From Candidatus Latescibacterota bacterium (GTDB lineage: Bacteria > Latescibacterota > UBA2968 > GCA-2709665), in assembly GCA_965208835.1 (NCBI GenBank), contig OZ242358.1, positions 4,224,001 to 4,288,000 on the forward strand: a stretch of 64,000 nt of DNA, written 5' to 3'. This document shows, in pieces, positions 1 to 64,000 of the stretch. The translations under genes were made by a program, and so were the position numbers. Below the pieces are notes generated by a model, which worked only from the letters and a program-made list of their open reading frames with translations, did no database searches and was not told where the DNA came from. How positions within the stretch are numbered: the first letter of the stretch is position 1; the number at the start of each line of letters is the position of its first letter.

Positions 1-2
1 AG

Positions 3-503
3 GCCATCAAGTCGATCGAGAAGCGCATCAAAAACGCCAAGGCGACACTCAAGGAAAGTGCCGCGGAGTTAGAGTTCAAGCTCAAGCTCAAGCACCTTGG
101 TGCCGTCGACTTCAAGACAGAGACCCGGTCGTTGGTCGCGCAGGCCAATGCCCGTCTCGCGGGGCTGGATCCGAAGAAGAAGGCCGATAAGAAGACCATC
201 ACTGCGCTCCGCAAGGACAAGGAGGCACTGAACGCCCGCATGGCCCGGACTGATACAGTGTTCGAGGCGATCGGCGGCCAGATCAGCGAGTCCGATGCCC
301 GCCGCCTGATCCAGAAGAAGCTCTACGACTTCACCCGCGTCGAGTTGGACCGCTACCTTAGTGCGGAAAAACGGGTACTCGTGCGAGTTGTGGAGAACCT
401 ATGGGAGAAGTACGCCATCGCGGCCGACAAGTTGGAGAATGATCGAGCGGCAACGGTCACCACGATGGGCGATCTTCTATCGGCATTGAGGTACCTGAGA
501 TGA
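3..503 (+). CDS. hsdM: Type I restriction-modification methyltransferase subunit M, C-terminal part (5'-truncated by window)
   Basis: Frame is open from position 3. Helical C-terminus ending VENLWEKY...LSALRYLR resembles HsdM tails; stop overlaps the hsdS start (ATGA). Confidence 0.75.
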   Translation, partial: AIKSIEKRIKNAKATLKESAAELEFKLKLKHLGAVDFKTETRSLVAQANARLAGLDPKKKADKKTITALRKDKEALNARMARTDTVFEAIGGQISESDARRLIQKKLYDFTRVELDRYLSAEKRVLVRVVENLWEKYAIAADKLENDRAATVTTMGDLLSALRYLR

Positions 504-1744
504 GAACGCCAGCCGAAGTAAGGCTCCATTCCTGTGTCACGCTTGAGAAGGGAAAGCCGCCTGCCGCGCAACCATACTACGGACCAGATGCCGACAGGTA
601 CTTGACACCGGAATATCTGCGCATGGGTGGAGAATGCGGCTTGGTTAAGGCTGCACCTGGATCTACGCTCGTTGAGGATGGCGACACAATCCTGCTTTGG
701 GACGGATCCAACGCTGGGGAGGTTATTCGTGGCCGAACAGGCATTCTCGCGTCGACGATGAGTCGCGCATCGCATGCTGGCCGCTTCGACGACGCTTACC
801 TTTACTATGCACTCAAACATTGGGAGCCGTACCTAAAAGGGCAGACCTCGGGATCCGGTATCCCGCATATCGACAAAGAGATTTTCGGCAACCTTGCGAT
901 CACTGAGTTCGAATTACGCGAACAATCCAAGATCGCCGAGGTGCTTTCGACGGTGGATCGAGTAATCGAGCAGACCGAGGCGCTCATCGCCAAGCAGCAC
1001 CGCATCAAAATCGGCCTGATGCAGGATCTGCTCACCCGCGGCATCGACGATCACGGCAACATCCGCTCCGAACAGACCCACCAGTTTAAAGACTCGCCTC
1101 TCGGGCGGATTCCGGTGGGCTGGGAGGTGCGAGATCTTCAGTCACTTCTCGCTAATGTCAGCTCCCCAATGCGGAGTGGGCCATTCGGAAGCGCACTTCT
1201 AAAGGAGGAGCTGGTGGAGTCTGGAGTCCCATTGCTCGGAATAGACAATGTTCTTCCTGAGAGATTCGTGCCCGACTATAGAAGGTTTGTTTCAACAAAG
1301 AAAGCGGTGCAACTGCATCGATATCGAGTTCGCCCTCGCGATCTGATGATCACGATCATGGGAACGGTCGGTCGTTGCTGCGTTGTGCCGGATAACATCG
1401 GCGAAGCGCTGTCGTCAAAACACGTTTGGACCCTGTCACTCAATCAACATCTGTACTCTCCATTTCTTGCGTGCGTCCAGATTAATCATTCACCCTGGGT
1501 GCATAGTCACTTCGTACGAGATGAACAGGGAGGAATAATGGCATCGATACGATCTGAGACGCTGCGCACGACGCGATTGCCAACCCCGCCACCACCGGAG
1601 ATGTTGCGAATCGAGCAGATACTGTACGCCGCAGCTGATGATCTGCGGCGGATCGAGAGCATGAAGGACAAGGCTGTCTTGTTAAAGACCGGACTCATGC
1701 AGAATCTGCTCTCGGGAGACCGCCGCGTGACCGCGCTACTCTAA
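500..1744 (+). CDS. hsdS: Type I R-M specificity subunit S
   Basis: Two TRDs joined by the conserved EQSKIAEVLSTVDRVIEQTEALIAK...GLMQDLLTRG spacer; SPLGRIPVGWEV; SGPFGSAL; C-terminal GLMQNLLSG. Confidence 0.95.
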   Translation: MRTPAEVRLHSCVTLEKGKPPAAQPYYGPDADRYLTPEYLRMGGECGLVKAAPGSTLVEDGDTILLWDGSNAGEVIRGRTGILASTMSRASHAGRFDDAYLYYALKHWEPYLKGQTSGSGIPHIDKEIFGNLAITEFELREQSKIAEVLSTVDRVIEQTEALIAKQHRIKIGLMQDLLTRGIDDHGNIRSEQTHQFKDSPLGRIPVGWEVRDLQSLLANVSSPMRSGPFGSALLKEELVESGVPLLGIDNVLPERFVPDYRRFVSTKKAVQLHRYRVRPRDLMITIMGTVGRCCVVPDNIGEALSSKHVWTLSLNQHLYSPFLACVQINHSPWVHSHFVRDEQGGIMASIRSETLRTTRLPTPPPPEMLRIEQILYAAADDLRRIESMKDKAVLLKTGLMQNLLSGDRRVTALL

Positions 1745-1798
1745 CAACGCCAAGGGATCACGACATGAGTGGCTGCATCAGAAACGGAGGCCATGCAG

Positions 1799-3508
1799 AT
1801 GTGGCTCAGTGAACTGCAGATCCGCAACTTCCGAAAGATCGACGCGCTCACAGTGAGTTTTCCGCGGGGTCTGACGGTGTTGGTTGGCGAGAACAACTCG
1901 GGTAAAACGACGATAATCGATGCACTGCGCCTCATGTTGTTCTCCAGCCGGGAGTTCGACTCCCTAAGGCTCACGGAGGATGACTTCCGAATCGGAACCG
2001 AACACGCACCGATCGAGATTTCCTGCCGATTCACCGGACTTGAGGATGAGGACGAAGTCCACTTTCAAGAGTGTCTCGTCGATATCGGCGATGGCAAGTT
2101 CGAGATGCAGTTGAACGCCCGTGTTGAATTCAATGAGACGACGAATCGCTGCAACGTGAAGATGTGGGGTGGCGAGACGGAAGGCGGCTCACTTCCGTCG
2201 AACCATTACGATCGACTTGCGACAGTCTACTTGCAACCGCTGCGTGATCCCGAACGTGGCCTGCGGCCTGGCCACCATTCCCAAGTGTCCCGCCTCATCG
2301 ACTTCCTGACCAAGGAAGAACAGCGCGAAGACTTTGAAAACATCGCCAAGGATGCGAATAGGCAGATTCAAGATCTGATGCCAGTCAAAGACGCAAAGGA
2401 CGACATCAATGCGCAGATGGCAGCTATCGCGGGTAGAGAGTTGACCCAGAACACTGAATTGATCTTCACCGACCCTACTTTCCGCCGCATCATCGCAGGG
2501 CTGCAGCCTGAGATCGAAGAACTTCCGTTTGCCCTAAATGGGCTCGGATACAACAACCTAGTATTTACATCTGCGACTTTGGGCACGCTTCGGCGGAGTC
2601 GACAACTCTCATTCCGGTCAATCCTGGTCGAGGAACCTGAAGCACATCTGCACCCACAGTTACAAATGCTCCTTCTCAGGCATTTGGCTGAGGTCGCCAG
2701 CAGGCACGAAGCCAATGAAGTTCAGGTCATCGCCAGCAGCCACTCTCCCATCCTTGCAAGTCAGGCCCCGATTGACTCGGTCGTAACAGTTCACGAGGTT
2801 GATGGCAGGGTCAGTACCGTCTCAATCTCTTCCATCACGATTGACGATAGGATCAAGAAGAAGCTCCAGCGGTATCTTGATGCGACCCGGGGAGAATTGT
2901 TTTTCGCCCGCCGCATCTTGATGGTGGAGGGGATCGCGGAGGCGTTGCTGCTCCCTGTGCTGGCCAAGATTTCAGGTGGCAACCTGAAGGAGTCGTCCGT
3001 GACCGTTCTAAACGCGGATGGGATCAACTTCAACGCGTTCATTCCATTGTTCGGAGTGGAACGGCTAGTTGTGCCGGTCGTCATTCTCACAGATGGTGAC
3101 GCGAAGGAGATCGGTAGAGAGATGTCGGCAACCGCAGCCAACCTGAAAGCGCTTGAGTCTGACGTGCCCAATCTGAGCGTCGAAATGTCGGAGATTACTT
3201 TTGAGCACCAACTTGCTCGTTCCGAGGCGATGCTGCCGTACATGATTGCGGCTCTCAAGGAACTACATCCAAGGAGGGGAGAAACACTCGAACGTGAGCT
3301 CGGGGCACTTGAATCTGCAGATGAAAGAGCGAATGCATTCCTGAGTGCTTTTTTGGCATCCAAGGTGTCAAAGGGCCAGTTTGCTCAGGAACTCGCAGGT
3401 GCGTTGGACGGATGCGACCTCGGGCCCGAAGCCGTCCCCAACTACATTCGCAAGGCGCTGAGACACTTGGGCGTCCTCACGGAGAGGGTAAATGGTGGCT
3501 TCGACTGA
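1799..3508 (+). CDS. gajA: OLD-family ATP-dependent nuclease (ABC ATPase + TOPRIM), GajA-like
   Basis: IRNFRKI; Walker A VGENNSGKT; Walker B/D-loop LVEEPEAHLHPQLQ; SSHSP; TOPRIM ILMVEGIAE and ILTDGD; SKGQFAQELA. GGAGG RBS at 1786-1790 favours ATG 1799. Confidence 0.85.
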   Translation: MWLSELQIRNFRKIDALTVSFPRGLTVLVGENNSGKTTIIDALRLMLFSSREFDSLRLTEDDFRIGTEHAPIEISCRFTGLEDEDEVHFQECLVDIGDGKFEMQLNARVEFNETTNRCNVKMWGGETEGGSLPSNHYDRLATVYLQPLRDPERGLRPGHHSQVSRLIDFLTKEEQREDFENIAKDANRQIQDLMPVKDAKDDINAQMAAIAGRELTQNTELIFTDPTFRRIIAGLQPEIEELPFALNGLGYNNLVFTSATLGTLRRSRQLSFRSILVEEPEAHLHPQLQMLLLRHLAEVASRHEANEVQVIASSHSPILASQAPIDSVVTVHEVDGRVSTVSISSITIDDRIKKKLQRYLDATRGELFFARRILMVEGIAEALLLPVLAKISGGNLKESSVTVLNADGINFNAFIPLFGVERLVVPVVILTDGDAKEIGREMSATAANLKALESDVPNLSVEMSEITFEHQLARSEAMLPYMIAALKELHPRRGETLERELGALESADERANAFLSAFLASKVSKGQFAQELAGALDGCDLGPEAVPNYIRKALRHLGVLTERVNGGFD

Positions 3509-5252
3509 TCAACTCCGGGATGCTATCCTTGAGCAGAATCCGACTGACCAGCAGAGGGAGGCCATCTTTGCTGAGGAGTTGGAGTTTCTCTTGCGCGCGG
3601 CTCCAGGAAGCGGAAAAACCTGGACGTCATGTCGACGCTTTATATGGAGGGCGGCCAACTGGCCTCATCCTGTCAGCGGACTGGCCCTCCTGTCGTTCAC
3701 GAACGCTGCCATTCGCGAGTTCAAGATCGCCACAGCCAAGTTAGGGCGAAGAGACGTCCTATCCGATCCGAACTACGTCGGTACGTTTGACTCGTTTGTT
3801 GAACGCTACATTCTCGCACCGTTTGGCCACCTACTCACCGGTGCAGACAAGCGGCCAAAGCTATTTCCAGGCCCACGTCCAGGCGATTGGAATAATTCTA
3901 AACTGAAGGTGTGGCGAGACGGCAGGGGCCGCACCAAGATCCCCGTTCCGGCATGGGAAGTCATACCCTATCTGGATGGCGACAAGGTCGGATTCAATGC
4001 GTCCTCCGCATTCGGGAATCAGCCTCTCGCCGCATCCGGTGATGCTGTCCAAAAACTGTTGTCGTTGGGTTTCTATACACATGCGCAGCGAGTGTTCTGG
4101 GCTTGCAGGCTTCTCTTCAAGCGACCTCACATCGCAGAACTCCTCGCTAGGCGCTTCCCCGAGATCATCGTTGATGAGGCGCAGGACTCTAATGCATGGT
4201 TGCTCTTCCTATTGAACTTCCTGCGAGAGAAGGGCGCACGGATCACGCTCGTTGGTGACCCGGACCAGTGCATCTTCGAGTTTAGTACGGCAGATGCGAC
4301 TTCGTTGCCAAATCTGAAGACAAAGTGGTCAATTCCCGAAATGCCCTTAAGTCAGTCGTTTCGGTGCAACAACCAGATCGCAGCGGCTGTGCGTAACGTG
4401 GGCGGGAACCCATTGTTCACGGGAGCTGGGGATGGAGCAACGGAATGGCGCCGTGCGTTTGTGGTCAAAGAAACGTCTACGACTTTCTCTGATGGCCTAG
4501 CGGCGTTACAACGTCTCGCAGACAAGGCCGGAGTTAGCATCAACTCTGCCGCCGTCGTCTGCCGAGGGCATGGACAACTGCAATCGGTGCGGGGCAAGGT
4601 GAACTACACCAAGCTAACAGGCAAGGCAAAACGTTTGGCTACGGCCGCTTTCCTTCGTGATTCCCGACACGATTACCGTGGAGCATCGCAGGCCGTCGAG
4701 AGCATCGTGCGCGAACTCACAGGTGACGATCCTATGTGGGAGCGTATCGATAACGACCCGACGTCGCGCGAGCGCGCGGCTGTGGCATTGGCAGTCTGGA
4801 AGTTCGTTAAGAGCCCGAACCGGCTAACACCAGTATCTCAGCTTGGTGACACATGGATTCCTTCCATGCGAACGCAATTAGCGAGCTTGTTCGAGGAAAT
4901 CGGCTTGCCATGCGACGTGAAGCTTGGGCATCACATCAAAGCAACGGGACTCTCCGCTGCTGAGAAGGCTCTGCCGCTCTTCGAGTCGGCCCAAGAGTTC
5001 CCGGAAGTTCGGCAGGACACGATTCACCAGGTGAAAGGCGAGAGTATGGACGCCGTGCTCGTCGTCGCCGGTACAAGATTCTGGAGCTCCGTGGTGGCGG
5101 CGGTACAGCGCGGTGACAACACGGAAGATCGACGGCTGGCGTATGTAGCCATGACGCGTGCCCGCCACCTGCTCGTGGTCGCGTTACCGAAGGGGCACTA
5201 CGATAAGCACCTAAAGACCTGGTTAGAATGGGGCTTCAGGGTGGCGACGTGA
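3492..5252 (+). CDS. gajB: UvrD/REP-like SF1 helicase, GajB-like
   Basis: AAPGSGKT, LSFTNAA, GTFDSF, IVDEAQD, VGDPDQCIF, SFRC, TIHQVKGES, LAYVAMTRAR; overlaps the OLD gene by 17 nt. Confidence 0.85.
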   Translation: MVASTDQLRDAILEQNPTDQQREAIFAEELEFLLRAAPGSGKTWTSCRRFIWRAANWPHPVSGLALLSFTNAAIREFKIATAKLGRRDVLSDPNYVGTFDSFVERYILAPFGHLLTGADKRPKLFPGPRPGDWNNSKLKVWRDGRGRTKIPVPAWEVIPYLDGDKVGFNASSAFGNQPLAASGDAVQKLLSLGFYTHAQRVFWACRLLFKRPHIAELLARRFPEIIVDEAQDSNAWLLFLLNFLREKGARITLVGDPDQCIFEFSTADATSLPNLKTKWSIPEMPLSQSFRCNNQIAAAVRNVGGNPLFTGAGDGATEWRRAFVVKETSTTFSDGLAALQRLADKAGVSINSAAVVCRGHGQLQSVRGKVNYTKLTGKAKRLATAAFLRDSRHDYRGASQAVESIVRELTGDDPMWERIDNDPTSRERAAVALAVWKFVKSPNRLTPVSQLGDTWIPSMRTQLASLFEEIGLPCDVKLGHHIKATGLSAAEKALPLFESAQEFPEVRQDTIHQVKGESMDAVLVVAGTRFWSSVVAAVQRGDNTEDRRLAYVAMTRARHLLVVALPKGHYDKHLKTWLEWGFRVAT

Positions 5253-5329
5253 CGGACGCCCGCACAAATCCGTACGAGCGACGATGTTGTTTCAGGACTA
5301 GAGCATGAAAGCGAGCAAGGAGTGTTGCG

Positions 5330-7444
5330 ATGGACGAACCCAAACCACTCGATAGCCTCTTCAGAGAGAAACTGTTCCGCATTCCCGACTACCAACGGGG
5401 ATACGCTTGGAGACGCGAGCAGTTGGATGCCTTCTGGGAGGATCTTATCAACCTGCCCAACGGTCGCTCCCACTATACCGGAGTGCTGACTCTGAACGAG
5501 ATTCCGTCCACCGACGTTCAGCAGGATGACAAGGAGTTCTGGCTGGTAGATGACCATTCGTACAAGCTGTACCACATCGTCGACGGCCAGCAGCGGCTGA
5601 CGACCTTCACGCTGTTTCTGCAAGCCTTCATCGAGGTTCTTCGCAGCTTGCCCGAAAACGAGGGTCAGGCGGATGACGCGATCTACCTCACCGAGACGCT
5701 CAGCATCGCAGCCGTCGAAAGAAAGTTTCTGTTCGAGGTGAAGCCGCCCGGGAAAGCCTTTCGCACCTACAAGTTCGGTTATGCGGTTGACAACCCCAGT
5801 GACAAGTATATGCGGTACCGAATTCTGGGTGAGGAGGGTGGTGGCATGGTTTCCGAGACGTTCTATACGCTTAATCTCAGCAATGGGAAGCGTTACTTCA
5901 AAGAACAACTGCGAGCATGGCACAAAGAAAAAGGGGTCTCAGGGCTCCAAGGCATGTACCGCACGCTGACCAAGCGGTTCCTGTTTAACGAGTACATCAT
6001 CAAGGACGAGTTCGATGTTTTCGTCGCTTTCGAGACGATGAACAACCGCGGCAAGACGCTTTCGGATCTGGAATTGCTTAAGAATCGCTTGATCTACCTG
6101 ACGACCCTCTATACCGATGAGGATCTGGATTCTGCAGAGCGCAGAGATCTCCGTAACTTGATCAACGACTCTTGGAAGGAGGTTTACTCCCAGTTGGGGC
6201 GCAACAAGTCGAAGCCGCTGAATGACGACGAGTTTCTGCGGGCCCACTGGATGATGTATTTCAAGTTCTCGCGGCAGACGGGGCGAGACTACATCAAGTT
6301 TCTGCTGGATCAGCAATTCGCCCCGCAGCGTGTCCATCGCAAGATTGTTCAGCCGGTGGCACTGGAGGAAGCCGAGGAGCAGACATCTGACGCGGATTTG
6401 GAAGCGGACGAAGAGAATGGACTGGACGAGGTCGAAAGCGTGGAGCCGAAAGTGGCAGAGTTGCGGCCGAACGAGATTCGCGAATACGTCAAGAGCCTCA
6501 AGGTGTCTTCGGGGCAGTGGTTCTGCACGTACTACCCAGAGATGTGCGACGATCTCACACCTGAAGAAACGGAATGGATTCAACGCCTGAATCGGCTGGG
6601 TATGGCGTATTTCCGACCACTCCTGATGGCGATTCTGAAGAAGTGTGACAATCCCGGCCAGCGAGTCGACATCTTCAAGGAAATCGAGCGATTCGTCTTT
6701 GTTGTGTTCCGATTGACTCAATCCCGTTCGAACTATGGCAGTTCGGAGTTTAGTAACGCTGTCCGAGCGATCAACCGTGGCGACATGGATCTTGCGGACT
6801 TGAAGAGGCGGCTGCGGAACTGGATGAGTTTTACGGTCACGGACGAGGGCCATTTCGCGACCGACCACTTTTATCTGTTGATTCAGAAGAAATTTGAGAA
6901 TGGCCAAGGCTACTACGGCTGGCCTGGCCTGCGGTATTTCCTCTACGAATACGAGCTGGGGTTGATGTCCAGCAGTCGGCAAAAGAAGGTCGACTGGGCG
7001 GATTTGCTCAAGACGCCGAGGGACAAAATCTCCATTGAGCACATCTATCCGCAATCCGAGACAGCAGCGTGGAAGCCGGCCTTCAAAGGCATCAGAAAAG
7101 GAGAACGGGAGGCGTTCCGCAATAGCCTCGGGAACCTGTTACTCCTCTCTTCCTCGATCAACTCGTCGCTGCAGAACGACGCCTTTGCCGAGAAGAAAAA
7201 GCCCAAGTACAGCCGCGATGGCAGTAAGCTCCGCAACGGTTACGCAGACGGATCGCACTCGGAGATTGAAGTCTCGGTTTTCGAAGATTGGGGGCCCGCT
7301 GAGATTCGCGAGCGCGGCATTGGGTTGATTAGATTCATGGAGATGCGATGGGACATCTATTTCGCAGATGATCAGGCAAGGGAGAAGATGCTGTTTATCG
7401 GAAGCGTCGATGGAGATGGGTCCGGTGGAGAAGTCTCAGAATGA
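5330..7444 (+). CDS. DUF262-DUF1524 fused protein (GmrSD-like modification-dependent restriction endonuclease)
   Basis: IPDYQRGYAW, IVDGQQRLTT and FETMNNRGK (DUF262/ParB-like); SIEHIYPQ...NSLGNLLLLSSSINSSLQN (DUF1524 HNH). Confidence 0.9.
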   Translation: MDEPKPLDSLFREKLFRIPDYQRGYAWRREQLDAFWEDLINLPNGRSHYTGVLTLNEIPSTDVQQDDKEFWLVDDHSYKLYHIVDGQQRLTTFTLFLQAFIEVLRSLPENEGQADDAIYLTETLSIAAVERKFLFEVKPPGKAFRTYKFGYAVDNPSDKYMRYRILGEEGGGMVSETFYTLNLSNGKRYFKEQLRAWHKEKGVSGLQGMYRTLTKRFLFNEYIIKDEFDVFVAFETMNNRGKTLSDLELLKNRLIYLTTLYTDEDLDSAERRDLRNLINDSWKEVYSQLGRNKSKPLNDDEFLRAHWMMYFKFSRQTGRDYIKFLLDQQFAPQRVHRKIVQPVALEEAEEQTSDADLEADEENGLDEVESVEPKVAELRPNEIREYVKSLKVSSGQWFCTYYPEMCDDLTPEETEWIQRLNRLGMAYFRPLLMAILKKCDNPGQRVDIFKEIERFVFVVFRLTQSRSNYGSSEFSNAVRAINRGDMDLADLKRRLRNWMSFTVTDEGHFATDHFYLLIQKKFENGQGYYGWPGLRYFLYEYELGLMSSSRQKKVDWADLLKTPRDKISIEHIYPQSETAAWKPAFKGIRKGEREAFRNSLGNLLLLSSSINSSLQNDAFAEKKKPKYSRDGSKLRNGYADGSHSEIEVSVFEDWGPAEIRERGIGLIRFMEMRWDIYFADDQAREKMLFIGSVDGDGSGGEVSE

Positions 7445-10400
7445 GCTCCTCAGGCAAAACGCCGCAGCACATCAAGCTGGACGAACGCAACCACGTTGAG
7501 AAGCCGCTGCTCGACCAGCTTGCGGGCTTGGGCTGGGATATCATCGACCTGACTGATATGAACCAGACCCCGGCCGAAACCGATCGGGAGAGCTTCACCG
7601 AGGTCGTGATGACGCCTGTGCTGCGCGAGCGGCTCAAGGTCATCAACCCCTGGCTTGAGGACGATCAGATCGAGGAGGTCGTCAAGCGGCTCACCGCGAA
7701 CTTCCCGAGCGCCGGCTTACTGGAGAACAATAGGCACGTGTTCCAGCTCCTTATGGAAAACACCAGCGTCAGCGAGAATCGCCAGAGCGGCGAGAGGAGC
7801 CCGGCTGTCCGGTTCGTGGACTTTACAACCCGCGACAACAACCGCTTCGTCGCGATTTGCCAATTCAAAGTCCGCGTCCTCGGTACCGAGCACCACATCA
7901 TTCCCGACATCGTGCTGTTCCTCAACGGCATGCCGGTAGTGGTGATCGAGTGCAAATCGCCCAAGGTCAAGGACGCGATTCCCGAGGCAATCGATCAGCT
8001 ACTCCGCTACAGCGAGCAGCGCGGGGCCAAGGGGGAAGGGAATGCGCCGCTCTTCTATTACAACCAATTCGTCGTGGCGACCTGCCGGCACGAAGCCAAG
8101 TTCGGTACTATCTCCACGCACACGGAGAAGTACTTCTACCGCTGGGCCGACCCGTATCCTCGGACCGTGGACGAGATGGATCACGGCTCAGGCAGCCCCA
8201 ACGACCAGCAACGTCTCGTCGCCGGTATGCTCGACCGGGACAACCTGCTCGACCTGATTCGCACGTTTACGCTGTTCTCGACGAATGACAAGGGCCAGAC
8301 GATCAAGATCGTGGGCCGCTACCAACAGTTCCGCGCGGTGAAGGTGGCGGTGAAGCGCCTGCTCAAAGGCCGTAATCCTCGCGAGCGCAGCGGGATCATC
8401 TGGCACACCCAGGGGTCCGGCAAGTCGCTCACCATGATGTTCATGGTTCGGGAGATGTACCGTCACGCGCAGCTCTCGAACTGGAAGGTTGTCTTCATCA
8501 CTGACCGTACCCAGTTGGAACAGCAACTCTCCGAGACCAGTCAAAGCATCGGCTTCACGGTGAAACTGGCCGACAGCATCGAGACGCTCAAGAAACTACT
8601 AAGGGCAGACACCTCCGATTTGGTGATGGGGATGATCCACAAGTTCCGCGAGGCGGATCTTACCGAGAGCTTCCCGGAGCTGAACGCCAGCCCTAACATC
8701 CTCGTCATGACTGACGAAGCCCACCGGTCGCAGTACAGGCTGCTTGGGGCCAACCTCGACAAGGGCATTCCCAACGCCGCCAAGATCGGTTACACGGGAA
8801 CGCCGATCGACAAGACCGAGCAGGTGTTCGGCGACTACATAGACAAGTACACGATGCGCCAGTCCATTGTGGACGGCGTGACGCTGGAGATCGTCTACGA
8901 GGGCCGCACGCACAAAGCCGAGGTACCGAAACGGGCCGACTTGGACACGGCATTCGAGGATGTATTCAGCGACTACAACATCACGCAGCGTCTGGACATC
9001 CTTGGGTATGGATCGCGGAAGGCCTATCTCGAAGCAGAGCCCACCATCAAGGCTAAGGCCCAAGACATGGTGACGCACTACCTTGCGCATGTGTTCCCCA
9101 ACGGCTACAAGGCGCAGGTGGTGGCGACGTCACGCGAGGTGGCGGTGCGCTACAAGAAACACCTGGACGCCGCGCTCGCGACGGCAGTCGGAAAGCTGGA
9201 GCAGGCCAACACGGGCAACCTGGACTTGGACCGGCTCAAGGCGATGAAGACGGACGTCGTGATCTCCGGAATCCACAATGACCTGCCCCACCTCAAGGAG
9301 TATTCCGACTCAACACGGCACGATGCGAGCATCAAAAGTTTCAAGCTGTCGTTCGGCGGTCAAGAGGACGGTGTCAACGGAGACATGGGTATCCTGATCG
9401 TCAACAATATGCTGCTAACCGGCTTCGATGCGCCCGTCGAGCAGGTGATGTATCTGGACAAGGTCGTGGTTGCCCATAACCTGCTTCAGGCCATCGCCCG
9501 TGTAAACCGAGTGAGTGGAGAATCCAAGGAGAAGGGCTTCGTGGTGGACTATGTTGGCATTGGCCACCGTCTCAAGAGAGCGATCGAAACCTACGACGAG
9601 CGCGAGCAGAATGAGATTATCGAGGCCTTGAGTTTTCCCGATGAGGAATTGCGTGAACTCAAGGAAGCCCATGCCGACGTGATGACCCTGCTCCTGAAGC
9701 ATGGACTTACGGACATGACCGATCACGACGCCTTCTACGATGTGTTCTATGACGAGGACCTGCGCTTTGACTTCCTGTTGGCGTTCAAACGGTTGACCAA
9801 GGCGCTCAATCTTCTGTTCCCGGCCCGCCAGGCCCTCGAGTTCATGGGCGACTACAAAGCGCTCGCCGAGATAAATGTGCTCGCCGGAAAGCACTTCCGC
9901 GACCAGCGCCTGAGCATGAAGGGTATTCCGGCAAAGCTCCGTGCGATTACGGATGCCCACCTTGAGTCCCGGGGCATCGATGTCAAGGTTCCGCTAATCT
10001 CGATCCTTGACGAGGATTTCGAGAAGGGCGTCGGCGAGCACCACCGGACCAAGACCAAGGCGGCTGAGATCGAACACGCGATCCGCCACCACCTCGACGT
10101 AGACCTGGACGATGATCCGGACCTGCGAGCCTCCTTCGCAGAAGCCCTGGCGGTCATCTTCGAGCAATTCCGGGACAATTGGAATAGGATCTACGAAGAA
10201 CTAGAGAAGTTGCGGACACGCATCATCAATGCCAGCAACGAGCCGACATACGGATTACATCGAAAGAAGCAAATGCCATTCTTTCGAATGTTCCAGCGTG
10301 AGTTGTTCGGTGCAGGTGAGCCGACTGTGGATCAGTCTCGGGTGGATGAGGAACAGGCAGTTAATCGGGTCGACGACGAAGACCGAATCAGCGATCTAGT

Positions 10401-10629
10401 GAATTTGACGCAGCAGATCACTCAGGTTGTCGAGAGAGAGTTGAGATTGGCAGGATTCTGGGAAAGCATCCCGGCCCGCAACAAGCTGAAAGCGGAGATC
10501 CAACAGATCCTGCTCGCGTCTGAGTTTGCCAGCGTGCCCAACCTCATCAAGAATCGTGCCCACATTATTAGCCGAATTATGGAAATCGCTGAAAAAAACA
10601 ACGACATTATTCTCTTTGCGGACGAGTGA
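7441..10629 (+). CDS. hsdR: Type I restriction endonuclease subunit R
   Basis: IPDIVLFLNGMPVVVIECK nuclease motif; WHTQGSGKS; DEAHRSQY; GYTGTP; MLLTGFDAP; LLQAIARVNR. Confidence 0.97.
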   Translation: MSSSGKTPQHIKLDERNHVEKPLLDQLAGLGWDIIDLTDMNQTPAETDRESFTEVVMTPVLRERLKVINPWLEDDQIEEVVKRLTANFPSAGLLENNRHVFQLLMENTSVSENRQSGERSPAVRFVDFTTRDNNRFVAICQFKVRVLGTEHHIIPDIVLFLNGMPVVVIECKSPKVKDAIPEAIDQLLRYSEQRGAKGEGNAPLFYYNQFVVATCRHEAKFGTISTHTEKYFYRWADPYPRTVDEMDHGSGSPNDQQRLVAGMLDRDNLLDLIRTFTLFSTNDKGQTIKIVGRYQQFRAVKVAVKRLLKGRNPRERSGIIWHTQGSGKSLTMMFMVREMYRHAQLSNWKVVFITDRTQLEQQLSETSQSIGFTVKLADSIETLKKLLRADTSDLVMGMIHKFREADLTESFPELNASPNILVMTDEAHRSQYRLLGANLDKGIPNAAKIGYTGTPIDKTEQVFGDYIDKYTMRQSIVDGVTLEIVYEGRTHKAEVPKRADLDTAFEDVFSDYNITQRLDILGYGSRKAYLEAEPTIKAKAQDMVTHYLAHVFPNGYKAQVVATSREVAVRYKKHLDAALATAVGKLEQANTGNLDLDRLKAMKTDVVISGIHNDLPHLKEYSDSTRHDASIKSFKLSFGGQEDGVNGDMGILIVNNMLLTGFDAPVEQVMYLDKVVVAHNLLQAIARVNRVSGESKEKGFVVDYVGIGHRLKRAIETYDEREQNEIIEALSFPDEELRELKEAHADVMTLLLKHGLTDMTDHDAFYDVFYDEDLRFDFLLAFKRLTKALNLLFPARQALEFMGDYKALAEINVLAGKHFRDQRLSMKGIPAKLRAITDAHLESRGIDVKVPLISILDEDFEKGVGEHHRTKTKAAEIEHAIRHHLDVDLDDDPDLRASFAEALAVIFEQFRDNWNRIYEELEKLRTRIINASNEPTYGLHRKKQMPFFRMFQRELFGAGEPTVDQSRVDEEQAVNRVDDEDRISDLVNLTQQITQVVERELRLAGFWESIPARNKLKAEIQQILLASEFASVPNLIKNRAHIISRIMEIAEKNNDIILFADE

Positions 10630-11315
10630 CGATGGACATTTCCTACTCGGTAAAAAGATCTTCTAAACGAACGAAAGTTACGATCACTATCGAGCGTGAC
10701 AGAAGCGTTGTTGTCCACGCTCCGAATCAGGCGTCCGACGAAGCAATAGCGCGGATAGTCGAAGCCAAACGGCAATGGATCTACGAAAAAACACGTCATA
10801 GCCAGAAATACACGAGCCTCCCTCATCCTCCCGGCAAAGAGCTCGTAAATGGTGAGTCTGCACTATACCTTGGTCGGAGTTATCGTATCGAAATCGTAAA
10901 CAAAGAAACGGAGTGTATCCGGTTTGACCAGCGCTTTCTGATACCTGCGTCGCGTGTGCCTGATAAGAACGGTGCCATGCGTGAGTGGTACATTGAGCGA
11001 GCAAAGAAAAAAATCCTCCCTCGCGTGGTGAAGCAGGCTCGGGAGCTTGGTGTTTCCTTTGGGCAGACGCGCATTGTTGATAATCGATATCGGTGGGGTT
11101 CATGCACAGTTCGTGACAACGTCAACCTGAACTGGCGGTTGATTAAGGCGCCGATCTTTGTCATCGATTACGTTATCGCCCATGAACTCGCCCACCTTTT
11201 GGAACCGAACCATACGTCGCGATTCTGGAACATAGTTAAGACACAAGCACCAACCATGAACAGAGCGCGTGACTGGCTACGAGAAAACGGCCAACTTCTC
11301 GAGGAAGAGGTTTAG
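10626..11315 (+). CDS. YgjP/DUF45 (M48/SprT-like) metal-dependent hydrolase
   Basis: RWGSC, NWRLIKAP, YVIAHELAHL..PNHTSRFW; usual position downstream of hsdR. Confidence 0.9.
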   Translation: MTMDISYSVKRSSKRTKVTITIERDRSVVVHAPNQASDEAIARIVEAKRQWIYEKTRHSQKYTSLPHPPGKELVNGESALYLGRSYRIEIVNKETECIRFDQRFLIPASRVPDKNGAMREWYIERAKKKILPRVVKQARELGVSFGQTRIVDNRYRWGSCTVRDNVNLNWRLIKAPIFVIDYVIAHELAHLLEPNHTSRFWNIVKTQAPTMNRARDWLRENGQLLEEEV

Positions 11316-11644
11316 CCGGCGGGTATTGTACGGTGTCCATGGTGAGAGTCCTGGGGGCAATAAGCATCACTTCGAACCTAATTTGAATTTCCAGCATCAG
11401 GCGACTGATACCGTCTGCGACCTATTTTGCGGGTCCGATTTCACGGTCACGCAGGAAGCAGAGCGCATTATAACGCTCTCACGGTAGTTGAGTGTTGTGA
11501 TACCAAACCACTGCCCCCGAGACCGAGATTTGCGAATCTGGGACAACGCTGGAAAGAATCGTGCTACATTTCGACCCCTTTGAACATTCTGTCAGGACGC
11601 ATTGATATCTATCTGCAACCCACCCTTTTTCGAACGGAGTACCC

Positions 11645-12562
11645 ATGGCTATTCCAGGCTTCCAATCCATAATGTTGCCTTTGCTGAAGCTCGCCCGTGA
11701 TGGTGAAACTCATAGACTCCGCGATGCTGCGACCATTCTTTCAGAATACTTCGAATTGACGGAAGATGAAATTAAGGAACTCTTGCGGAGTGGACGGCAA
11801 TCACGGTTTCAGAATCGAGTTGGCTGGGCGCGCACGTACCTTTCGAAGGCCGGCCTTCTGGAAACTCCAAAAAGGGGATCCTTTCGTATTACTTCGCGGG
11901 GACTGGATGTCCTAAGTCGGGACCCTGCGGAGATAGATATGAGATTCCTTGAACAATTCGAAGAGTACGTGAATTTCAAGCAGCGCCGTTCCACGCCCAG
12001 AAAGCCCGTAGCTCCAGGAGAGTTTGAGGAATCTCTGTCAACGGCCACGCCAGAAGAATCAATCGAGAATGCCTATTCTGAGTTGACGAAGGGGCTCGCA
12101 GATGAACTGTTGGACAAAGTCAAAAAGTCGCCACCGGAATTCTTCGAACAGCTTGTTGTAGATTTGCTCGTCAAAATGGGTTACGGCGGCTCCCGACAAG
12201 AAGCCGGACAGGCCATAGGCCGAGCCAGAGACGGAGGCATAGACGGGATAATTAAGGAGGACAGCCTTGGTCTGGATATTATCTATATTCAGGCGAAGCG
12301 ATGGGATTCTAACGTCAGTAGACCCGAGGTTCAGAAGTTCGCTGGGGCCCTACAGGGGCAGCGTTCGCGCAAGGGAGTTATAATCACAACCTCCCAATTC
12401 TCGAGTGATGCTACAGACTACGCGGCGAGTATAGATACTAAGATTATCTTAATCGATGGCGACGCCCTCGCCGAACTCATGATTGAACATAGTGTTGGCG
12501 TGACGACCGAGACCACATACGAATTGAAGAGAATTGACTTGGACTACTTTCCAGAGGAGTAG
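11645..12562 (+). CDS. mrr: Mrr restriction endonuclease (Type IV)
   Basis: Mrr_N (FQNRVGWARTYLSKAGLL) plus Mrr_cat (FFEQLVVDLLVKMGYG, DGGIDGII, YIQAKRW). Confidence 0.95.
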   Translation: MAIPGFQSIMLPLLKLARDGETHRLRDAATILSEYFELTEDEIKELLRSGRQSRFQNRVGWARTYLSKAGLLETPKRGSFRITSRGLDVLSRDPAEIDMRFLEQFEEYVNFKQRRSTPRKPVAPGEFEESLSTATPEESIENAYSELTKGLADELLDKVKKSPPEFFEQLVVDLLVKMGYGGSRQEAGQAIGRARDGGIDGIIKEDSLGLDIIYIQAKRWDSNVSRPEVQKFAGALQGQRSRKGVIITTSQFSSDATDYAASIDTKIILIDGDALAELMIEHSVGVTTETTYELKRIDLDYFPEE

Positions 12563-12604
12563 GTGTCTATTCAAATGGGCATAAAGTCCCGAGGAAGGCG
12601 GTGA

Positions 12605-13172
12605 GTAACAATTGAATCGAAGAACAGTAGTCCGGATGTGAAATGGAACGCGGAAGACATGATGGACATCGTGCGGTCGTTGCAGCGTGTTGTGTAGGAC
12701 ACCGAACGAGGTTCGAAGCAGTCTTTGGAATCGGATCTGCTCCTTTTCAAAAGACAACTACTGGCGGGTGCAATCCTGTTGTCGTTGGCGGCGGAAATCG
12801 CACTGAAGGCGCTGCTTTGCTGGGAAAGGAACGAAGTCCCTGTCAGAACTCATGACTTGCTGAATTTGCACCTGTCCCTGAGTGAGAACACACAAGAATT
12901 AGCTGGAAGCGAGAATGCGAAAGGTGAGCCCGTACTCGATAAGGGCCGACCAGCCAAGTATGCGAAATCTTAATTCAGATGTACAGGAGTTGTTTCACGC
13001 AAAGATGTATCCTCTGCGCGACGTCTTTTGTTCTCACCGTGACTCGCACACGCACTATCGGTACCTCTACGAGAAACACGAAGGCCGTTTCGAAACTGGT
13101 GAAATCAATCACGCACTAAACGTGATCATTGACGTCTACTACGAGAGACGACGTAATTCGGCGCCGATATGA
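12605..13172 (+). pseudogene. Disrupted HEPN-domain protein
   Basis: LSLAAEIALKALL...RTHDLLNL followed, in another frame, by HRDSHTHYRYLYE; in-frame TAG at 12695-12697 and a frameshift near 12.91-12.97 kb. Confidence 0.6.
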
Positions 13173-13344
13173 TAATGTGCTGGCCGCCGCCAACGGTTGA
13201 TCTGATACCAGCCGCGGTTTTGTCGTCTCCCATTCTGTATCCAACCAACCATCACGCATATTCAGTCTATGCCGCTCATCCTGAGACTCCGAAAAATGAT
13301 CCTATCGGGGTCTCTTTCAATTCCAGTGACGAAGTCAGATACAT

Positions 13345-13740
13345 CTCTGGAGCTTTGCCGCGAACACGACGTGGCAGAGCCGCTGATCTGGGTCATTGCG
13401 TCATGGGTAATGACATCGTTCCACAGGCCAACCTCAGAATTGGGAACCCGCACAGGGCTAAAGCAAGAGTAAGGCAAGAGTGGGGCAAGAGTCAAGGCAC
13501 TAGGTCGGCACTAAGTCGGCACCAGGTCGAAATCCTCCGTAACTGCCTGACAGAAAAGGCGATACGGACATTAATGACGTCAGTCAGCAGAACGGACCGA
13601 ACCAGGTCCTGAAACTCCTGTTGAAAGCCGGATGGCTGGCAATGACCTTTCCAAACAAACCGAACAGCAGCAAGCAGAAATACCGGCTGACGGACAAAGG
13701 GCGGAAGCTTATGGCGGAGTTGGGAGAGGTCGACGGTTGA
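13345..13740 (+). pseudogene. 3' remnant of an ATP-binding transcriptional regulator / Fic-type C-terminal HTH protein
   Basis: ELCREHDVAEPLI...FHRP, GTRSALSRHQVEILRNC...RTDRT, then frameshifted QVLKLLLKAGWLAMTFPNKPNSSKQKYRLTDKG, matching the IEMTIPDKPxSxxQKYRLT motif; 5' part absent. Confidence 0.65.
13463..13528 (+). repeat. Two adjacent 3 x 11-bp tandem arrays (GCAAGAGTnnn; GGCACyArGTC)
   Basis: gcaagagtaag/gcaagagtggg/gcaagagtcaa, then ggcactaggtc/ggcactaagtc/ggcaccaggtc. Confidence 0.75.
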
Positions 13741-13774
13741 AGAAAGCGCATGGAGAGAGAAGCTGGTCGAAGAA

Positions 13775-13969
13775 ATGGTGGCGTATCACATCGAATTCGA
13801 TGGGCGGCACTTCCTGATCGAAAACGTCCCCGCTCAAGTCAACGTCGAGGCAGGCGAGAAGCACTTCTCACCGGAGACTGTCGAGCGCTTGCAGCGAGTG
13901 GTATCGGAGCGATGCCGTCCCGCTCGAACCATTGAGACACGGGTTTATGAGTATGGATCCCTCGCCTGA
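13775..13969 (+). CDS. YgiT-type (MqsA-like) small protein, Cys-less, probable orphan antitoxin
   Basis: YHIEFDGRHFLIENVPAQVNVEAGEKHFSPETVERLQ...IETRVYEY; start uncertain. Confidence 0.7.
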   Translation: MVAYHIEFDGRHFLIENVPAQVNVEAGEKHFSPETVERLQRVVSERCRPARTIETRVYEYGSLA

Positions 13970-14040
13970 AGGTTCCGGCGATCGACGGGAAAAGCGGCTC
14001 GTCGGCTCTATTTTCGGAAAATAATGAAGAGGAGAGCTTT

Positions 14041-14661
14041 ATGTACAGGGTCGTGTTTTTCTCAGTACCACTCGCCATTGCTATGTTGGCAAGTCCTGGG
14101 TCGGCATTTGAATCAGCTCTATTTCCCGGAGAAGGTCCTATCAGAATCAGGGCTTCCGGAGATGAGATGGTTTTACGAAAAGCGCCTATGGCTCATGCTG
14201 GCATTGCAGATACGATTCGGCTTGTGAAAGGCGAGATAATCAATTGGAGTAATGCTCGATTTAGGACGGTTGTACCGGGTCTTTTAATTGTGAGTGAGGA
14301 TTGTTCAATTGATGGTAGTCGATACGGTCCGGTCTTCTATCTGTCAAGGACGGATTACTACAGATTTAGCGGCAAGTGGGAGACCTTCAGGTTTTCGAAG
14401 AGAGATACAATCGAATATCTCCAGTATCGTGCGGAGGGTTCCGCATTCCTGAGAATGAATGGTATCGTGATATCAGCCGAATTACTATCTCCAAAATCTG
14501 CGGCGCTAAGAGAAATCCGGAGTCCCCAACTTGAACTTTGGATCGAGGTAGAAGATAGGGATGGTAAGCCGGTTGGTTGGTTTCGGTTGAAGGACGACTT
14601 TGTTCATCGGCAGACACGAGCTATAATGTTCCCAAGCCCCGAATTTCTGCATTCTCAATGA
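14041..14661 (+). CDS. Hypothetical exported protein
   Basis: GAGGAG RBS; hydrophobic N-terminal signal peptide; lower GC than neighbours; no family recognised. Confidence 0.65.
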   Translation: MYRVVFFSVPLAIAMLASPGSAFESALFPGEGPIRIRASGDEMVLRKAPMAHAGIADTIRLVKGEIINWSNARFRTVVPGLLIVSEDCSIDGSRYGPVFYLSRTDYYRFSGKWETFRFSKRDTIEYLQYRAEGSAFLRMNGIVISAELLSPKSAALREIRSPQLELWIEVEDRDGKPVGWFRLKDDFVHRQTRAIMFPSPEFLHSQ

Positions 14662-14878
14662 AGAGGCCCTGACCATTCACGGTTTGTGCCACGGCCGGTG
14701 ATGGCAGGATCGGATCAACAAGATAGCGCGCGAGGTCTCGCACGCCAGGTGGAGAAGCAAGCAAGGGATTGCTGGAACTGTTGCTCAAATCGAGACTCCG
14801 GGACACGGTCATTTCGGGGTCTCTTGCAATTTCAGATGCAAAATGACTATCATACGTGACCTTGCTTGCATATGGTAA

Positions 14879-14976
14879 GGCATTGACACCCCCCACCGCA
14901 TCAGCCGTCGCCGGGCCCTTCGACAGGCTCAGGGACCGGCGTGGCTTCTGCGACTCCCCCTCAAGGGGGGAGTGAT
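14879..14976 (+). repeat. Composite REP-like element (CCCCCCACCGCATCAGCCGTC-CCCTTCGACAGGCTCAGGG-GGCTTCTGCGACTCCCCCTCAAGGGGGGAGT), copy 1
   Basis: Near-identical backbones at 17809-18166 and 61246-61357. Confidence 0.85.
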
Positions 14977-15127
14977 TGTGACGTGATTGTGCGACTGCCG
15001 GTATCGAATGCCTCCACCAGGTGGCTTGATCTCGGTTTGTCGCTGGTCGGCGCTTCCTCATACGAGAAGCGATATCGGCCACTTTGGCGGCGAGCTTGAC
15101 GCCGTAGTCAGGAAGAAAGGATAGCCC

Positions 15128-16270
15128 ATGGATATCGCGTGGATTCGCGGTCAGATACCGGGCCTGAAACACGGCGTTTACCTTAACACCGCTGGAATCG
15201 GTCTGTCGCCGGTCAGTGTGAACAAGGCGGTCGCCGAGGGCTATCAGCAGTTGCGCAGCGGCAGTGTCAGTACGAGCGACTGGTACGCCGCAATGAGAGA
15301 GGCCGAGGACGAATTGCCGGCCAAAATCGCCGGCTTCTTCGGAGCCGATGCAGGGGAAATCGCGCTGACGATGAGCACCGGCGAAGGTTACGGTATGGTG
15401 CTCGGCGGGCTGCGGTGGCAACCGGGAGACGAGGTTCTCATAACCAATGAGGAACATCCGGTACCCCTTCAGGCCGCCCAGGGTCTGGCGGACCGTGAAG
15501 GGGCGATCGTCAAAGTGGTCGAACTCGACCACGATAAAGACCTTTTTCTGCGCCGGGTGGAGCAAACGATCACCCCGCGTACCCGGCTGATCTGTTTCAG
15601 CCATGTCACGACGGATTGGGGGACCCGGTTGCCCGCCCGCGAGATCTGCGGGCTGGCACGGGCCCGCGGCATTTTCACGCTTTGGGATGGCTGTCAGGCC
15701 GTCGGGCAGTTTCCGGTGAACCTGCATGAAATAGGCTGCGACTTCTACGCCACCAACGGCTACAAATGGTTGGTCTCGCCGATGGGTACTGGCTTTCTCT
15801 ATGTGAGGAAAGGCGCGCAGCAATTCTTGAAGCCGCTGCGGCAACCGCACGCTCCCGATGGTACGGCCCGGCAGTACGAGACAGGAACGCGGGCGAGCGT
15901 GCTCTACCTGGGTCTCGGCGCGGGTCTCGATTTTTTGGCCGGCATCGGCGGGCCGCAGCCCATCGCCGCGGAGGCGGGACCAAAGGCGGAATCGCTTCGC
16001 GAACGCCTGGACGCCATTCCCGGTGTGCGGATCATCGGCTCACGCCGCGCCGAAACCCGGACCGCCATCGTCGCCTTCTCCATCGAGGGCATGGATGGGA
16101 ACGAAGTCTCTGACGCACTCCGGAACCGCTGGAAGATCGCCCAACGGGCGACCAACATCAACGAACCTACCGGTGTGCGGATTTCGGTGGCGTTCTACAC
16201 CAGCGACTCGGAGCTGGAAACGCTCGTTGAAGCGATCACGACACTGGCGGGCGAAAAAGGGAATCGGTAA
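15128..16270 (+). CDS. Aminotransferase class V-fold PLP enzyme (cysteine desulfurase / isopenicillin N epimerase-like)
   Basis: YLNTAG, EEHP, SHVTTDWG, DGCQAVG, DFYATNGYKWL..P.GTGFLYV, RISVAFY. Confidence 0.9.
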   Translation: MDIAWIRGQIPGLKHGVYLNTAGIGLSPVSVNKAVAEGYQQLRSGSVSTSDWYAAMREAEDELPAKIAGFFGADAGEIALTMSTGEGYGMVLGGLRWQPGDEVLITNEEHPVPLQAAQGLADREGAIVKVVELDHDKDLFLRRVEQTITPRTRLICFSHVTTDWGTRLPAREICGLARARGIFTLWDGCQAVGQFPVNLHEIGCDFYATNGYKWLVSPMGTGFLYVRKGAQQFLKPLRQPHAPDGTARQYETGTRASVLYLGLGAGLDFLAGIGGPQPIAAEAGPKAESLRERLDAIPGVRIIGSRRAETRTAIVAFSIEGMDGNEVSDALRNRWKIAQRATNINEPTGVRISVAFYTSDSELETLVEAITTLAGEKGNR

Positions 16271-16368
16271 CAGGAGAAACGCCGATTGCTTTCGCCGTTA
16301 CGGTAAACGAGGTTATGCCGGCACGCCGCGGCGTGGTCGGCCGGAAGCGACGTTGACAGACACTCTTC

Positions 16369-16397
16369 TTGACGTTCGCGTCCCGATCCTGTATATT
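16369..16397 (+). promoter_or_regulatory. Putative sigma70 promoter of DUF4143 gene
   Basis: TTGACG-17 nt-TATATT. Confidence 0.55.
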
Positions 16398-16411
16398 TCC
16401 ACCTCGCAGGC

Positions 16412-16474
16412 ATTCGACAATTGGACGCTCTCTTAACCAGCAATTGGACGCCAATGAATCCGACAAATGGACGC
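16412..16474 (+). repeat. 3 x 23-bp array (core CGACAAwTGGACGC), left copy; third unit supplies the ATG
   Basis: CAAwTGGACGC at 16418, 16441, 16464. Confidence 0.9.
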
Positions 16475-17714
16475 TAGCCGTTCCCTGTTTCCCCGCTCAC
16501 TGGAACCCGTCATCCGGGAGGCACTGGCCGACACGCCGGTGGTCTGTGTGCTTGGACCTCGGCAGTGCGGGAAAACGACGCTCGTGCGGCAACTCGCGCC
16601 CGACCGCGCATACGTCAGCCTGGACGAGCACAACTACCGTCAGACCGCCCTGGCGGATCCTGCAGGTTTCGTCGCCAGCCTGCCGGATGCGGTGACGCTT
16701 GACGAGGTGCAACGGGCGCCGGCGATTCTCCCGTCCATCAAGCACGCCGTGGACCAGGACCGACGTCCCGGTCGATTCGTGCTGACCGGCTCGGCCAATC
16801 TGTTGATGGTACCGACCGTAACTGAATCCCTTGCCGGACGGATGGAAATCGCGCAGTTGCATCCATTGACGGAATCCGAAAAAGCGCGCGCGCCAGGCCG
16901 CTTCCTCAGCGACCTGTTGAACGGCACGATCGAGCCGGGAATCAGGCAGGAGGCGACGCCCGAAGCGCAGTCACTGCCTGACCGACTGGTCGCCGGCGGA
17001 TACCCCGAACCGCTGACGCGCACGCCCGTGCGCTCCCGGCAATGGCACAGGCAGTATCTGCGTAGCATCATCGATCGGGACGTGCAGGACGTGGCGCGGT
17101 TGAGAGATGCGCACGAATTGTCCCGCCTGTTGGAGCTGTTGGCCCTTCGCAGCGCCGGACTGTTGAACACCAGCAATCTGGCCGATACCCTCGGCCTGCA
17201 CCGGTCGACGGTCAATCACTACATCGCGGTGCTCGAGCGGCTCTTTCTGGTGCGACGCCTTCCCGCGTGGCATCGGAACCCGGCCAAACGGCTCATCAGA
17301 TCACCCAAGATCCATTTCCTCGATACCGGGCTGGCCGCAACCCTCGCCGACCTGACCGCGTACGACTGGCTCGGCAGGAGGGACCGCATGGGACATCTGT
17401 TGGAGTCCTTCGTGGTGCAGCAACTCATTGCCCAGGCCACATGGACGGAACCGGATTTGCGTTTCTGGCATTATAGAGACAAGGATCGGGTGGAAGTCGA
17501 TATCGTCATTACCCGGGGTCAGAAAACCTGGGGCATTGAAGTCAAAGCCGCCCGTACGCTCGCCCCTGGAGACGGGAAGGGGCTTGTGCGGCTCGCGGAT
17601 CGCTGCGGCGAGGATTTCGAGTCCGGCGTGCTGCTTTACGCGGGCCGCGATCGTCTCCCGCTTGCGGACAAGCGCATGCTCGCGGTGCCGCTGTGCGAAT
17701 TGTGGGAGCGATAG
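16467..17714 (+). CDS. AAA_14 ATPase + DUF4143 (wHTH / PD-(D/E)XK-like) protein
   Basis: LGPRQCGKTT, LDEVQR, LTGSA, ESLAGR, GGYPE, PKIHFLDTGLA, ESFV, EVDIV...GIEVKA. Confidence 0.92.
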   Translation: MDASRSLFPRSLEPVIREALADTPVVCVLGPRQCGKTTLVRQLAPDRAYVSLDEHNYRQTALADPAGFVASLPDAVTLDEVQRAPAILPSIKHAVDQDRRPGRFVLTGSANLLMVPTVTESLAGRMEIAQLHPLTESEKARAPGRFLSDLLNGTIEPGIRQEATPEAQSLPDRLVAGGYPEPLTRTPVRSRQWHRQYLRSIIDRDVQDVARLRDAHELSRLLELLALRSAGLLNTSNLADTLGLHRSTVNHYIAVLERLFLVRRLPAWHRNPAKRLIRSPKIHFLDTGLAATLADLTAYDWLGRRDRMGHLLESFVVQQLIAQATWTEPDLRFWHYRDKDRVEVDIVITRGQKTWGIEVKAARTLAPGDGKGLVRLADRCGEDFESGVLLYAGRDRLPLADKRMLAVPLCELWER

Positions 17715-17733
17715 GGACAGGCCAAGCGTATCT

Positions 17734-17796
17734 ATTCGACAAATGGACGCATAGTTAATCGACAATTGGACGCTAATGAAATCGACAATTGGACGC
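17734..17796 (+). repeat. 3 x 23-bp array, right copy (direct repeat of 16412-16474)
   Basis: CAAwTGGACGC at 17740, 17763, 17786; 51/63 nt identical to the left array by manual alignment. Confidence 0.9.
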
Positions 17797-17808
17797 ACAT
17801 TCGAAAAT

Positions 17809-18166
17809 GGCATTGACACCCCCCACCGCATCAGCCGTCACCGGGCCCTTCGACCCTTCGACAGGCTCAGGGACCGCAAGCTCAGGGCAGCGCCTTCGAC
17901 ATTTGGACAAGCTCAATGCAAGCAAGCTCAGGGACCGGCACTGGGCAAGTTATGGGTCTCCCAATACCGGTTTAAAGACGTCCATTGAACCAAAAAACGC
18001 GTGGTCATTGAGCTTGTCGAAATGCCCGCTATTCAACAGCCCTTCGACAAGCTCAGGGCGGCGCCTTCGACCCTTCGCCGGGCCCTTCGACATTTCGACA
18101 GGCTCAATGCAAGCAGGCTCAGGGACCGGCTCGGCTTCTGCGACTCCCCCTCAAGGGGGGAGTAAT
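17809..18166 (+). repeat. Expanded composite REP cluster with nested 23-nt units, copy 2
   Basis: Several CTTCGACArGCTCAGGG and CATTTCGACAGGCTCAATG units, one inverted near 18006-18024. Confidence 0.85.
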
Positions 18167-18213
18167 GGTGGAAGGGCTATTCCATTCAGGCCCCTTCAGC
18201 AGTTGATTCTCTA

Positions 18214-19638
18214 ATGGAGTCCTATATGAAATGTGTTTTTGACCTCCGTCCTTGTGCCTTCATCGTATTGGGCGCTGTTCTGTGTCTGTCTGCCATTCCC
18301 TCCGAAGCGAGTACCGCGGATGGATCCCGGATGACCCTGGAGGCGTGTCTGAGGCAGGCCCTCTCCAGCAACCGCCAGCTGCAGGCCGCCGGGTTCGCGG
18401 CGGAGAAGGCGAACTGGGACCGGCGGAACGCGTGGTCGCAGTTCGCGCCGCGGGTCAGCTTCAACACGGAGGTCACGCGGATTGACGAGCAGACGCTGGC
18501 GGAGCGGGACTTTTCCAGGTATTTCCCTCCCGAGATCCCGGTACCGCGAGTGGCGTTCCGCACCTCCTATTACTCTTCGTTCCAGGCGCATATTCCGATC
18601 TTCGACGCCGAGCTGATCAACGGCCTGTCCGTTGCAACCACCGGTCAGGCCGCGGCCGAACGGACCCGGGAAGCCATACGGGACCGGATCCTGCTCCAGG
18701 TCACGTCAGGTTACCTGGAAGTGCTGAAACGCGGCGCGATGCTCGAACTGCAGCGTGAATTCCTCGTCCTCACCGGGCTGAACGTGCAGAAGGCCGAAAG
18801 GATGCACCGCGCGGGCAGATATTCGAAGCTGGACCTGCTGCGGTGGCAGGTGGAACACCAGGGGCAGAAGAGCAGCGTGGCCGCGGGCGAGTCCGCGTTG
18901 CGCGATGCGACGGTCCGCCTGCGCAGGCTGCTCAACCTCCGTACGCTGCACGCCGATGCGCTGGCAGACCGGATCCCGGACCGGCTCGAGGCCGAGGTAA
19001 CGCGGGTGGCCGCCCTGTCTGAAGCGGAAATCCGGAAGCTTGCGGGCGTCGACAGCCGCACGCTGGTGGGCGGAAACGCCATGCTTGCGGCCGCCGAACA
19101 GGACCGCGAACGCAGCCGCCTTGTCTACCGGGGGCAGTATTCGAGCTATCTTCCCGACGTATCTCTAAGCTATTCCTCGGCCTGGAGGAGAAACGATACG
19201 CCGGCGCTGGACGAATACAGACCCTCGACGGTCATGCTCAATCTGTCGGTGCCGCTGTTCACAGGGTTCCGCAATCTCTCGCGTCTTAAGTCCGCGCAAT
19301 ACAGTTACCGCGCTCAGGAGACGCGCTTCTCCGACCTGATCGACGAAACGCGGCAGACGCTCGGCGAAACGGTCAACCGGATCGTCAATCTGAAAACCCA
19401 GCGTGAGCTGATCAGAACCAGCCTGGACTTCAACGAGAACAACTACCGGATCGTCTCCCATGAAAAAGAAATGGGGCGGGTATCGAACCTGGAGGTGATC
19501 GACGCGAAGCTCAACCTTCAGAACGCCAGATTACTTGAGATTACGACACAATTCGACCTCACCTCGGCGGTGATCGAGCTGAGCTACCTGATGGGCGGCC
19601 TCGACGATCTGGTCGAGGAAATCGTGGAGTCAGAATGA
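18214..19638 (+). CDS. TolC-family outer membrane efflux protein
   Basis: Signal peptide; LEACLRQALSSN; YLPDVSL; LNLSVPLFTG; first gene of an RND operon (start may be ATG 18226). Confidence 0.9.
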   Translation: MESYMKCVFDLRPCAFIVLGAVLCLSAIPSEASTADGSRMTLEACLRQALSSNRQLQAAGFAAEKANWDRRNAWSQFAPRVSFNTEVTRIDEQTLAERDFSRYFPPEIPVPRVAFRTSYYSSFQAHIPIFDAELINGLSVATTGQAAAERTREAIRDRILLQVTSGYLEVLKRGAMLELQREFLVLTGLNVQKAERMHRAGRYSKLDLLRWQVEHQGQKSSVAAGESALRDATVRLRRLLNLRTLHADALADRIPDRLEAEVTRVAALSEAEIRKLAGVDSRTLVGGNAMLAAAEQDRERSRLVYRGQYSSYLPDVSLSYSSAWRRNDTPALDEYRPSTVMLNLSVPLFTGFRNLSRLKSAQYSYRAQETRFSDLIDETRQTLGETVNRIVNLKTQRELIRTSLDFNENNYRIVSHEKEMGRVSNLEVIDAKLNLQNARLLEITTQFDLTSAVIELSYLMGGLDDLVEEIVESE

Positions 19639-20744
19639 AATACAGGGATGTAGTCATCTGCGCCGGACTCGCGTTCTGCTTATACGTGATTTCGTGCGCA
19701 CCGCAGAAGGACGCCGATTCCGGCGTAACGGCCGACTCCGGCGTGGATACGGTGCGGGCGGTCCCGGTCAGGGCCAGGGTTGTACAGCAAGAACACGTTG
19801 AAGAGGCCGTTGAGGTCACCGGCGTGATCGCGCCGCACCGGGCGGTGGACGTGGTTGCGGAGGCCGGCGGCCGGTTGATACGCGTACCGGCTGGTCTGGG
19901 GCATCGCGTGACGGCGGGCGATACCCTCGCCGTAATCGACGACCGCGTGGCCGCAAGCCGGCTGGAACACGCGAAGGCGCAGGTCCTCTCCGCGCGGAAC
20001 AAGCTGAAGATCGCGCGGCTGAATTTCGAGAGCGACCGTCAACTCCTCGATTCGGGGGACATTTCCAGGCTGGCGTTCGAGACGTCCCGGTTTGCCGTCA
20101 AATCCGCGGAAGCCGAACTGAAATCGAACCAGGCGGAGCTGAGCCGCGCCCGGAAGGGATTTGAAGACACGCGGCTGACCAGCCCGATCGACGGATGGGT
20201 ATCCAGGAAGCACATCGAACTGGGCGCGATGATGTCGGTCGGCAAGGCAGCGTACCGGGTGGTCGATCTGACAACGATGAAGATCAAGCTCGGCATCCCT
20301 CAGACGGCCATCGGCCGCGTTACGCCGGGTGGGTCAGTACGCATCACCGTCGACGCGCTGGGAGGCCGGACCTTCGATGGGCACGTCCGTTACGTTTCCC
20401 CCCAGGCCGAGGAGGATACAGGCGCGTTTCCCGTGGAAGTCCACCTGCCGAATACGCCCGGCATGACCATTCGTGCGGGAATGGCGGCCCGTTGCCGGGT
20501 GATTCTGGGGGGTTCAGGCCTTCAGTTCGTCGTTCCCGGAAACGCTGTGGTCGCCAGGGACGGCAAAGCGTACGTCTATCGGATCTGGGACGGCATTGCG
20601 CGGCTCACCGAGGTGGAAACGCGGGAAACCTTCGGCGCCCACGTCGCCGTGGAAGCGGGCCTCGAGGAGGGGGATTCAATCGTCGTGGAAGGCATGAACC
20701 GCCTGGGCGCCGCAACGCATGTGACCGTTCGCCCCGTACAGTGA
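19635..20744 (+). CDS. RND efflux periplasmic adaptor (MFP)
   Basis: Lipoyl-like GHRVTAGDTLAVID; TRLTSPIDG; GLEEGDSIVVEG. Confidence 0.92.
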   Translation: MKYRDVVICAGLAFCLYVISCAPQKDADSGVTADSGVDTVRAVPVRARVVQQEHVEEAVEVTGVIAPHRAVDVVAEAGGRLIRVPAGLGHRVTAGDTLAVIDDRVAASRLEHAKAQVLSARNKLKIARLNFESDRQLLDSGDISRLAFETSRFAVKSAEAELKSNQAELSRARKGFEDTRLTSPIDGWVSRKHIELGAMMSVGKAAYRVVDLTTMKIKLGIPQTAIGRVTPGGSVRITVDALGGRTFDGHVRYVSPQAEEDTGAFPVEVHLPNTPGMTIRAGMAARCRVILGGSGLQFVVPGNAVVARDGKAYVYRIWDGIARLTEVETRETFGAHVAVEAGLEEGDSIVVEGMNRLGAATHVTVRPVQ

Positions 20745-20779
20745 GTATAATGCGAGTCGAAGGGTGAGGCACTCCTGAT

Positions 20780-23700
20780 ATGTCGATAGCGAAATTTTCA
20801 GTCCGAAATCCGGTTTTTGTGAACCTGGTCATGGTCGGACTGTTCTGCTTTGGCGCCATCAGTCTCGTCAGCATGCCGCAGGAATTGAACCCTCAGATTG
20901 ACTTCAACTGGGTGATTGTCTCGATTCCGTACCCGGGCGCGAGTCCTGAAGAGGTGGAGAGCCTGATAGTAGAACCTGTCGAAGCGGAGATCCACGATCT
21001 GGACAAGCTCCATGAACTGCAGTCCTCTGCGGCCGAAGGGCTGGCCCTGTTCCTGATCAAATTCGAAGACATGTCGGAGTCGGAATTCAGGGAGATCTAC
21101 ACGGACCTCAAGGCGCGTATCGACAGGGTGGACCTTCCGGAAGAGGCCGAGGACCCGGACGTGGACGACTTCGACAGCGGCGATTTCCTGCCCATTCTCA
21201 CGGTCAACATGGCATATACGATTCCGGAAGAGAACGCGCAGATTGTCGCTGAGGATCTCGAAGAGGACCTGAAGAACATATCGGGTGTCGCCAGGAGCCA
21301 GGTTTCCGGCCTTCCCGAGCGTGAAATCTGGATCGAGGTGGACCCCACCAGGCTGACTGCCCGCGGTCTGTCGGTCCTGGACGTGGTCCGGGCGCTGCAG
21401 GCGAGGAACCTGAACGTGCCCGGGGGTACCCTCACCTACCGTGCAAAGGAATACGCGATCCGGTCCCTGGCCGAGTACCGGAGCGTGGAGGAGATTCGCG
21501 AGACGATCATCCGGGCGGCGCCGGGCGGGGAGACCGTAAGAATCCGTGACGTCGCGAGGGTCAGGGACCGCCGCGAAGAGCCCAGGGTGCTTTCCCGGCT
21601 GAACGGCGAACCTTCAATCACCTTCTCTTTGTCGAAGACGACCGACGCCAATACGAACGACGTCATCCTGGCCGTCAAGGAAACGGTCAGCCGCTATGAG
21701 GAACGGGTACCGGACGGAATCAGCTTCAGCTTTACCGACGACAATTCCGTGTACATCAACCGGGTGATCGTGGCGCTCCGGAACAACGCAATCACCGGGA
21801 TGATCCTCATATCACTCGTTCTATGGCTCTTCCTGGGGTCCTGGAACGCCTTCCTCGCGACGCTCGGCATACCCATCTCATTCTTTATTACCTTCATCCT
21901 TTTGAGCTTTTCCGGTTACACCATCAACGGGAGCACGCTGTTCGCCATGGTGATGGTGCTGGGCATCATCGTGGATGACGCCATCATCGTGATCGAGAAC
22001 TGTCACCGGTACCGGCTGCAGGGACACAGCGCCAGCGAATCCGCGGTCCTCGGGACGAACGAGGTGACAAAGCCGATCCTCAGTTCGGTGGGCACCAACG
22101 TCGCCGCGTTCCTTCCGTTGATCCTTCTGCCGGACGTGATGGGCAAGTTCATGCGAGTCATCCCGCTGACCTTCGCGCTGGCGCTGGCCGCCTCCGTATT
22201 CGAGGCGTTCGTCCTTCTGCCCTCCCACTATGCGGAATGGACCCGGCGGTCCAATGCCCACAAGCGGGGGGAACAGCCGTTCTTCAGGAGGCTCCGCAGG
22301 ATCTACAGTCGTCTGCTGGTCCGTACGCTGCGGCGGCGCTACTGGGTCATCGGATGCCTCGTCGCCGTGCTGGCCGGCGCTGTGATGCTCATCCCGCTTC
22401 TCGGGGTGGATTTCTATTCCGGCGAGGAATTCGACGCGTTCAAGGTACTCATCAAGTTCCCTGAAGGAACCAGCCTGGAGGAGTCGGACCGCGTCACCCG
22501 CGCCTACGAGGCAGAGGCGCTCCGGCTTTCCGACGAGGACGTCGCGGGCGTGGTCACCAACGTCGGCCTGCTGCAGAGCAACACCGAGTGGGTGACCCGA
22601 AAGAGCGTCTCCCAGGTCATCGTTCAGCTTCGGCCCAGGGAAGAGCGCGCGAGAGTTTCGGACGACCTGATCGCCGTGCTCCGGAAGCGCACGGAGCACA
22701 TCGCCGGACCCGCGTCCGTTGTCTTCGAAAAATTCACCGGCGGACCCCCTGAAGGCAAGCCCATTTCGGTGAAGGTTCAGGGCCGCTATCTCGATCGCAT
22801 GAAGGAAGCGGCGCTTGCGCTTCAGGACTCGCTGCGCCGGATCCCGGGCACGCTCGAGATAACAGACGACTTCCCGCCGGGCAAGGACGCGATCCGGATC
22901 GAAGTGGACGAAGTGCGCGCGGCCCTGTACGGGTTCTCGGCGCAGGAGGTCGCCCTGAACGTCCGATACGCGTTCGACGGCGTGGAGGCGACGAAATTCA
23001 GGGACGGAGACGAAGAGGTTGGCGTCATCGTGCAGTACGACCGGAAGGAACGGTCGGCTGTAGAAGACGTGCTGAACGTGCAGGTAACGAACTCGAGCGG
23101 CAGCACGGTGGCGCTGCGGGACATGGTCTCGTTCTCGATCGGCCCGGGCCGGACGCAGATTCAGCGCTTCGACCAGAAGCGGACCATCTTCGTCACCGGG
23201 GAAGTCGATGAGGCCGAAACGTCACTGGATCAGATCAACGCCAGAATGCTCGAGATCTTTCCTTCGATCGAGGCGCACTACTCCGACGTGAGCTTCGTGA
23301 TCGGGGGCGAATTCACGGATTTCATGGAAGCGTTCGAAGATATCGCGGCTCTTTTCGTCATCAGCGTGATCCTGATGTTTGTGATTCTCGGGTCGCAGTT
23401 CAACTCGTACGCGCAGCCGCTGGTCATCCTGACTGCAGTGCCGTTCGCGATCATCGGCGCGCTGCTCGGCCTACTGATTTCGGGGAATCCGTTCAGTCTG
23501 ACCGCAATGTTCGGGTTTGTCGGGCTGGCGGGTATTGTTGTAAACGACGCCATTGTCATGGTCGCATTCATCAACAGGCGACGCCGAAAGGACGGCTCCG
23601 TGACGAACATCTGGCGGAGCATCGTCAACGCGGGACGACTGAGGCTGCGACCGATCATCCTGACGTCGGTAACGACGATATCGGGCCTGCTGCCCATGGC

Positions 23701-23890
23701 GATCGGCATCGGAGGGAAGTCGGCCCTCTGGTCGCCGCTGGCAAACGTCATCCTTTTCGGATTGCTGGTTTCGACAATCCTGACGTTATTTGTCATCCCG
23801 TGCTTCATGGCGGCACTGGACGACATCAAACGCGTGCGAAGAAAAGCGCGGCAGAGGGCGGATCGACCAGGTATTGAAACGCCTGCGTAA
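20780..23890 (+). CDS. RND efflux permease (AcrB/AcrD/AcrF family)
   Basis: YPGASPEEVE, GIIVDDAIIVIEN, GIVVNDAI, RLRPIILT; 1036 aa. Confidence 0.96.
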   Translation: MSIAKFSVRNPVFVNLVMVGLFCFGAISLVSMPQELNPQIDFNWVIVSIPYPGASPEEVESLIVEPVEAEIHDLDKLHELQSSAAEGLALFLIKFEDMSESEFREIYTDLKARIDRVDLPEEAEDPDVDDFDSGDFLPILTVNMAYTIPEENAQIVAEDLEEDLKNISGVARSQVSGLPEREIWIEVDPTRLTARGLSVLDVVRALQARNLNVPGGTLTYRAKEYAIRSLAEYRSVEEIRETIIRAAPGGETVRIRDVARVRDRREEPRVLSRLNGEPSITFSLSKTTDANTNDVILAVKETVSRYEERVPDGISFSFTDDNSVYINRVIVALRNNAITGMILISLVLWLFLGSWNAFLATLGIPISFFITFILLSFSGYTINGSTLFAMVMVLGIIVDDAIIVIENCHRYRLQGHSASESAVLGTNEVTKPILSSVGTNVAAFLPLILLPDVMGKFMRVIPLTFALALAASVFEAFVLLPSHYAEWTRRSNAHKRGEQPFFRRLRRIYSRLLVRTLRRRYWVIGCLVAVLAGAVMLIPLLGVDFYSGEEFDAFKVLIKFPEGTSLEESDRVTRAYEAEALRLSDEDVAGVVTNVGLLQSNTEWVTRKSVSQVIVQLRPREERARVSDDLIAVLRKRTEHIAGPASVVFEKFTGGPPEGKPISVKVQGRYLDRMKEAALALQDSLRRIPGTLEITDDFPPGKDAIRIEVDEVRAALYGFSAQEVALNVRYAFDGVEATKFRDGDEEVGVIVQYDRKERSAVEDVLNVQVTNSSGSTVALRDMVSFSIGPGRTQIQRFDQKRTIFVTGEVDEAETSLDQINARMLEIFPSIEAHYSDVSFVIGGEFTDFMEAFEDIAALFVISVILMFVILGSQFNSYAQPLVILTAVPFAIIGALLGLLISGNPFSLTAMFGFVGLAGIVVNDAIVMVAFINRRRRKDGSVTNIWRSIVNAGRLRLRPIILTSVTTISGLLPMAIGIGGKSALWSPLANVILFGLLVSTILTLFVIPCFMAALDDIKRVRRKARQRADRPGIETPA

Positions 23891-23944
23891 CGGCTGTTGG
23901 AATCGTATCGTCGGCAACAGAGTGGCGTCCGATGCGGGACGATC

Positions 23945-25306
23945 TCACTTTTCGTACCTCGACCAGAAGCTTGTTTTTCGACCGTGGTTCTCTCGCAGTA
24001 CCTGCGTGTACTCACGATGAGGCGAAATATTCCTCCAGTCATGGATCCGGAGATCGAGTGTATCCAGTTTCTTTAGATAACGCACACCGTGAGTGTAGTA
24101 TTTGGACTTACCCCGCCTAAGGATAGAATCCAGGAGTGCGCGGTAGAGAACACTTGCCGTGACCCATCGCCTGCTCGCTTCCATGTGATCCGCCAATGGC
24201 AGAAGGCTTGTATAGTAATCGCCATCAATCAGTTCCCTTCTATCCAGCAAGTAGGATTCAGCCTCGTCAAGATGATTGATTTCAATCAAAAACGTCGCGT
24301 CTGAATAGGAAAGGTGGTCGGATTCAAGGATGGCTTGAATCTCACCCTCGATCACCTGATCGCGCAGGTCTTCACCGATTGCATCCAGAAGACATGCGAG
24401 GGTATGTTCGGTGCGATCACGACGGAATATGCGCCAGGCGACGCTCTCCAATTTCTCCTGGTCGCCGATTGTCTTGTATATGGTCAACAACAGGTCGTCT
24501 TGTTCGTGAACTTTGAAATGGTCTCTATTCGGAATCCTGCGAAGCCATTTCAGCGCCGTTTGCGCGTCTCCTGTTTCGAGATAGATCCGGGCAATGTCAA
24601 TACAGGCGGCCGCGGAGAGTTCGGGCCAAAGAGCCAATCGGGCTTTCTCGTAGAGTGGTGCATCTTTCATCTGACGCGCAAGGTTTTCAACGCCTGAAAT
24701 CCAGTGCAGGGTTCTGTCTTCGTCAGTCTCCTTTCTGGACAGATCCCACAGACGATCTACCATACTTCGCATTGCCTCGTCGGGCAAATACTCCGACGCG
24801 CATTGAAACAGTGTATCACGAACCCCGTACTCATCCTCCCTGTTTAATTCCAGAACCAGATCTGTTATCTCCTCTTTGTCGTCGCAGTTGGCGGCAAACG
24901 AAACAAACAGATTGCTGGCGTCAATCCGAAATATGTCACCAATGTTGCCGTAAGAATCGTCACATTGCCTGAAAATCGCGTCATCCGCTTTGTAGAATTC
25001 AACCACCAGCCTTACGCCCATCAGGTAGTCGTGGATTCCTGCCCGTAGATCCTGGAGCAGACCTCTGAGTTCATCAGCGAAAGCAAACGACGCGCCGCGA
25101 CCCAGAAAACGGCGGCGGCGTTTGATCCCGGCCAACTTTGCCTTGAAGCGTTTGGTATTCTCTTGTGGAGTCGCCGTCAACCGCTTGACGATCGCTTCTG
25201 CATCTCGATGCCGGTCTGCAAGATTCAACAGGACATCCGTGAGACGTTCCGGTCCCAGTTCTATCAGCCGGTTTCTCGTATCTGTATTCTTCTTTTTGTC
25301 GTGCAT
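23945..25306 (-). CDS. Conserved hypothetical helical protein (DUF6880-like)
   Basis: Likely start MHDKKK; LIELGPERLTDVLL, QCDDSYG, C-terminal KYYTHGVRYLKKL...HGRKTSFW. The longer ORF start lies in repeats. Confidence 0.7.
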   Translation of the reverse strand: MHDKKKNTDTRNRLIELGPERLTDVLLNLADRHRDAEAIVKRLTATPQENTKRFKAKLAGIKRRRRFLGRGASFAFADELRGLLQDLRAGIHDYLMGVRLVVEFYKADDAIFRQCDDSYGNIGDIFRIDASNLFVSFAANCDDKEEITDLVLELNREDEYGVRDTLFQCASEYLPDEAMRSMVDRLWDLSRKETDEDRTLHWISGVENLARQMKDAPLYEKARLALWPELSAAACIDIARIYLETGDAQTALKWLRRIPNRDHFKVHEQDDLLLTIYKTIGDQEKLESVAWRIFRRDRTEHTLACLLDAIGEDLRDQVIEGEIQAILESDHLSYSDATFLIEINHLDEAESYLLDRRELIDGDYYTSLLPLADHMEASRRWVTASVLYRALLDSILRRGKSKYYTHGVRYLKKLDTLDLRIHDWRNISPHREYTQVLRENHGRKTSFWSRYEK

Positions 25307-25390
25307 GGTCACACCTGTCCGAAAACGGGTCTGATTCACTACGAAAGTCGCGAAAATGCGCGAAATGTATCCTTCACACTTTAGCCCGAA

Positions 25391-25818
25391 TGTTATGCAG
25401 AGGACTTGCCCTGAGCCTGTCGAAGGGTGCCGAAAGGCTGGCCAGGCGTCCGCGCACAGGTTCGTCTTCAATGGGCATGTGCTACACGTCCAATCGAGAA
25501 TACGGGAGATTCTTCGACTCCGCTCAGAATGACATGTTTTGCAATAGCCACTGGTGAAACGCTTAGCCCACACCTTCGCCAAAACTGTCATCCAGAGGAC
25601 TTGCACTGAGCCCGTCGAAGTGGCCTGCGTACGACGTCGGCGAAACACGTCTGTTACACGTAAGAGCACACTGTAATGCAGAGCAGGCCGACGAAGGATC
25701 TACTGCAGCATGGGATCATCCCGTTCGGTTTGCACGTTTCGATGCCTGAGAGGCAGCACGTCCGCCCCTTCGCGGCACGGAAGCGGTGAAAGATGCTTCG
25801 ACTCTGCTCAGAATGGCA
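25391..25818. repeat. Cluster of REP-like units (GCCCTGAGCCTGTCGAAGGG, GATTCTTCGACTCCGCTCAGAATGAC, GGCCGACGAAGGATCTACTGCAGCAT)
   Basis: Reverse-complement matches to 60515-60588 and to the 14.9/17.9 kb units. Confidence 0.75.
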
Positions 25819-26058
25819 TGTATTGCAACAAACGTGAACCCATGGCAACCTGGTTTTCGTTATCGGGGTCAAACCCGCACATAATCGCCAATCGAATCCA
25901 CTCTTCGAACTTCATCTCCAGGAATCCCACGATTCTTGGACAGCAGTGGTGCGTGGTGTTTTCCAAAGCTTGTCCATTGACGTCTGAGTTGCTGCCCGCG
26001 GCTTTACCATCTTCAATATAGCGTCCATCTCACATAGAGACAAGGATCCGTGTTGTAA

Positions 26059-26220
26059 GAAGCTGTTTTAAAATTACCGGTGAGTTCCCGAGCGCGAGCG
26101 AAAAAGTGGCGGTCAAGGCGGGAAAACCCGCCCATATTTGTCTATACGGGTGGGTTTGACCAACGCCGACCGGCGCTTTTGCAGTCGCGCGAAGACCGCT
26201 GGGAATTTTAAGACAGCTTC
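26059..26220. mobile_element. MITE copy 1 (TIR GAAGCTGTyTTAAAATT), 3-bp TSD TAA
   Basis: TAA|GAAGCTG...CAGCTTC|TAA; homologous to 45455-45640 and 51559-51744. Confidence 0.88.
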
Positions 26221-26633
26221 TAAGTTCCTGAATCGACGATCGGTCTTGTGCTTTTTTGTTTTTCACCGCAAGACGAGAGAGTTCAAATCGCGGTTAGGCG
26301 GAATTGGTCGAGACGTACACGGGACGCCGCCACGACGCTGGGATTCACCTGTCAACACCGACGCTAAGAAGCGCACCGCGAAGACTCAGTGCGGCTATAA
26401 TTCCGGTTAAATTGGACTTTTCACCAGCTTGCGTATATTTTAATCCAGACTCCAGGCATACCGGCGGTCTCAGAACTCGTCTGCGTGATGCGATTCAATA
26501 TTGATGCATGGTGGAATGGCCTCACGGTCGGCACGTGATCAGGCGACGGACCGGCGTTCACTTTAATAAACATCAGGGAAATCGAAGGCTGACTGCGGAA
26601 ATTTAGATTCACGTTATTGCGAGGTTGGATAAC

Positions 26634-26855
26634 ATGCATAACAGAGCGACCGACGTTCCGGCTCAAGAGACGCCGATTTCACAGTCATTTTGGAAATCGC
26701 CGTCAATACAGGAGTTGGCGCGTTCCCAAAACGTGCAGCCAATGGCGAACGTAAGGACGCTGTTCGGAACCTGGTCGGACGAGGAAAACGACGGGTTCGA
26801 GGCTGCTATCGACGAACTGCGACGTCGTGACGTCAAGACTGGTACTCGGCCATGA
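26634..26855 (+). CDS. Small hypothetical protein, possible orphan antitoxin
   Basis: GAGG RBS; FWKSPSIQELARSQNVQP...LFGTWSDEENDGFEAAIDELRR resembles small proteins found upstream of PIN toxins. Confidence 0.5.
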   Translation: MHNRATDVPAQETPISQSFWKSPSIQELARSQNVQPMANVRTLFGTWSDEENDGFEAAIDELRRRDVKTGTRP

Positions 26856-26964
26856 GCGGACCCTGGGTTATCCGCAATACGAATATCAGCAGAAAAACCC
26901 GTTTGCAATAGAACCATTTCAGGGAAATCGATGGCAAGACCACCGAAGTGGAAGGGAGGCCAAA

Positions 26965-27858
26965 TTGGCACTGTCAGAAGCGGAAATGAGACAATACGAG
27001 GAACAGGGCGCCGTCACTGTCGACAGCCCGTTTACAACCGCCGAGCTCAACCGGGCCGAAGCCGCGTGGGACCGTCTTACGGAAAGCGGGCGTCCGTTCT
27101 ACGAAGAACCGGACTACCTTGACGTCTTCCAGCACCCCTACTTCGAGGAAGTGGCCCTGGACGTTCTGCGGGCTAACGCCGTACATCTGTGGTGGGGCGT
27201 GTCCCCCCACGGCCGTTCCCCAGCCAAAGCGCCTTTCGGGAGCGTGCGAGACCAGTGGGCCGGAGGATGCCACACCGACATCCAGGCCACGTGGGACGAC
27301 TTCCAGGCGACGCCCCGCAGGATGCGCGCCGAGCTCTGGTTCTGGCTCAACGACGTGCCGGAGCATCGCGGCGCGATGCGCATACTTCCAGGCAGTCACC
27401 GGCCCATCATGGAATACTGGAACCGTGTCCTGACTCCGGAGCATAAGGCTATGCTGCCTCGCGTTCACGGCGTGCGCCCGGATCCTCCGGAAGGCGCGCC
27501 GGCTTATCCGGAGCATGTCCCCGATCTGACTGATTCGCCCTGGCTGGAGCAGGAACCGACACCCATGGTGGCGCGCAGGGGGCAGTTGCTGATTCTGTGC
27601 AGTTCCGGCCTGCACTCGGCCTGGCAGAATGAGGACACGGTTCCTCGAAAAGCAATGCTCTCGGCCTGGGCACCCTCCGGCGTTCCGTGCGGACTCCCGA
27701 ACGGCCAGCGCGACGCGCTGATGGATTTCTTCCCGAAGCTGCGTCGAAACCTGCGGGCCGACCGGGCGCACATCGTTCCGGAGGACTTCGACTGGCTCTT
27801 CGAGTCCAACTACGAGCCGAAGTGGCCCGAGACGTTTATCGGGACTTCGACCGGATAA
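26965..27858 (+). CDS. Phytanoyl-CoA dioxygenase (PhyH) family 2OG-Fe(II) enzyme
   Basis: YEEQG, CHTD, WLNDV..HRGAMRILPGSH, LHSAWQN...RKA; TTG start after GGGAGG. Confidence 0.85.
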   Translation: MALSEAEMRQYEEQGAVTVDSPFTTAELNRAEAAWDRLTESGRPFYEEPDYLDVFQHPYFEEVALDVLRANAVHLWWGVSPHGRSPAKAPFGSVRDQWAGGCHTDIQATWDDFQATPRRMRAELWFWLNDVPEHRGAMRILPGSHRPIMEYWNRVLTPEHKAMLPRVHGVRPDPPEGAPAYPEHVPDLTDSPWLEQEPTPMVARRGQLLILCSSGLHSAWQNEDTVPRKAMLSAWAPSGVPCGLPNGQRDALMDFFPKLRRNLRADRAHIVPEDFDWLFESNYEPKWPETFIGTSTG

Positions 27859-27866
27859 CACAAACT

Positions 27867-28081
27867 TACATGGATGGACAGGATAAACAGGATGAAAGTC
27901 AAAATCGACCAGGATTAAGCAGGATTAAAAACCAGAGGCGGAATTGAGCAGGATTTGAAACAAAAAGCAACATCAAGACCTGCCGCAGGAAAAGGGCCAA
28001 AACCGACCAGGATTAGGCAGGATTTGAAACAAAGAGCAGGGTCAAAACCGATCGCGATGGACAGGATAAAAAACCAGGATT
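27867..28081 (+). repeat. CAGGAT-rich repeat cluster (CCGACCAGGATTArGCAGGATT family)
   Basis: Units near 27902 and 27999; further copy at 35118-35155. Confidence 0.7.
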
Positions 28082-28156
28082 GGGATCACACCTGGCACGA
28101 GCGTGGTGCGATCGACGGCAATCAGCCCTCTTTCGCGGCACGACACACCGATATCC

Positions 28157-28303
28157 GGAGCGAGGGCATCCCTGCCCTCGAACTTCGAGTAACCGACGGA
28201 TTTCCACATCAAGGGCTAATTGCTTCCCAACCGAAACCACGTCTGGAATGACGGCGCGAAGACCATTCCTATTCGCCGTCGAGGGCAGGGATGCCCTCGC
28301 TCC
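28157..28303. repeat. REPIN-like perfect 25-bp inverted repeat (GGAGCGAGGGCATCCCTGCCCTCGA), 97-nt spacer
   Basis: Arms 28157-28181 and 28279-28303; each arm is itself a hairpin. Confidence 0.85.
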
Positions 28304-28415
28304 CGGGAACGCCGACAGGATTAGAAACAAGGAGTGGGGTCACGCCGGTCCAAAATCGTCTTATCCGAGTATTTTTGGACAGCAGTGAGACCGGATAACA
28401 CCAGGAGGAAGCAGG

Positions 28416-29639
28416 ATGCAGTCGATAGATCGGGATCGGTTCCTGGAAGAGGGCTACCTTGTGGTAAAGGAAGCCATTCCCCGGGAAAAGCTGGAGGACG
28501 TCCGTCGGGCCTATGAAGCGCTCGTGAACCGGCAGCGCGAAAACTGGAAGGCCATGCGAAAGGAAGGAGACCCGCCGGGAGGCGAGTGGGAATCCAGCCC
28601 GCAGCCCCGCCTGATGCTCAACCGGCCGCCGCTGGCCAGCGCAATCAGCCGGGAGACGGCGCCCGCCGCGGAGGTGTGGCTCGAGCCGAACATTCACGGC
28701 ATCAGTTCACAGCTTCTGGACGTTGCAGACGCATCGGTCACCGAAATGATGATGATGTGCAATCCGGTTCGGGACCACGGCCCCGCGAAGTGGCATCGCG
28801 ACCACCACCCGATCGACACCGCACCGCTCAAGGGGTACATCGACGACATCCTCGAAGGGGGACCCCGTTACGTTCAGTGGAACATCCCCCTTTACGACGA
28901 CAACGTCCTGTGGGTGATCCCCGGCAGCCACATCCGGTTCAACACGAAAGAGGAAAACGAGTTCCTGCTGGCCGATCCGTGCCAGCCATTGCCGAACGGC
29001 GTCCGGACCCACCTTGAAGGCGGAGACGGCGTTGTCTACATCCTCCCGATACTCCACTGGGGCAGCAACTACAGCCCCAGGTTGAGACGGACCGTTCACG
29101 GCGGATTCTCCACGCATTCGTCGATTGACGATCTTTCATTCGTGGGTCACCTTTCCGCGGGAGCCGCCGCCGCATTCGGGCGATGGAATGACCGGAAGCA
29201 GGAGATGATGAGGTTTTCGGAGGAAGCGCTCAGGGCGGTTGTCGAATGCGACGGGGAGGCGTACATCGAGGCGTTGAACCGGCTCCATCCCCACAGAGGC
29301 GAAAAGGGAAGGCTGCTCTCCACCGTCTTCATGTGCAAAGCGGCCCTGGCGATCCGACTCGCAAGAAACGCCCCGTACCCCGACGTTCCGGACGAACTCT
29401 CCCGCCGGCTTCGGGGCGCACATCCGATTACCCTGAGCTGGGGTCCCGAGTTCGCAAAACGATTCAGCGCATCGGAGGCCGAGACATTGTGGAACCGGTT
29501 CGAACCTCTGGACAGGATGCTCCGGTCGGAGGCGGAGCATTTCGTTCCCGGATTCCAGTCAGGGCCTATGAAATACCACTTCAACGAGATGCCGGAGAAT
29601 TATACGACCTCGGACTTCATTGCAGGATGGACTTCGTAA
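28416..29639 (+). CDS. PhyH family dioxygenase with C-terminal extension
   Basis: FLEEGYLVV, WHRD, WNIPLYDD..LWVIPGSH, ILHWGSNY...RRT. Confidence 0.85.
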   Translation: MQSIDRDRFLEEGYLVVKEAIPREKLEDVRRAYEALVNRQRENWKAMRKEGDPPGGEWESSPQPRLMLNRPPLASAISRETAPAAEVWLEPNIHGISSQLLDVADASVTEMMMMCNPVRDHGPAKWHRDHHPIDTAPLKGYIDDILEGGPRYVQWNIPLYDDNVLWVIPGSHIRFNTKEENEFLLADPCQPLPNGVRTHLEGGDGVVYILPILHWGSNYSPRLRRTVHGGFSTHSSIDDLSFVGHLSAGAAAAFGRWNDRKQEMMRFSEEALRAVVECDGEAYIEALNRLHPHRGEKGRLLSTVFMCKAALAIRLARNAPYPDVPDELSRRLRGAHPITLSWGPEFAKRFSASEAETLWNRFEPLDRMLRSEAEHFVPGFQSGPMKYHFNEMPENYTTSDFIAGWTS

Positions 29640-29865
29640 ACCGGAATAAGGATGCTGCCTGCGGCTCAGGTTCTGACGCTCAGGCATTGTCCGGCGTGGC
29701 AGACTGAAGAGGAGTTGAATGAAGACGTGAGAATCGACGCTACGCCGGAGGAGGTCGCCAGATCGCTATTTAGAGGCGATCCACCGGTTGCGAAATCGGG
29801 CAATGGCGAGCAACCAAAGAGGGAATTCGATTTGTGGCTTGAGGCGCGGAAGGCGTTGGCGGGGC

Positions 29866-30081
29866 TTACTCGGAGACGTCTAAGCGTGCTTCATTTTTGG
29901 CAATTCGTTCGCCGAAGGAATCCAGGCGGGTGTCGATCCGATCCAAGCGGGTTTCGATCTTGTCAAAGCGAGCGTCCATTTTGTCTTCGAGTCTGTTTGT
30001 GAGCGTCCACATGGCACCTATCAGGGTGAACAGGAATACGGCCATGCGGATGTTATCGGCACTAAAGATTTTCCCTATCAT
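29866..30081 (-). CDS. Small membrane-anchored coiled-coil hypothetical protein
   Basis: GGAG RBS; one TM helix followed by heptads (RFDKIETRLDRIDTRLD). Confidence 0.55.
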   Translation of the reverse strand: MIGKIFSADNIRMAVFLFTLIGAMWTLTNRLEDKMDARFDKIETRLDRIDTRLDSFGERIAKNEARLDVSE

Positions 30082-30462
30082 TGCATTCTCCGCCTGTGTC
30101 ATTTACTGGAAAAATATCCAGGCTATCAACACTTGTCAAGCACGAATACAAGACTCGGCTAATTCACGAAATGATGTATCCCTACCACGGCCGGAATTGT
30201 GAGCGTCTGTCGTGCTTTCCGCATTTATCCTGTCTGGCCATGAGTGTTTGGGTTTATGTAGACGAGAGCTAACCTTGATTCGTAAGTCTTCGGGTACGTA
30301 AATTCGAATATATGATTGTAAATAAAGGCGATTAGACGGCTGATTACCAGGATACACCAGGTCACTGGACGTGAAGGAAGAAACGTCCTTCTATACGTCG
30401 ATAACTCCCTGTTTCAGAGGGTTTTATCGCGTCGCCGCGTTGCTGTTTTTTTCGGATTGAGG

Positions 30463-33378
30463 CTAAAACACGAAGATGTCCTTTGGACCGACCTCGCTGA
30501 CGGAACCGTATTTTTCCAGCGCAGCGAGGTCGATTTTGTCTCTGTCACCCACGATGGATATCAGTTTCACCCGGTTCTTCAGGTTTTTGCCGTAGAACGC
30601 CAGCATGTCGTCCATTTCGGCGGCCTGGATTCTCTCGAATCGCGACTTTCGGGGATCCACGGAAACGCCCAGCCGTTCCCAGGAACGCACGGAGCCCAGG
30701 ACCCGCCGGAAGCTGATCTTGTTTGTGCGATATCGGTTCAGAATGGAGGTGCGCGCTTCTTCGAATCGCTCGGGCGTGACCGGCATGTCGTCTATCAGGC
30801 CTATAAACGCTTCAACGGCCTCGATCGTCTTGTCGGGCTGGCAGGCGATGGAACCCGCCAGGGTATTCTGGTCTCCCTTCCGGTTACCATTGAAATATCG
30901 CGCCCACGCCGAGTAGGCCAGCGAGCGCGCTTCCCGCAGTTCCTGGAAGACGATCCCGCTCATCCCCCCGCCGAAATAGCTGTTATAGAGTTCGGTCGCG
31001 GGGACGGACGCCTCGTTGAAATCCTCATCGCCGAATTCTATATAAACGAGGGCCTGCGCAAGCGGCTTGTGGAAGAAGCGAATCTCGGTCCGTTCGGGAG
31101 TCCGAGCCTTGTAGAACTTGTACGGCGGCGGGTCCTCCAGCGAACCCGGGATCCGATGGTGTTTTTTCAGAGCTGCCAGGACCTGTTGTAAAGGAAGAGA
31201 ACCGGTATAGGCGATGGTGTGTTTGTGTTTGAACAGGCCACGGACCAGTCCGTGAAGTTCCTCTACGGCGAGTTCCCGCAGGGCTTCGTTCGGCAACGCG
31301 CGCAGATATCGGGAGTCCTCGCCGTATCGGTTGAACAGAACGACGCCGCCCTGAATGGTGCGGTGGTTCTTTTTCGCGTCTTCGCGTTCTGCCAGGACGA
31401 TCTTCACGAGTTCGTCAAGGGTCGATTTGTCCGCGGACGGGCTGTTGGCAAGTTCCGCCATAAGAGAAAGCGAAGCCTCGATGTTTTCGTCCAGCCCTGA
31501 GATGGTTACGCTGGTTTCGTTGTTGCCCGCCCGCATCGAGAATTCGGTGCCGATTTTGTACCACTCCTTCTTCAGGGCTTCGGCGTCGTGACGTCCGGTA
31601 CCGGACTTGTCGAGCAACCGGGCGGCCATCCCCATCCTGTTGTTCTGGTTGTTGCCCAGGTCTGCGGTGAACGTTAGTGTGAAGAGATCGTTGATGGGGT
31701 TCCGGGAGTAATAGAGCCGGACGCCATCGTGGTAATCGGCAATCTGATAGTCTTTGCCAGGGTCGACGAAGGAGGGTTCGATCTCCTCGACCGGCATCGC
31801 CAGCACGTTGCCGGCAAAAGCCGACTGGCGGGTGGCGTCGATGTTGATCTTGTCGATCCGGGGCTTCTCGATCTTTGGTATTTCGTGCTGTTCATCGACC
31901 CGGTATCCGGCAACGTAATTGTCCGCGAAATACGTCCGCGCGACGCGGACCACGTCGTCTTTGGTGACCCGCTCCAGACGGGCGATCTCATTGACCGTAT
32001 GGTTCCAGTCGTGATACGCCAGAAACGAATTGCGGATCCGGCGCACCCGGGCATTGTCCGACTCCAACTCCCTCTTGTTGTTCTTTTTGAAGTCGGTGAC
32101 GATCGCGGGCAGAATCCAGTCTTCGAAACGCCCGCCCTTTATGATTTCAAGCTGATCGAGCAGTAACTGTTCCACTTCCTCGAGAGTCTGATCCTTCTTT
32201 GGAATGCCCCAGAGAAACTGTGCGCCGCTATCGTTGTACAGCGAGGGATACGATCCCGCCCGCCGGACCTTCTGTTTCTGGTTGAGATTCAGGTTGATCA
32301 GTCCGGCGGTGGCGTTGTCCAGAATCATATCCAGGAGTGTCAGCGCGTCCGCATCCTGATGGCTCCTGGATGCCGTCCTGAACGCCAGAAGCACGTATTC
32401 CTCACCCTGGAACCCGACCTGCACCCGCTCGGCGCCGCTGAGGGGCGCCTCCTTCCAGTCCGGCAACTGCGGAAGAGGCCCGGGCTCCCATGCCGAGAAG
32501 TGCTCGTCGATCAGTTTTATGGTTTCGTCGATCCGGATATCGCCCGATATCGCGATCGCCATATTGTTCGGGACGTAATAGGTGTTGTAGAACCAGTACA
32601 TGTTTTTCAGCGACGGATTCTTCAGGTGTTCCACTTTCCCGATCGTGGTCTGCTGGCCGTAGGGATGCACCTTGTAGAGCCGATCGGCGACGGCGTAGAT
32701 GATTGCCCGGTCCTTGTTGTCCATGGACCGGTTTTTTTCTTCGTAGACGGTCTCGAGTTCCGACTGAAAGAGCCGGAAGACGGCGTTCCTGAAGCGTTCG
32801 GATTCGATTACAGCCCAGTGGCGCAATCTGTTGGCGGGCAGGTTGATTCTGTACACCGTCTCTTCGTGCCAGGTGTGCGCGTTGAGACCGGTGCCGCCCA
32901 TGGCCTTGTAGAGTTTGTCGATTTCATTGGGAATGGCGTATTGGGCGGCAAGCTGGGATTGCTTGTTGATCTCGGCGTAGATGGCTTTCCGCTTTTCAGG
33001 GTCGGTTTCGCTGAAATGCTCCTCGTAGAGACGGGTGATGTTGTCGAGATGCGCTTTTTCCTTTTCGTAATCCAGGGAGCCGATGCTCGTCGTGCCCTTG
33101 AACAGCATGTGTTCCAGGTAGTGCGCCAGGCCGGTGGACTCGGCCGGATCGTGTTTGCTGCCCGCCCGAACGACGATCTCCGCGTAAAACCGGGGTGTCT
33201 GGCGGTTCTCAGTGAGATAGACCGTGAGGCCGTTGTCCAGACGGAAGATATGCACCGCCATCGGATCGTCGGCGCCCGGTTCGCTGATGCGTGTGTATCC
33301 AGCGTATGCGTTAGAGACAATTACGCTCAGAAGAGCGACGAAGAGCAGCGTGGACGACGAGGTTCGCAGCTTGTGCAT
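30463..33378 (-). CDS. M16 family zinc peptidase (insulinase/PqqL-like), exported
   Basis: TGLAHYLEHMLFKGT (HxxEH), NAHTW, YVPNNMAIAISGD, FQELREARSLAYS; signal peptide from MHKLRT. Confidence 0.93.
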   Translation of the reverse strand: MHKLRTSSSTLLFVALLSVIVSNAYAGYTRISEPGADDPMAVHIFRLDNGLTVYLTENRQTPRFYAEIVVRAGSKHDPAESTGLAHYLEHMLFKGTTSIGSLDYEKEKAHLDNITRLYEEHFSETDPEKRKAIYAEINKQSQLAAQYAIPNEIDKLYKAMGGTGLNAHTWHEETVYRINLPANRLRHWAVIESERFRNAVFRLFQSELETVYEEKNRSMDNKDRAIIYAVADRLYKVHPYGQQTTIGKVEHLKNPSLKNMYWFYNTYYVPNNMAIAISGDIRIDETIKLIDEHFSAWEPGPLPQLPDWKEAPLSGAERVQVGFQGEEYVLLAFRTASRSHQDADALTLLDMILDNATAGLINLNLNQKQKVRRAGSYPSLYNDSGAQFLWGIPKKDQTLEEVEQLLLDQLEIIKGGRFEDWILPAIVTDFKKNNKRELESDNARVRRIRNSFLAYHDWNHTVNEIARLERVTKDDVVRVARTYFADNYVAGYRVDEQHEIPKIEKPRIDKINIDATRQSAFAGNVLAMPVEEIEPSFVDPGKDYQIADYHDGVRLYYSRNPINDLFTLTFTADLGNNQNNRMGMAARLLDKSGTGRHDAEALKKEWYKIGTEFSMRAGNNETSVTISGLDENIEASLSLMAELANSPSADKSTLDELVKIVLAEREDAKKNHRTIQGGVVLFNRYGEDSRYLRALPNEALRELAVEELHGLVRGLFKHKHTIAYTGSLPLQQVLAALKKHHRIPGSLEDPPPYKFYKARTPERTEIRFFHKPLAQALVYIEFGDEDFNEASVPATELYNSYFGGGMSGIVFQELREARSLAYSAWARYFNGNRKGDQNTLAGSIACQPDKTIEAVEAFIGLIDDMPVTPERFEEARTSILNRYRTNKISFRRVLGSVRSWERLGVSVDPRKSRFERIQAAEMDDMLAFYGKNLKNRVKLISIVGDRDKIDLAALEKYGSVSEVGPKDIFVF

Positions 33379-33661
33379 GGATGAATCTCCCACTCTTGAC
33401 TCGGTTTGAACGTTTGAAGGTAAATGGACATTTGCCGTGGAGACGGCATGATCGGCGAATAAGCAATATAACAAGAGTGCCGGTCGAATTCAATCCCCTG
33501 CGGCCATTTCAGGTTGGTCAGGTTCCCCGCGACCGGTCGCACCGGACGCGTACAAGGCCCTTTTTCAAACACAAAAACGGCCGGCGTTTTACCGGCCGTC
33601 CCGTGCCACAATCGTAGGCGGTCCGATCTGGAGAACACTGCGCTCCGCACGGATCCGCGAC

Positions 33662-34924
33662 TTACTGAAGTTCGGCGGCCTGCGTTACGACCTTTCGGAA
33701 GGCCTCCGCGTGTTCTCTGATTACTTCCGGGCGATGGTGTTTGAACCACGGAATGGAAAACAGGCGCTCCGACATCCGCTCCGTCTGCGGCAGGCTGCCC
33801 TCGCCCTGACGTACGTCCGCGTCGGAGTGCGCGACTCGGGTGGGTTCGCCGTGGCCGTAGACGTCGGCGTCGTTTAAAACGGGATGCAGGTGCATCAGCA
33901 GATTGGCCCCCGCGCCGCACGAGGTCCCTTCGGCCCGCACCGCCTCGCAGAACTTCTGCAAGGGCAGCCCGCCGAGCTCCTCCGGCACATAGATGCCGTG
34001 CGCCGCGTACCAGCCGCCCATTGTACTGCCGGAGCCCTTCGGAGGCCTGTGGGGACGCAGCCCGGGCGCGCCTTCGAGCAGGTCCCAGAACGCGTTCATC
34101 GCCCTGTCGATTTCTTCCATCCGCTCCCGGTAATGCCTGAGCTGGACCCGCCCCACGGCCGACGACAGCTGGTGCATTCTGTATTTGAACCCGCCCAGAG
34201 GCAGGCCCGCGAACTTCTTCAGCTCCGGGTTTTCGATCTGCCCCGTCCGCTCGTAATGGCCGAATGCAACCGCGCGCTCATAGATCTCCTGGTCGTCTGT
34301 TACCAGCATTCCCGCCTCGCCGATGGCCAGCGACTTTCCGGCCATGCAGGACATCGCGCCCACGTGGCCGATCCCGCCCGTCAAACGACCCTTGTATTCC
34401 GCGCCGTGCGCGTGCGAGACGTCTTCGATGACCTTGATACCCCGGGCGTTGGCGATTTCCATGATTGCATCCATGTCGGTGGGATGACCGAAATAGTGGA
34501 CGGCCACGATCGCCTTCGTCCTGTCCGTAATCTTCCGTTCCACGTCTGCCGGGTCGAGTGTGATCGTATCCGGATCGATATCCGCGTAGACAATGGTCGC
34601 GCCCAGATTCATCGCCTGCAGCACCGACGCCCAGAACGTCATGCTCTGGCAGATGATTTCATCGCCCACGCCCACGCCGCAACCGAACATCGCCGAATGG
34701 ATGGACGACGTGCCCGTGTTGTGCGCGAGCGCGTACTTCGTGCCGAACCAGTCGGCATATTCCTTTTCAAACTTCACCGTGACATCCGTGCCTGACATGG
34801 CCCCGCGCCGCAGCACCTCCAGTGCGGCCTCCTCGTCCTCCCCGGTGATAATCGGCCAGGTGAACATATCTCCCGAATCGGTTTTCACCGCCTTCGATCC
34901 ACCCAGAATCGCCAGCTTGTCCAT
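33662..34924 (-). CDS. DegT/DnrJ/EryC1/StrS PLP aminotransferase
   Basis: MDKLAILGG after GGAGG; VHYFGHP, IEDVSHAHGA, GKSLAIGEAGMLVTD. Confidence 0.92.
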   Translation of the reverse strand: MDKLAILGGSKAVKTDSGDMFTWPIITGEDEEAALEVLRRGAMSGTDVTVKFEKEYADWFGTKYALAHNTGTSSIHSAMFGCGVGVGDEIICQSMTFWASVLQAMNLGATIVYADIDPDTITLDPADVERKITDRTKAIVAVHYFGHPTDMDAIMEIANARGIKVIEDVSHAHGAEYKGRLTGGIGHVGAMSCMAGKSLAIGEAGMLVTDDQEIYERAVAFGHYERTGQIENPELKKFAGLPLGGFKYRMHQLSSAVGRVQLRHYRERMEEIDRAMNAFWDLLEGAPGLRPHRPPKGSGSTMGGWYAAHGIYVPEELGGLPLQKFCEAVRAEGTSCGAGANLLMHLHPVLNDADVYGHGEPTRVAHSDADVRQGEGSLPQTERMSERLFSIPWFKHHRPEVIREHAEAFRKVVTQAAELQ

Positions 34925-35270
34925 CGTCAATCCTCCTGAGGTGCGTTCCACCCCCGCGTTCAGGTCAGTCGCCGGAAAATACAGCAGATGAATCCTTCGA
35001 AACAATGGTCTTAATAGTAAAAAAAAACCGAATCCGCAAGCGAAATATCCGGCAATCCACCTTTCGCGATTGCCCTTGATTTTCAGACGTGAATTAGCCT
35101 CTTTTATACAAAAACCCAAACCGACCAGGATTAAGCAGGATTAGAAACCAGGAGCCAAGATCAAAGCCGACCCTGACCAAGAACCAAGAGCAGGATTATA
35201 CCTGTCCAATATCGTCGTTTCCGGACTATTTATTATCGGCTGACAACCGAACACTGAATTCTGTCTTTCC

Positions 35271-35310
35271 CTTTGTGTCTTTGTGTCTTTGTGTCTTCGT
35301 GTCTCCGTGT
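35271..35310 (+). repeat. 5 x 8-bp tandem repeat (CTTTGTGT, degenerating)
   Basis: ctttgtgt x3, cttcgtgt, ctccgtgt in a divergent intergenic region. Confidence 0.8.
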
Positions 35311-35386
35311 GAGTCGAATCGTGGTCGTTTACTTTCGGCACGGAACACCGGTATCTCTGGACGATTTGAACTTCACATCCTTCACC

Positions 35387-36364
35387 ATGTCTGTTCTCAT
35401 CACTGGCATAACAGGAAGAATCGGCGCCAACCTGGCCGGAACGCTCGTTAACGAGGGACATTCCGTACGAGGCCTGGTCTGGCCTCGAGACCCCCGCATC
35501 GACAAACTGAACGGCCTGGACGTGGAGCTGGTCCACGGCAGCCTCACGGATCCGCGAGACGTCCACGCGGCCGCAAAGGGCGTCAGCACGGTTTACCACC
35601 TCGGCGCGGCCTTTCAGGGCGGCGGACCCTTTTCCGAAACCGAATATTTCGACATCAACGTTCGCGGCACGTTCAACATGCTGGAGGCCGCCAGGGCGCA
35701 GGACATGCCCCCAAGGCTCGTCTTTGCGGGCACCGATGCCATTTACGAAAAGTACGTCCCCGGCGGAATGGCCGAACCGATCCGGGAAGATCGAACCCCC
35801 CGGCACTGCCGCGGATGGTACGCCCTGTCCAAATCGCTGGGCGAAGAGCTCTGCACCGGATACTGGGCCACCTACCAACTGCCGGTCGTTATCATTCGAT
35901 TCTGCATGGTCTTCGGCGCGGGCGAGATTCTGGACTTCCCGCAATTCCGACTGAGCGGATTGAAGGGCCGTTCCGAATTCAAGGGCATGTGGACGGGATC
36001 AGAACGTCTGGTCGTACTCAAAGACCGGGACGGCCGGCCGTACAAGAAACACGTTGCCGACGTGCGGGATATTGTCCAGGGCTGCCGGCTGGCGATGAGC
36101 GCCGAGGGCGTTTCCGGCGAAACCATCCAGCTCGCGGGCCCCGCGCCGTTCACCTGGGATGAAGCCGTCACCTTTCTTTCCGAACGCCTGGGGATCCCGT
36201 ATGTCGAAACGGTCCTGAAGGGCGACCCCACGTTCTACGAATTCGACCTGTCCAAAGCCCGCAGACTGCTGGGTTTCAAACCCAGGTACGATATCCGGCG
36301 GATGATCGACGACGCCCTGGCTTACCGTCGAGGCGGGGACATCGGCGTCCTGCCAACGGACTAG
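35387..36364 (+). CDS. NAD-dependent epimerase/dehydratase
   Basis: VLITGITGRIG, VYHLGA, INVRGTFNMLEA, YALSK. Confidence 0.9.
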   Translation: MSVLITGITGRIGANLAGTLVNEGHSVRGLVWPRDPRIDKLNGLDVELVHGSLTDPRDVHAAAKGVSTVYHLGAAFQGGGPFSETEYFDINVRGTFNMLEAARAQDMPPRLVFAGTDAIYEKYVPGGMAEPIREDRTPRHCRGWYALSKSLGEELCTGYWATYQLPVVIIRFCMVFGAGEILDFPQFRLSGLKGRSEFKGMWTGSERLVVLKDRDGRPYKKHVADVRDIVQGCRLAMSAEGVSGETIQLAGPAPFTWDEAVTFLSERLGIPYVETVLKGDPTFYEFDLSKARRLLGFKPRYDIRRMIDDALAYRRGGDIGVLPTD

Positions 36365-36375
36365 AAGAGGAAGTC

Positions 36376-37125
36376 ATGCCCCCACACCGCTCCTTCTGGC
36401 AAGAAAGCTTCCAGGGGGCCGCAAGTCTCACCTTCGACGACGGCCTCGATACGCAACTCGACAATGCGATTCCCTGCCTGGACGATTGCGGCCTGAAGGG
36501 GACATTCTATGTCAACCCGGGACGGTCGCAAGCCTGGGAATCGCAGATTCCCCGCTGGCAACAGGCCAGCAAAAACGGCCACGAACTGGGGAATCACACC
36601 TCCATGCACCCCTGCTCCTGCAATTTCGGATTCCGCAACGACGGCTTCTGTCTGGAAAACCTCGGGCTGGATGACATCGCACGGACCATCGACGAAGCCA
36701 CTGAAGACCTGAACCGCCTTTTTCCCGAACAGCGCGGGGACCGTACTTTCTGTTACCCCTGTTACCAGACGTACGTCGGCGCCGGCGAGAACCGGCAGTC
36801 CTACGTGCCGCTCGTCGCCCGCCGCTTCAAGGCCGCGAGGGGCTGGGGCGAACGCGCCAATCATCCGGAACGGATCGACCTTGCCTGCACCTGGTCCCTG
36901 GCCGTCGACGGCCATTCCGGGAAAGAGATTGTCGCATACATCGAAAACGCCGTCAATGACGGCCTCTGGGCGGTCGTCTGCATGCACGGCATCGGAGGAC
37001 AGCATCTCTCCATATCTTCAGCGGCACTGAAGGAAGTTGCCCGGTTTCTGGATCGTAACCGGAACCGGATCTGGACCGCCACGATGATCGAGGTTGCCGA
37101 CTATATTATCCGGCAACGTGGCTGA
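36376..37125 (+). CDS. Polysaccharide deacetylase family protein
   Basis: SLTFDDG, GTFYV, HELGNHTSMHP, FCYPC, MHG. Confidence 0.9.
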   Translation: MPPHRSFWQESFQGAASLTFDDGLDTQLDNAIPCLDDCGLKGTFYVNPGRSQAWESQIPRWQQASKNGHELGNHTSMHPCSCNFGFRNDGFCLENLGLDDIARTIDEATEDLNRLFPEQRGDRTFCYPCYQTYVGAGENRQSYVPLVARRFKAARGWGERANHPERIDLACTWSLAVDGHSGKEIVAYIENAVNDGLWAVVCMHGIGGQHLSISSAALKEVARFLDRNRNRIWTATMIEVADYIIRQRG

Positions 37126-37197
37126 AGGCAGCGTTGACGTGACCATCCCCCGCGGGAAGGTTCCGCGGCCGAAGAACCCGATACCCGAGGATTCCGC

Positions 37198-38304
37198 ATG
37201 ATCGTACAGACACATCTCACCGGTTGCCGCAAGGAAGACCTGGACACCCCGGCCCTCCTGGTGGACCTGCCAACGCTGGAACGCAACACCCGGAAAATGG
37301 CAGACATCATCATCCAACAGGCGGGCGTCCAGTGGCGGCCCCACACGAAGGGCATGAAGACGCCGGCGCTCGCACACAGGCTGCTGGAAGCGGGCGCTTT
37401 CGGAATTACCTGCGCCAAACTCGGCGAGGCCGAAGTGATGGCGGCGGGCGGCGTGAGAGATATCCTCATCGCCAACCAGATCGTGGGCCCCCGGAAAATC
37501 GCACGCCTGGTCAACCTGCGCAACCATGCCGACGTCATGGTCTGCGTGGACGACGAGAGCAATATTCGCGAAATCGATCTTGCCGCGTCGGAAAAAGGCG
37601 TCCGCATCCGGGTGCTGATTGAAATCGACGTGGGCATGAACCGCGCGGGCGTTGCGCCTGGCGAACCGGTTCTTTCGCTTGCGCGGACCATCGCCGCCTG
37701 CCCGGGCCTGCAGTTCTCAGGGCTGATGACGTGGGAAGCGCACACGCTGGCCATCAAGGACATCGACGAAAAGCGGAGGCTCATCGAGGAATCCCTGTCC
37801 AGACTCACGGACAGCGCCGAACTGTGCCGGCGCAACGGCTTCCCCGTGGGCATCGTCAGTTGCGGCGGCACAGGCACCTACTGGATCAGCGCGTTCCATC
37901 CAGGCATCACCGAAATCGAAGCCGGCGGCGGCATCTTCGGCGATATCCGGTACCGCACCGTTTTCGGAGTGGCGCATGAATACGCCATGACTGTCCTCTC
38001 CACCGTCACCAGCCGCCCCACGCCTGAACGCATCATCTGCGACGCGGGTAAGAAAACCATGAGCAGCGACGCCTCCGTTCCCGAGCCGATCGGCATCCCG
38101 AACGTCGCCCTCGTGGCCCTCTCCGCCGAGCACGGCAAGATCGAACTGAGTGCGCCCGCTGAGACACCGCGGGTTGGCGAGACCATTGAATTCGTGGCGG
38201 GTTACTCCGACACCACCGTTGTCCTGCACGACGAACTCTATGGAATCCGCGATGGCGTTGTTGAAGCCGTCTGGCCGCTTCCGGCACGCGGCCGCCTGCA
38301 GTGA
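37198..38304 (+). CDS. DSD1 / D-threonine aldolase-like PLP enzyme (alanine racemase fold)
   Basis: LDTPALLVD, WRPHTK, EIDVGMNRAG, GGTGT, CDAGKK, LSAEHG. Confidence 0.9.
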   Translation: MIVQTHLTGCRKEDLDTPALLVDLPTLERNTRKMADIIIQQAGVQWRPHTKGMKTPALAHRLLEAGAFGITCAKLGEAEVMAAGGVRDILIANQIVGPRKIARLVNLRNHADVMVCVDDESNIREIDLAASEKGVRIRVLIEIDVGMNRAGVAPGEPVLSLARTIAACPGLQFSGLMTWEAHTLAIKDIDEKRRLIEESLSRLTDSAELCRRNGFPVGIVSCGGTGTYWISAFHPGITEIEAGGGIFGDIRYRTVFGVAHEYAMTVLSTVTSRPTPERIICDAGKKTMSSDASVPEPIGIPNVALVALSAEHGKIELSAPAETPRVGETIEFVAGYSDTTVVLHDELYGIRDGVVEAVWPLPARGRLQ

Positions 38305-38425
38305 CAGAGCCCGCTTCACGCGGAATGTACCTGCGCCCGAAAGCCGCCGCGACAGGGTCTGAATCCGTCGATCGAAACCTCACATCGCATCGCCGAATCG
38401 ACCTCCGGTTTCGCCCAGTTTTGTA

Positions 38426-38454
38426 TTGACGAATTTTGCATAAATCGTTATCAT
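38426..38454 (+). promoter_or_regulatory. Putative sigma70 promoter of frd operon with overlapping imperfect palindrome
   Basis: TTGACG-17-TATCAT; ACGAATTTTG|CATAAATCGT (8/10 symmetric) at 38429-38448. Confidence 0.5.
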
Positions 38455-38510
38455 AAACGCTCTTTGCGAACGAACCGAACGCGATTCAACCGCGCCTTCA
38501 GGGGACATAA

Positions 38511-40220
38511 ATGGACATACCGATACACGACGTGCTTCTTGTAGGGGGCGGCGCCGCGGGATTGCGCGCCGCCATCGCCGCGGCCGAGGCCGATTCCGGT
38601 CTGAACGTCGCTGTCGTCTCCAAGGTCTACCCCATGCGCAGCCACACCGTCTCTGCCGAGGGCGGCGCGGCGGCCGTCATGCGCGAATACGACAATCTGG
38701 ATCTGCACTCGTTCGACACCATACGGGGCAGCGACTACCTGGCCGACCAGGACGTCGTCGAGGCCTTTGTAAAGGAAGCGCAGGACGAATCCATTCAACT
38801 GGAACACTGGGGCTGCCCCTGGAGTCGGGATGAGGACGGCCGCGTCAGCGTACGGGCTTTCGGCGGCATGAGCGTGAAGCGAACGCTCTACGCGGCGGAC
38901 AAGACCGGATTCCACATGCTGCACGCCCTGTTTCAGACCTCCCTCAAATACAACGCGGTTACCCGGTACGACGAGTGGTTCGTCACCTCCCTGCTCGTGG
39001 ACGACGGAGAGGTCTGCGGCGTATCCGCGCTGAACATGCGCTCGGGCGGCATCCACGCGATCGGAGCCAAAACCGTAATCATCTGTACCGGCGGCGGCGG
39101 CAAGATCTTCCCGTTTACGACGAATGCCGCCATTAAGAACGGCGACGGTATGGCCCTGGCCTACCGCATCGGGTGTCCATTGAAGGACATGGAGTTCGTG
39201 CAGTACCATCCCACCGGCCTGCCGGGTACGGGTATCCTGATGACGGAAGCGTCCCGAGGGGAAGGCGGATACCTGATCAACAACAAGGGCGAGCGCTACC
39301 TGAGCGAATACATACCCGGGAAGATGGAACTGGGACCGCGCGATATCCTGTCGCGCGCATTCATGTATGAAATGCGGGAGGGTCGCGTCTTCGACGGTCC
39401 CTATGGCAGCTACGTCCACCTGGACCTGAGACATCTTGGCGAGAAAGTCATCGACGAGAAGCTGCCATTCGTCCGGGAACTGGCCAGGAACTACGTGGGT
39501 ATCGATCCGGTTCAGGAGCCCATCCCCGTCCGCCCCGTCGTCCACTACATGATGGGCGGCGTCCACACGGACATCAACGGCGCCACGCCCGTTCAGGGCC
39601 TCTACGCCGCCGGCGAAGCCGCATGCGTGAGTCTCAACGGCGCCAACCGGCTGGGCTCCAATTCCCTGACGGAGTGCCTCGTCTTCGGCGCACGCGCGGG
39701 AAAGGTCGCCGCGGAATACGCCGCCGGCCGGGAGTCCCCGGGCACGGACACCCTCGAAAACCTCAACCGCGACGAACAGCGGCGCATCGAAGGGACGTAC
39801 CTGCAGCCGCGCAACGGCAAGGAACGCGTCGCGGACATCCGTACCGAGATGCAGGCGGCCATGGAACGCGGCGCGGGTATCTTCCGCGATGAAGAGACGA
39901 TGAAGGAAACCTGCGAAACCCTGAGGAAACTTCAGGAGCGTTTCCGGAACGTCGGTCTGGATGACACCTCCAGCGTATTCAACACCGAACTCACGACGGC
40001 GCTCGAACTGGGATTCATGCTGGATGCGGCTGAGGCGCTTGCCCATGCCGCCCTGGATCGCAAGGAATCCAGGGGATCTCACTCCCGCTCGGATTTCGAG
40101 GATCGCAACGATGAGGAATACCTGAAACACTCATTGACATACAGGACGGAAGCAGGTCCGCGAATCGACTACCTTCCCGTAACGATCACGCGTTGGCAAC
40201 CCGAAGAGCGCAAGTACTGA
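38511..40220 (+). CDS. frdA: Fumarate reductase / succinate dehydrogenase flavoprotein subunit
   Basis: [17 protein letters not shown] (FAD His), [30 protein letters not shown]. Confidence 0.95.
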
Positions 40221-40247
40221 TTTCGAATCCCGCGCAAGGGGAATTTC

Positions 40248-40997
40248 ATGAGTAATGGCAAGAAAATCACAATAACCGTTACCCGCTATCGCCCCGAACA
40301 GGAAGACGAACCCGTCGAACAGTCTTACGATATCGATTTTCAGGACGACTGGGTGGTGCTGGACGGGCTGAACCATATCAAGGATCACATTGACGGCTCT
40401 CTGTCTTTCCGCTGGTCATGCCGGATGGGTGTCTGCGGCAGTTGCGGCATGATGGTCAACGGTGAACCCAAGCTCTCGTGTGCCGCATTCCTGCGCGACT
40501 ATTATCCCGGCGAAGTCCGTGTGGAGCCCTTGCAGAACTTCCCCATCGTCCGGGATCTGATCATCGACATGACAGACTTTATGGACAAACTCCAGGCGGT
40601 GCAGCCCTGGATCATCCGGGAGGAAGAAAAACCCGTTTCGGAAGGGGAATACCTGCAGACGCCCGAAGAGCTGAAGGAATACAAGCAGTTCAGCATGTGC
40701 ATCAACTGCATGCTCTGCTACGCCGCCTGTCCCGTGTACGGACTCGAGACCGAATTCATCGGCCCCGCCGCCATTGCCCTGGGGCACCGGTACAATCTGG
40801 ACTCCCGCGACGAGGGTCGGGAACGGCGTCAACACGTGATTGCAAGCGCCGAGGGCATCTGGGAATGCACCTACATTGGCGAATGCTCCGTGGTCTGTCC
40901 CAAAGACGTGGATCCCGCAGCCGCCATCCAGCGGAACAAGGTGGCCACCACCGGCGGCTGGTTCAAATCCGTTCTCCTACCATGGGGGAAGAAGTAA
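40248..40997 (+). CDS. frdB: Fumarate reductase iron-sulfur subunit
   Basis: [35 protein letters not shown]. Confidence 0.95.
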
Positions 40998-40998
40998 G

Positions 40999-41424
40999 AT
41001 GACGCGCGAACACGAGACCGAACACAAGGCGTATGTGCGTCCGGTACCGATCACGTGGTGGTTGCACAATCGCCGCTACTTCCTGTTCATGATCCGGGAA
41101 TCGACCAGCGTGTTTATCGCCCTGTTTGTTCTGGTATACCTGTATCAGCTGTTTCTCGTCTCCCGGGGCGCTGAAGTCCACGATATGTTCCAGGAAACGC
41201 TCCGGTCCGTACCGTTTGTCGTGGGTTATGCCATCGTCCTCCTGTTCGCACTGTACCACAGCATCACCTGGCTGGGTCTGGTATCCAAAATCCAGATCGT
41301 TCGAATCGGACGTCTGACGATACCGCCCTTTCTCGTGGGACTTGGCGCCTATCTCTCATGGATCGTCGTGTCGGCGGTTGTCGCCTGCCTGTTTCTGACA
41401 TTGAAAGTCGGTTGTATAAAGTAG
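40999..41424 (+). CDS. frdC: Fumarate reductase membrane anchor subunit C
   Basis: YVRPVPITWW...YFLFMIRESTS, ALYHSITW; three TM segments. Confidence 0.88.
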   Translation: MTREHETEHKAYVRPVPITWWLHNRRYFLFMIRESTSVFIALFVLVYLYQLFLVSRGAEVHDMFQETLRSVPFVVGYAIVLLFALYHSITWLGLVSKIQIVRIGRLTIPPFLVGLGAYLSWIVVSAVVACLFLTLKVGCIK

Positions 41425-41433
41425 GGGGAGTCC

Positions 41434-41790
41434 GTGTACAAGGAAGACAGAACCGAACCCTTCTGGTGGGGCATGTTCTCAATGGGCGGCGTGGTTGCCG
41501 CGCTGTTGATACCCGTCCATATCTTCTTCATCGGGCTGGCCGTGCCGCTCGGCCTGATCGACAAGAGCCTGCTGGAATACAGCCGGATGAAAACCCTGCT
41601 TGCGAATCCGCTTGTCAAAGTCTATCTGTTCGTTCTCATTGTCCCTCCGCTCTTTCACGCCGCCCACCGCATTCGTTTCTCACTGCACGAAATGGGCATC
41701 CGGAAACTGCTGCTCTCGCTGGACGTCCTCTGCTACGGCGGCGCTCTCCTCGGCGCAGCGGTTTCGCTGTACGTTCTTTGGGTGATTTGA
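41434..41790 (+). CDS. frdD: Fumarate reductase membrane anchor subunit D
   Basis: EPFWWGMFSMGG, LFHAAHRIRFSLHE; GTG start after GGGGGAG. Confidence 0.88.
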   Translation: MYKEDRTEPFWWGMFSMGGVVAALLIPVHIFFIGLAVPLGLIDKSLLEYSRMKTLLANPLVKVYLFVLIVPPLFHAAHRIRFSLHEMGIRKLLLSLDVLCYGGALLGAAVSLYVLWVI

Positions 41791-41859
41791 AGGTCCTTTA
41801 GAAAACAACCTGAATCTTCAGGCCGTGTCCACCGGACCTTTCGAATATCGAGACCGCCT

Positions 41860-43173
41860 ATGAAACCGGCATTGGTCATCCCGTCTTCAACCGCGGTTTG
41901 GATGGCGGTGTTCCTGTGCAAGGTTCTCTGTGCAGCCGCCCACGCGTCGGATAACCCTCCGGACGCCATATACGGGAAAGCGCGCGCTTCGGTTGTCGTA
42001 CTGGACGTGGAGAGAAGGGACGGTTCCCGAATCCGGGGAATGGGCTTTCTCGCCCTGGACAGCAGAATCGCGGTGACAACCTGGGATCTTGTGGACGACG
42101 CGGTCGGGGTTGTCGCCAGGTTCGAATCCGGCGAGGCGTTCGGGGTTTCGGGCCTGATCGACAAAGACGAGAAACGAAACGTTGCCTTGATCCGGATCAA
42201 GGTTTTCGGAAGGCCGCTGCTGGAACTGGACGCCGGGGACCCGGTCGAGATCAAGCGGACCTTTGTCGTAGAGACGGTCGAGGGGGAGGCATTCAGACTT
42301 GCCGACGGAGAGATGAGTCCCGTCGAAATCGTCGACGGCGTGAGGTCCTATCCCCTGAGCGCCTCCGCTTCTGCCGGCGGCAACGGAGGACCGCTGTTAG
42401 ACGAATCCGGCCGCGTGATCGGCGTTGTGTCGACTCACGCAAGCGAAGGGCGAGTTTCAGTCCGCGCAATCCCTTCGGTATATGCTCTGGGCCTCGATTA
42501 CACGTTGCCCACCCGGCCCTGGCAGAAAGCACAGCGCGGCCCTGAGCGGCTCGAAACAACATCCGAACCCGTCGCCGAGGCGGAACCACCGGACCCGAGC
42601 GCGATCCGGTTTCGCTTCTACCGGGCGGAAGGCCAGCGGTTCAGCGACGTCAACCGCAACCTGTGGACGGAGTCCATTCTCTGGTGGGTGGACAATATTC
42701 GGAAGGAATGCGGCGGGAACCCCGATGTCGGCAGCGCGGAAGACCTGGGCGTGGACGCTGTTGCGATTCCGTCTGAAAAGGCCCGGTTCACAACCCGGAC
42801 GACGGGATGGAAGTCCTGGGTTCTGGGTAAAGACAACCTGAGGGGATACATCGCCAGGACGGAACGCCACCGTGATTTTCATATCGGCGTTTTTCAGGAA
42901 GTCAGGTACAAACCCTCTCCCGAGGAGAAATCGCGTGCGGTTGCGGGTGTGTACGTCCCGCCGAACGTCCTGGCGCTTTACTTTAAGGCCACCCGGATCA
43001 AGGAAGACGAACGCGTACACCTGATCGGCAACCTTTTCGGCCTGGACGGCGACGACGGCGGGGTCATGTCTTCCAGACATCCCCGCGGGCCCGGTTCGCC
43101 TGCCGTCTACGGCAACATGACCGAATGGCCGCCGCACTGGTGCGGCAAAATAGCGGAATATCTGGATCACTGA
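41860..43173 (+). CDS. Exported protein with degenerate trypsin-like domain and unknown C-terminal domain
   Basis: Signal peptide; IYGKARASVV, GMGF, DEKRNVALI, GGNGGPLLDESGRVIGV. Confidence 0.7.
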   Translation: MKPALVIPSSTAVWMAVFLCKVLCAAAHASDNPPDAIYGKARASVVVLDVERRDGSRIRGMGFLALDSRIAVTTWDLVDDAVGVVARFESGEAFGVSGLIDKDEKRNVALIRIKVFGRPLLELDAGDPVEIKRTFVVETVEGEAFRLADGEMSPVEIVDGVRSYPLSASASAGGNGGPLLDESGRVIGVVSTHASEGRVSVRAIPSVYALGLDYTLPTRPWQKAQRGPERLETTSEPVAEAEPPDPSAIRFRFYRAEGQRFSDVNRNLWTESILWWVDNIRKECGGNPDVGSAEDLGVDAVAIPSEKARFTTRTTGWKSWVLGKDNLRGYIARTERHRDFHIGVFQEVRYKPSPEEKSRAVAGVYVPPNVLALYFKATRIKEDERVHLIGNLFGLDGDDGGVMSSRHPRGPGSPAVYGNMTEWPPHWCGKIAEYLDH

Positions 43174-43265
43174 TGCGTCTTCAAAAACAGCGAGATTACC
43201 CGTAATCGCGCTCCGGTGATCCGATCCTGACGCGATGTACACAGGACCGGTCTGAAAGGTATAAA

Positions 43266-43694
43266 ATGGAAACCTTGAAGAACAGCATCAGCCATGAAAC
43301 GGTGGATAACGTCGGCGCGGTTCTGTCTTGCGCATGTGCGGTCCATTGTGTGGCAATGCCGCTACTGGTAACGGTCCTGCCGTTGCTGGGGCTCGGGTTC
43401 CTCACGAGCGAACCTGCGGAACTAATCATCGTCGGAGCCGTTGCGCTCGCAATGGGCAGCGCCGTTTGGGGTGTCAGACACCACAGACACTGGAGAACGT
43501 TTCTCATCATCGTAGTGGCAATCGCGTTTATCGCCATCGGCCACGTTGCAACTGAAGGAATCTTTGAAGTCGTCTTCCATACAACAGCAGGAATCCTGCT
43601 TGCAACGGCGCACCTGCTGAATCGGCATCTATGCAAGACCTGTCCGGCATGCGGAGACGAACACGCGGGCGATTCTCATTCGCTGCGTTTCTGA
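43266..43694 (+). CDS. MerC domain-containing membrane protein
   Basis: DNVGAVLSCACAVHCVAMPLL, HHRH, AHLLNRHLC. Confidence 0.85.
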   Translation: METLKNSISHETVDNVGAVLSCACAVHCVAMPLLVTVLPLLGLGFLTSEPAELIIVGAVALAMGSAVWGVRHHRHWRTFLIIVVAIAFIAIGHVATEGIFEVVFHTTAGILLATAHLLNRHLCKTCPACGDEHAGDSHSLRF

Positions 43695-43892
43695 CGGCCA
43701 CCGTCGCCTGACTGAACTTTTGACGACTAAACGTCCATCCGGGCTACGGCCGGCCCTTGCGGTCGAAATACTGCGTTGCGCGGCCTCGCCTGCAGAGCGA
43801 CTTTATCAACGGACTGTTAGGTCAGGGAATGCCGTTCCGTTCGGCCGCCGTACCGGCTGCTCCCTGGCACATAATCTCCTTTTTGACTGACG

Positions 43893-43925
43893 AAAAGGCC
43901 CGGCAGAAATCCTGCCGGGCCTTTT
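43893..43925. terminator. Bidirectional rho-independent terminator between merC-like gene and fumC
   Basis: AAAAGGCCCGGCAG-AAATC-CTGCCGGGCCTTTT. Confidence 0.85.
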
Positions 43926-43983
43926 CAGGTCGTTGTGCGGTTATCCGAAAGCGCCGGGTCGGGGGTCGGCGTCCCCGTCAACG

Positions 43984-45378
43984 TCAGCCGCCCGGCCCCG
44001 TCATCTTTTCCGGCCGGACCGCGGCATCGAACGCCTGCCCGTCCATCATTCCGAGCGCCACCGCGGATTCCCGAAGCGTCAGGTTCTCGTCGAACGCTTT
44101 CTTGGCAACCTTTGCCGCATTGTCGTATCCGATGCTGGGATTCAACGCCGTGACGAGCATGAGCGACTGCTCCAGGTGGTTTCGGATATTCTCGCGGTTC
44201 GGTTCAATGCCCACCGCGCAGTGATCGTTGAACGCCGCGCAGGCATCGGCCAGCAATCGCACCGACTGCAGCAGATTGTAAACGATGAGCGGTTTGAACA
44301 CGTTCAGTTCGAAATTCCCTGAGGAACCGCCCACCGCAATCGCCATATCGTTCCCGATGACCTGTGCGGCAACCATCGTCATCGCTTCGCACTGAGTGGG
44401 GTTCACCTTGCCCGGCATTATCGAGCTGCCGGGCTCGTTGGCGGGGAGTGTCAACTCGCTTATACCGCAGCGCGGGCCCGAAGCCAGCCAACGGGTGTCG
44501 TTGGCGATTTTCATCAGCGAACAAGCCAGAGTCTTCAAGGCGCCGCTGGCTTCCACCATCGCATCGTGCGCGGCCAGGGACTCGAACTTATTCTCGGCGG
44601 AAACAAACGGATGCCCGGTCAGCTCAGCAATCCGTGCGGCGGCGCGGTTGGCAAATTCCGGATGCGTATTCAGCCCGGTACCCACCGCCGTGCCGCCAAG
44701 CGCGAGCTCATTGAGATTGGCAAGGCAACGCTCAATCCGCTCCAGGCCCTTCGTCAGCTGCGTCACGTATCCCGAAAACTCCTGGCTGAGCGTCAGGGGA
44801 ACGGCGTCCATCAGATGCGTACGTCCAATCTTGATAATATCCTCGAATTCGTCCGCCTTGCCGGCCAGCGTATCCCGCAGCTTCGTGACCTGGGGGATCA
44901 ACCGCCTGTGGATCTCGCTTACGGCTGCAATGTGCATCGCCGCGGGAAAGGTGTCGTTTGAAGACTGCGCCATATTCACATCGTCGTTCGGATGAATCGG
45001 ATCCTTGCTGCCCATCCGCCCGCCGGCAATCTGAATGGCCCGGTTGGATATGACTTCGTTGGCGTTCATATTCGTCTGTGTACCGCTTCCCGTCTGCCAG
45101 ATCCGGAGCGGAAAGTGGTCGTTCAGCTTACCCTCGATGACTTCATCGGCCGCCTGCACGATGAGGTCCGCCTTTTGCGGCGGGAGCTTTCCCAGTTCAC
45201 GGTTTACAATCGCGGCGGCTTTTTTCAGAATGCCGAACGCTCTGATCAATTCCCCTGGCATGCGTTCTTCGCCAATATCAAAATGAATCAGCGCCCTGGC
45301 CGTCTGGGCGCCGTAGTACCGGTGGTCAGGTACCTGTATCTCTCCCATACTGTCCGTCTCGGTCCTGTGTCCCTCCAT
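43984..45378 (-). CDS. fumC: Fumarate hydratase class II
   Basis: [49 protein letters not shown]. Confidence 0.98.
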
Positions 45379-45454
45379 CTCTCCTTCTCCTGTCGAATGG
45401 CGCGCGGGTGCGGGTCAGCAGCGCCGGCATCGTAACTTCATCAACTGAACGTCA

Positions 45455-45640
45455 GAAGCTGTTTTAAAATTACCGGTGAGTTCCCGAGCGCGAGCGAAAA
45501 AGTGGCGGTCAAGGCGGGAAAACCCGCCTATGAGAGGCGAGCAAGCGCAGCCTTGATCTCGTATGACGGGTGGGTTTGACCAACGCTGAACGGCGCTTTT
45601 GCAGCCGCGCGAAGACCGCTGGGAATTTTAGAACAGCTTC
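45455..45640. mobile_element. MITE copy 2, 3-bp TSD TCA
   Basis: TCA|GAAGCTG...CAGCTTC|TCA; 186 bp. Confidence 0.88.
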
Positions 45641-45905
45641 TCAGGTATTGTCTGGCATTTCAAGATACAAAATCAGGACATTCCCGGCAACCACATCCGC
45701 TCCATGCAGGGCGAACAACAAAAAATATAATGGTATATATTATTTTCTTGCTTTTAAAATTACTCGTTCTTATCTTCTATACTTCCCTGCGCACCGTGAC
45801 GGCGAGGAAATCCTCACAGCACCACCACCTCCGCCGGCCTCTCGATCCGAACAAACCTTCAGCGGCAACAAGGCCGGGCAGGAATCATTCGAAGGAGACG
45901 AGCAC

Positions 45906-46823
45906 GTGTTGATTCAGAGCCTGAAAATCTTTTGCGACCTCATCGATACCCAGAGTTTTTCGAAGACGGCGGTCCTGAACGGCGTTACGCAGTCGGCAGT
46001 CAGCCAGCAGATCAAGAGTATTGAACATCGCCAGGGCAGACCGCTGCTGGAGCGCCATAAGCGCAAGATCGGCCTTACCAAGGAGGGAGAGGTATTCTAC
46101 AAGGGCGCCGGCGACATCGTCAAGCGATACGACGAGATGTTACAGCGCGTCGAGGCTCTGGACGGCGTGGTTTCGGGCACCGTTCGACTTTCTTCCATTT
46201 ACAGCGTGGGCATGCGTGAACTCGGACCCTATCTCAAGACCTATCTCAAAGCCTTCCCCAGGGTCAACTTCAGGCTGGATTACAATCACACACCCCGCAT
46301 TTACGACGACGTCGCCAGCGGCGAGATTGACTTCGGCGTCGTCGCTTTCCCCAGACCGCACCGTAACATCAAGATCATCCCCTTCTCAGAAGACAATATG
46401 GTGGTGGCCTGCCCACCCGCGAATCCGCTCGCTGAGCGTGACCACATTGCCGTCAACGACATCAGCGATCATCCGCTTATCCTCTTCTCCCAGGAAACCC
46501 ATACCCGGCATGCGCTGGACCAGTTCTTCCGCAAACATCGCATCCAGCCCGACATTGTGATGGAGTTCGATCATATCGACACCATCAAGGATGCCGTCGA
46601 AGTGGACCTCGGCATTTCCATCCTGCCCGAACACTCGGTCGACCTGGAACACAAGGAAGGCAGCCTGAAGGTGCTGACCATCAAGGGCGACGTGCTCACC
46701 AGGCCCCTGGGTATCCTGCACAAACGGGGACGGAGCCTTTCAATAGCCGCCCGGAAACTCCTCGACGTACTCACGAACGGGAAAGCTCCGGTCGGTGAAT
46801 CGCAGTTGCACGCCGCCGGTTAA
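45906..46823 (+). CDS. LysR family transcriptional regulator
   Basis: SFSKTAVLNGVTQSAVSQQIKSIE HTH plus substrate-binding domain; GAAGGAG RBS before GTG 45906. Confidence 0.93.
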   Translation: MLIQSLKIFCDLIDTQSFSKTAVLNGVTQSAVSQQIKSIEHRQGRPLLERHKRKIGLTKEGEVFYKGAGDIVKRYDEMLQRVEALDGVVSGTVRLSSIYSVGMRELGPYLKTYLKAFPRVNFRLDYNHTPRIYDDVASGEIDFGVVAFPRPHRNIKIIPFSEDNMVVACPPANPLAERDHIAVNDISDHPLILFSQETHTRHALDQFFRKHRIQPDIVMEFDHIDTIKDAVEVDLGISILPEHSVDLEHKEGSLKVLTIKGDVLTRPLGILHKRGRSLSIAARKLLDVLTNGKAPVGESQLHAAG

Positions 46824-46846
46824 GTCGAAGCGCCAAACCGCCATTC

Positions 46847-47545
46847 TCAGCGGCCACTGCCGGCGATCATCTCCTGAATCAGGAATCGGAGGAACCGCAC
46901 TCCCGTGCGGAACGATGGCGCCTTCGACTCCCCTCCGACCCGGTTTCCCTCCCACGTAGGAATCTCCTCGATTCGCATCCTCTGTTTCATCGCACGGATC
47001 GTCATCTCGTATTCGATCGTGTAGCCCACCGATCCGGGATCGAGCTTCAGAAATGCCTCCCGTGCAATTCCGCGAAACCCGTTTATCGTATCCGTCACGT
47101 ACGATCCCTGATTCCAGATCCAATTGGCGATCCATGTAAACACTTGATTCGTCCATTTTCTCAACGGCAGAGAATCGTCGTCCTCCTCGTTACGTGAGGC
47201 GGGCAGAAAACGGGACGCGATCGCCATATCGGCACCGCCCTCGACAGCGGCAAAAAGCCTTGGGATATCGTCCGGATCTTCATTCCCGTCGGGGCTGAAG
47301 AAGACCAGGCACGCGCCGCTCGACGCGCGGACCGCCGCGCGAAACGCCTCGCCCCTCCCCGGACGCGGCTGGTCCACAAGCCGGACGTGGTGGGATGCCA
47401 GGACCTCCCGGGTACCGTCCGTAGAGCCGCCGTCGACGGCGAGTACTTCGTCGGCCATAGCGGAAAGGTCGTGTCCGGCTGAAAACAGCCAGCGGACGCC
47501 GTCGACCTCGTTGAGCGTAAGCAGAACAACAGTGCGTCGGGCCAT
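46847..47545 (-). CDS. Glycosyltransferase family 2 (DPM1-like)
   Basis: TLNE, VDGGSTDGT, GRGEA, SPDGNE, ASRF, DTINGFR. Confidence 0.9.
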   Translation of the reverse strand: MARRTVVLLTLNEVDGVRWLFSAGHDLSAMADEVLAVDGGSTDGTREVLASHHVRLVDQPRPGRGEAFRAAVRASSGACLVFFSPDGNEDPDDIPRLFAAVEGGADMAIASRFLPASRNEEDDDSLPLRKWTNQVFTWIANWIWNQGSYVTDTINGFRGIAREAFLKLDPGSVGYTIEYEMTIRAMKQRMRIEEIPTWEGNRVGGESKAPSFRTGVRFLRFLIQEMIAGSGR

Positions 47546-47564
47546 ATGGAACCCTGGAATCGGT

Positions 47565-47683
47565 GAGACGGGAGAGGGAAGAGGGTAGAGATTGTCTGCC
47601 TTATCAGGTTTCTTCTCATGCCGGAGGCAAGGAGGGAAAATTGTCGGGCGTGGATTTCTTCTACCGGCTCACTTCTACCGTCT
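47565..47683 (+). repeat. ~120-bp dispersed repeat with imperfect TIRs, copy A
   Basis: Aligns along its length with the reverse complement of 56131-56250. Confidence 0.8.
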
Positions 47684-47736
47684 CCCCGCATTTATTCTAC
47701 CGTCTTACGTCTTGCGTCTACCCGATTCTCTCACCT

Positions 47737-48963
47737 CTACCGTCTTACCGCCTTTTGGGTAGGTCCGCCCCTGAAAAAACGATCGAACAACTCGACGATA
47801 CGATCCAGATCGTCTGACGAGAGATCCTGGTGGCAACCGATATAGAAACCGCTTCTGTTGATCCATCCGGCGACGGGATAGTCCGCCTCGCCGATTCCCA
47901 GCAGTCGCTGGTAGAGCGGCTGATTGGTCAATGGAAGCATCTCGCGGGTTTCAACCCGGTTCTGCTCCAGGAAATTCACGAGCGCGTCCTTCTTCCGGTC
48001 CCTCAGGACGATCGGATACATCATGAACGAGTGGTCGCAACCCGGTCGAATACGGGGAAGCTGCAGAAACGCTTCGTGCCCGGACAACTTCCCGGTCAGC
48101 CAGGCGGCATTCGTCCTCCGGCGGGCGATCATCTCAGCCCCCACCTCGAGCTGCGCCAGCCCGAGAGCGGCCTCCATCTCGGTGAGTCGAAAGCTGTACC
48201 CGAGACTCACAAAAGAAAATCGCCGGGCGACGATTCTACGAAGTTCCTCCGGCGATTTCCGGTCGTCGTCATCTATGTTCAGATACGTCGAATCCCGCCC
48301 GTGGTTGATTAGCGATCTCAGCTTTTCAGCGTACTCCGGATTGTCGGTCGTATTCAGCCCGCCGACGCCGGTCGTCAACAGGTGTGCCGCGTACGTGGAA
48401 AAACACCCGATTTCACCGAGACTCCCGACGCTGCGACCCTTGTATCGCGCGAACATGGTCTCGGCCGAATCTTCGATGACCCGAAGACCGTACCGCCGGG
48501 CAAGCTCCAGGACTGGATCCATCTCGCACGGCTGTCCGAAGACATGAACGGGAATGAGCGCCCTGGTACGCGACGTGACCGCAGCCTCGATTTTTTCAGG
48601 ATCGAGCTCGTAGTGGATCGGATCGACGTCCACAAGCACAGGGCGCATTCGCGCGTGGATGACGACATTTGCCGTACCTGCAAAGGTCACCGCGGGCAGG
48701 ATGACTTCGTCTCCGTCGGCCCACCCATGCAATTCCTTCAGCGCCGCCAGGGCGACCAGCAGGGCGCTCGTTCCGCTATTGCTCATCACGCCGAACCGAC
48801 ACCCGTGCGCCTGCGCGAATCCGGCCTCGAACCGGCGCGTCATCGGACCGTAAGACAGCCGGTTGCTGTCCAGGACCTCGTTTACCAGCGCCCTGGCGCG
48901 GGGACTGATGTTCAACGTACCCACGCCGATCACCGGCTGCAGGTCATCACGATCTTCGGACAC
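47737..48963 (-). CDS. DegT/DnrJ family PLP aminotransferase
   Basis: NSGTSAL, VHVFGQP, IEDSAE, FSTYAAHLLTTGVGG; His at the usual Lys position, as in ColD/E1-type dehydratases. Confidence 0.88.
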   Translation of the reverse strand: MSEDRDDLQPVIGVGTLNISPRARALVNEVLDSNRLSYGPMTRRFEAGFAQAHGCRFGVMSNSGTSALLVALAALKELHGWADGDEVILPAVTFAGTANVVIHARMRPVLVDVDPIHYELDPEKIEAAVTSRTRALIPVHVFGQPCEMDPVLELARRYGLRVIEDSAETMFARYKGRSVGSLGEIGCFSTYAAHLLTTGVGGLNTTDNPEYAEKLRSLINHGRDSTYLNIDDDDRKSPEELRRIVARRFSFVSLGYSFRLTEMEAALGLAQLEVGAEMIARRRTNAAWLTGKLSGHEAFLQLPRIRPGCDHSFMMYPIVLRDRKKDALVNFLEQNRVETREMLPLTNQPLYQRLLGIGEADYPVAGWINRSGFYIGCHQDLSSDDLDRIVELFDRFFRGGPTQKAVRR

Positions 48964-49003
48964 TTCGAACCCGCCTCCTGTTTTCAACCTGTTTCCCGAA
49001 GGT

Positions 49004-49948
49004 CTACGGGTTGCGCGAATGCTCCTCGTACCACGTAATCATGCGCCGAAGCCCTTCGTCCAGCGTCGTCGCGGCTTCGAATCCGAAGTGCTGCCTTGCC
49101 CGCGTCACATCCACGCATCGCCTCGGCTGCCCGTTCGGCCTGTTCCGGTCCCAGCGAACCCGGCCGGCGAATCCCGATAGGTCCCTTATTTTCGATGCGA
49201 GGTCGCTGATCGAGATCTCCACTCCCGATCCCAGGTTGATCGGCTCCGGCAGATCATATAATTCAGAAGCGAGCAATATGCCCTCTGCGGCATCCTCGAC
49301 GTACAGAAACTCGCGCGTGGGCGAGCCGTCTCCCCACAGGGTGACATGGTCGTGTCCCTGATTCCGGGCATCCACGAATTTTCGCACCATGGATGCGAGT
49401 CCGTGGGATGTCTCCGGATCCAGGTTATCTCCCGGCCCGTAGAGGTTCGACAGTAGAAGATGAATGGCGTTGAAGCCGAACTCCGCCCGGTAGGCCTGGC
49501 CCTGCACGAGCATCATTTTCTTGGCCAGCCCGTAGGCCGCGTTTGTCTCTTCCGGGTACCCATCCCAAAGGTTCTCTTCCCTGAAGGGTACCGGCGTGGC
49601 CTTCGGATAGGCGCACACCGATCCGATACCCACGAACTTGGGCACGTCGAACCTGCGGGCCTGCTCGAGAAGATGGGCGCCCATCACCAGATTATCGTAA
49701 AAAAAACGGCCCGGATACCGCTGATTGGCGCCAATACCGCCAACGGAACCGGCCAGATGAATCACCAGATCGGGACGCGCTCGCTCGTACAGGCGCCTTA
49801 CGGCTTCCTGATCACGCAGGTCGTGGTCACGGCTGCGCGGCGCGTATATCCGACGGCATCCCCGGTCGCGCAGTTTCCGCACGACAAACCGCCCCAGAAA
49901 CCCGGCGCCGCCGGTAACCGCAACCCTTTTTTCCATCCAGAATCTCAT
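49004..49948 (-). CDS. fcl: GDP-L-fucose synthase family epimerase/reductase
   Basis: VTGGAGFLG, HLAGSVGGIGAN, GSVCAYPK, YGLAKK, WGDGSPTREFLYV. Confidence 0.88.
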   Translation of the reverse strand: MRFWMEKRVAVTGGAGFLGRFVVRKLRDRGCRRIYAPRSRDHDLRDQEAVRRLYERARPDLVIHLAGSVGGIGANQRYPGRFFYDNLVMGAHLLEQARRFDVPKFVGIGSVCAYPKATPVPFREENLWDGYPEETNAAYGLAKKMMLVQGQAYRAEFGFNAIHLLLSNLYGPGDNLDPETSHGLASMVRKFVDARNQGHDHVTLWGDGSPTREFLYVEDAAEGILLASELYDLPEPINLGSGVEISISDLASKIRDLSGFAGRVRWDRNRPNGQPRRCVDVTRARQHFGFEAATTLDEGLRRMITWYEEHSRNP

Positions 49949-50031
49949 TGGCGGGACCTCACTGCCTACCTTGTATTCCGGCACCGAAATCAATCACGGA
50001 ACTCCGGACCGCAAGCCGGTCCACCACGGAC

Positions 50032-50964
50032 TCAGATTTCGCACAATAACCCCTCCGCGGCGGCGTAAGGATCGTTTTCTCCCGCGTGGATCCGGGCGAC
50101 GGCGCGGTCCAGGCATTTCCGCTCCAGCGCGGCATTCAATCTGGATGCAAGCCGACCTTCCACGCGCTCCCGCAATTCACGCCGGATCTGCCGTTCGCGC
50201 AAGACCGCCAATCTGTCTGCAGTCTTCAGGTGGCGCGAGTATGCCTCGAGCGTCTCATAAAGCTCGGCCACGCCCTCCCCGTGTGTTCCGACCGTGCGAA
50301 CGAGCCGCGTTTCCCAGCCATCGACTTCACCGCGCGCGTGAAGGGTCTCTCTCAGCTCTTTCGCCAGACCGGTCGCCCCGGGACGATCGGACTTGTTCAG
50401 CGCAATCACGTCCGCGATTTCCATCACGCCGGCTTTCAGCAACTGGACCTCATCGCCCGACTCGGGCACCAGGGTCAGCACAACGGCATCCACGCAGTGG
50501 GCCACGTCCACGTCGGTCTGTCCGACCCCCGCGGTCTCCACGAGCACCACGTCCTTTCCCATGGCTTCCATCACGCGTATCGCGTCCAGCGCGGCGCTGC
50601 ACAGCCCGCCCGGCCGGCCTTCGTTGCCCATGCTGCGAATGAACACCGCGGGATCGCTCGCGAGCCCCTGCATCCGGATGCGATCGCCCAGCAGGGCGCC
50701 TCCGGAGAACGGGCTGGCGATATCCACGGCCAGAACGCCCACAGCCCTTCCGGCTTCCACAAAGCGCTGCGCGAGACAGCCTGCAAGCGTACTCTTGCCC
50801 GCGCCCGGCGGTCCGGTGATGCCGATCCGGCAGGCGCCGCCCGTTGAAGGGTACAGGGCTGCCAGAAGGGACGCCCTGTCGCTTTCACGTCTCTCTATGA
50901 GCGAAATGGCCCGCGCCGCGGCGCGGACATCGCCCGCGAGCACCCGTCCGGCCAGGTCTCTCAT
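50032..50964 (-). CDS. meaB: Methylmalonyl-CoA mutase-associated GTPase MeaB/ArgK
   Basis: GITGPPGAGKST, SGGALLGDRIRM, ETAGVGQ, NKSD. Confidence 0.92.
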   Translation of the reverse strand: MRDLAGRVLAGDVRAAARAISLIERRESDRASLLAALYPSTGGACRIGITGPPGAGKSTLAGCLAQRFVEAGRAVGVLAVDIASPFSGGALLGDRIRMQGLASDPAVFIRSMGNEGRPGGLCSAALDAIRVMEAMGKDVVLVETAGVGQTDVDVAHCVDAVVLTLVPESGDEVQLLKAGVMEIADVIALNKSDRPGATGLAKELRETLHARGEVDGWETRLVRTVGTHGEGVAELYETLEAYSRHLKTADRLAVLRERQIRRELRERVEGRLASRLNAALERKCLDRAVARIHAGENDPYAAAEGLLCEI

Positions 50965-51356
50965 TTCACGGCTTCCCGGAGGCATGCGACAATGTCGCCG
51001 GTATGCGTTCCGGGGCCCCAGAAGAACGCAAGCCCTCTGGCCTTGAGCGCTTCCCGGTCCTGTGGCGTCATGATGCCGCCGCCGACCACAAGGATGTTAT
51101 CCGCGCCCCGTGCCTCCAGGAGATCCATCACTTTGGGGAAGATCGTCAGGTGGGCTCCCGAGAGAGAACTGATGCCCAGCACGTCCACGTCCTCCTGGAT
51201 CGCGGCGTTCACCACCTCATCCGGCGTGCGGTGCAGGCCGGTATAGATGACTTCCATCCCCGCATCCCTCAGCGCGCGCGCCACCACCTTGGCGCCGCGG
51301 TCGTGCCCATCCAGACCGACCTTTGCAATCAGAATTCGCAATCTGCGACCGGACAC
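50961..51356 (-). CDS. Cobalamin-binding small subunit of acyl-CoA mutase
   Basis: AKVGLDGHDRGAKVVARALRDAG, SSLSGAH, GGG; GTG start after GGGAGG. Confidence 0.92.
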   Translation of the reverse strand: MSGRRLRILIAKVGLDGHDRGAKVVARALRDAGMEVIYTGLHRTPDEVVNAAIQEDVDVLGISSLSGAHLTIFPKVMDLLEARGADNILVVGGGIMTPQDREALKARGLAFFWGPGTHTGDIVACLREAVK

Positions 51357-51558
51357 CTGTGCCTCCCGAAAAGTACAACGCGGAAACTCAACGCTTCCCT
51401 GCGCCATCCCCATTCGCAATTTGGGCGGCGTATATTCCCGGGCGAAGATTCGATCATCCCCGTTTGCGAATCAACGCCGCAGCCTTTATATTGAACTGAG
51501 ATCTTTACGCACAACGCCGTTGCGGAGCGCATCCAGGAAATTCAGACCAGCCTGATTA

Positions 51559-51744
51559 GAAGCTGTCTTAAAATTCCCGGTGAGTTCCCGAGCGCGAGCG
51601 AAAGAGTGGCGGTCAAGGCGGGAAAATTCGCCTATGAGAGGCGAGCAAGCGCAGCCTCGATCTCGTAAGACGGGCTGATTTGACCAACGCCGACCGGCGC
51701 TTTTGCAGCCGCGCGAAGACCGCTGGATATTTAAAGACAGCTTC
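51559..51744. mobile_element. MITE copy 3, 3-bp TSD TTA
   Basis: TTA|GAAGCTG...CAGCTTC|TTA; 186 bp. Confidence 0.88.
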
Positions 51745-51775
51745 TTAACCCGATGTAAGGAAGAAAGGCCGAAGT

Positions 51776-52549
51776 ATGGAGGTACCGGAATACCTGGATC
51801 CCGATGCAGTTGCCGGTTTTCACAGGAACGGATACGTCACTTCGGACAGCCTCTTCAGCGAAGATGAAGTCCGCATCCTGATCGACGCGGTTGAAACGGG
51901 CGCACGGGTCGCGGAGAACACGCGCGCGACTGAAGACGCTTCGGGAATGGCGTCCAGGCTGTCGATCTGGCACGAACTGGGAGACGACATCTGGACCGCG
52001 GTTTCCACGTGTCCCCGCATTGTCAACAATATCCGCATCCTTCTGGGCGAGGAGGTTGCCTTCTTCCATGGCAAGGTGATGTTCAAAGACGCCCATGAAG
52101 GGGGCGCCTGGGAATGGCATCAGGACTACGGATACTGGTATAACCAGGGTTTCGTCTTTCCACGCATGATCAGCGCGTTTATCGCCCTGGACGAATGCAC
52201 GCGCGAAAACGGCTGCCTGCGGGTCCTTCGCGGATCCCATCGCCTCGGCCGGCTGGACCACGTCAGAGTTGGAACCCAGACCGGCACGGATCCCGCAAGA
52301 ATTACGGAGATCGAACCCCTTTTCGACTGCATCGACTGCGAGATGTCACCGGGTTCGGTCCTCTTCTTCGACTGCAACCTTCTCCATTCCTCAACGCCCA
52401 ATACGTCCAGCCGCCATCGGAGGTCGTTCATCATCTGCTACAATGCACTGGGCAATCCTCAACTGGGCGAGAGAAGAACCGCCGACCAAAACCCCTGTCC
52501 CGTGGGGCCCGACGACGCCATCTCCAGGTACGGATCCGCATCCGGTTGA
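51776..52549 (+). CDS. PhyH family dioxygenase
   Basis: FHRNGY, WEWHQDYGYW, NGCLRVLRGSH, LLHSSTPN...RR. Confidence 0.92.
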   Translation: MEVPEYLDPDAVAGFHRNGYVTSDSLFSEDEVRILIDAVETGARVAENTRATEDASGMASRLSIWHELGDDIWTAVSTCPRIVNNIRILLGEEVAFFHGKVMFKDAHEGGAWEWHQDYGYWYNQGFVFPRMISAFIALDECTRENGCLRVLRGSHRLGRLDHVRVGTQTGTDPARITEIEPLFDCIDCEMSPGSVLFFDCNLLHSSTPNTSSRHRRSFIICYNALGNPQLGERRTADQNPCPVGPDDAISRYGSASG

Positions 52550-52568
52550 CCCTGGGCAGGGTTCCTCA

Positions 52569-53612
52569 CTACCCGCTCAATACCTCGCGTTCACGGTCCT
52601 GACCCGTCAGCGGCAAATCGACCCACGCGGCGTTTCCGGCATGCGAGACGTGGAAACCCACAATTGCCTCCAATGTCCGCGCGGCTTCCGATGCCGCGTA
52701 CGGGAAAGGGCTCTTTCCGTCCAGCCAGTCCACAATCTCACCCACCGCCAGGTCCATCGAAGAAACTGAGCCCGCAGGAATCGGCCAGGCTTCCCTCCGC
52801 CCGTCCCGGTACTCAACGACCACGCCCCTGCCGTCGAGTACGGCGGATCCCTCCGTACCGTGGATGGAGATCAGCGGCGGCAACGTCGCATAGTCCGCCG
52901 CGTCTACCGTGCAGATCAGCCCGCGCTCGAGGCGCAGCATGCCCCAGCCGCCGGGGTCGCGGAACTGATTGCCGCGGCAATCCGGTTTTCCGGACAGATC
53001 CAGTGTTCCCGACACGGCCTCGACGGCCCGCCCTGTCAACATCTGAATGGTATCGATGAAATGCGTACCCACGTTACCCAGCCGGCCGGAACCCCATTGC
53101 ATGGACGCGGATGTCAGTTCTCCCAGCGCGCCGTCCGCCACGAGGTCGCGCAGGCGCCGTGGGTTGGTCTGAAACCGCCGGTTGTGGTTCACAACGAGGA
53201 GCGTACCGGCGGCGTCGCACGCTTTAAGCATACGCTCGGCGTCTGAAACCCGGGTCGCGACGGGTTTTTCGCAATAGACGGCACGAACGCCCTGCTTTGC
53301 GCATGCGACCGTGATGTCGGCATGAAACGGGGCATACGTCGCCACACTTACGATATCGAGTGATTCCCCGGCGAGCATCTCGCCCCAATCGGCGTAGGTC
53401 GGCACGCCCGTTCGGGCCTCAAAACGCTCCCGGCGCCCCTTGTCCCGGCTGGACCCGGACGCCACAACGACCCGGGGATGCCCGCTCAACGCATGGGCGT
53501 GGGTCCCGTCCAGGTCGCTCACCCTTTGTCCTATTGCGTCGCCCGACACCTGGTCGGCGCCGCCTATGAAGCCGAGACCCACAATCCCGGCGCGATAGGT
53601 ATTACCCGCCAT
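52569..53612 (-). CDS. Gfo/Idh/MocA family oxidoreductase
   Basis: GIVGLGFIG, CEKP, NHNRRF, GTHFID. Confidence 0.9.
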   Translation of the reverse strand: MAGNTYRAGIVGLGFIGGADQVSGDAIGQRVSDLDGTHAHALSGHPRVVVASGSSRDKGRRERFEARTGVPTYADWGEMLAGESLDIVSVATYAPFHADITVACAKQGVRAVYCEKPVATRVSDAERMLKACDAAGTLLVVNHNRRFQTNPRRLRDLVADGALGELTSASMQWGSGRLGNVGTHFIDTIQMLTGRAVEAVSGTLDLSGKPDCRGNQFRDPGGWGMLRLERGLICTVDAADYATLPPLISIHGTEGSAVLDGRGVVVEYRDGRREAWPIPAGSVSSMDLAVGEIVDWLDGKSPFPYAASEAARTLEAIVGFHVSHAGNAAWVDLPLTGQDREREVLSG

Positions 53613-53625
53613 GATTACTCCTCTT

Positions 53626-54249
53626 CTACCCATCCAGTTCGACGGCCCTCCACAGGTACCAGCTCGCCACGGACCGGTATGGACGCCAGATTTCTCCGTA
53701 CTCCAACAGCTCCGCATGGTCGGGCAGGTCGTTCAATCCGTAGGTGAGCGTAAACCCCTTCCTTACGCCCAGGTCCTTCACCGGCAGCACGTCCGCGCGG
53801 CCCAGATCGAATATCAGCATCATCTGCACGGTCCACTCGCCAACGCCGCGGACACGGGTGAAGCGCCTGATGATTTCGTCGTCGGGCATCCCGTTGAGCC
53901 GCTGCCCCGACGGGACCGCGCCTTCAAGCGTCTTTTCGGCGAGGTCCTTCACCGCCGCCACCTTGGCCCGGGACATCCCCGCGCCGCGGAACGCCTCGGC
54001 GGGTAGAGCAAGGACCTGTTCCGGCTCCGGACAATCTGCTTCAGGAAACAGATCCAGAACGCGGCCATAGATGGTTCCGGCCGCCTTGCCTGAGAGCTGC
54101 TGGTAGACGATCGAACGCATCAACGCACGAAACGGATGGTACGGCGCCCGTGCTTCCAAGAGGCAGGGTCCGGCGCGCTCCATAAGGCATCCGAGCGGCG
54201 CGTCCACCCTTGCAAGCGCCGCAACCGCTTCTTTCGGATCGTATGTCAA
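53626..54249 (-). CDS. alkA: DNA-3-methyladenine glycosylase II (HhH-GPD)
   Basis: SIVYQQLSGKAA, VRGVGEWT, DVLPVKDLG, WRPYRSVASWYLW. Confidence 0.9.
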   Translation of the reverse strand: MTYDPKEAVAALARVDAPLGCLMERAGPCLLEARAPYHPFRALMRSIVYQQLSGKAAGTIYGRVLDLFPEADCPEPEQVLALPAEAFRGAGMSRAKVAAVKDLAEKTLEGAVPSGQRLNGMPDDEIIRRFTRVRGVGEWTVQMMLIFDLGRADVLPVKDLGVRKGFTLTYGLNDLPDHAELLEYGEIWRPYRSVASWYLWRAVELDG

Positions 54250-54285
54250 TCCATTCTCGATGTTCGCCTCCGCGTCGCCACTCGA

Positions 54286-55236
54286 TCAGTCCGCGGCACC
54301 TGATGAAGCGGCCAGCGCCACCGCACCCAGCAGGCCCGACTTGCCTTTCAGCCGGGCGGGAAGAATCCTGAGATGGGGCCTGTGCACCGGCATCAGAAAA
54401 CGGTCCGCCTGCTCACGCAGCGGCTCGAAGAGCACCCTGCCGGCTTTGGCCACGCTGCCGCCAATCACAATGGCTTCGGGCGCGAGCGCATTCATTGCCG
54501 CCGCAACACCCATGCCCAGATATCGACACGTCTCATTCACCAGGTCCAGCGCGAGCCCGTCGCCCTCCCGAGCGGCATCGAAGACCGCCCTGGCCGTAAC
54601 CGGGCCTCCCGCGGCCTGGCGGATGCCGCCGCCCCTTTCGGGCCGCGCGCGTACGGCCGCCTCCCCGCGTCGCCCGATGGCCGTGCCTGAGCATAGCGCT
54701 TCGAGACATCCCCGGTTGCCGCAATCGCAAAGCGGACCATCCGGAAGCACCGGCACGTGTCCCAGTTCCCCTGCGTTGCCGTTGGCGCCGCGGTAGATCT
54801 CCCCGTCGATGATGATTCCCCCGCCGATACCCGTGCCGATGTTGTAATAGATCAGGTGGCGGCAGCCCCTGCCCGCGCCGAACGTCAATTCGCCCAGCGC
54901 GCCTGCGTTGGCATCGTTATCCACGACTGCCGGTATCCCGAGGTCCCTTTGAATGGTCTCGGGAAAGGCCACGTCGTCCCAACCCGCCACGTGTGTGGAA
55001 TTGACGATCCGCTGGGATGCGAAATCCACGGGGCCGCCGAAACTGATTCCGCAAGCGGACACGGCTTCGGGGGATGACGCGATAAAACGGCGTCCGACCT
55101 TCAGGACCTGCTCAATCATCCATCCCGCGCCGCCGGAGCGATCGGTGGAACAGGTCGTCCGCTTTAGAATGCGCCCGTCCGGCGTTCCCAGCGCGAGGCT
55201 GAAATTGGTACCGCCGATATCCACCGCAAGGATCAT
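54286..55236 (-). CDS. ROK family sugar kinase
   Basis: AVDIGGT, DNDANAGALGE, GTGIGGG, AGELGH, CDCGNRGCLE. Confidence 0.93.
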   Translation of the reverse strand: MILAVDIGGTNFSLALGTPDGRILKRTTCSTDRSGGAGWMIEQVLKVGRRFIASSPEAVSACGISFGGPVDFASQRIVNSTHVAGWDDVAFPETIQRDLGIPAVVDNDANAGALGELTFGAGRGCRHLIYYNIGTGIGGGIIIDGEIYRGANGNAGELGHVPVLPDGPLCDCGNRGCLEALCSGTAIGRRGEAAVRARPERGGGIRQAAGGPVTARAVFDAAREGDGLALDLVNETCRYLGMGVAAAMNALAPEAIVIGGSVAKAGRVLFEPLREQADRFLMPVHRPHLRILPARLKGKSGLLGAVALAASSGAAD

Positions 55237-55246
55237 GGACGCAACC

Positions 55247-56011
55247 TCAGTCCGCCAGCCCGCGGGCGCGAAGGTAGTCCATCGACTGCTCGACGCGTTG
55301 TTCCACTTCGCGCCGCGTCAACGATTCACCCTGGATGCCCTCCAGTTCCAGCGTATAGGGCCCGTTGCGTCCATGGCTGGCGAAGATTTCAAAAATGGAC
55401 GGAAAATCCACGATCCCCTCGCCAAGTGCGGGGAAGTGCCAGGTCTGAAAGGCGCCGTTCGTGTCTTTCAGATGTACGGCTGCCACCGCGTGCGATACCT
55501 TTCGAAACTGCTCGACCGAATCCACGCCCTCGTTGTAATAGTGGACGTTCGCCGTATCGAAATTGATGCCGATATTGGGATGATTCACGCCCCTCATCGT
55601 CTCCAGCGCCACGTCGGCATTCGTAACCAGATCCGGATGCGTTTCCATGGCCACGACAATGCCCCTCTCGGCCGCCGCGTCACCGATGTCCTGCAGTCTG
55701 CCGTAGACGAAATCCCGGTCTACGCCTCCGGTCTTTACGCTCGTGAACACCAGGCCGACCCCCATCTCCGCCACGGTATTCAGCGAGTGCGTGAACCTCT
55801 GGACCACGTCGTCGGCGTGCATCTCACAGCGAATGATCAGACTGGACGCGCGCAGTCCGAATCGATCCAGTTCACGCTGAACCGCATCCCCCTCTTCGGG
55901 CTCCGGACATGGAATTTCCACGTGGGTCAGACCGATCCGCGCGAGATGTTCGAACGCGCCGTCCCGATACTGTCGATAGCTGTTCAGGTTGCAGGCAATC
56001 AGATTTGGCAT
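55247..56011 (-). CDS. Sugar phosphate isomerase/epimerase (xylose isomerase-like TIM barrel)
   Basis: METH, NFDTAN, VHLKD, LGEGIVDF, LELE; GGAGG RBS. Confidence 0.9.
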   Translation of the reverse strand: MPNLIACNLNSYRQYRDGAFEHLARIGLTHVEIPCPEPEEGDAVQRELDRFGLRASSLIIRCEMHADDVVQRFTHSLNTVAEMGVGLVFTSVKTGGVDRDFVYGRLQDIGDAAAERGIVVAMETHPDLVTNADVALETMRGVNHPNIGINFDTANVHYYNEGVDSVEQFRKVSHAVAAVHLKDTNGAFQTWHFPALGEGIVDFPSIFEIFASHGRNGPYTLELEGIQGESLTRREVEQRVEQSMDYLRARGLAD

Positions 56012-56130
56012 GAAACCTCCACGTGACTTGTCGAAGCAACCGCGTCTTACCACCAGAAATCTAAAATCTCCGCAACCCCCAAACGTCCCCGAATCCTTCG
56101 CCCTTTTTCTTGCTTTACCACAAGTCGGTT

Positions 56131-56250
56131 AGACGGTAGAGGGGAGCCGGTAGAAGAAATCACTGCCCGATATTGTATGCCTTCTTGCCTCCGGCACGAG
56201 AAGAGACCTCATAAGGCTGGTTATCTCTACCCTCTACCCTCTCCCGTCTC
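56131..56250 (-). repeat. ~120-bp dispersed repeat, copy B (inverted relative to 47565-47683)
   Basis: Shared blocks GAGACGGGAGAGGG, GCCGGAGGCAAG, GATTTCTTCTACCGGCTC. Confidence 0.8.
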
Positions 56251-56320
56251 CCCCTTCTAAGGAATACCCTCGAGGCACGGAATCTTGCGAATCCTGGAGA
56301 TCCATTATAGGGGAACAACA

Positions 56321-57577
56321 CTATCCGTACCGAACCCAACGAACCATTTCCGACAACGTGGCCCGTTTGCCCCTCATCAGGATCCCCACCCGGTAGATCC
56401 GCGCGGCCGCCCACATGACCCCGGCTATCGTGCCGATCAGAATCAGGACCGACGCCGCGATTTCGATCCACGGAGGCGTGAGGACGTTCACCCGGACGAT
56501 CATGATCATGGGCGCAAAGAACGGAATCATCGACATCACCACGGACGGGGCGGCGCCGGGCTGCCGGGTGATGAACGTCATTGCCAGCAGCGAGAGGATC
56601 ATTGGCACGATCACAAGGATCTGCAGGTGCTGCGCATCCTGTTCGGTGTCGCAGATCGCGCCGATAATGGCGTAGAGTGTGGCATACAGAAAGTAACCGA
56701 GGACAAAGTAGACGCCGAAGTAGACCACCACACCCGTTTCGATCGCAAAGGGGAGGTTGGGCCCGAACGCCATTCTGCCGTACGCCGTGGCGAGCAGACC
56801 CACGCCGATCCAGACCGAAACCTGAACCAGGCTGGCGGCGCCGATCCCCAGTATCTTGCCCGCCATCATCTGAAATGGATCGACCGACGACAGCATCACC
56901 TCCACCATGCGGTTGGTTTTCTCTTCCAGGACGCCGCGCATGACCATGATCCCGTAGAGAATGGTGACCATATAAAGCAGCATGGCGAATGCGAACGAAG
57001 TGAAATATTCCCGGGCAAACCCGCTCTTCTTCTCCTTTCCCTTGATGATTTTCAGCGTCTGCAACTGCACCCTGCGGGTCCATTTTCTCACTTCCTCAGG
57101 TTCCAGCCCCCGCTGCGCCAGCCTGTGGGCAACCACAATGTGAGTCAATGCGCTCCGCAATCGCCCGACCTGGCGCATATCGCTCACGTTCTTACCATAG
57201 AACCCGGCCTCGCTTTTTTCGAAAATTTCGGGAGGTAACACCAGGTAGGCGTCCAGTTCTCCGGCGTTGATCTCGGACGTGAGCTGACGCCGCGTGGTTT
57301 CCAGATCGGGACCGGGGCGCACTTCCTGCAACAGATATTCCGGCCTGCCATCCTTGAGCCGTTCGTCCAGGCGGGCTTCGAGCGGCCCGTACAGGATTCC
57401 GGTCTGGTCGACCACCGCGACTCGCTTCTGTTTGCCCACGTCTACCCGCGCCAGAAGGACGGGTACGAGGATACTGGCCACGACGAATACCGGCACCAGG
57501 AACAGGCCAATCAGGAAACTCTTCTTGCGTACGATTTCTATGAATTCCCGGCGGACGATCGTCAATACCTTATTCAT
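56321..57577 (-). CDS. ABC-2 type transporter permease (NatB/YhaP-like)
   Basis: RREF..IVRKKSF, GVLEEKTNRMVEVMLSSV, GKILG, RIYRVGILM. Confidence 0.92.
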   Translation of the reverse strand: MNKVLTIVRREFIEIVRKKSFLIGLFLVPVFVVASILVPVLLARVDVGKQKRVAVVDQTGILYGPLEARLDERLKDGRPEYLLQEVRPGPDLETTRRQLTSEINAGELDAYLVLPPEIFEKSEAGFYGKNVSDMRQVGRLRSALTHIVVAHRLAQRGLEPEEVRKWTRRVQLQTLKIIKGKEKKSGFAREYFTSFAFAMLLYMVTILYGIMVMRGVLEEKTNRMVEVMLSSVDPFQMMAGKILGIGAASLVQVSVWIGVGLLATAYGRMAFGPNLPFAIETGVVVYFGVYFVLGYFLYATLYAIIGAICDTEQDAQHLQILVIVPMILSLLAMTFITRQPGAAPSVVMSMIPFFAPMIMIVRVNVLTPPWIEIAASVLILIGTIAGVMWAAARIYRVGILMRGKRATLSEMVRWVRYG

Positions 57578-58487
57578 CCTGCTCCCCTCCCGAATCTTCA
57601 CCGCCAACAGCCATCAAAAAGATATCTCTAAGCGAGGGCTCCGAGACTTCGAACCGGTGGATCCGGGCCCCGGAAAGCGCCTGTCTCAGCAGGTCGCCCG
57701 GGTCCGCGCCCGGCTGGAGTTCGACCTCCACGTGATTCCCGCGATGTTCCGCGTGCCGAACCAGATTCGTATCCTCTAGGAATTCGTCGCTCCCCTCAAA
57801 GGCAATACGCAACCTGTTCCTCGTATAAAGGGACTTCAATTCCGTTACCGTGCCGTCAAGTACCTTCCGACCGCGGTTGATCAGACAGATCCGGTCGCAA
57901 AGCGCTTCGGCATCCTCCATCTGATGCGTGGAAAAGATGAGAATCTTGCCCTCGGCCGTCAGCGTCTGCATGATCTCTTTCAGGACGGCCACGTTGATCG
58001 GATCCAGCCCGCTGAACGGCTCGTCGAGAATCAAGAGATCGGGGTCATGCATGACGGTCGCGATGAATTGCAGCTTCTGCTGCATACCCTTGGAAAGCTG
58101 ATCCACGCGCCGGTTCGACCATTCCGACAGGCCCATCCGTTCGAGCCATTCTCCCGCGCGGCCTGCCGCTTCCGTCCGCGAGAGCGACTTGATCTCCCCG
58201 AGAAACACAAGCAGGTCCATAACCCGCATCTTGGGATACAGCCCCCGTTCTTCGGGCAGGTAGCCGATCCGGTCCCTCGACAGGCCCGTCCCACCGTTGC
58301 CGTAATCGATGGTACCCGAATCCGGCCCGTAGATCCCCAGGATGGTACGAATCGTCGTGGTCTTGCCTGCACCGTTGGGACCCAGCAGACCGAATGTCTC
58401 TCCCGCGGCGATGTCCAGATCCAACCCGTCTACCGCCGTGACGCCGTCGAATGTCTTCGTGACCTGCTGGAGTTGAATCCTGCGCAT
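57570..58487 (-). CDS. ABC transporter ATP-binding protein
   Basis: GPNGAGKTT, LSKGMQQK, ILDEPFSGLDP, FSTH. Confidence 0.95.
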   Translation of the reverse strand: MRRIQLQQVTKTFDGVTAVDGLDLDIAAGETFGLLGPNGAGKTTTIRTILGIYGPDSGTIDYGNGGTGLSRDRIGYLPEERGLYPKMRVMDLLVFLGEIKSLSRTEAAGRAGEWLERMGLSEWSNRRVDQLSKGMQQKLQFIATVMHDPDLLILDEPFSGLDPINVAVLKEIMQTLTAEGKILIFSTHQMEDAEALCDRICLINRGRKVLDGTVTELKSLYTRNRLRIAFEGSDEFLEDTNLVRHAEHRGNHVEVELQPGADPGDLLRQALSGARIHRFEVSEPSLRDIFLMAVGGEDSGGEQDE

Positions 58488-58923
58488 AGGGTTCTCCCGT
58501 ACTGATCCGGAGGGATGCGGGAAACGCGGGGTTATCGGTTGCGGGGGGCCAAACGTCCACGATGAACACGCCTAAAATACGTGCAGCGGGAAGGGCGCGC
58601 AACAGGACTTTCCCGGTCGTTCGATAACTCCCTGACACCGTCCCGGAGTGGCCGGCTCGGAAGCCGGGTCTATGACGAAAAATAAAAAAGACGCCGGCCG
58701 TACTGGGTACGATCGACGTCTTTCGGGAGGGATGTAGCATGGTTGTATCCGCTTAGACGCTACAGGGGCAGGGAGGTTTCAAATATTCTGTCTTCGGTCA
58801 CACATGGATGTATCCAGAGCCCATTTCTTGCAATCAGGATCGCCGTTGCTGCCCCCTGTATGAGATCACCATCTGATTTAGAAGCCGACCTCGATCATTG
58901 CTACAGTAGAGCAGAGGCAGATC

Positions 58924-58984
58924 TTGACATTGTTGTGAAATTTGTATATATTGTCGTCAAATTACTGCGAAAAATGACGACAAT
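58924..58984 (+). promoter_or_regulatory. sigma70 promoter overlapped by a repeated operator-like motif ATTGTCGTCA
   Basis: TTGACA-17-TATATT; direct units at 58929 and 58950, inverted unit at 58971-58984. Confidence 0.65.
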
Positions 58985-58992
58985 ATAGTCAA

Positions 58993-60144
58993 ATGACAAT
59001 ACCACGCATATTTGACGCTCCCCGGAAAAGCTTTTTTCTCCTGGGACCTCGCGGCGTTGGAAAAAGCACCTATCTGCGATTGGCGTTCCCGGATGCGCAC
59101 GTCGTGAATCTGCTTGCCGAGGATACGTACCAACGCCTGCTTGCGAATCCGGGCCTCCTTGCCGCGGAACTACGGGCCGTACCGGGTGACCGGTGGGTGG
59201 TTCTGGACGAAATTCAAAGATTGCCAACGCTGCTTAACGAAGTGCACCGTTTTATCGAAGAACGGCGGCTGCGCTTTGTATTGTGTGGGTCCAGTGCGAG
59301 AAAACTCAAACGCGCAGGTGTCAACCTCCTCGCCGGCCGCGCCCTGAATCGCGCGATGCATCCCTTTACTCCCGAGGAGTTGGGAGAGAGGTTCGTACTC
59401 CACGACGCCTTACAACACGGACTGCTGCCCATCGTATGGGATTCGGAGGACAGGGCAGAAACACTGGTTGCCTATACGCAGATGTATCTCAAAGAGGAGG
59501 TACAAGCCGAGGCGCTTGTGCGCAATTTACCCGGATTTGCGCGCTTTCTCCCCATTGCGGCGCTCTTTCACGGCCAGACCCTTAACGTGACCAACATCGC
59601 AAGGGAAGCTCGGGTTGCGCGCACCACGGTGACGGGATATCTGGAGATCCTGGAGGAAACGCTCCTCTGCTTCCAACTTCCTGCATACGAGACCCGACTG
59701 CGGGTGCGCGAACGCAAATTGCCCAAGTGGTATTGGTGCGACCCCGGTCTTGTCAGGGCGATGAAAAAGGTAACGACGCCTCCCGCGCCGGAAGAACGCG
59801 GCGCTCTATTCGAGGGCCTGATTGCCCAGTTGATCCGGGCGTACGGGGACTACCGTGATCTGTGCGAAGAATTCTACTATTGGTCGACCGCCGCACAGAC
59901 GCGAACCGAGGTGGATTTCCTGCTCAGTCGCGACGGAGAATTCGTGGCTATCGAAGTCAAATCCGGCGGGACGTTTGCGGAATCCTGGTGCAAGGGCTTA
60001 AGGGCCCTGTCCCAACTGCCGGGTCTTTGCCGCCGGCTTGTGGTCTATCCCGAAGGACCTGAATTACGTACCGCCGACGGTATCGAAATCCTCCCGTTTT
60101 CGCACTTCTCCAACCTGCTGGCCGCCGATGCCATATGGCCGTGA
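58993..60144 (+). CDS. AAA_14 ATPase + DUF4143 protein (second paralog)
   Basis: LGPRGVGKST, LDEIQR, CGSSARKL, LLAGRA, PKWYWCDPGL, EVDFLL...AIEVKS. Confidence 0.92.
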   Translation: MTIPRIFDAPRKSFFLLGPRGVGKSTYLRLAFPDAHVVNLLAEDTYQRLLANPGLLAAELRAVPGDRWVVLDEIQRLPTLLNEVHRFIEERRLRFVLCGSSARKLKRAGVNLLAGRALNRAMHPFTPEELGERFVLHDALQHGLLPIVWDSEDRAETLVAYTQMYLKEEVQAEALVRNLPGFARFLPIAALFHGQTLNVTNIAREARVARTTVTGYLEILEETLLCFQLPAYETRLRVRERKLPKWYWCDPGLVRAMKKVTTPPAPEERGALFEGLIAQLIRAYGDYRDLCEEFYYWSTAAQTRTEVDFLLSRDGEFVAIEVKSGGTFAESWCKGLRALSQLPGLCRRLVVYPEGPELRTADGIEILPFSHFSNLLAADAIWP

Positions 60145-60227
60145 GAATATCCGCTAAGCGAAGACGGAGGCCCACGAAGCTTTCCTGACATCGGATTCGT
60201 GTGAGAGTCCGCTACCATCTCCACAAT

Positions 60228-60261
60228 AAAAGGCACCCGCTTTTCGCAGGTGCCTGTTTTT
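60228..60261 (-). terminator. Rho-independent terminator downstream of tRNA-Leu
   Basis: AGGCACCcGC-TTTTC-GCaGGTGCCT hairpin flanked by A/T runs. Confidence 0.7.
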
Positions 60262-60265
60262 GTTC

Positions 60266-60352
<87 letters not shown>

Positions 60353-60435
60353 GCTGTTGAATCAGGGTTTGAGGAATATCCCCATCGGTGCACAAACTGT
60401 CAAGAGGAAACAGGCGTTCGGCGCCCCTACCCGCG

Positions 60436-60694
60436 CATCAACCGTTTCGGAAAGAGCGGGAGTACGTGCCGCCTGCCAGGTCTTGCCAAGGTCAAATGCG
60501 CTCCGGTATTATCGGATGCTGCAGTAGATCCTTCGTCGGCCCGGGGGGCACCCTTCGACAGGCTCAGGGCAAGTCCTCTGGATGACAGGCAGGGCGAACG
60601 GACACAGTTGAGAGGCTGTGCCAGGTGACGGTACCCTCGCCACATCAACCGTTTCAGGAAGAGCGGGAGTACGTGCCGCCCGTCAGGTCCTGCC
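60436..60694 (+). repeat. 52-bp direct repeats (60436-60487, 60643-60694) enclosing a REP composite
   Basis: CATCAACCGTTTC...GAGCGGGAGTACGTGCCGCC twice; CCCTTCGACAGGCTCAGGG at 60551. Confidence 0.75.
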
Positions 60695-60710
60695 GGGATC
60701 CAGCCTGCCT

Positions 60711-60854
60711 TCAGCCATCGAATGCAAGACTCATTGTATGCAGATTGATGATGGCACCGGATTCTATAAGGACTTGAGGGATCTCGATAGTTGATCCCCG
60801 ATAGTCAATAGACACCGATGTAAATGGCAGATCATACCTGCGTACCAGTTGCAT
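60711..60854 (-). pseudogene. Internally deleted retropepsin-like aspartyl protease
   Basis: MQLVRRYDLPFTSVSIDYRGSTIEIPQVLIESGAIINLHTMSLAFDG: N- and C-terminal motifs fused, catalytic DTG core absent. Confidence 0.55.
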
Positions 60855-61113
60855 ACAGCGCACGAAAACCCGACGATTGTCTTACTTGAATATCAAGTGA
60901 ATCACGACTGGTATGGAGATAATAATATTCCCGTTCGGGATATTGATGGTGAAGGGTTTGATACCGTTTCAAAGCTGTTTTGCCATCCGGGCATTCTTCA
61001 ACCACTGTCAGATGATTCAGATGCCGCCGACAATCAGAGGTTGTATGGGCTTCTAATGCCTCAACAATCAGCCACTTATCGGGACGGTCTTTGCATATCT
61101 CGGGCCAGCGCAT
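60832..61113 (-). CDS. Conserved small hypothetical protein (usual partner of retropepsin-like genes)
   Basis: MRWPEI...PDKWLIVEALEAH...YYLHTSR; AGAGG RBS. Confidence 0.65.
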   Translation of the reverse strand: MRWPEICKDRPDKWLIVEALEAHTTSDCRRHLNHLTVVEECPDGKTALKRYQTLHHQYPEREYYYLHTSRDSLDIQVRQSSGFRALYATGTQV

Positions 61114-61245
61114 ACAACCTATTCCTCTACAGATAGCGTTGTTTAAATTTCGCCTGACATACAAGCGGTCCGGGCACGGCAGACGGGGCTTCCTCAGGAT
61201 GACAGGCCGGGCGAACGCGATTGAGAGGGCACGCCAGGGTTCGCT

Positions 61246-61357
61246 ACCCCCCACCGCATCAGCCGTCGCCGCCCTTCGACAACCCTTCGGCAGGCTCAGG
61301 ACAACGGCTCAGGGAACCGGCTCGGCTTCTGCGACTCCCCCTAAAGGGGGGAGTGAT
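61246..61357 (+). repeat. Composite REP-like element, copy 3, with nested unit
   Basis: Same backbone as 14879-14976. Confidence 0.85.
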
Positions 61358-61448
61358 CAAACCGTCGAACGTGCTCCCGCCATTCGGTGCATGCCGCAGC
61401 ATGAAGGAGGAGCGGTTTTACTTTCTTGCAAAACCCAGATGCGGAACG

Positions 61449-62057
61449 CTACGGCCGCCGGTCCGCCGCGGGCGGGCCAAGAATCTCATTGTAGACAATC
61501 GCCTTGCGGACCGTTTTCGGCTTGAAGTCGAGGTGGATTCTCCGGCGGCGGGTTCTGCGGCGAGGCGCCACGACCAGCGGTTGGACATCCGGCAAGCCGT
61601 CCTGCTCTCCTTCCGCCGTGGTTTCCGCCCCGTCGCCGCTTGTCACGGGGTACTCGTCCCCTGGCGCATCGAAACCGGCCGGCCGATACTCATCCCCCGC
61701 GTAGTTTTCACTCACAGGGCGTGCGCCTCTCACTTCCCGAAACTCTCTCCCGCCCGCAGGTTCACTGACAGGACGGGCGCCCCGGATTTCCTGAAACTCC
61801 GGTCCCGTGGGCGCCTCGCTCACCCGGCGTGTGCCCCGTACCTCCTGGAACTCCCCGGCCATTGGCGTCGGCCCGGTCGGTTCCGGTTCCTGGAAGATGT
61901 CAACTTCCGGTGGATCGGCGTCCGGAACGCCCATCGGCGGCATTTCGAGATCCTCTTCCTCAAACTCCCGACGACGACGGCCTTCCAGTATCTTATTGAT
62001 CAGCGAGGAGATCACACTCAACGCGATAAACAGGATGACAACGAGTTCGAAATTCAT
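61449..62057 (-). CDS. Membrane-anchored hypothetical protein (YqfB-like) with 18-aa tandem repeats
   Basis: N-terminal TM helix; EF(Q/R)E(V/I)RG.R.VSE x3; C-terminal VRKAIVYNEILGPP; follows floA. Confidence 0.75.
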   Translation of the reverse strand: MNFELVVILFIALSVISSLINKILEGRRRREFEEEDLEMPPMGVPDADPPEVDIFQEPEPTGPTPMAGEFQEVRGTRRVSEAPTGPEFQEIRGARPVSEPAGGREFREVRGARPVSENYAGDEYRPAGFDAPGDEYPVTSGDGAETTAEGEQDGLPDVQPLVVAPRRRTRRRRIHLDFKPKTVRKAIVYNEILGPPAADRRP

Positions 62058-62060
62058 GAT

Positions 62061-63059
62061 CTACGCGTCTCCACCGTCCCTGTCTTCTTCAGGACTGTCT
62101 TCGGTTTCCGCGATTCCCTCGCGCATCGAGGTATCCGCCTGGATATTCTGCATCCGGTAATAGTCCATCACGCCCAGATTGCCGCTGCGGAACGCCTCGG
62201 CCATCGCGCGCGGGACCTCCGCCTCAGCCTCCACGACTCGGGCGCGCATCTCGACCACCCGCGCGCTCATCTCCTGCTCGTGGGCCACCGCCATCGCCCG
62301 CCGTTCTTCCGCCTTCGCCCGGGCGATTTTCAGATCGGCCTCCGCCTGATCCGTCTGGAGTTTCGCGCCGATATTGTCGCCCACGTCCACGTCGGCGATA
62401 TCGATCGACAGGATTTCGTACGCCGTACCCGAATCCAGCCCTTTTCCAAGCACGGTCTTCGAAATGAGATCGGGATTCTCCAGCACTGCCTTATGCGTTT
62501 CCGAAGAGCCGATCGTGGTCACGATCCCCTCGCCGACGCGTGCAACGATTGTCTCCTCGCCGGCGCCGCCCACCAGCCGATCGATATTGGCGCGCACCGT
62601 GACCCGTGACGTGGCTTTGACCTGTATGCCGTCTTTCGCCACGGCCGTGACCATCGGAGTGGAGATCACCTTGGGGTTGACGCTGACCTGCACGGCTTCC
62701 AGCACGTTGCGGCCTGCAAGGTCGATCGCCGCGGCCCGTTCCGTGGTGAGATTGATCCCGGCTTTGTCAGCCGCAATAAGGGCCGTTACCACGTTCTCCA
62801 CGTGTCCTCCCGCCAGGTAATGCGCTTCCAGGAAGGAGGTGGGAATGGCCAGACCGGCCTTGGTGGCGCTGATCTGCGACCCAAGGATGATTCGCGGGGG
62901 AACGCGCCGCAGGCGCATCCCCACCAATTCGCCGATACCGATCCGGACGCGGGCCGCAAGGGCCGAGATCCACAGCCCGACCGGTATGAAATAGAAGAAC
63001 AGGAACAGCGCAACGATTACGGCGACAACAATAACGAGAAGTAAAACTGCATCGACCAT
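62061..63059 (-). CDS. floA: Flotillin-like protein FloA (YqfA)
   Basis: [59 protein letters not shown]. Confidence 0.95.
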
Positions 63060-63116
63060 ATTTCAGCTCCCCTTGTATCTTCTACCGATTGAATCGATCG
63101 GACTCAAGTCAGGACA

Positions 63117-63425
63117 CTAATTGGCGTCCTCGGCTTTACGAACCACGATCCGGTTGCCTTCAACCTCGACGACCCTGATCTGGCTATCCCTTTCGATAAA
63201 CTCGCCATCCGCGGCCACGTTGACCCGGCGCCCGTCAATCAGCCCTGTACCCGATGGGCGCAGCGGCGTATACGCCACCCCTTCTTTTCCCAATAGCGCT
63301 TCATGTTCTCCGGTGGCTACGTAGCCGGCGGCGGCCCTTTCGTCGGCGTGGAGCACGAACCATCTCCACAACCCAACCGAAACTGCGACGGCCAGGACGA
63401 CCAGAATTGCAATGGCTTCAATCAT
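63117..63425 (-). CDS. Short NfeD-family protein (TM + C-terminal OB fold)
   Basis: LLGKEGVAYTPLRPSGTGLIDGRRVNVAADGEFIE...VEGNRIVVRK. Confidence 0.8.
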   Translation of the reverse strand: MIEAIAILVVLAVAVSVGLWRWFVLHADERAAAGYVATGEHEALLGKEGVAYTPLRPSGTGLIDGRRVNVAADGEFIERDSQIRVVEVEGNRIVVRKAEDAN

Positions 63426-63468
63426 ACCGCGGCTCCGGTCCATCATCGACCATTTCTGGCCAGACCAA

Positions 63469-63631
63469 GTGTCCTGTCCCAAAAATTCCTCACCATTCGG
63501 CCGCCGATTCATCCCGTCTCGCTACGTTCCCCTCGCTCGCCGACCATACGCAGGTTGCCTGCGCTCAGGCGCCTTGCGAGACGGGCGACTCAGCGGCCGA
63601 ATCTAGGCAACTTATTTCCGTGACAGAACAC
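63469..63631. mobile_element. MITE-like element with ~18-bp imperfect TIRs and long internal hairpin
   Basis: GTGTCCTGTCCCAAAAAT...ATTTCCGTGACAGAACAC|TAG; internal ATTCGGCCGC...CCCGTCTCGC//GCGAGACGGG...GCGGCCGAAT. Confidence 0.6.
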
Positions 63632-63660
63632 TAGCCCGTATGGGCTCTTTCAACAGGCTG

Positions 63661-64000
63661 CTAACTTGCCTCTTCGGTCTTGCGGACCACGATCCGGTTG
63701 CCTTCAACCTCGACTACCGTGATCCGGCTGTCCTTTTCGATAAACTCCCCGTCGGCGGCGACGTTGACCCGCCGCCCGTCGATCAGACCCGTACCCGCGG
63801 GACGCAGCGGCGTAAAGGCGACGCCCTCCTTGCCCAGGAGTACGTCGTGTTTTTCAGTGGCAATGTATCCAGCGTCGCTGCGTTCTTCTTCGTGAAGCAC
63901 CAGCCACTTCCACGCGGACGTGCGCGGCAGCATTTTCAACATTAAGCCGGCGATCAGAACCGTCGTCAAAAACGACAGCAATAAAGGCCGGGCGCCCATT
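63661..64000 (-). CDS. NfeD-family protein, C-terminal part (truncated by window end)
   Basis: LLGKEGVAFTPLRPAGTGLIDGRRV...; upstream of floA as in nfeD-floA-yqfB operons. Confidence 0.85.
   Translation of the reverse strand, partial: MGARPLLLSFLTTVLIAGLMLKMLPRTSAWKWLVLHEEERSDAGYIATEKHDVLLGKEGVAFTPLRPAGTGLIDGRRVNVAADGEFIEKDSRITVVEVEGNRIVVRKTEEAS

Follow-up and report, generated by a model that had tools for sequence, protein, structure and literature searches.

A 23-bp direct-repeat array at the start of an AAA_14–DUF4143 gene is probably its family's own operator, and a second array behind the gene the relic of a truncated copy

Introduction

PDC-S01 (AAA_14 plus DUF4143; COG1373) is ranked as the fourth most common candidate defense system in prokaryotes, with tens of thousands of copies, and is classed as unvalidated (PMC12988326). 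Its DUF4143 domain has been placed among the PD-(D/E)XK families of unknown function (PMC3424549). In the consulted part of a preprint on such candidates, four of eight protected E. coli B and PDC-S01 was not among them, its representative giving no protection against T4, T5, or T7 in that host (bioRxiv 10.1101/2024.09.26.614923). The gene described here differs from PDC-S01 as documented so far in having repeats upstream, which go unmentioned in the consulted portions of the literature found on DUF4143, PDC-S01, and COG1373 (including PMC12988326, PMC3424549, and PMC4406477). In other respects the two agree: the match to the PDC-S01 profile is full length, and both domains as well as the ATPase and PD-(D/E)XK-like residues are present.

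Plasmid iterons are direct repeats that work with a Rep initiator, and auxiliary iteron arrays, such as incA of P1 and incC of F, accompany some of them. As in these systems, the repeats analyzed here are arranged head to tail with a period of ~22–23 bp beside the gene of their presumed binder, and a second array could titrate or pair; phased direct repeats of ~17–23 bp, which define iterons, are what the left array contains. In contrast to iterons, however, this locus is chromosomal and syntenic, encodes no Rep domain, and gives no sign of an origin, its boxes interleave with promoter hexamers, and its second array is a truncated gene copy. Initiator AAA+ proteins likewise bind repeated boxes near their own genes, as with the DnaA boxes at the dnaA promoter and the ORB elements of Orc1/Cdc6. 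They share with the present protein an AAA+ domain followed by a helix-turn-helix or winged helix, repeats at their own promoter, and fold matches (2qby and 2hcb), but the TM-scores are low, and here a C-terminal nuclease-like domain is added and no link to replication is seen. Finally, rhs/CDI loci harbor displaced gene ends left by duplication and recombination. Truncated copies of one gene end are stacked near a full-length gene in both cases; here, in contrast, it is the 5′ end with promoter and operator that remains, and fragments lie on both sides.

Here we analyze a gene of this kind that is bracketed by two 3 × 23-bp arrays. We propose, with a probability of roughly 0.7, that the left array is the family's own operator, that the right array is the relic of a truncated copy, and that the product is a candidate defense ATPase-nuclease.

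Results

Two arrays bracket the gene

The window, a 64-kb stretch of Candidatus Latescibacterota DNA (contig OZ242358.1), is part of a 5.18-Mb single-contig chromosome, and the locus (Table 1) is syntenic in 15 genomes. A pattern search of the window finds six exact copies of CAAWTGGACGC, all on the + strand and all inside the two arrays, starting at 16418, 16441, and 16464 on the left and at 17740, 17763, and 17786 on the right, with 23-bp spacing. When one mismatch is allowed, there are seven matches in 64 kb, the seventh (one mismatch) being at 29972 on the − strand, compared with a mean of 3.16 matches, scattered along the window, in the shuffled control. The whole genome of 5,180,620 bases contains 10 exact copies, six in the arrays and four elsewhere (a back-to-front control pattern yields three), and degenerate boxes paired 23 nt apart are found genome-wide only in both arrays and at one chance-like hit at genome position 4252619; the reversed genome gives one such pair. 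With six of 10 exact copies in the arrays, the motif is not scattered through the genome; genome-wide scatter is what an earlier note on this DNA, made from the sequence alone, had named as a finding that would count against its reading.

The two 63-nt arrays are direct repeats of each other, with 81% identity (51/63), and this repeat family also matches itself at a 23-nt offset. The middle left box is CAGCAATTGGACGC; the 14-mer CGACAAWTGGACGC is exact in five of the six boxes and the 11-mer in all six. Spacers are unit specific on both sides, TTAA following box 1 and AATGAA following box 2. The start codon at 16467 sits within the third left box, and the first right-array 14-mer (17737) begins beyond the stop codon, which ends at 17714. 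A repeat search found no inverted repeats flanking the unit of gene plus arrays.

Table 1. Positions of the features at the locus, in window coordinates
Feature	Position	Strand	Description
Class-V aminotransferase, upstream neighbor	15128..16270	+	Syntenic in 15/15 genus genomes
Sigma-70-type promoter TTGACG-17-TATATT	16369..16397	+	10 of 12 matches
Left array, three boxes	16412..16474	+	14-mers at 16415, 16438, 16461; 23-nt period; third box contains the start codon; proposed operator
415-aa AAA_14 + winged-helix + DUF4143 (PD-(D/E)XK-like) protein, PADLOC candidate PDC-S01	16467..17714	+	Pfam, PADLOC profile
Right array, three boxes	17734..17796	+	14-mers at 17737, 17760, 17783; relic of the 5′ region of a truncated tandem copy
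REP-like dispersed repeats	17818..18200	.	Fill gap to efflux operon; appear to have taken the place of the remaining relic copy
Outer-membrane efflux protein, first gene of RND efflux operon, downstream	18214..19638	+	Syntenic in 15/15 genus genomes

The promoter in Table 1 is the sole promoter-like site found in 16200–18300, an interval in which the terminator scan found no terminator-like sites and Rfam gave no match at E up to 1. This −35/−10 pair is conserved in the genus orthologs. The left boxes begin 18 nt past the −10 hexamer and lie at ~+11 to +70 of the predicted transcript, including the ATG. No Shine-Dalgarno-like sequence precedes the ATG of the 415-aa gene.

Most of what the earlier note had reported of this anatomy is borne out: three 23-bp boxes before the gene and three after it, a start codon supplied by the third left unit, arrays that are direct repeats identical at 51 of 63 positions with unit-specific spacers, a TTGACG-17-TATATT promoter just upstream, and a gene of the AAA_14/DUF4143 type. 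Its 14-nt core for all units was too long by comparison, as only the 11-mer is exact in every box.

The upstream array recurs across the family

In three homologs from other genera of the same class (44–47% identity), three to four boxes with a 23-nt period again end at the start codons. A contig scan extended the comparison to 80 homologous loci of 41–83% identity, whose record titles name Verrucomicrobia, Proteobacteria, Chloroflexi, Planctomycetes, Spirochaetes, Acidobacteria, and others. Together with the genus and family loci, these make up the 87 loci with enough upstream DNA for analysis. When the 100 nt preceding the start codon are compared with themselves, 85 of the 87 loci (all but L088 and L099) score best at a period of 22 or 23; a control segment inside the gene scatters over periods 15–30. 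Chains of three or more upstream units are present in 80 loci, of two in 4, and of one in 3, a count in which a few chains are likely spurious (e.g., that of L117). With a simple box matrix, which misses variant boxes, 70 of 78 out-of-genus loci show a primary upstream chain. The number of boxes per array ranges from 2 to about 11. The unit consensus consists of a near-invariant 10-bp core, CAATTGGACG, and a conserved A late in the spacer; in the unit, the G at position 9 and the C at position 11 are each found in 80/80.

No flanking gene is conserved: when flanking ORFs are clustered, no cluster reaches more than 5 of the 80 loci, and neither the aminotransferase nor the efflux gene of the window is found within 1.5 kb in any of them. 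Even close homologs, at 82–83% identity, lie in unrelated gene contexts in other lineages. By these comparisons the upstream array is a family-wide element that travels with the gene across many phyla. That distant lineages share such similar genes in unrelated contexts points to joint horizontal spread of gene and array.

The earlier note had taken the boxes for cognate sites of the gene, a view with which the recurrence of the upstream array in 85 of 87 loci and the lack of scatter of the motif agree, and for which the covariation described below is suggestive. It had also proposed looking for paired arrays in homologs. The upstream half of this pairing recurs, as the period counts indicate, but a downstream array of at least three boxes is found in only one of 78 out-of-genus loci (L088). 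In addition, L124 harbors a second upstream array, and L076 and L074 contain two-box traces.

The boxes interleave with the promoter

We derived a promoter consensus from the 27 loci that have the ATG in the last box and another box 23 nt upstream. Directly after the antepenultimate box, at −38 to −36, these loci show TTG (T 21/27, T 20/27, G 16/27), and directly after the penultimate box they show TA...T (T in 22/27 at −15, A in 21/27 at −14, and T in 23/27 at −10). The two embedded hexamers thus start exactly 23 nt apart, which equals 6 + 17, and spacers shifted one period out of register give lower hexamer scores. A promoter-occluding geometry, with hexamers set 6 + 17 in the spacers, would explain the 23-bp period of the array. 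The predicted transcription start in the 27-locus consensus falls only a few nucleotides before the ATG, so a leaderless mRNA is predicted. In these 27 loci, the boxes are therefore interleaved with the promoter of a predicted leaderless mRNA. An operator is expected to overlap a promoter hexamer, the transcription start, or the start codon, and this is the arrangement in the 27 loci, where boxes would cover DNA upstream of the −35, the stretch separating the two hexamers, and the start site.

The clade of the window (the genus together with L057, L058, and L123) is organized differently. There the embedded hexamers are poor, with 0–2 of 6 matches, and a separate promoter lies just upstream, so that the boxes fall within a leader of ~65 nt.

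The right array derives from a truncated copy

Five genomes of the genus (G008, G003, G010, G013, and G012) have behind the gene a copy that exceeds the three boxes of the window and comprises a −35/−10 pair, three to four boxes, and decayed first codons. The alignment of these right copies to the left 5′ region starts ~70 nt ahead of the boxes, and the copies of G008, G010, G012, and G013 align with this region from −35 through the boxes. The G012 copy matches window 16370–16576 with 80% identity over 204 nt, from −35 to about coding nt 110, which takes it as far as the Walker A codons; its array has lost register through a 4-nt deletion. In G000, G011, G002, G005, and G009, only three right boxes remain, followed by REP-like repeats or other DNA. 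The REP-like region is itself dispersed, with window 17800–18166 matching dozens of places in every genus genome and 17818–18200 having very high summed contig depth and many joints. Because the copies in sister species include both promoter hexamers and up to ~110 nt of coding sequence, the right array is, on this alignment, the decayed 5′ end of a truncated tandem copy. Such an origin from a tandem paralog is what the earlier note had listed against its own reading, and as to origin the longer copies bear it out.

Further orphan copies of this module, cut at about coding nt 67 or 235, lie up to ~16 kb upstream in G008, G010, and G014, and by cut point the truncated copies in the genus form three classes (about coding nt 67, 105, and 235). 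G008 has up to four extra arrays. Its orphan copies lie in a rearranged island with a group II intron reverse transcriptase, a transposase, and three Fic-like fragments, and a box variant common to them and the left array suggests that gene conversion, too, can keep boxes alike.

The boxes of these copies have changed less than their spacers. Among five close genomes, right-array boxes diverge pairwise by 0.052 per site and right-array spacers by 0.272 (gene third codon positions, 0.164), and the left array gives 0.055 and 0.178, respectively. Over 60 columns in these five related genomes, 5 of 42 box columns of the right array vary versus 8 of 18 spacer columns (Fisher p 0.013), and in orphan copies the corresponding counts are 3/42 versus 6/18 and 7/42 versus 7/18. 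The lower variation of the boxes suggests that the right-hand boxes may still be bound.

These copies also invite an unlikely extension of the operator model, in which the promoter-operator-first-codons module would serve both as the binding array of the protein and as a recombination handle, and orphan modules would be bound as decoy or pairing sites. If so, gene copies and alleles would be duplicated, swapped, and truncated via the module, and orphan arrays would set the level of free ATPase-nuclease, as auxiliary iteron arrays do.

The protein is a predicted ATPase with a winged helix and a nuclease-like domain

Both Pfam domains exceed their curated cut-offs, AAA_14 at residues 24–138 with 87.5 bits (cut-off 27) and DUF4143 at residues 203–361 with 160.7 bits (cut-off 28.1). 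The PDC-S01 profile PDLC04790 matches residues 6–414 on profile positions 10–419 of 422 (E 4.5e-155). Helix-turn-helix matches fall at residues 220–265 (Pfam), where the AlphaFold2 model has a helix at 246–258. Among 32 homologs, G30, G35, K36, D79, E80, E343, D345, and E358 are invariant and K360 is nearly so; the Walker A/B residues and the D...ExK nuclease-like motif are thus invariant or nearly so throughout. Pfam finds no Rep-type domain in the 415-aa protein, NCBIfam gives no meaningful match to it, and a sequence search of the PDB returned nothing below E 0.08.

The AlphaFold2 model, made with the 32 homologs in the alignment, has a pLDDT of 89.4 and a pTM of 0.90. Its Foldseek neighbors are the archaeal AAA+ ATPases 2fna and 2qen, which are nearest, STAND NTPases, and RuvB, as well as Cdc6/Orc1 bound to origin DNA (2qby) and DnaA (2hcb). 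All of these matches have low TM-scores; in the comparison with the initiators these are 0.27–0.41, with 14–16% identity.

The resemblance bears on an improbable reading in which the array is a platform for the main activity of the protein, either nucleating an ATP-dependent filament or acting as a self marker that inactivates the nuclease, with promoter regulation secondary. The modeled fold resembles those of initiators and STAND switches, which assemble on repeated DNA sites or ligands; the variation in box number is consistent with a platform, as is the retention of extra, promoterless arrays with conserved boxes. However, a promoter-occluding operator would predict the fixed register that the boxes keep with −35, −10, and ATG.

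The six other paralogs in the genome of the window show no 22–23-nt upstream period, and the direct-repeat array is therefore specific to the subfamily of the present gene. Three of them (L012, L017, and L021) show palindromes instead, and the palindromes of some lie over their promoters.

The gene product probably reads the boxes

We compared variable protein columns with the 3 nt before the box across 75 loci. Of 281 variable columns, the top two in raw mutual information are residues 245 and 247, neither of which stays at the top once mutual information is normalized by column entropy. They flank the invariant R246 at the start of helix 246–258. The residue-base pairs are RxE with agg/cgg (11/15), SxP with ttN (14/14), DxQ with cca/ccg (6/6), and HxS/A/G with cga (8/8). 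Covariation across these loci is confounded by shared ancestry. Within the major clade alone, 37 of the top 60 covariation pairs are in the AAA region, and the most divergent box occurs in L055 and L107, which are close relatives of each other and so provide no independent contrast of specificity. The covariation of recognition-helix residues with box flanks is thus suggestive of self-binding. In addition, as no neighbor is conserved, the product of the gene would be the only trans factor that travels with the boxes. Collectively, these comparisons indicate that the left array is probably an operator to which the gene's own product binds through its winged helix.

Alternatively, the boxes may be regulatory without being a self-operator and be read by a host transcription factor or by an RNA-binding factor acting on the 5′ leader. 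In the clade of the window they do lie downstream of the promoter and are transcribed, ahead of an ATG with no Shine-Dalgarno-like sequence, and the confounding by ancestry lessens the case for self-binding. However, a suitable host factor would be needed in all of the many phyla in which gene and array occur together with no conserved neighbor; most homologs have boxes that overlap both hexamers and the predicted leaderless start, so that the majority of boxes lie outside the RNA; and there is no Rfam match, while in this genome the boxes are unique to the gene. We therefore regard another reader as quite improbable and return to a self-read operator in what follows.

The gene was lost by several deletions

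Orthologs of 86–93% identity occur in nine of the 14 other genus genomes, making the gene present in 10 of 15 and absent from five, and all 15 share the flanking aminotransferase and efflux genes. In 14 of the 15, arrays are confined to the syntenic locus and the ~16 kb upstream of it, and G007 lacks them altogether. Among the five genomes from which the gene is missing, at least three distinct junctions are seen. One microhomology deletion, common to G006 and G004, runs from the −35 to the last ~70 nt of the gene. G014 has a single hybrid module that changes from left-type upstream to right-type downstream, with the switch between −35 and −10, the product expected of ordinary homologous recombination between the two copies. 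In G001 and G007, other DNA has replaced the gene; the right-type module alone persists in G001, and the DNA at the locus is unrelated in G007. No recombinase or transposase lies in or beside the unit, whose neighbors are the aminotransferase and the efflux operon. Contigs of three runs contain no joint between the two arrays over 15800–18400, a search in which rare forms would be missed; the contig joints in this interval are confined to the REP-like region at 17836–18128.

The earlier note had proposed that the ~1.3-kb gene with its two arrays is a mobile or site-specifically recombining cassette whose arrays are its ends or loading sites, and it had suggested looking for an empty site with a single array. 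Although direct repeats do bracket the gene, which is present in 10 and absent from five genus genomes, the G014 hybrid looks as if the repeats had recombined and removed it, and homologs of 82–83% identity sit in unrelated contexts of other lineages, we consider this reading highly improbable: the arrays of the 15 genus genomes are all at the syntenic locus or ~16 kb upstream, with only two in the window's own genome; recombinase or transposase neighbors and flanking inverted repeats are lacking; the loss junctions differ between G006/G004, G014, and G001/G007, so that the single hybrid of G014 does not represent a uniform empty site; 77 of 78 out-of-genus loci have no downstream array of at least three boxes; and, as weaker evidence from contigs only, none joins both arrays. 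The mobile-cassette reading is thus largely refuted and the bracketing attributed to a duplication relic. On these junctions, the gene is one lost by several different deletions in the genus, and a mobile cassette is not supported.

Discussion

The anatomy of the locus, the recurrence of the array in the family, its overlap with the promoter, and the origin of the right copy were all computed, and they fit a model in which a family of ATPase-nucleases controls its own expression. In this model, the head-to-tail 10-bp boxes (CAATTGGACG), 23 bp apart, would each be read by the winged helix of one protomer, and the protomers would be oligomerized on the left array through their AAA+ domains. Occupied boxes would shut off the gene, a negative autoregulation of a potentially harmful nuclease. 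In most members of the family, the −35 would follow the antepenultimate box and the −10 the penultimate box, with the last box over the transcription start and the ATG. In the genus of the window, the embedded hexamers appear to have decayed and the separate upstream promoter to be used, such that boxes at ~+11 to +70 would keep the polymerase from clearing the promoter or elongating and would also cover the start codon. The binder of the boxes, the direction of regulation, and the role of the relic are what we infer.

According to the same model, a second tandem copy was truncated before the genus diversified, and the right array would be the remnant of its promoter, operator, and first codons. 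In the genome of the window, only three boxes of this second copy would be left, its promoter and coding part having been lost. The retained right boxes may still be bound and could act as a sink, a roadblock, or a looping partner. For the locus itself, the bracketing by arrays then reads as a duplication relic, and the mobile-cassette reading is to be dropped.

For the family, a self-operator array would explain how a PDC-S01 gene can be kept silent. Heterologous tests that use the coding sequence only, as in the consulted part of the preprint cited above (bioRxiv 10.1101/2024.09.26.614923), strip the native control region. A conserved DNA site that is probably read by the protein itself would provide a defined ligand for binding, ATPase, and nuclease assays of PDC-S01.

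Relics and Orphan Copies of the Proposed Operator Module

In the window's genome, the remainder of the relic copy behind the right array is overwritten by REP-like dispersed repeats, which by sequence comparison have dozens of matching sites in each genome of the genus and over which the summed contig depth is very high. Upstream, a gene for an Mrr-type restriction endonuclease lends the neighborhood a defense flavor.

Locations of the features considered here
Feature	Location	Description
Mrr-type restriction endonuclease gene	window 11645-12562	4 kb upstream of the main AAA_14/DUF4143 gene
REP-like dispersed repeats	window 17818-18200	rich in short motifs
Second AAA_14/DUF4143 paralog	window 59035-60015	388-aa frame, 28-38% identity
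Rearranged island (L135)	G008:C1:3592000-3611000	upstream of the main-gene ortholog in genome G008

The island in G008 carries three additional operator modules. Also located there are a group II intron reverse transcriptase and a DUF772 transposase, along with three Fic-like C-terminal fragments, DUF488 and a Panacea-domain antitoxin. An orphan module cut at about coding nucleotide 235 is present both in G008 (locus L043) and in a second species (L044, genome G014), where it keeps open frames of 121 and 89 aa, respectively, each with an intact Walker A motif. Over the first 60 coding nucleotides the two differ at only 5 positions. This module may have undergone conversion from the full copy, or it may be expressed as a short peptide.

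Box number varies among homologous loci. At one (L068), the array upstream of the gene is amplified to about 10-11 boxes, compared with 3-5 in most loci. At another (L088), an array of 4-5 boxes lies ~150 nt after the stop codon of its gene and shares spacer sequence with the array upstream of that gene; this locus is an independent case of an array-bracketed gene.

Promoters of Other DUF4143 Subfamilies

The window's genome contains seven AAA_14/DUF4143 genes in total. The 23-nt array is absent upstream of the second paralog in the window. In other DUF4143 subfamilies, palindromes rather than direct repeats lie over a TTGACA-type promoter adjoining the start codon; this arrangement was found at four loci, three of them paralogs in the window's own genome (L012, L017 and L021) and the fourth L033. 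These palindromes suggest that self-operators may be general in the DUF4143 family, with an architecture that varies by subfamily.
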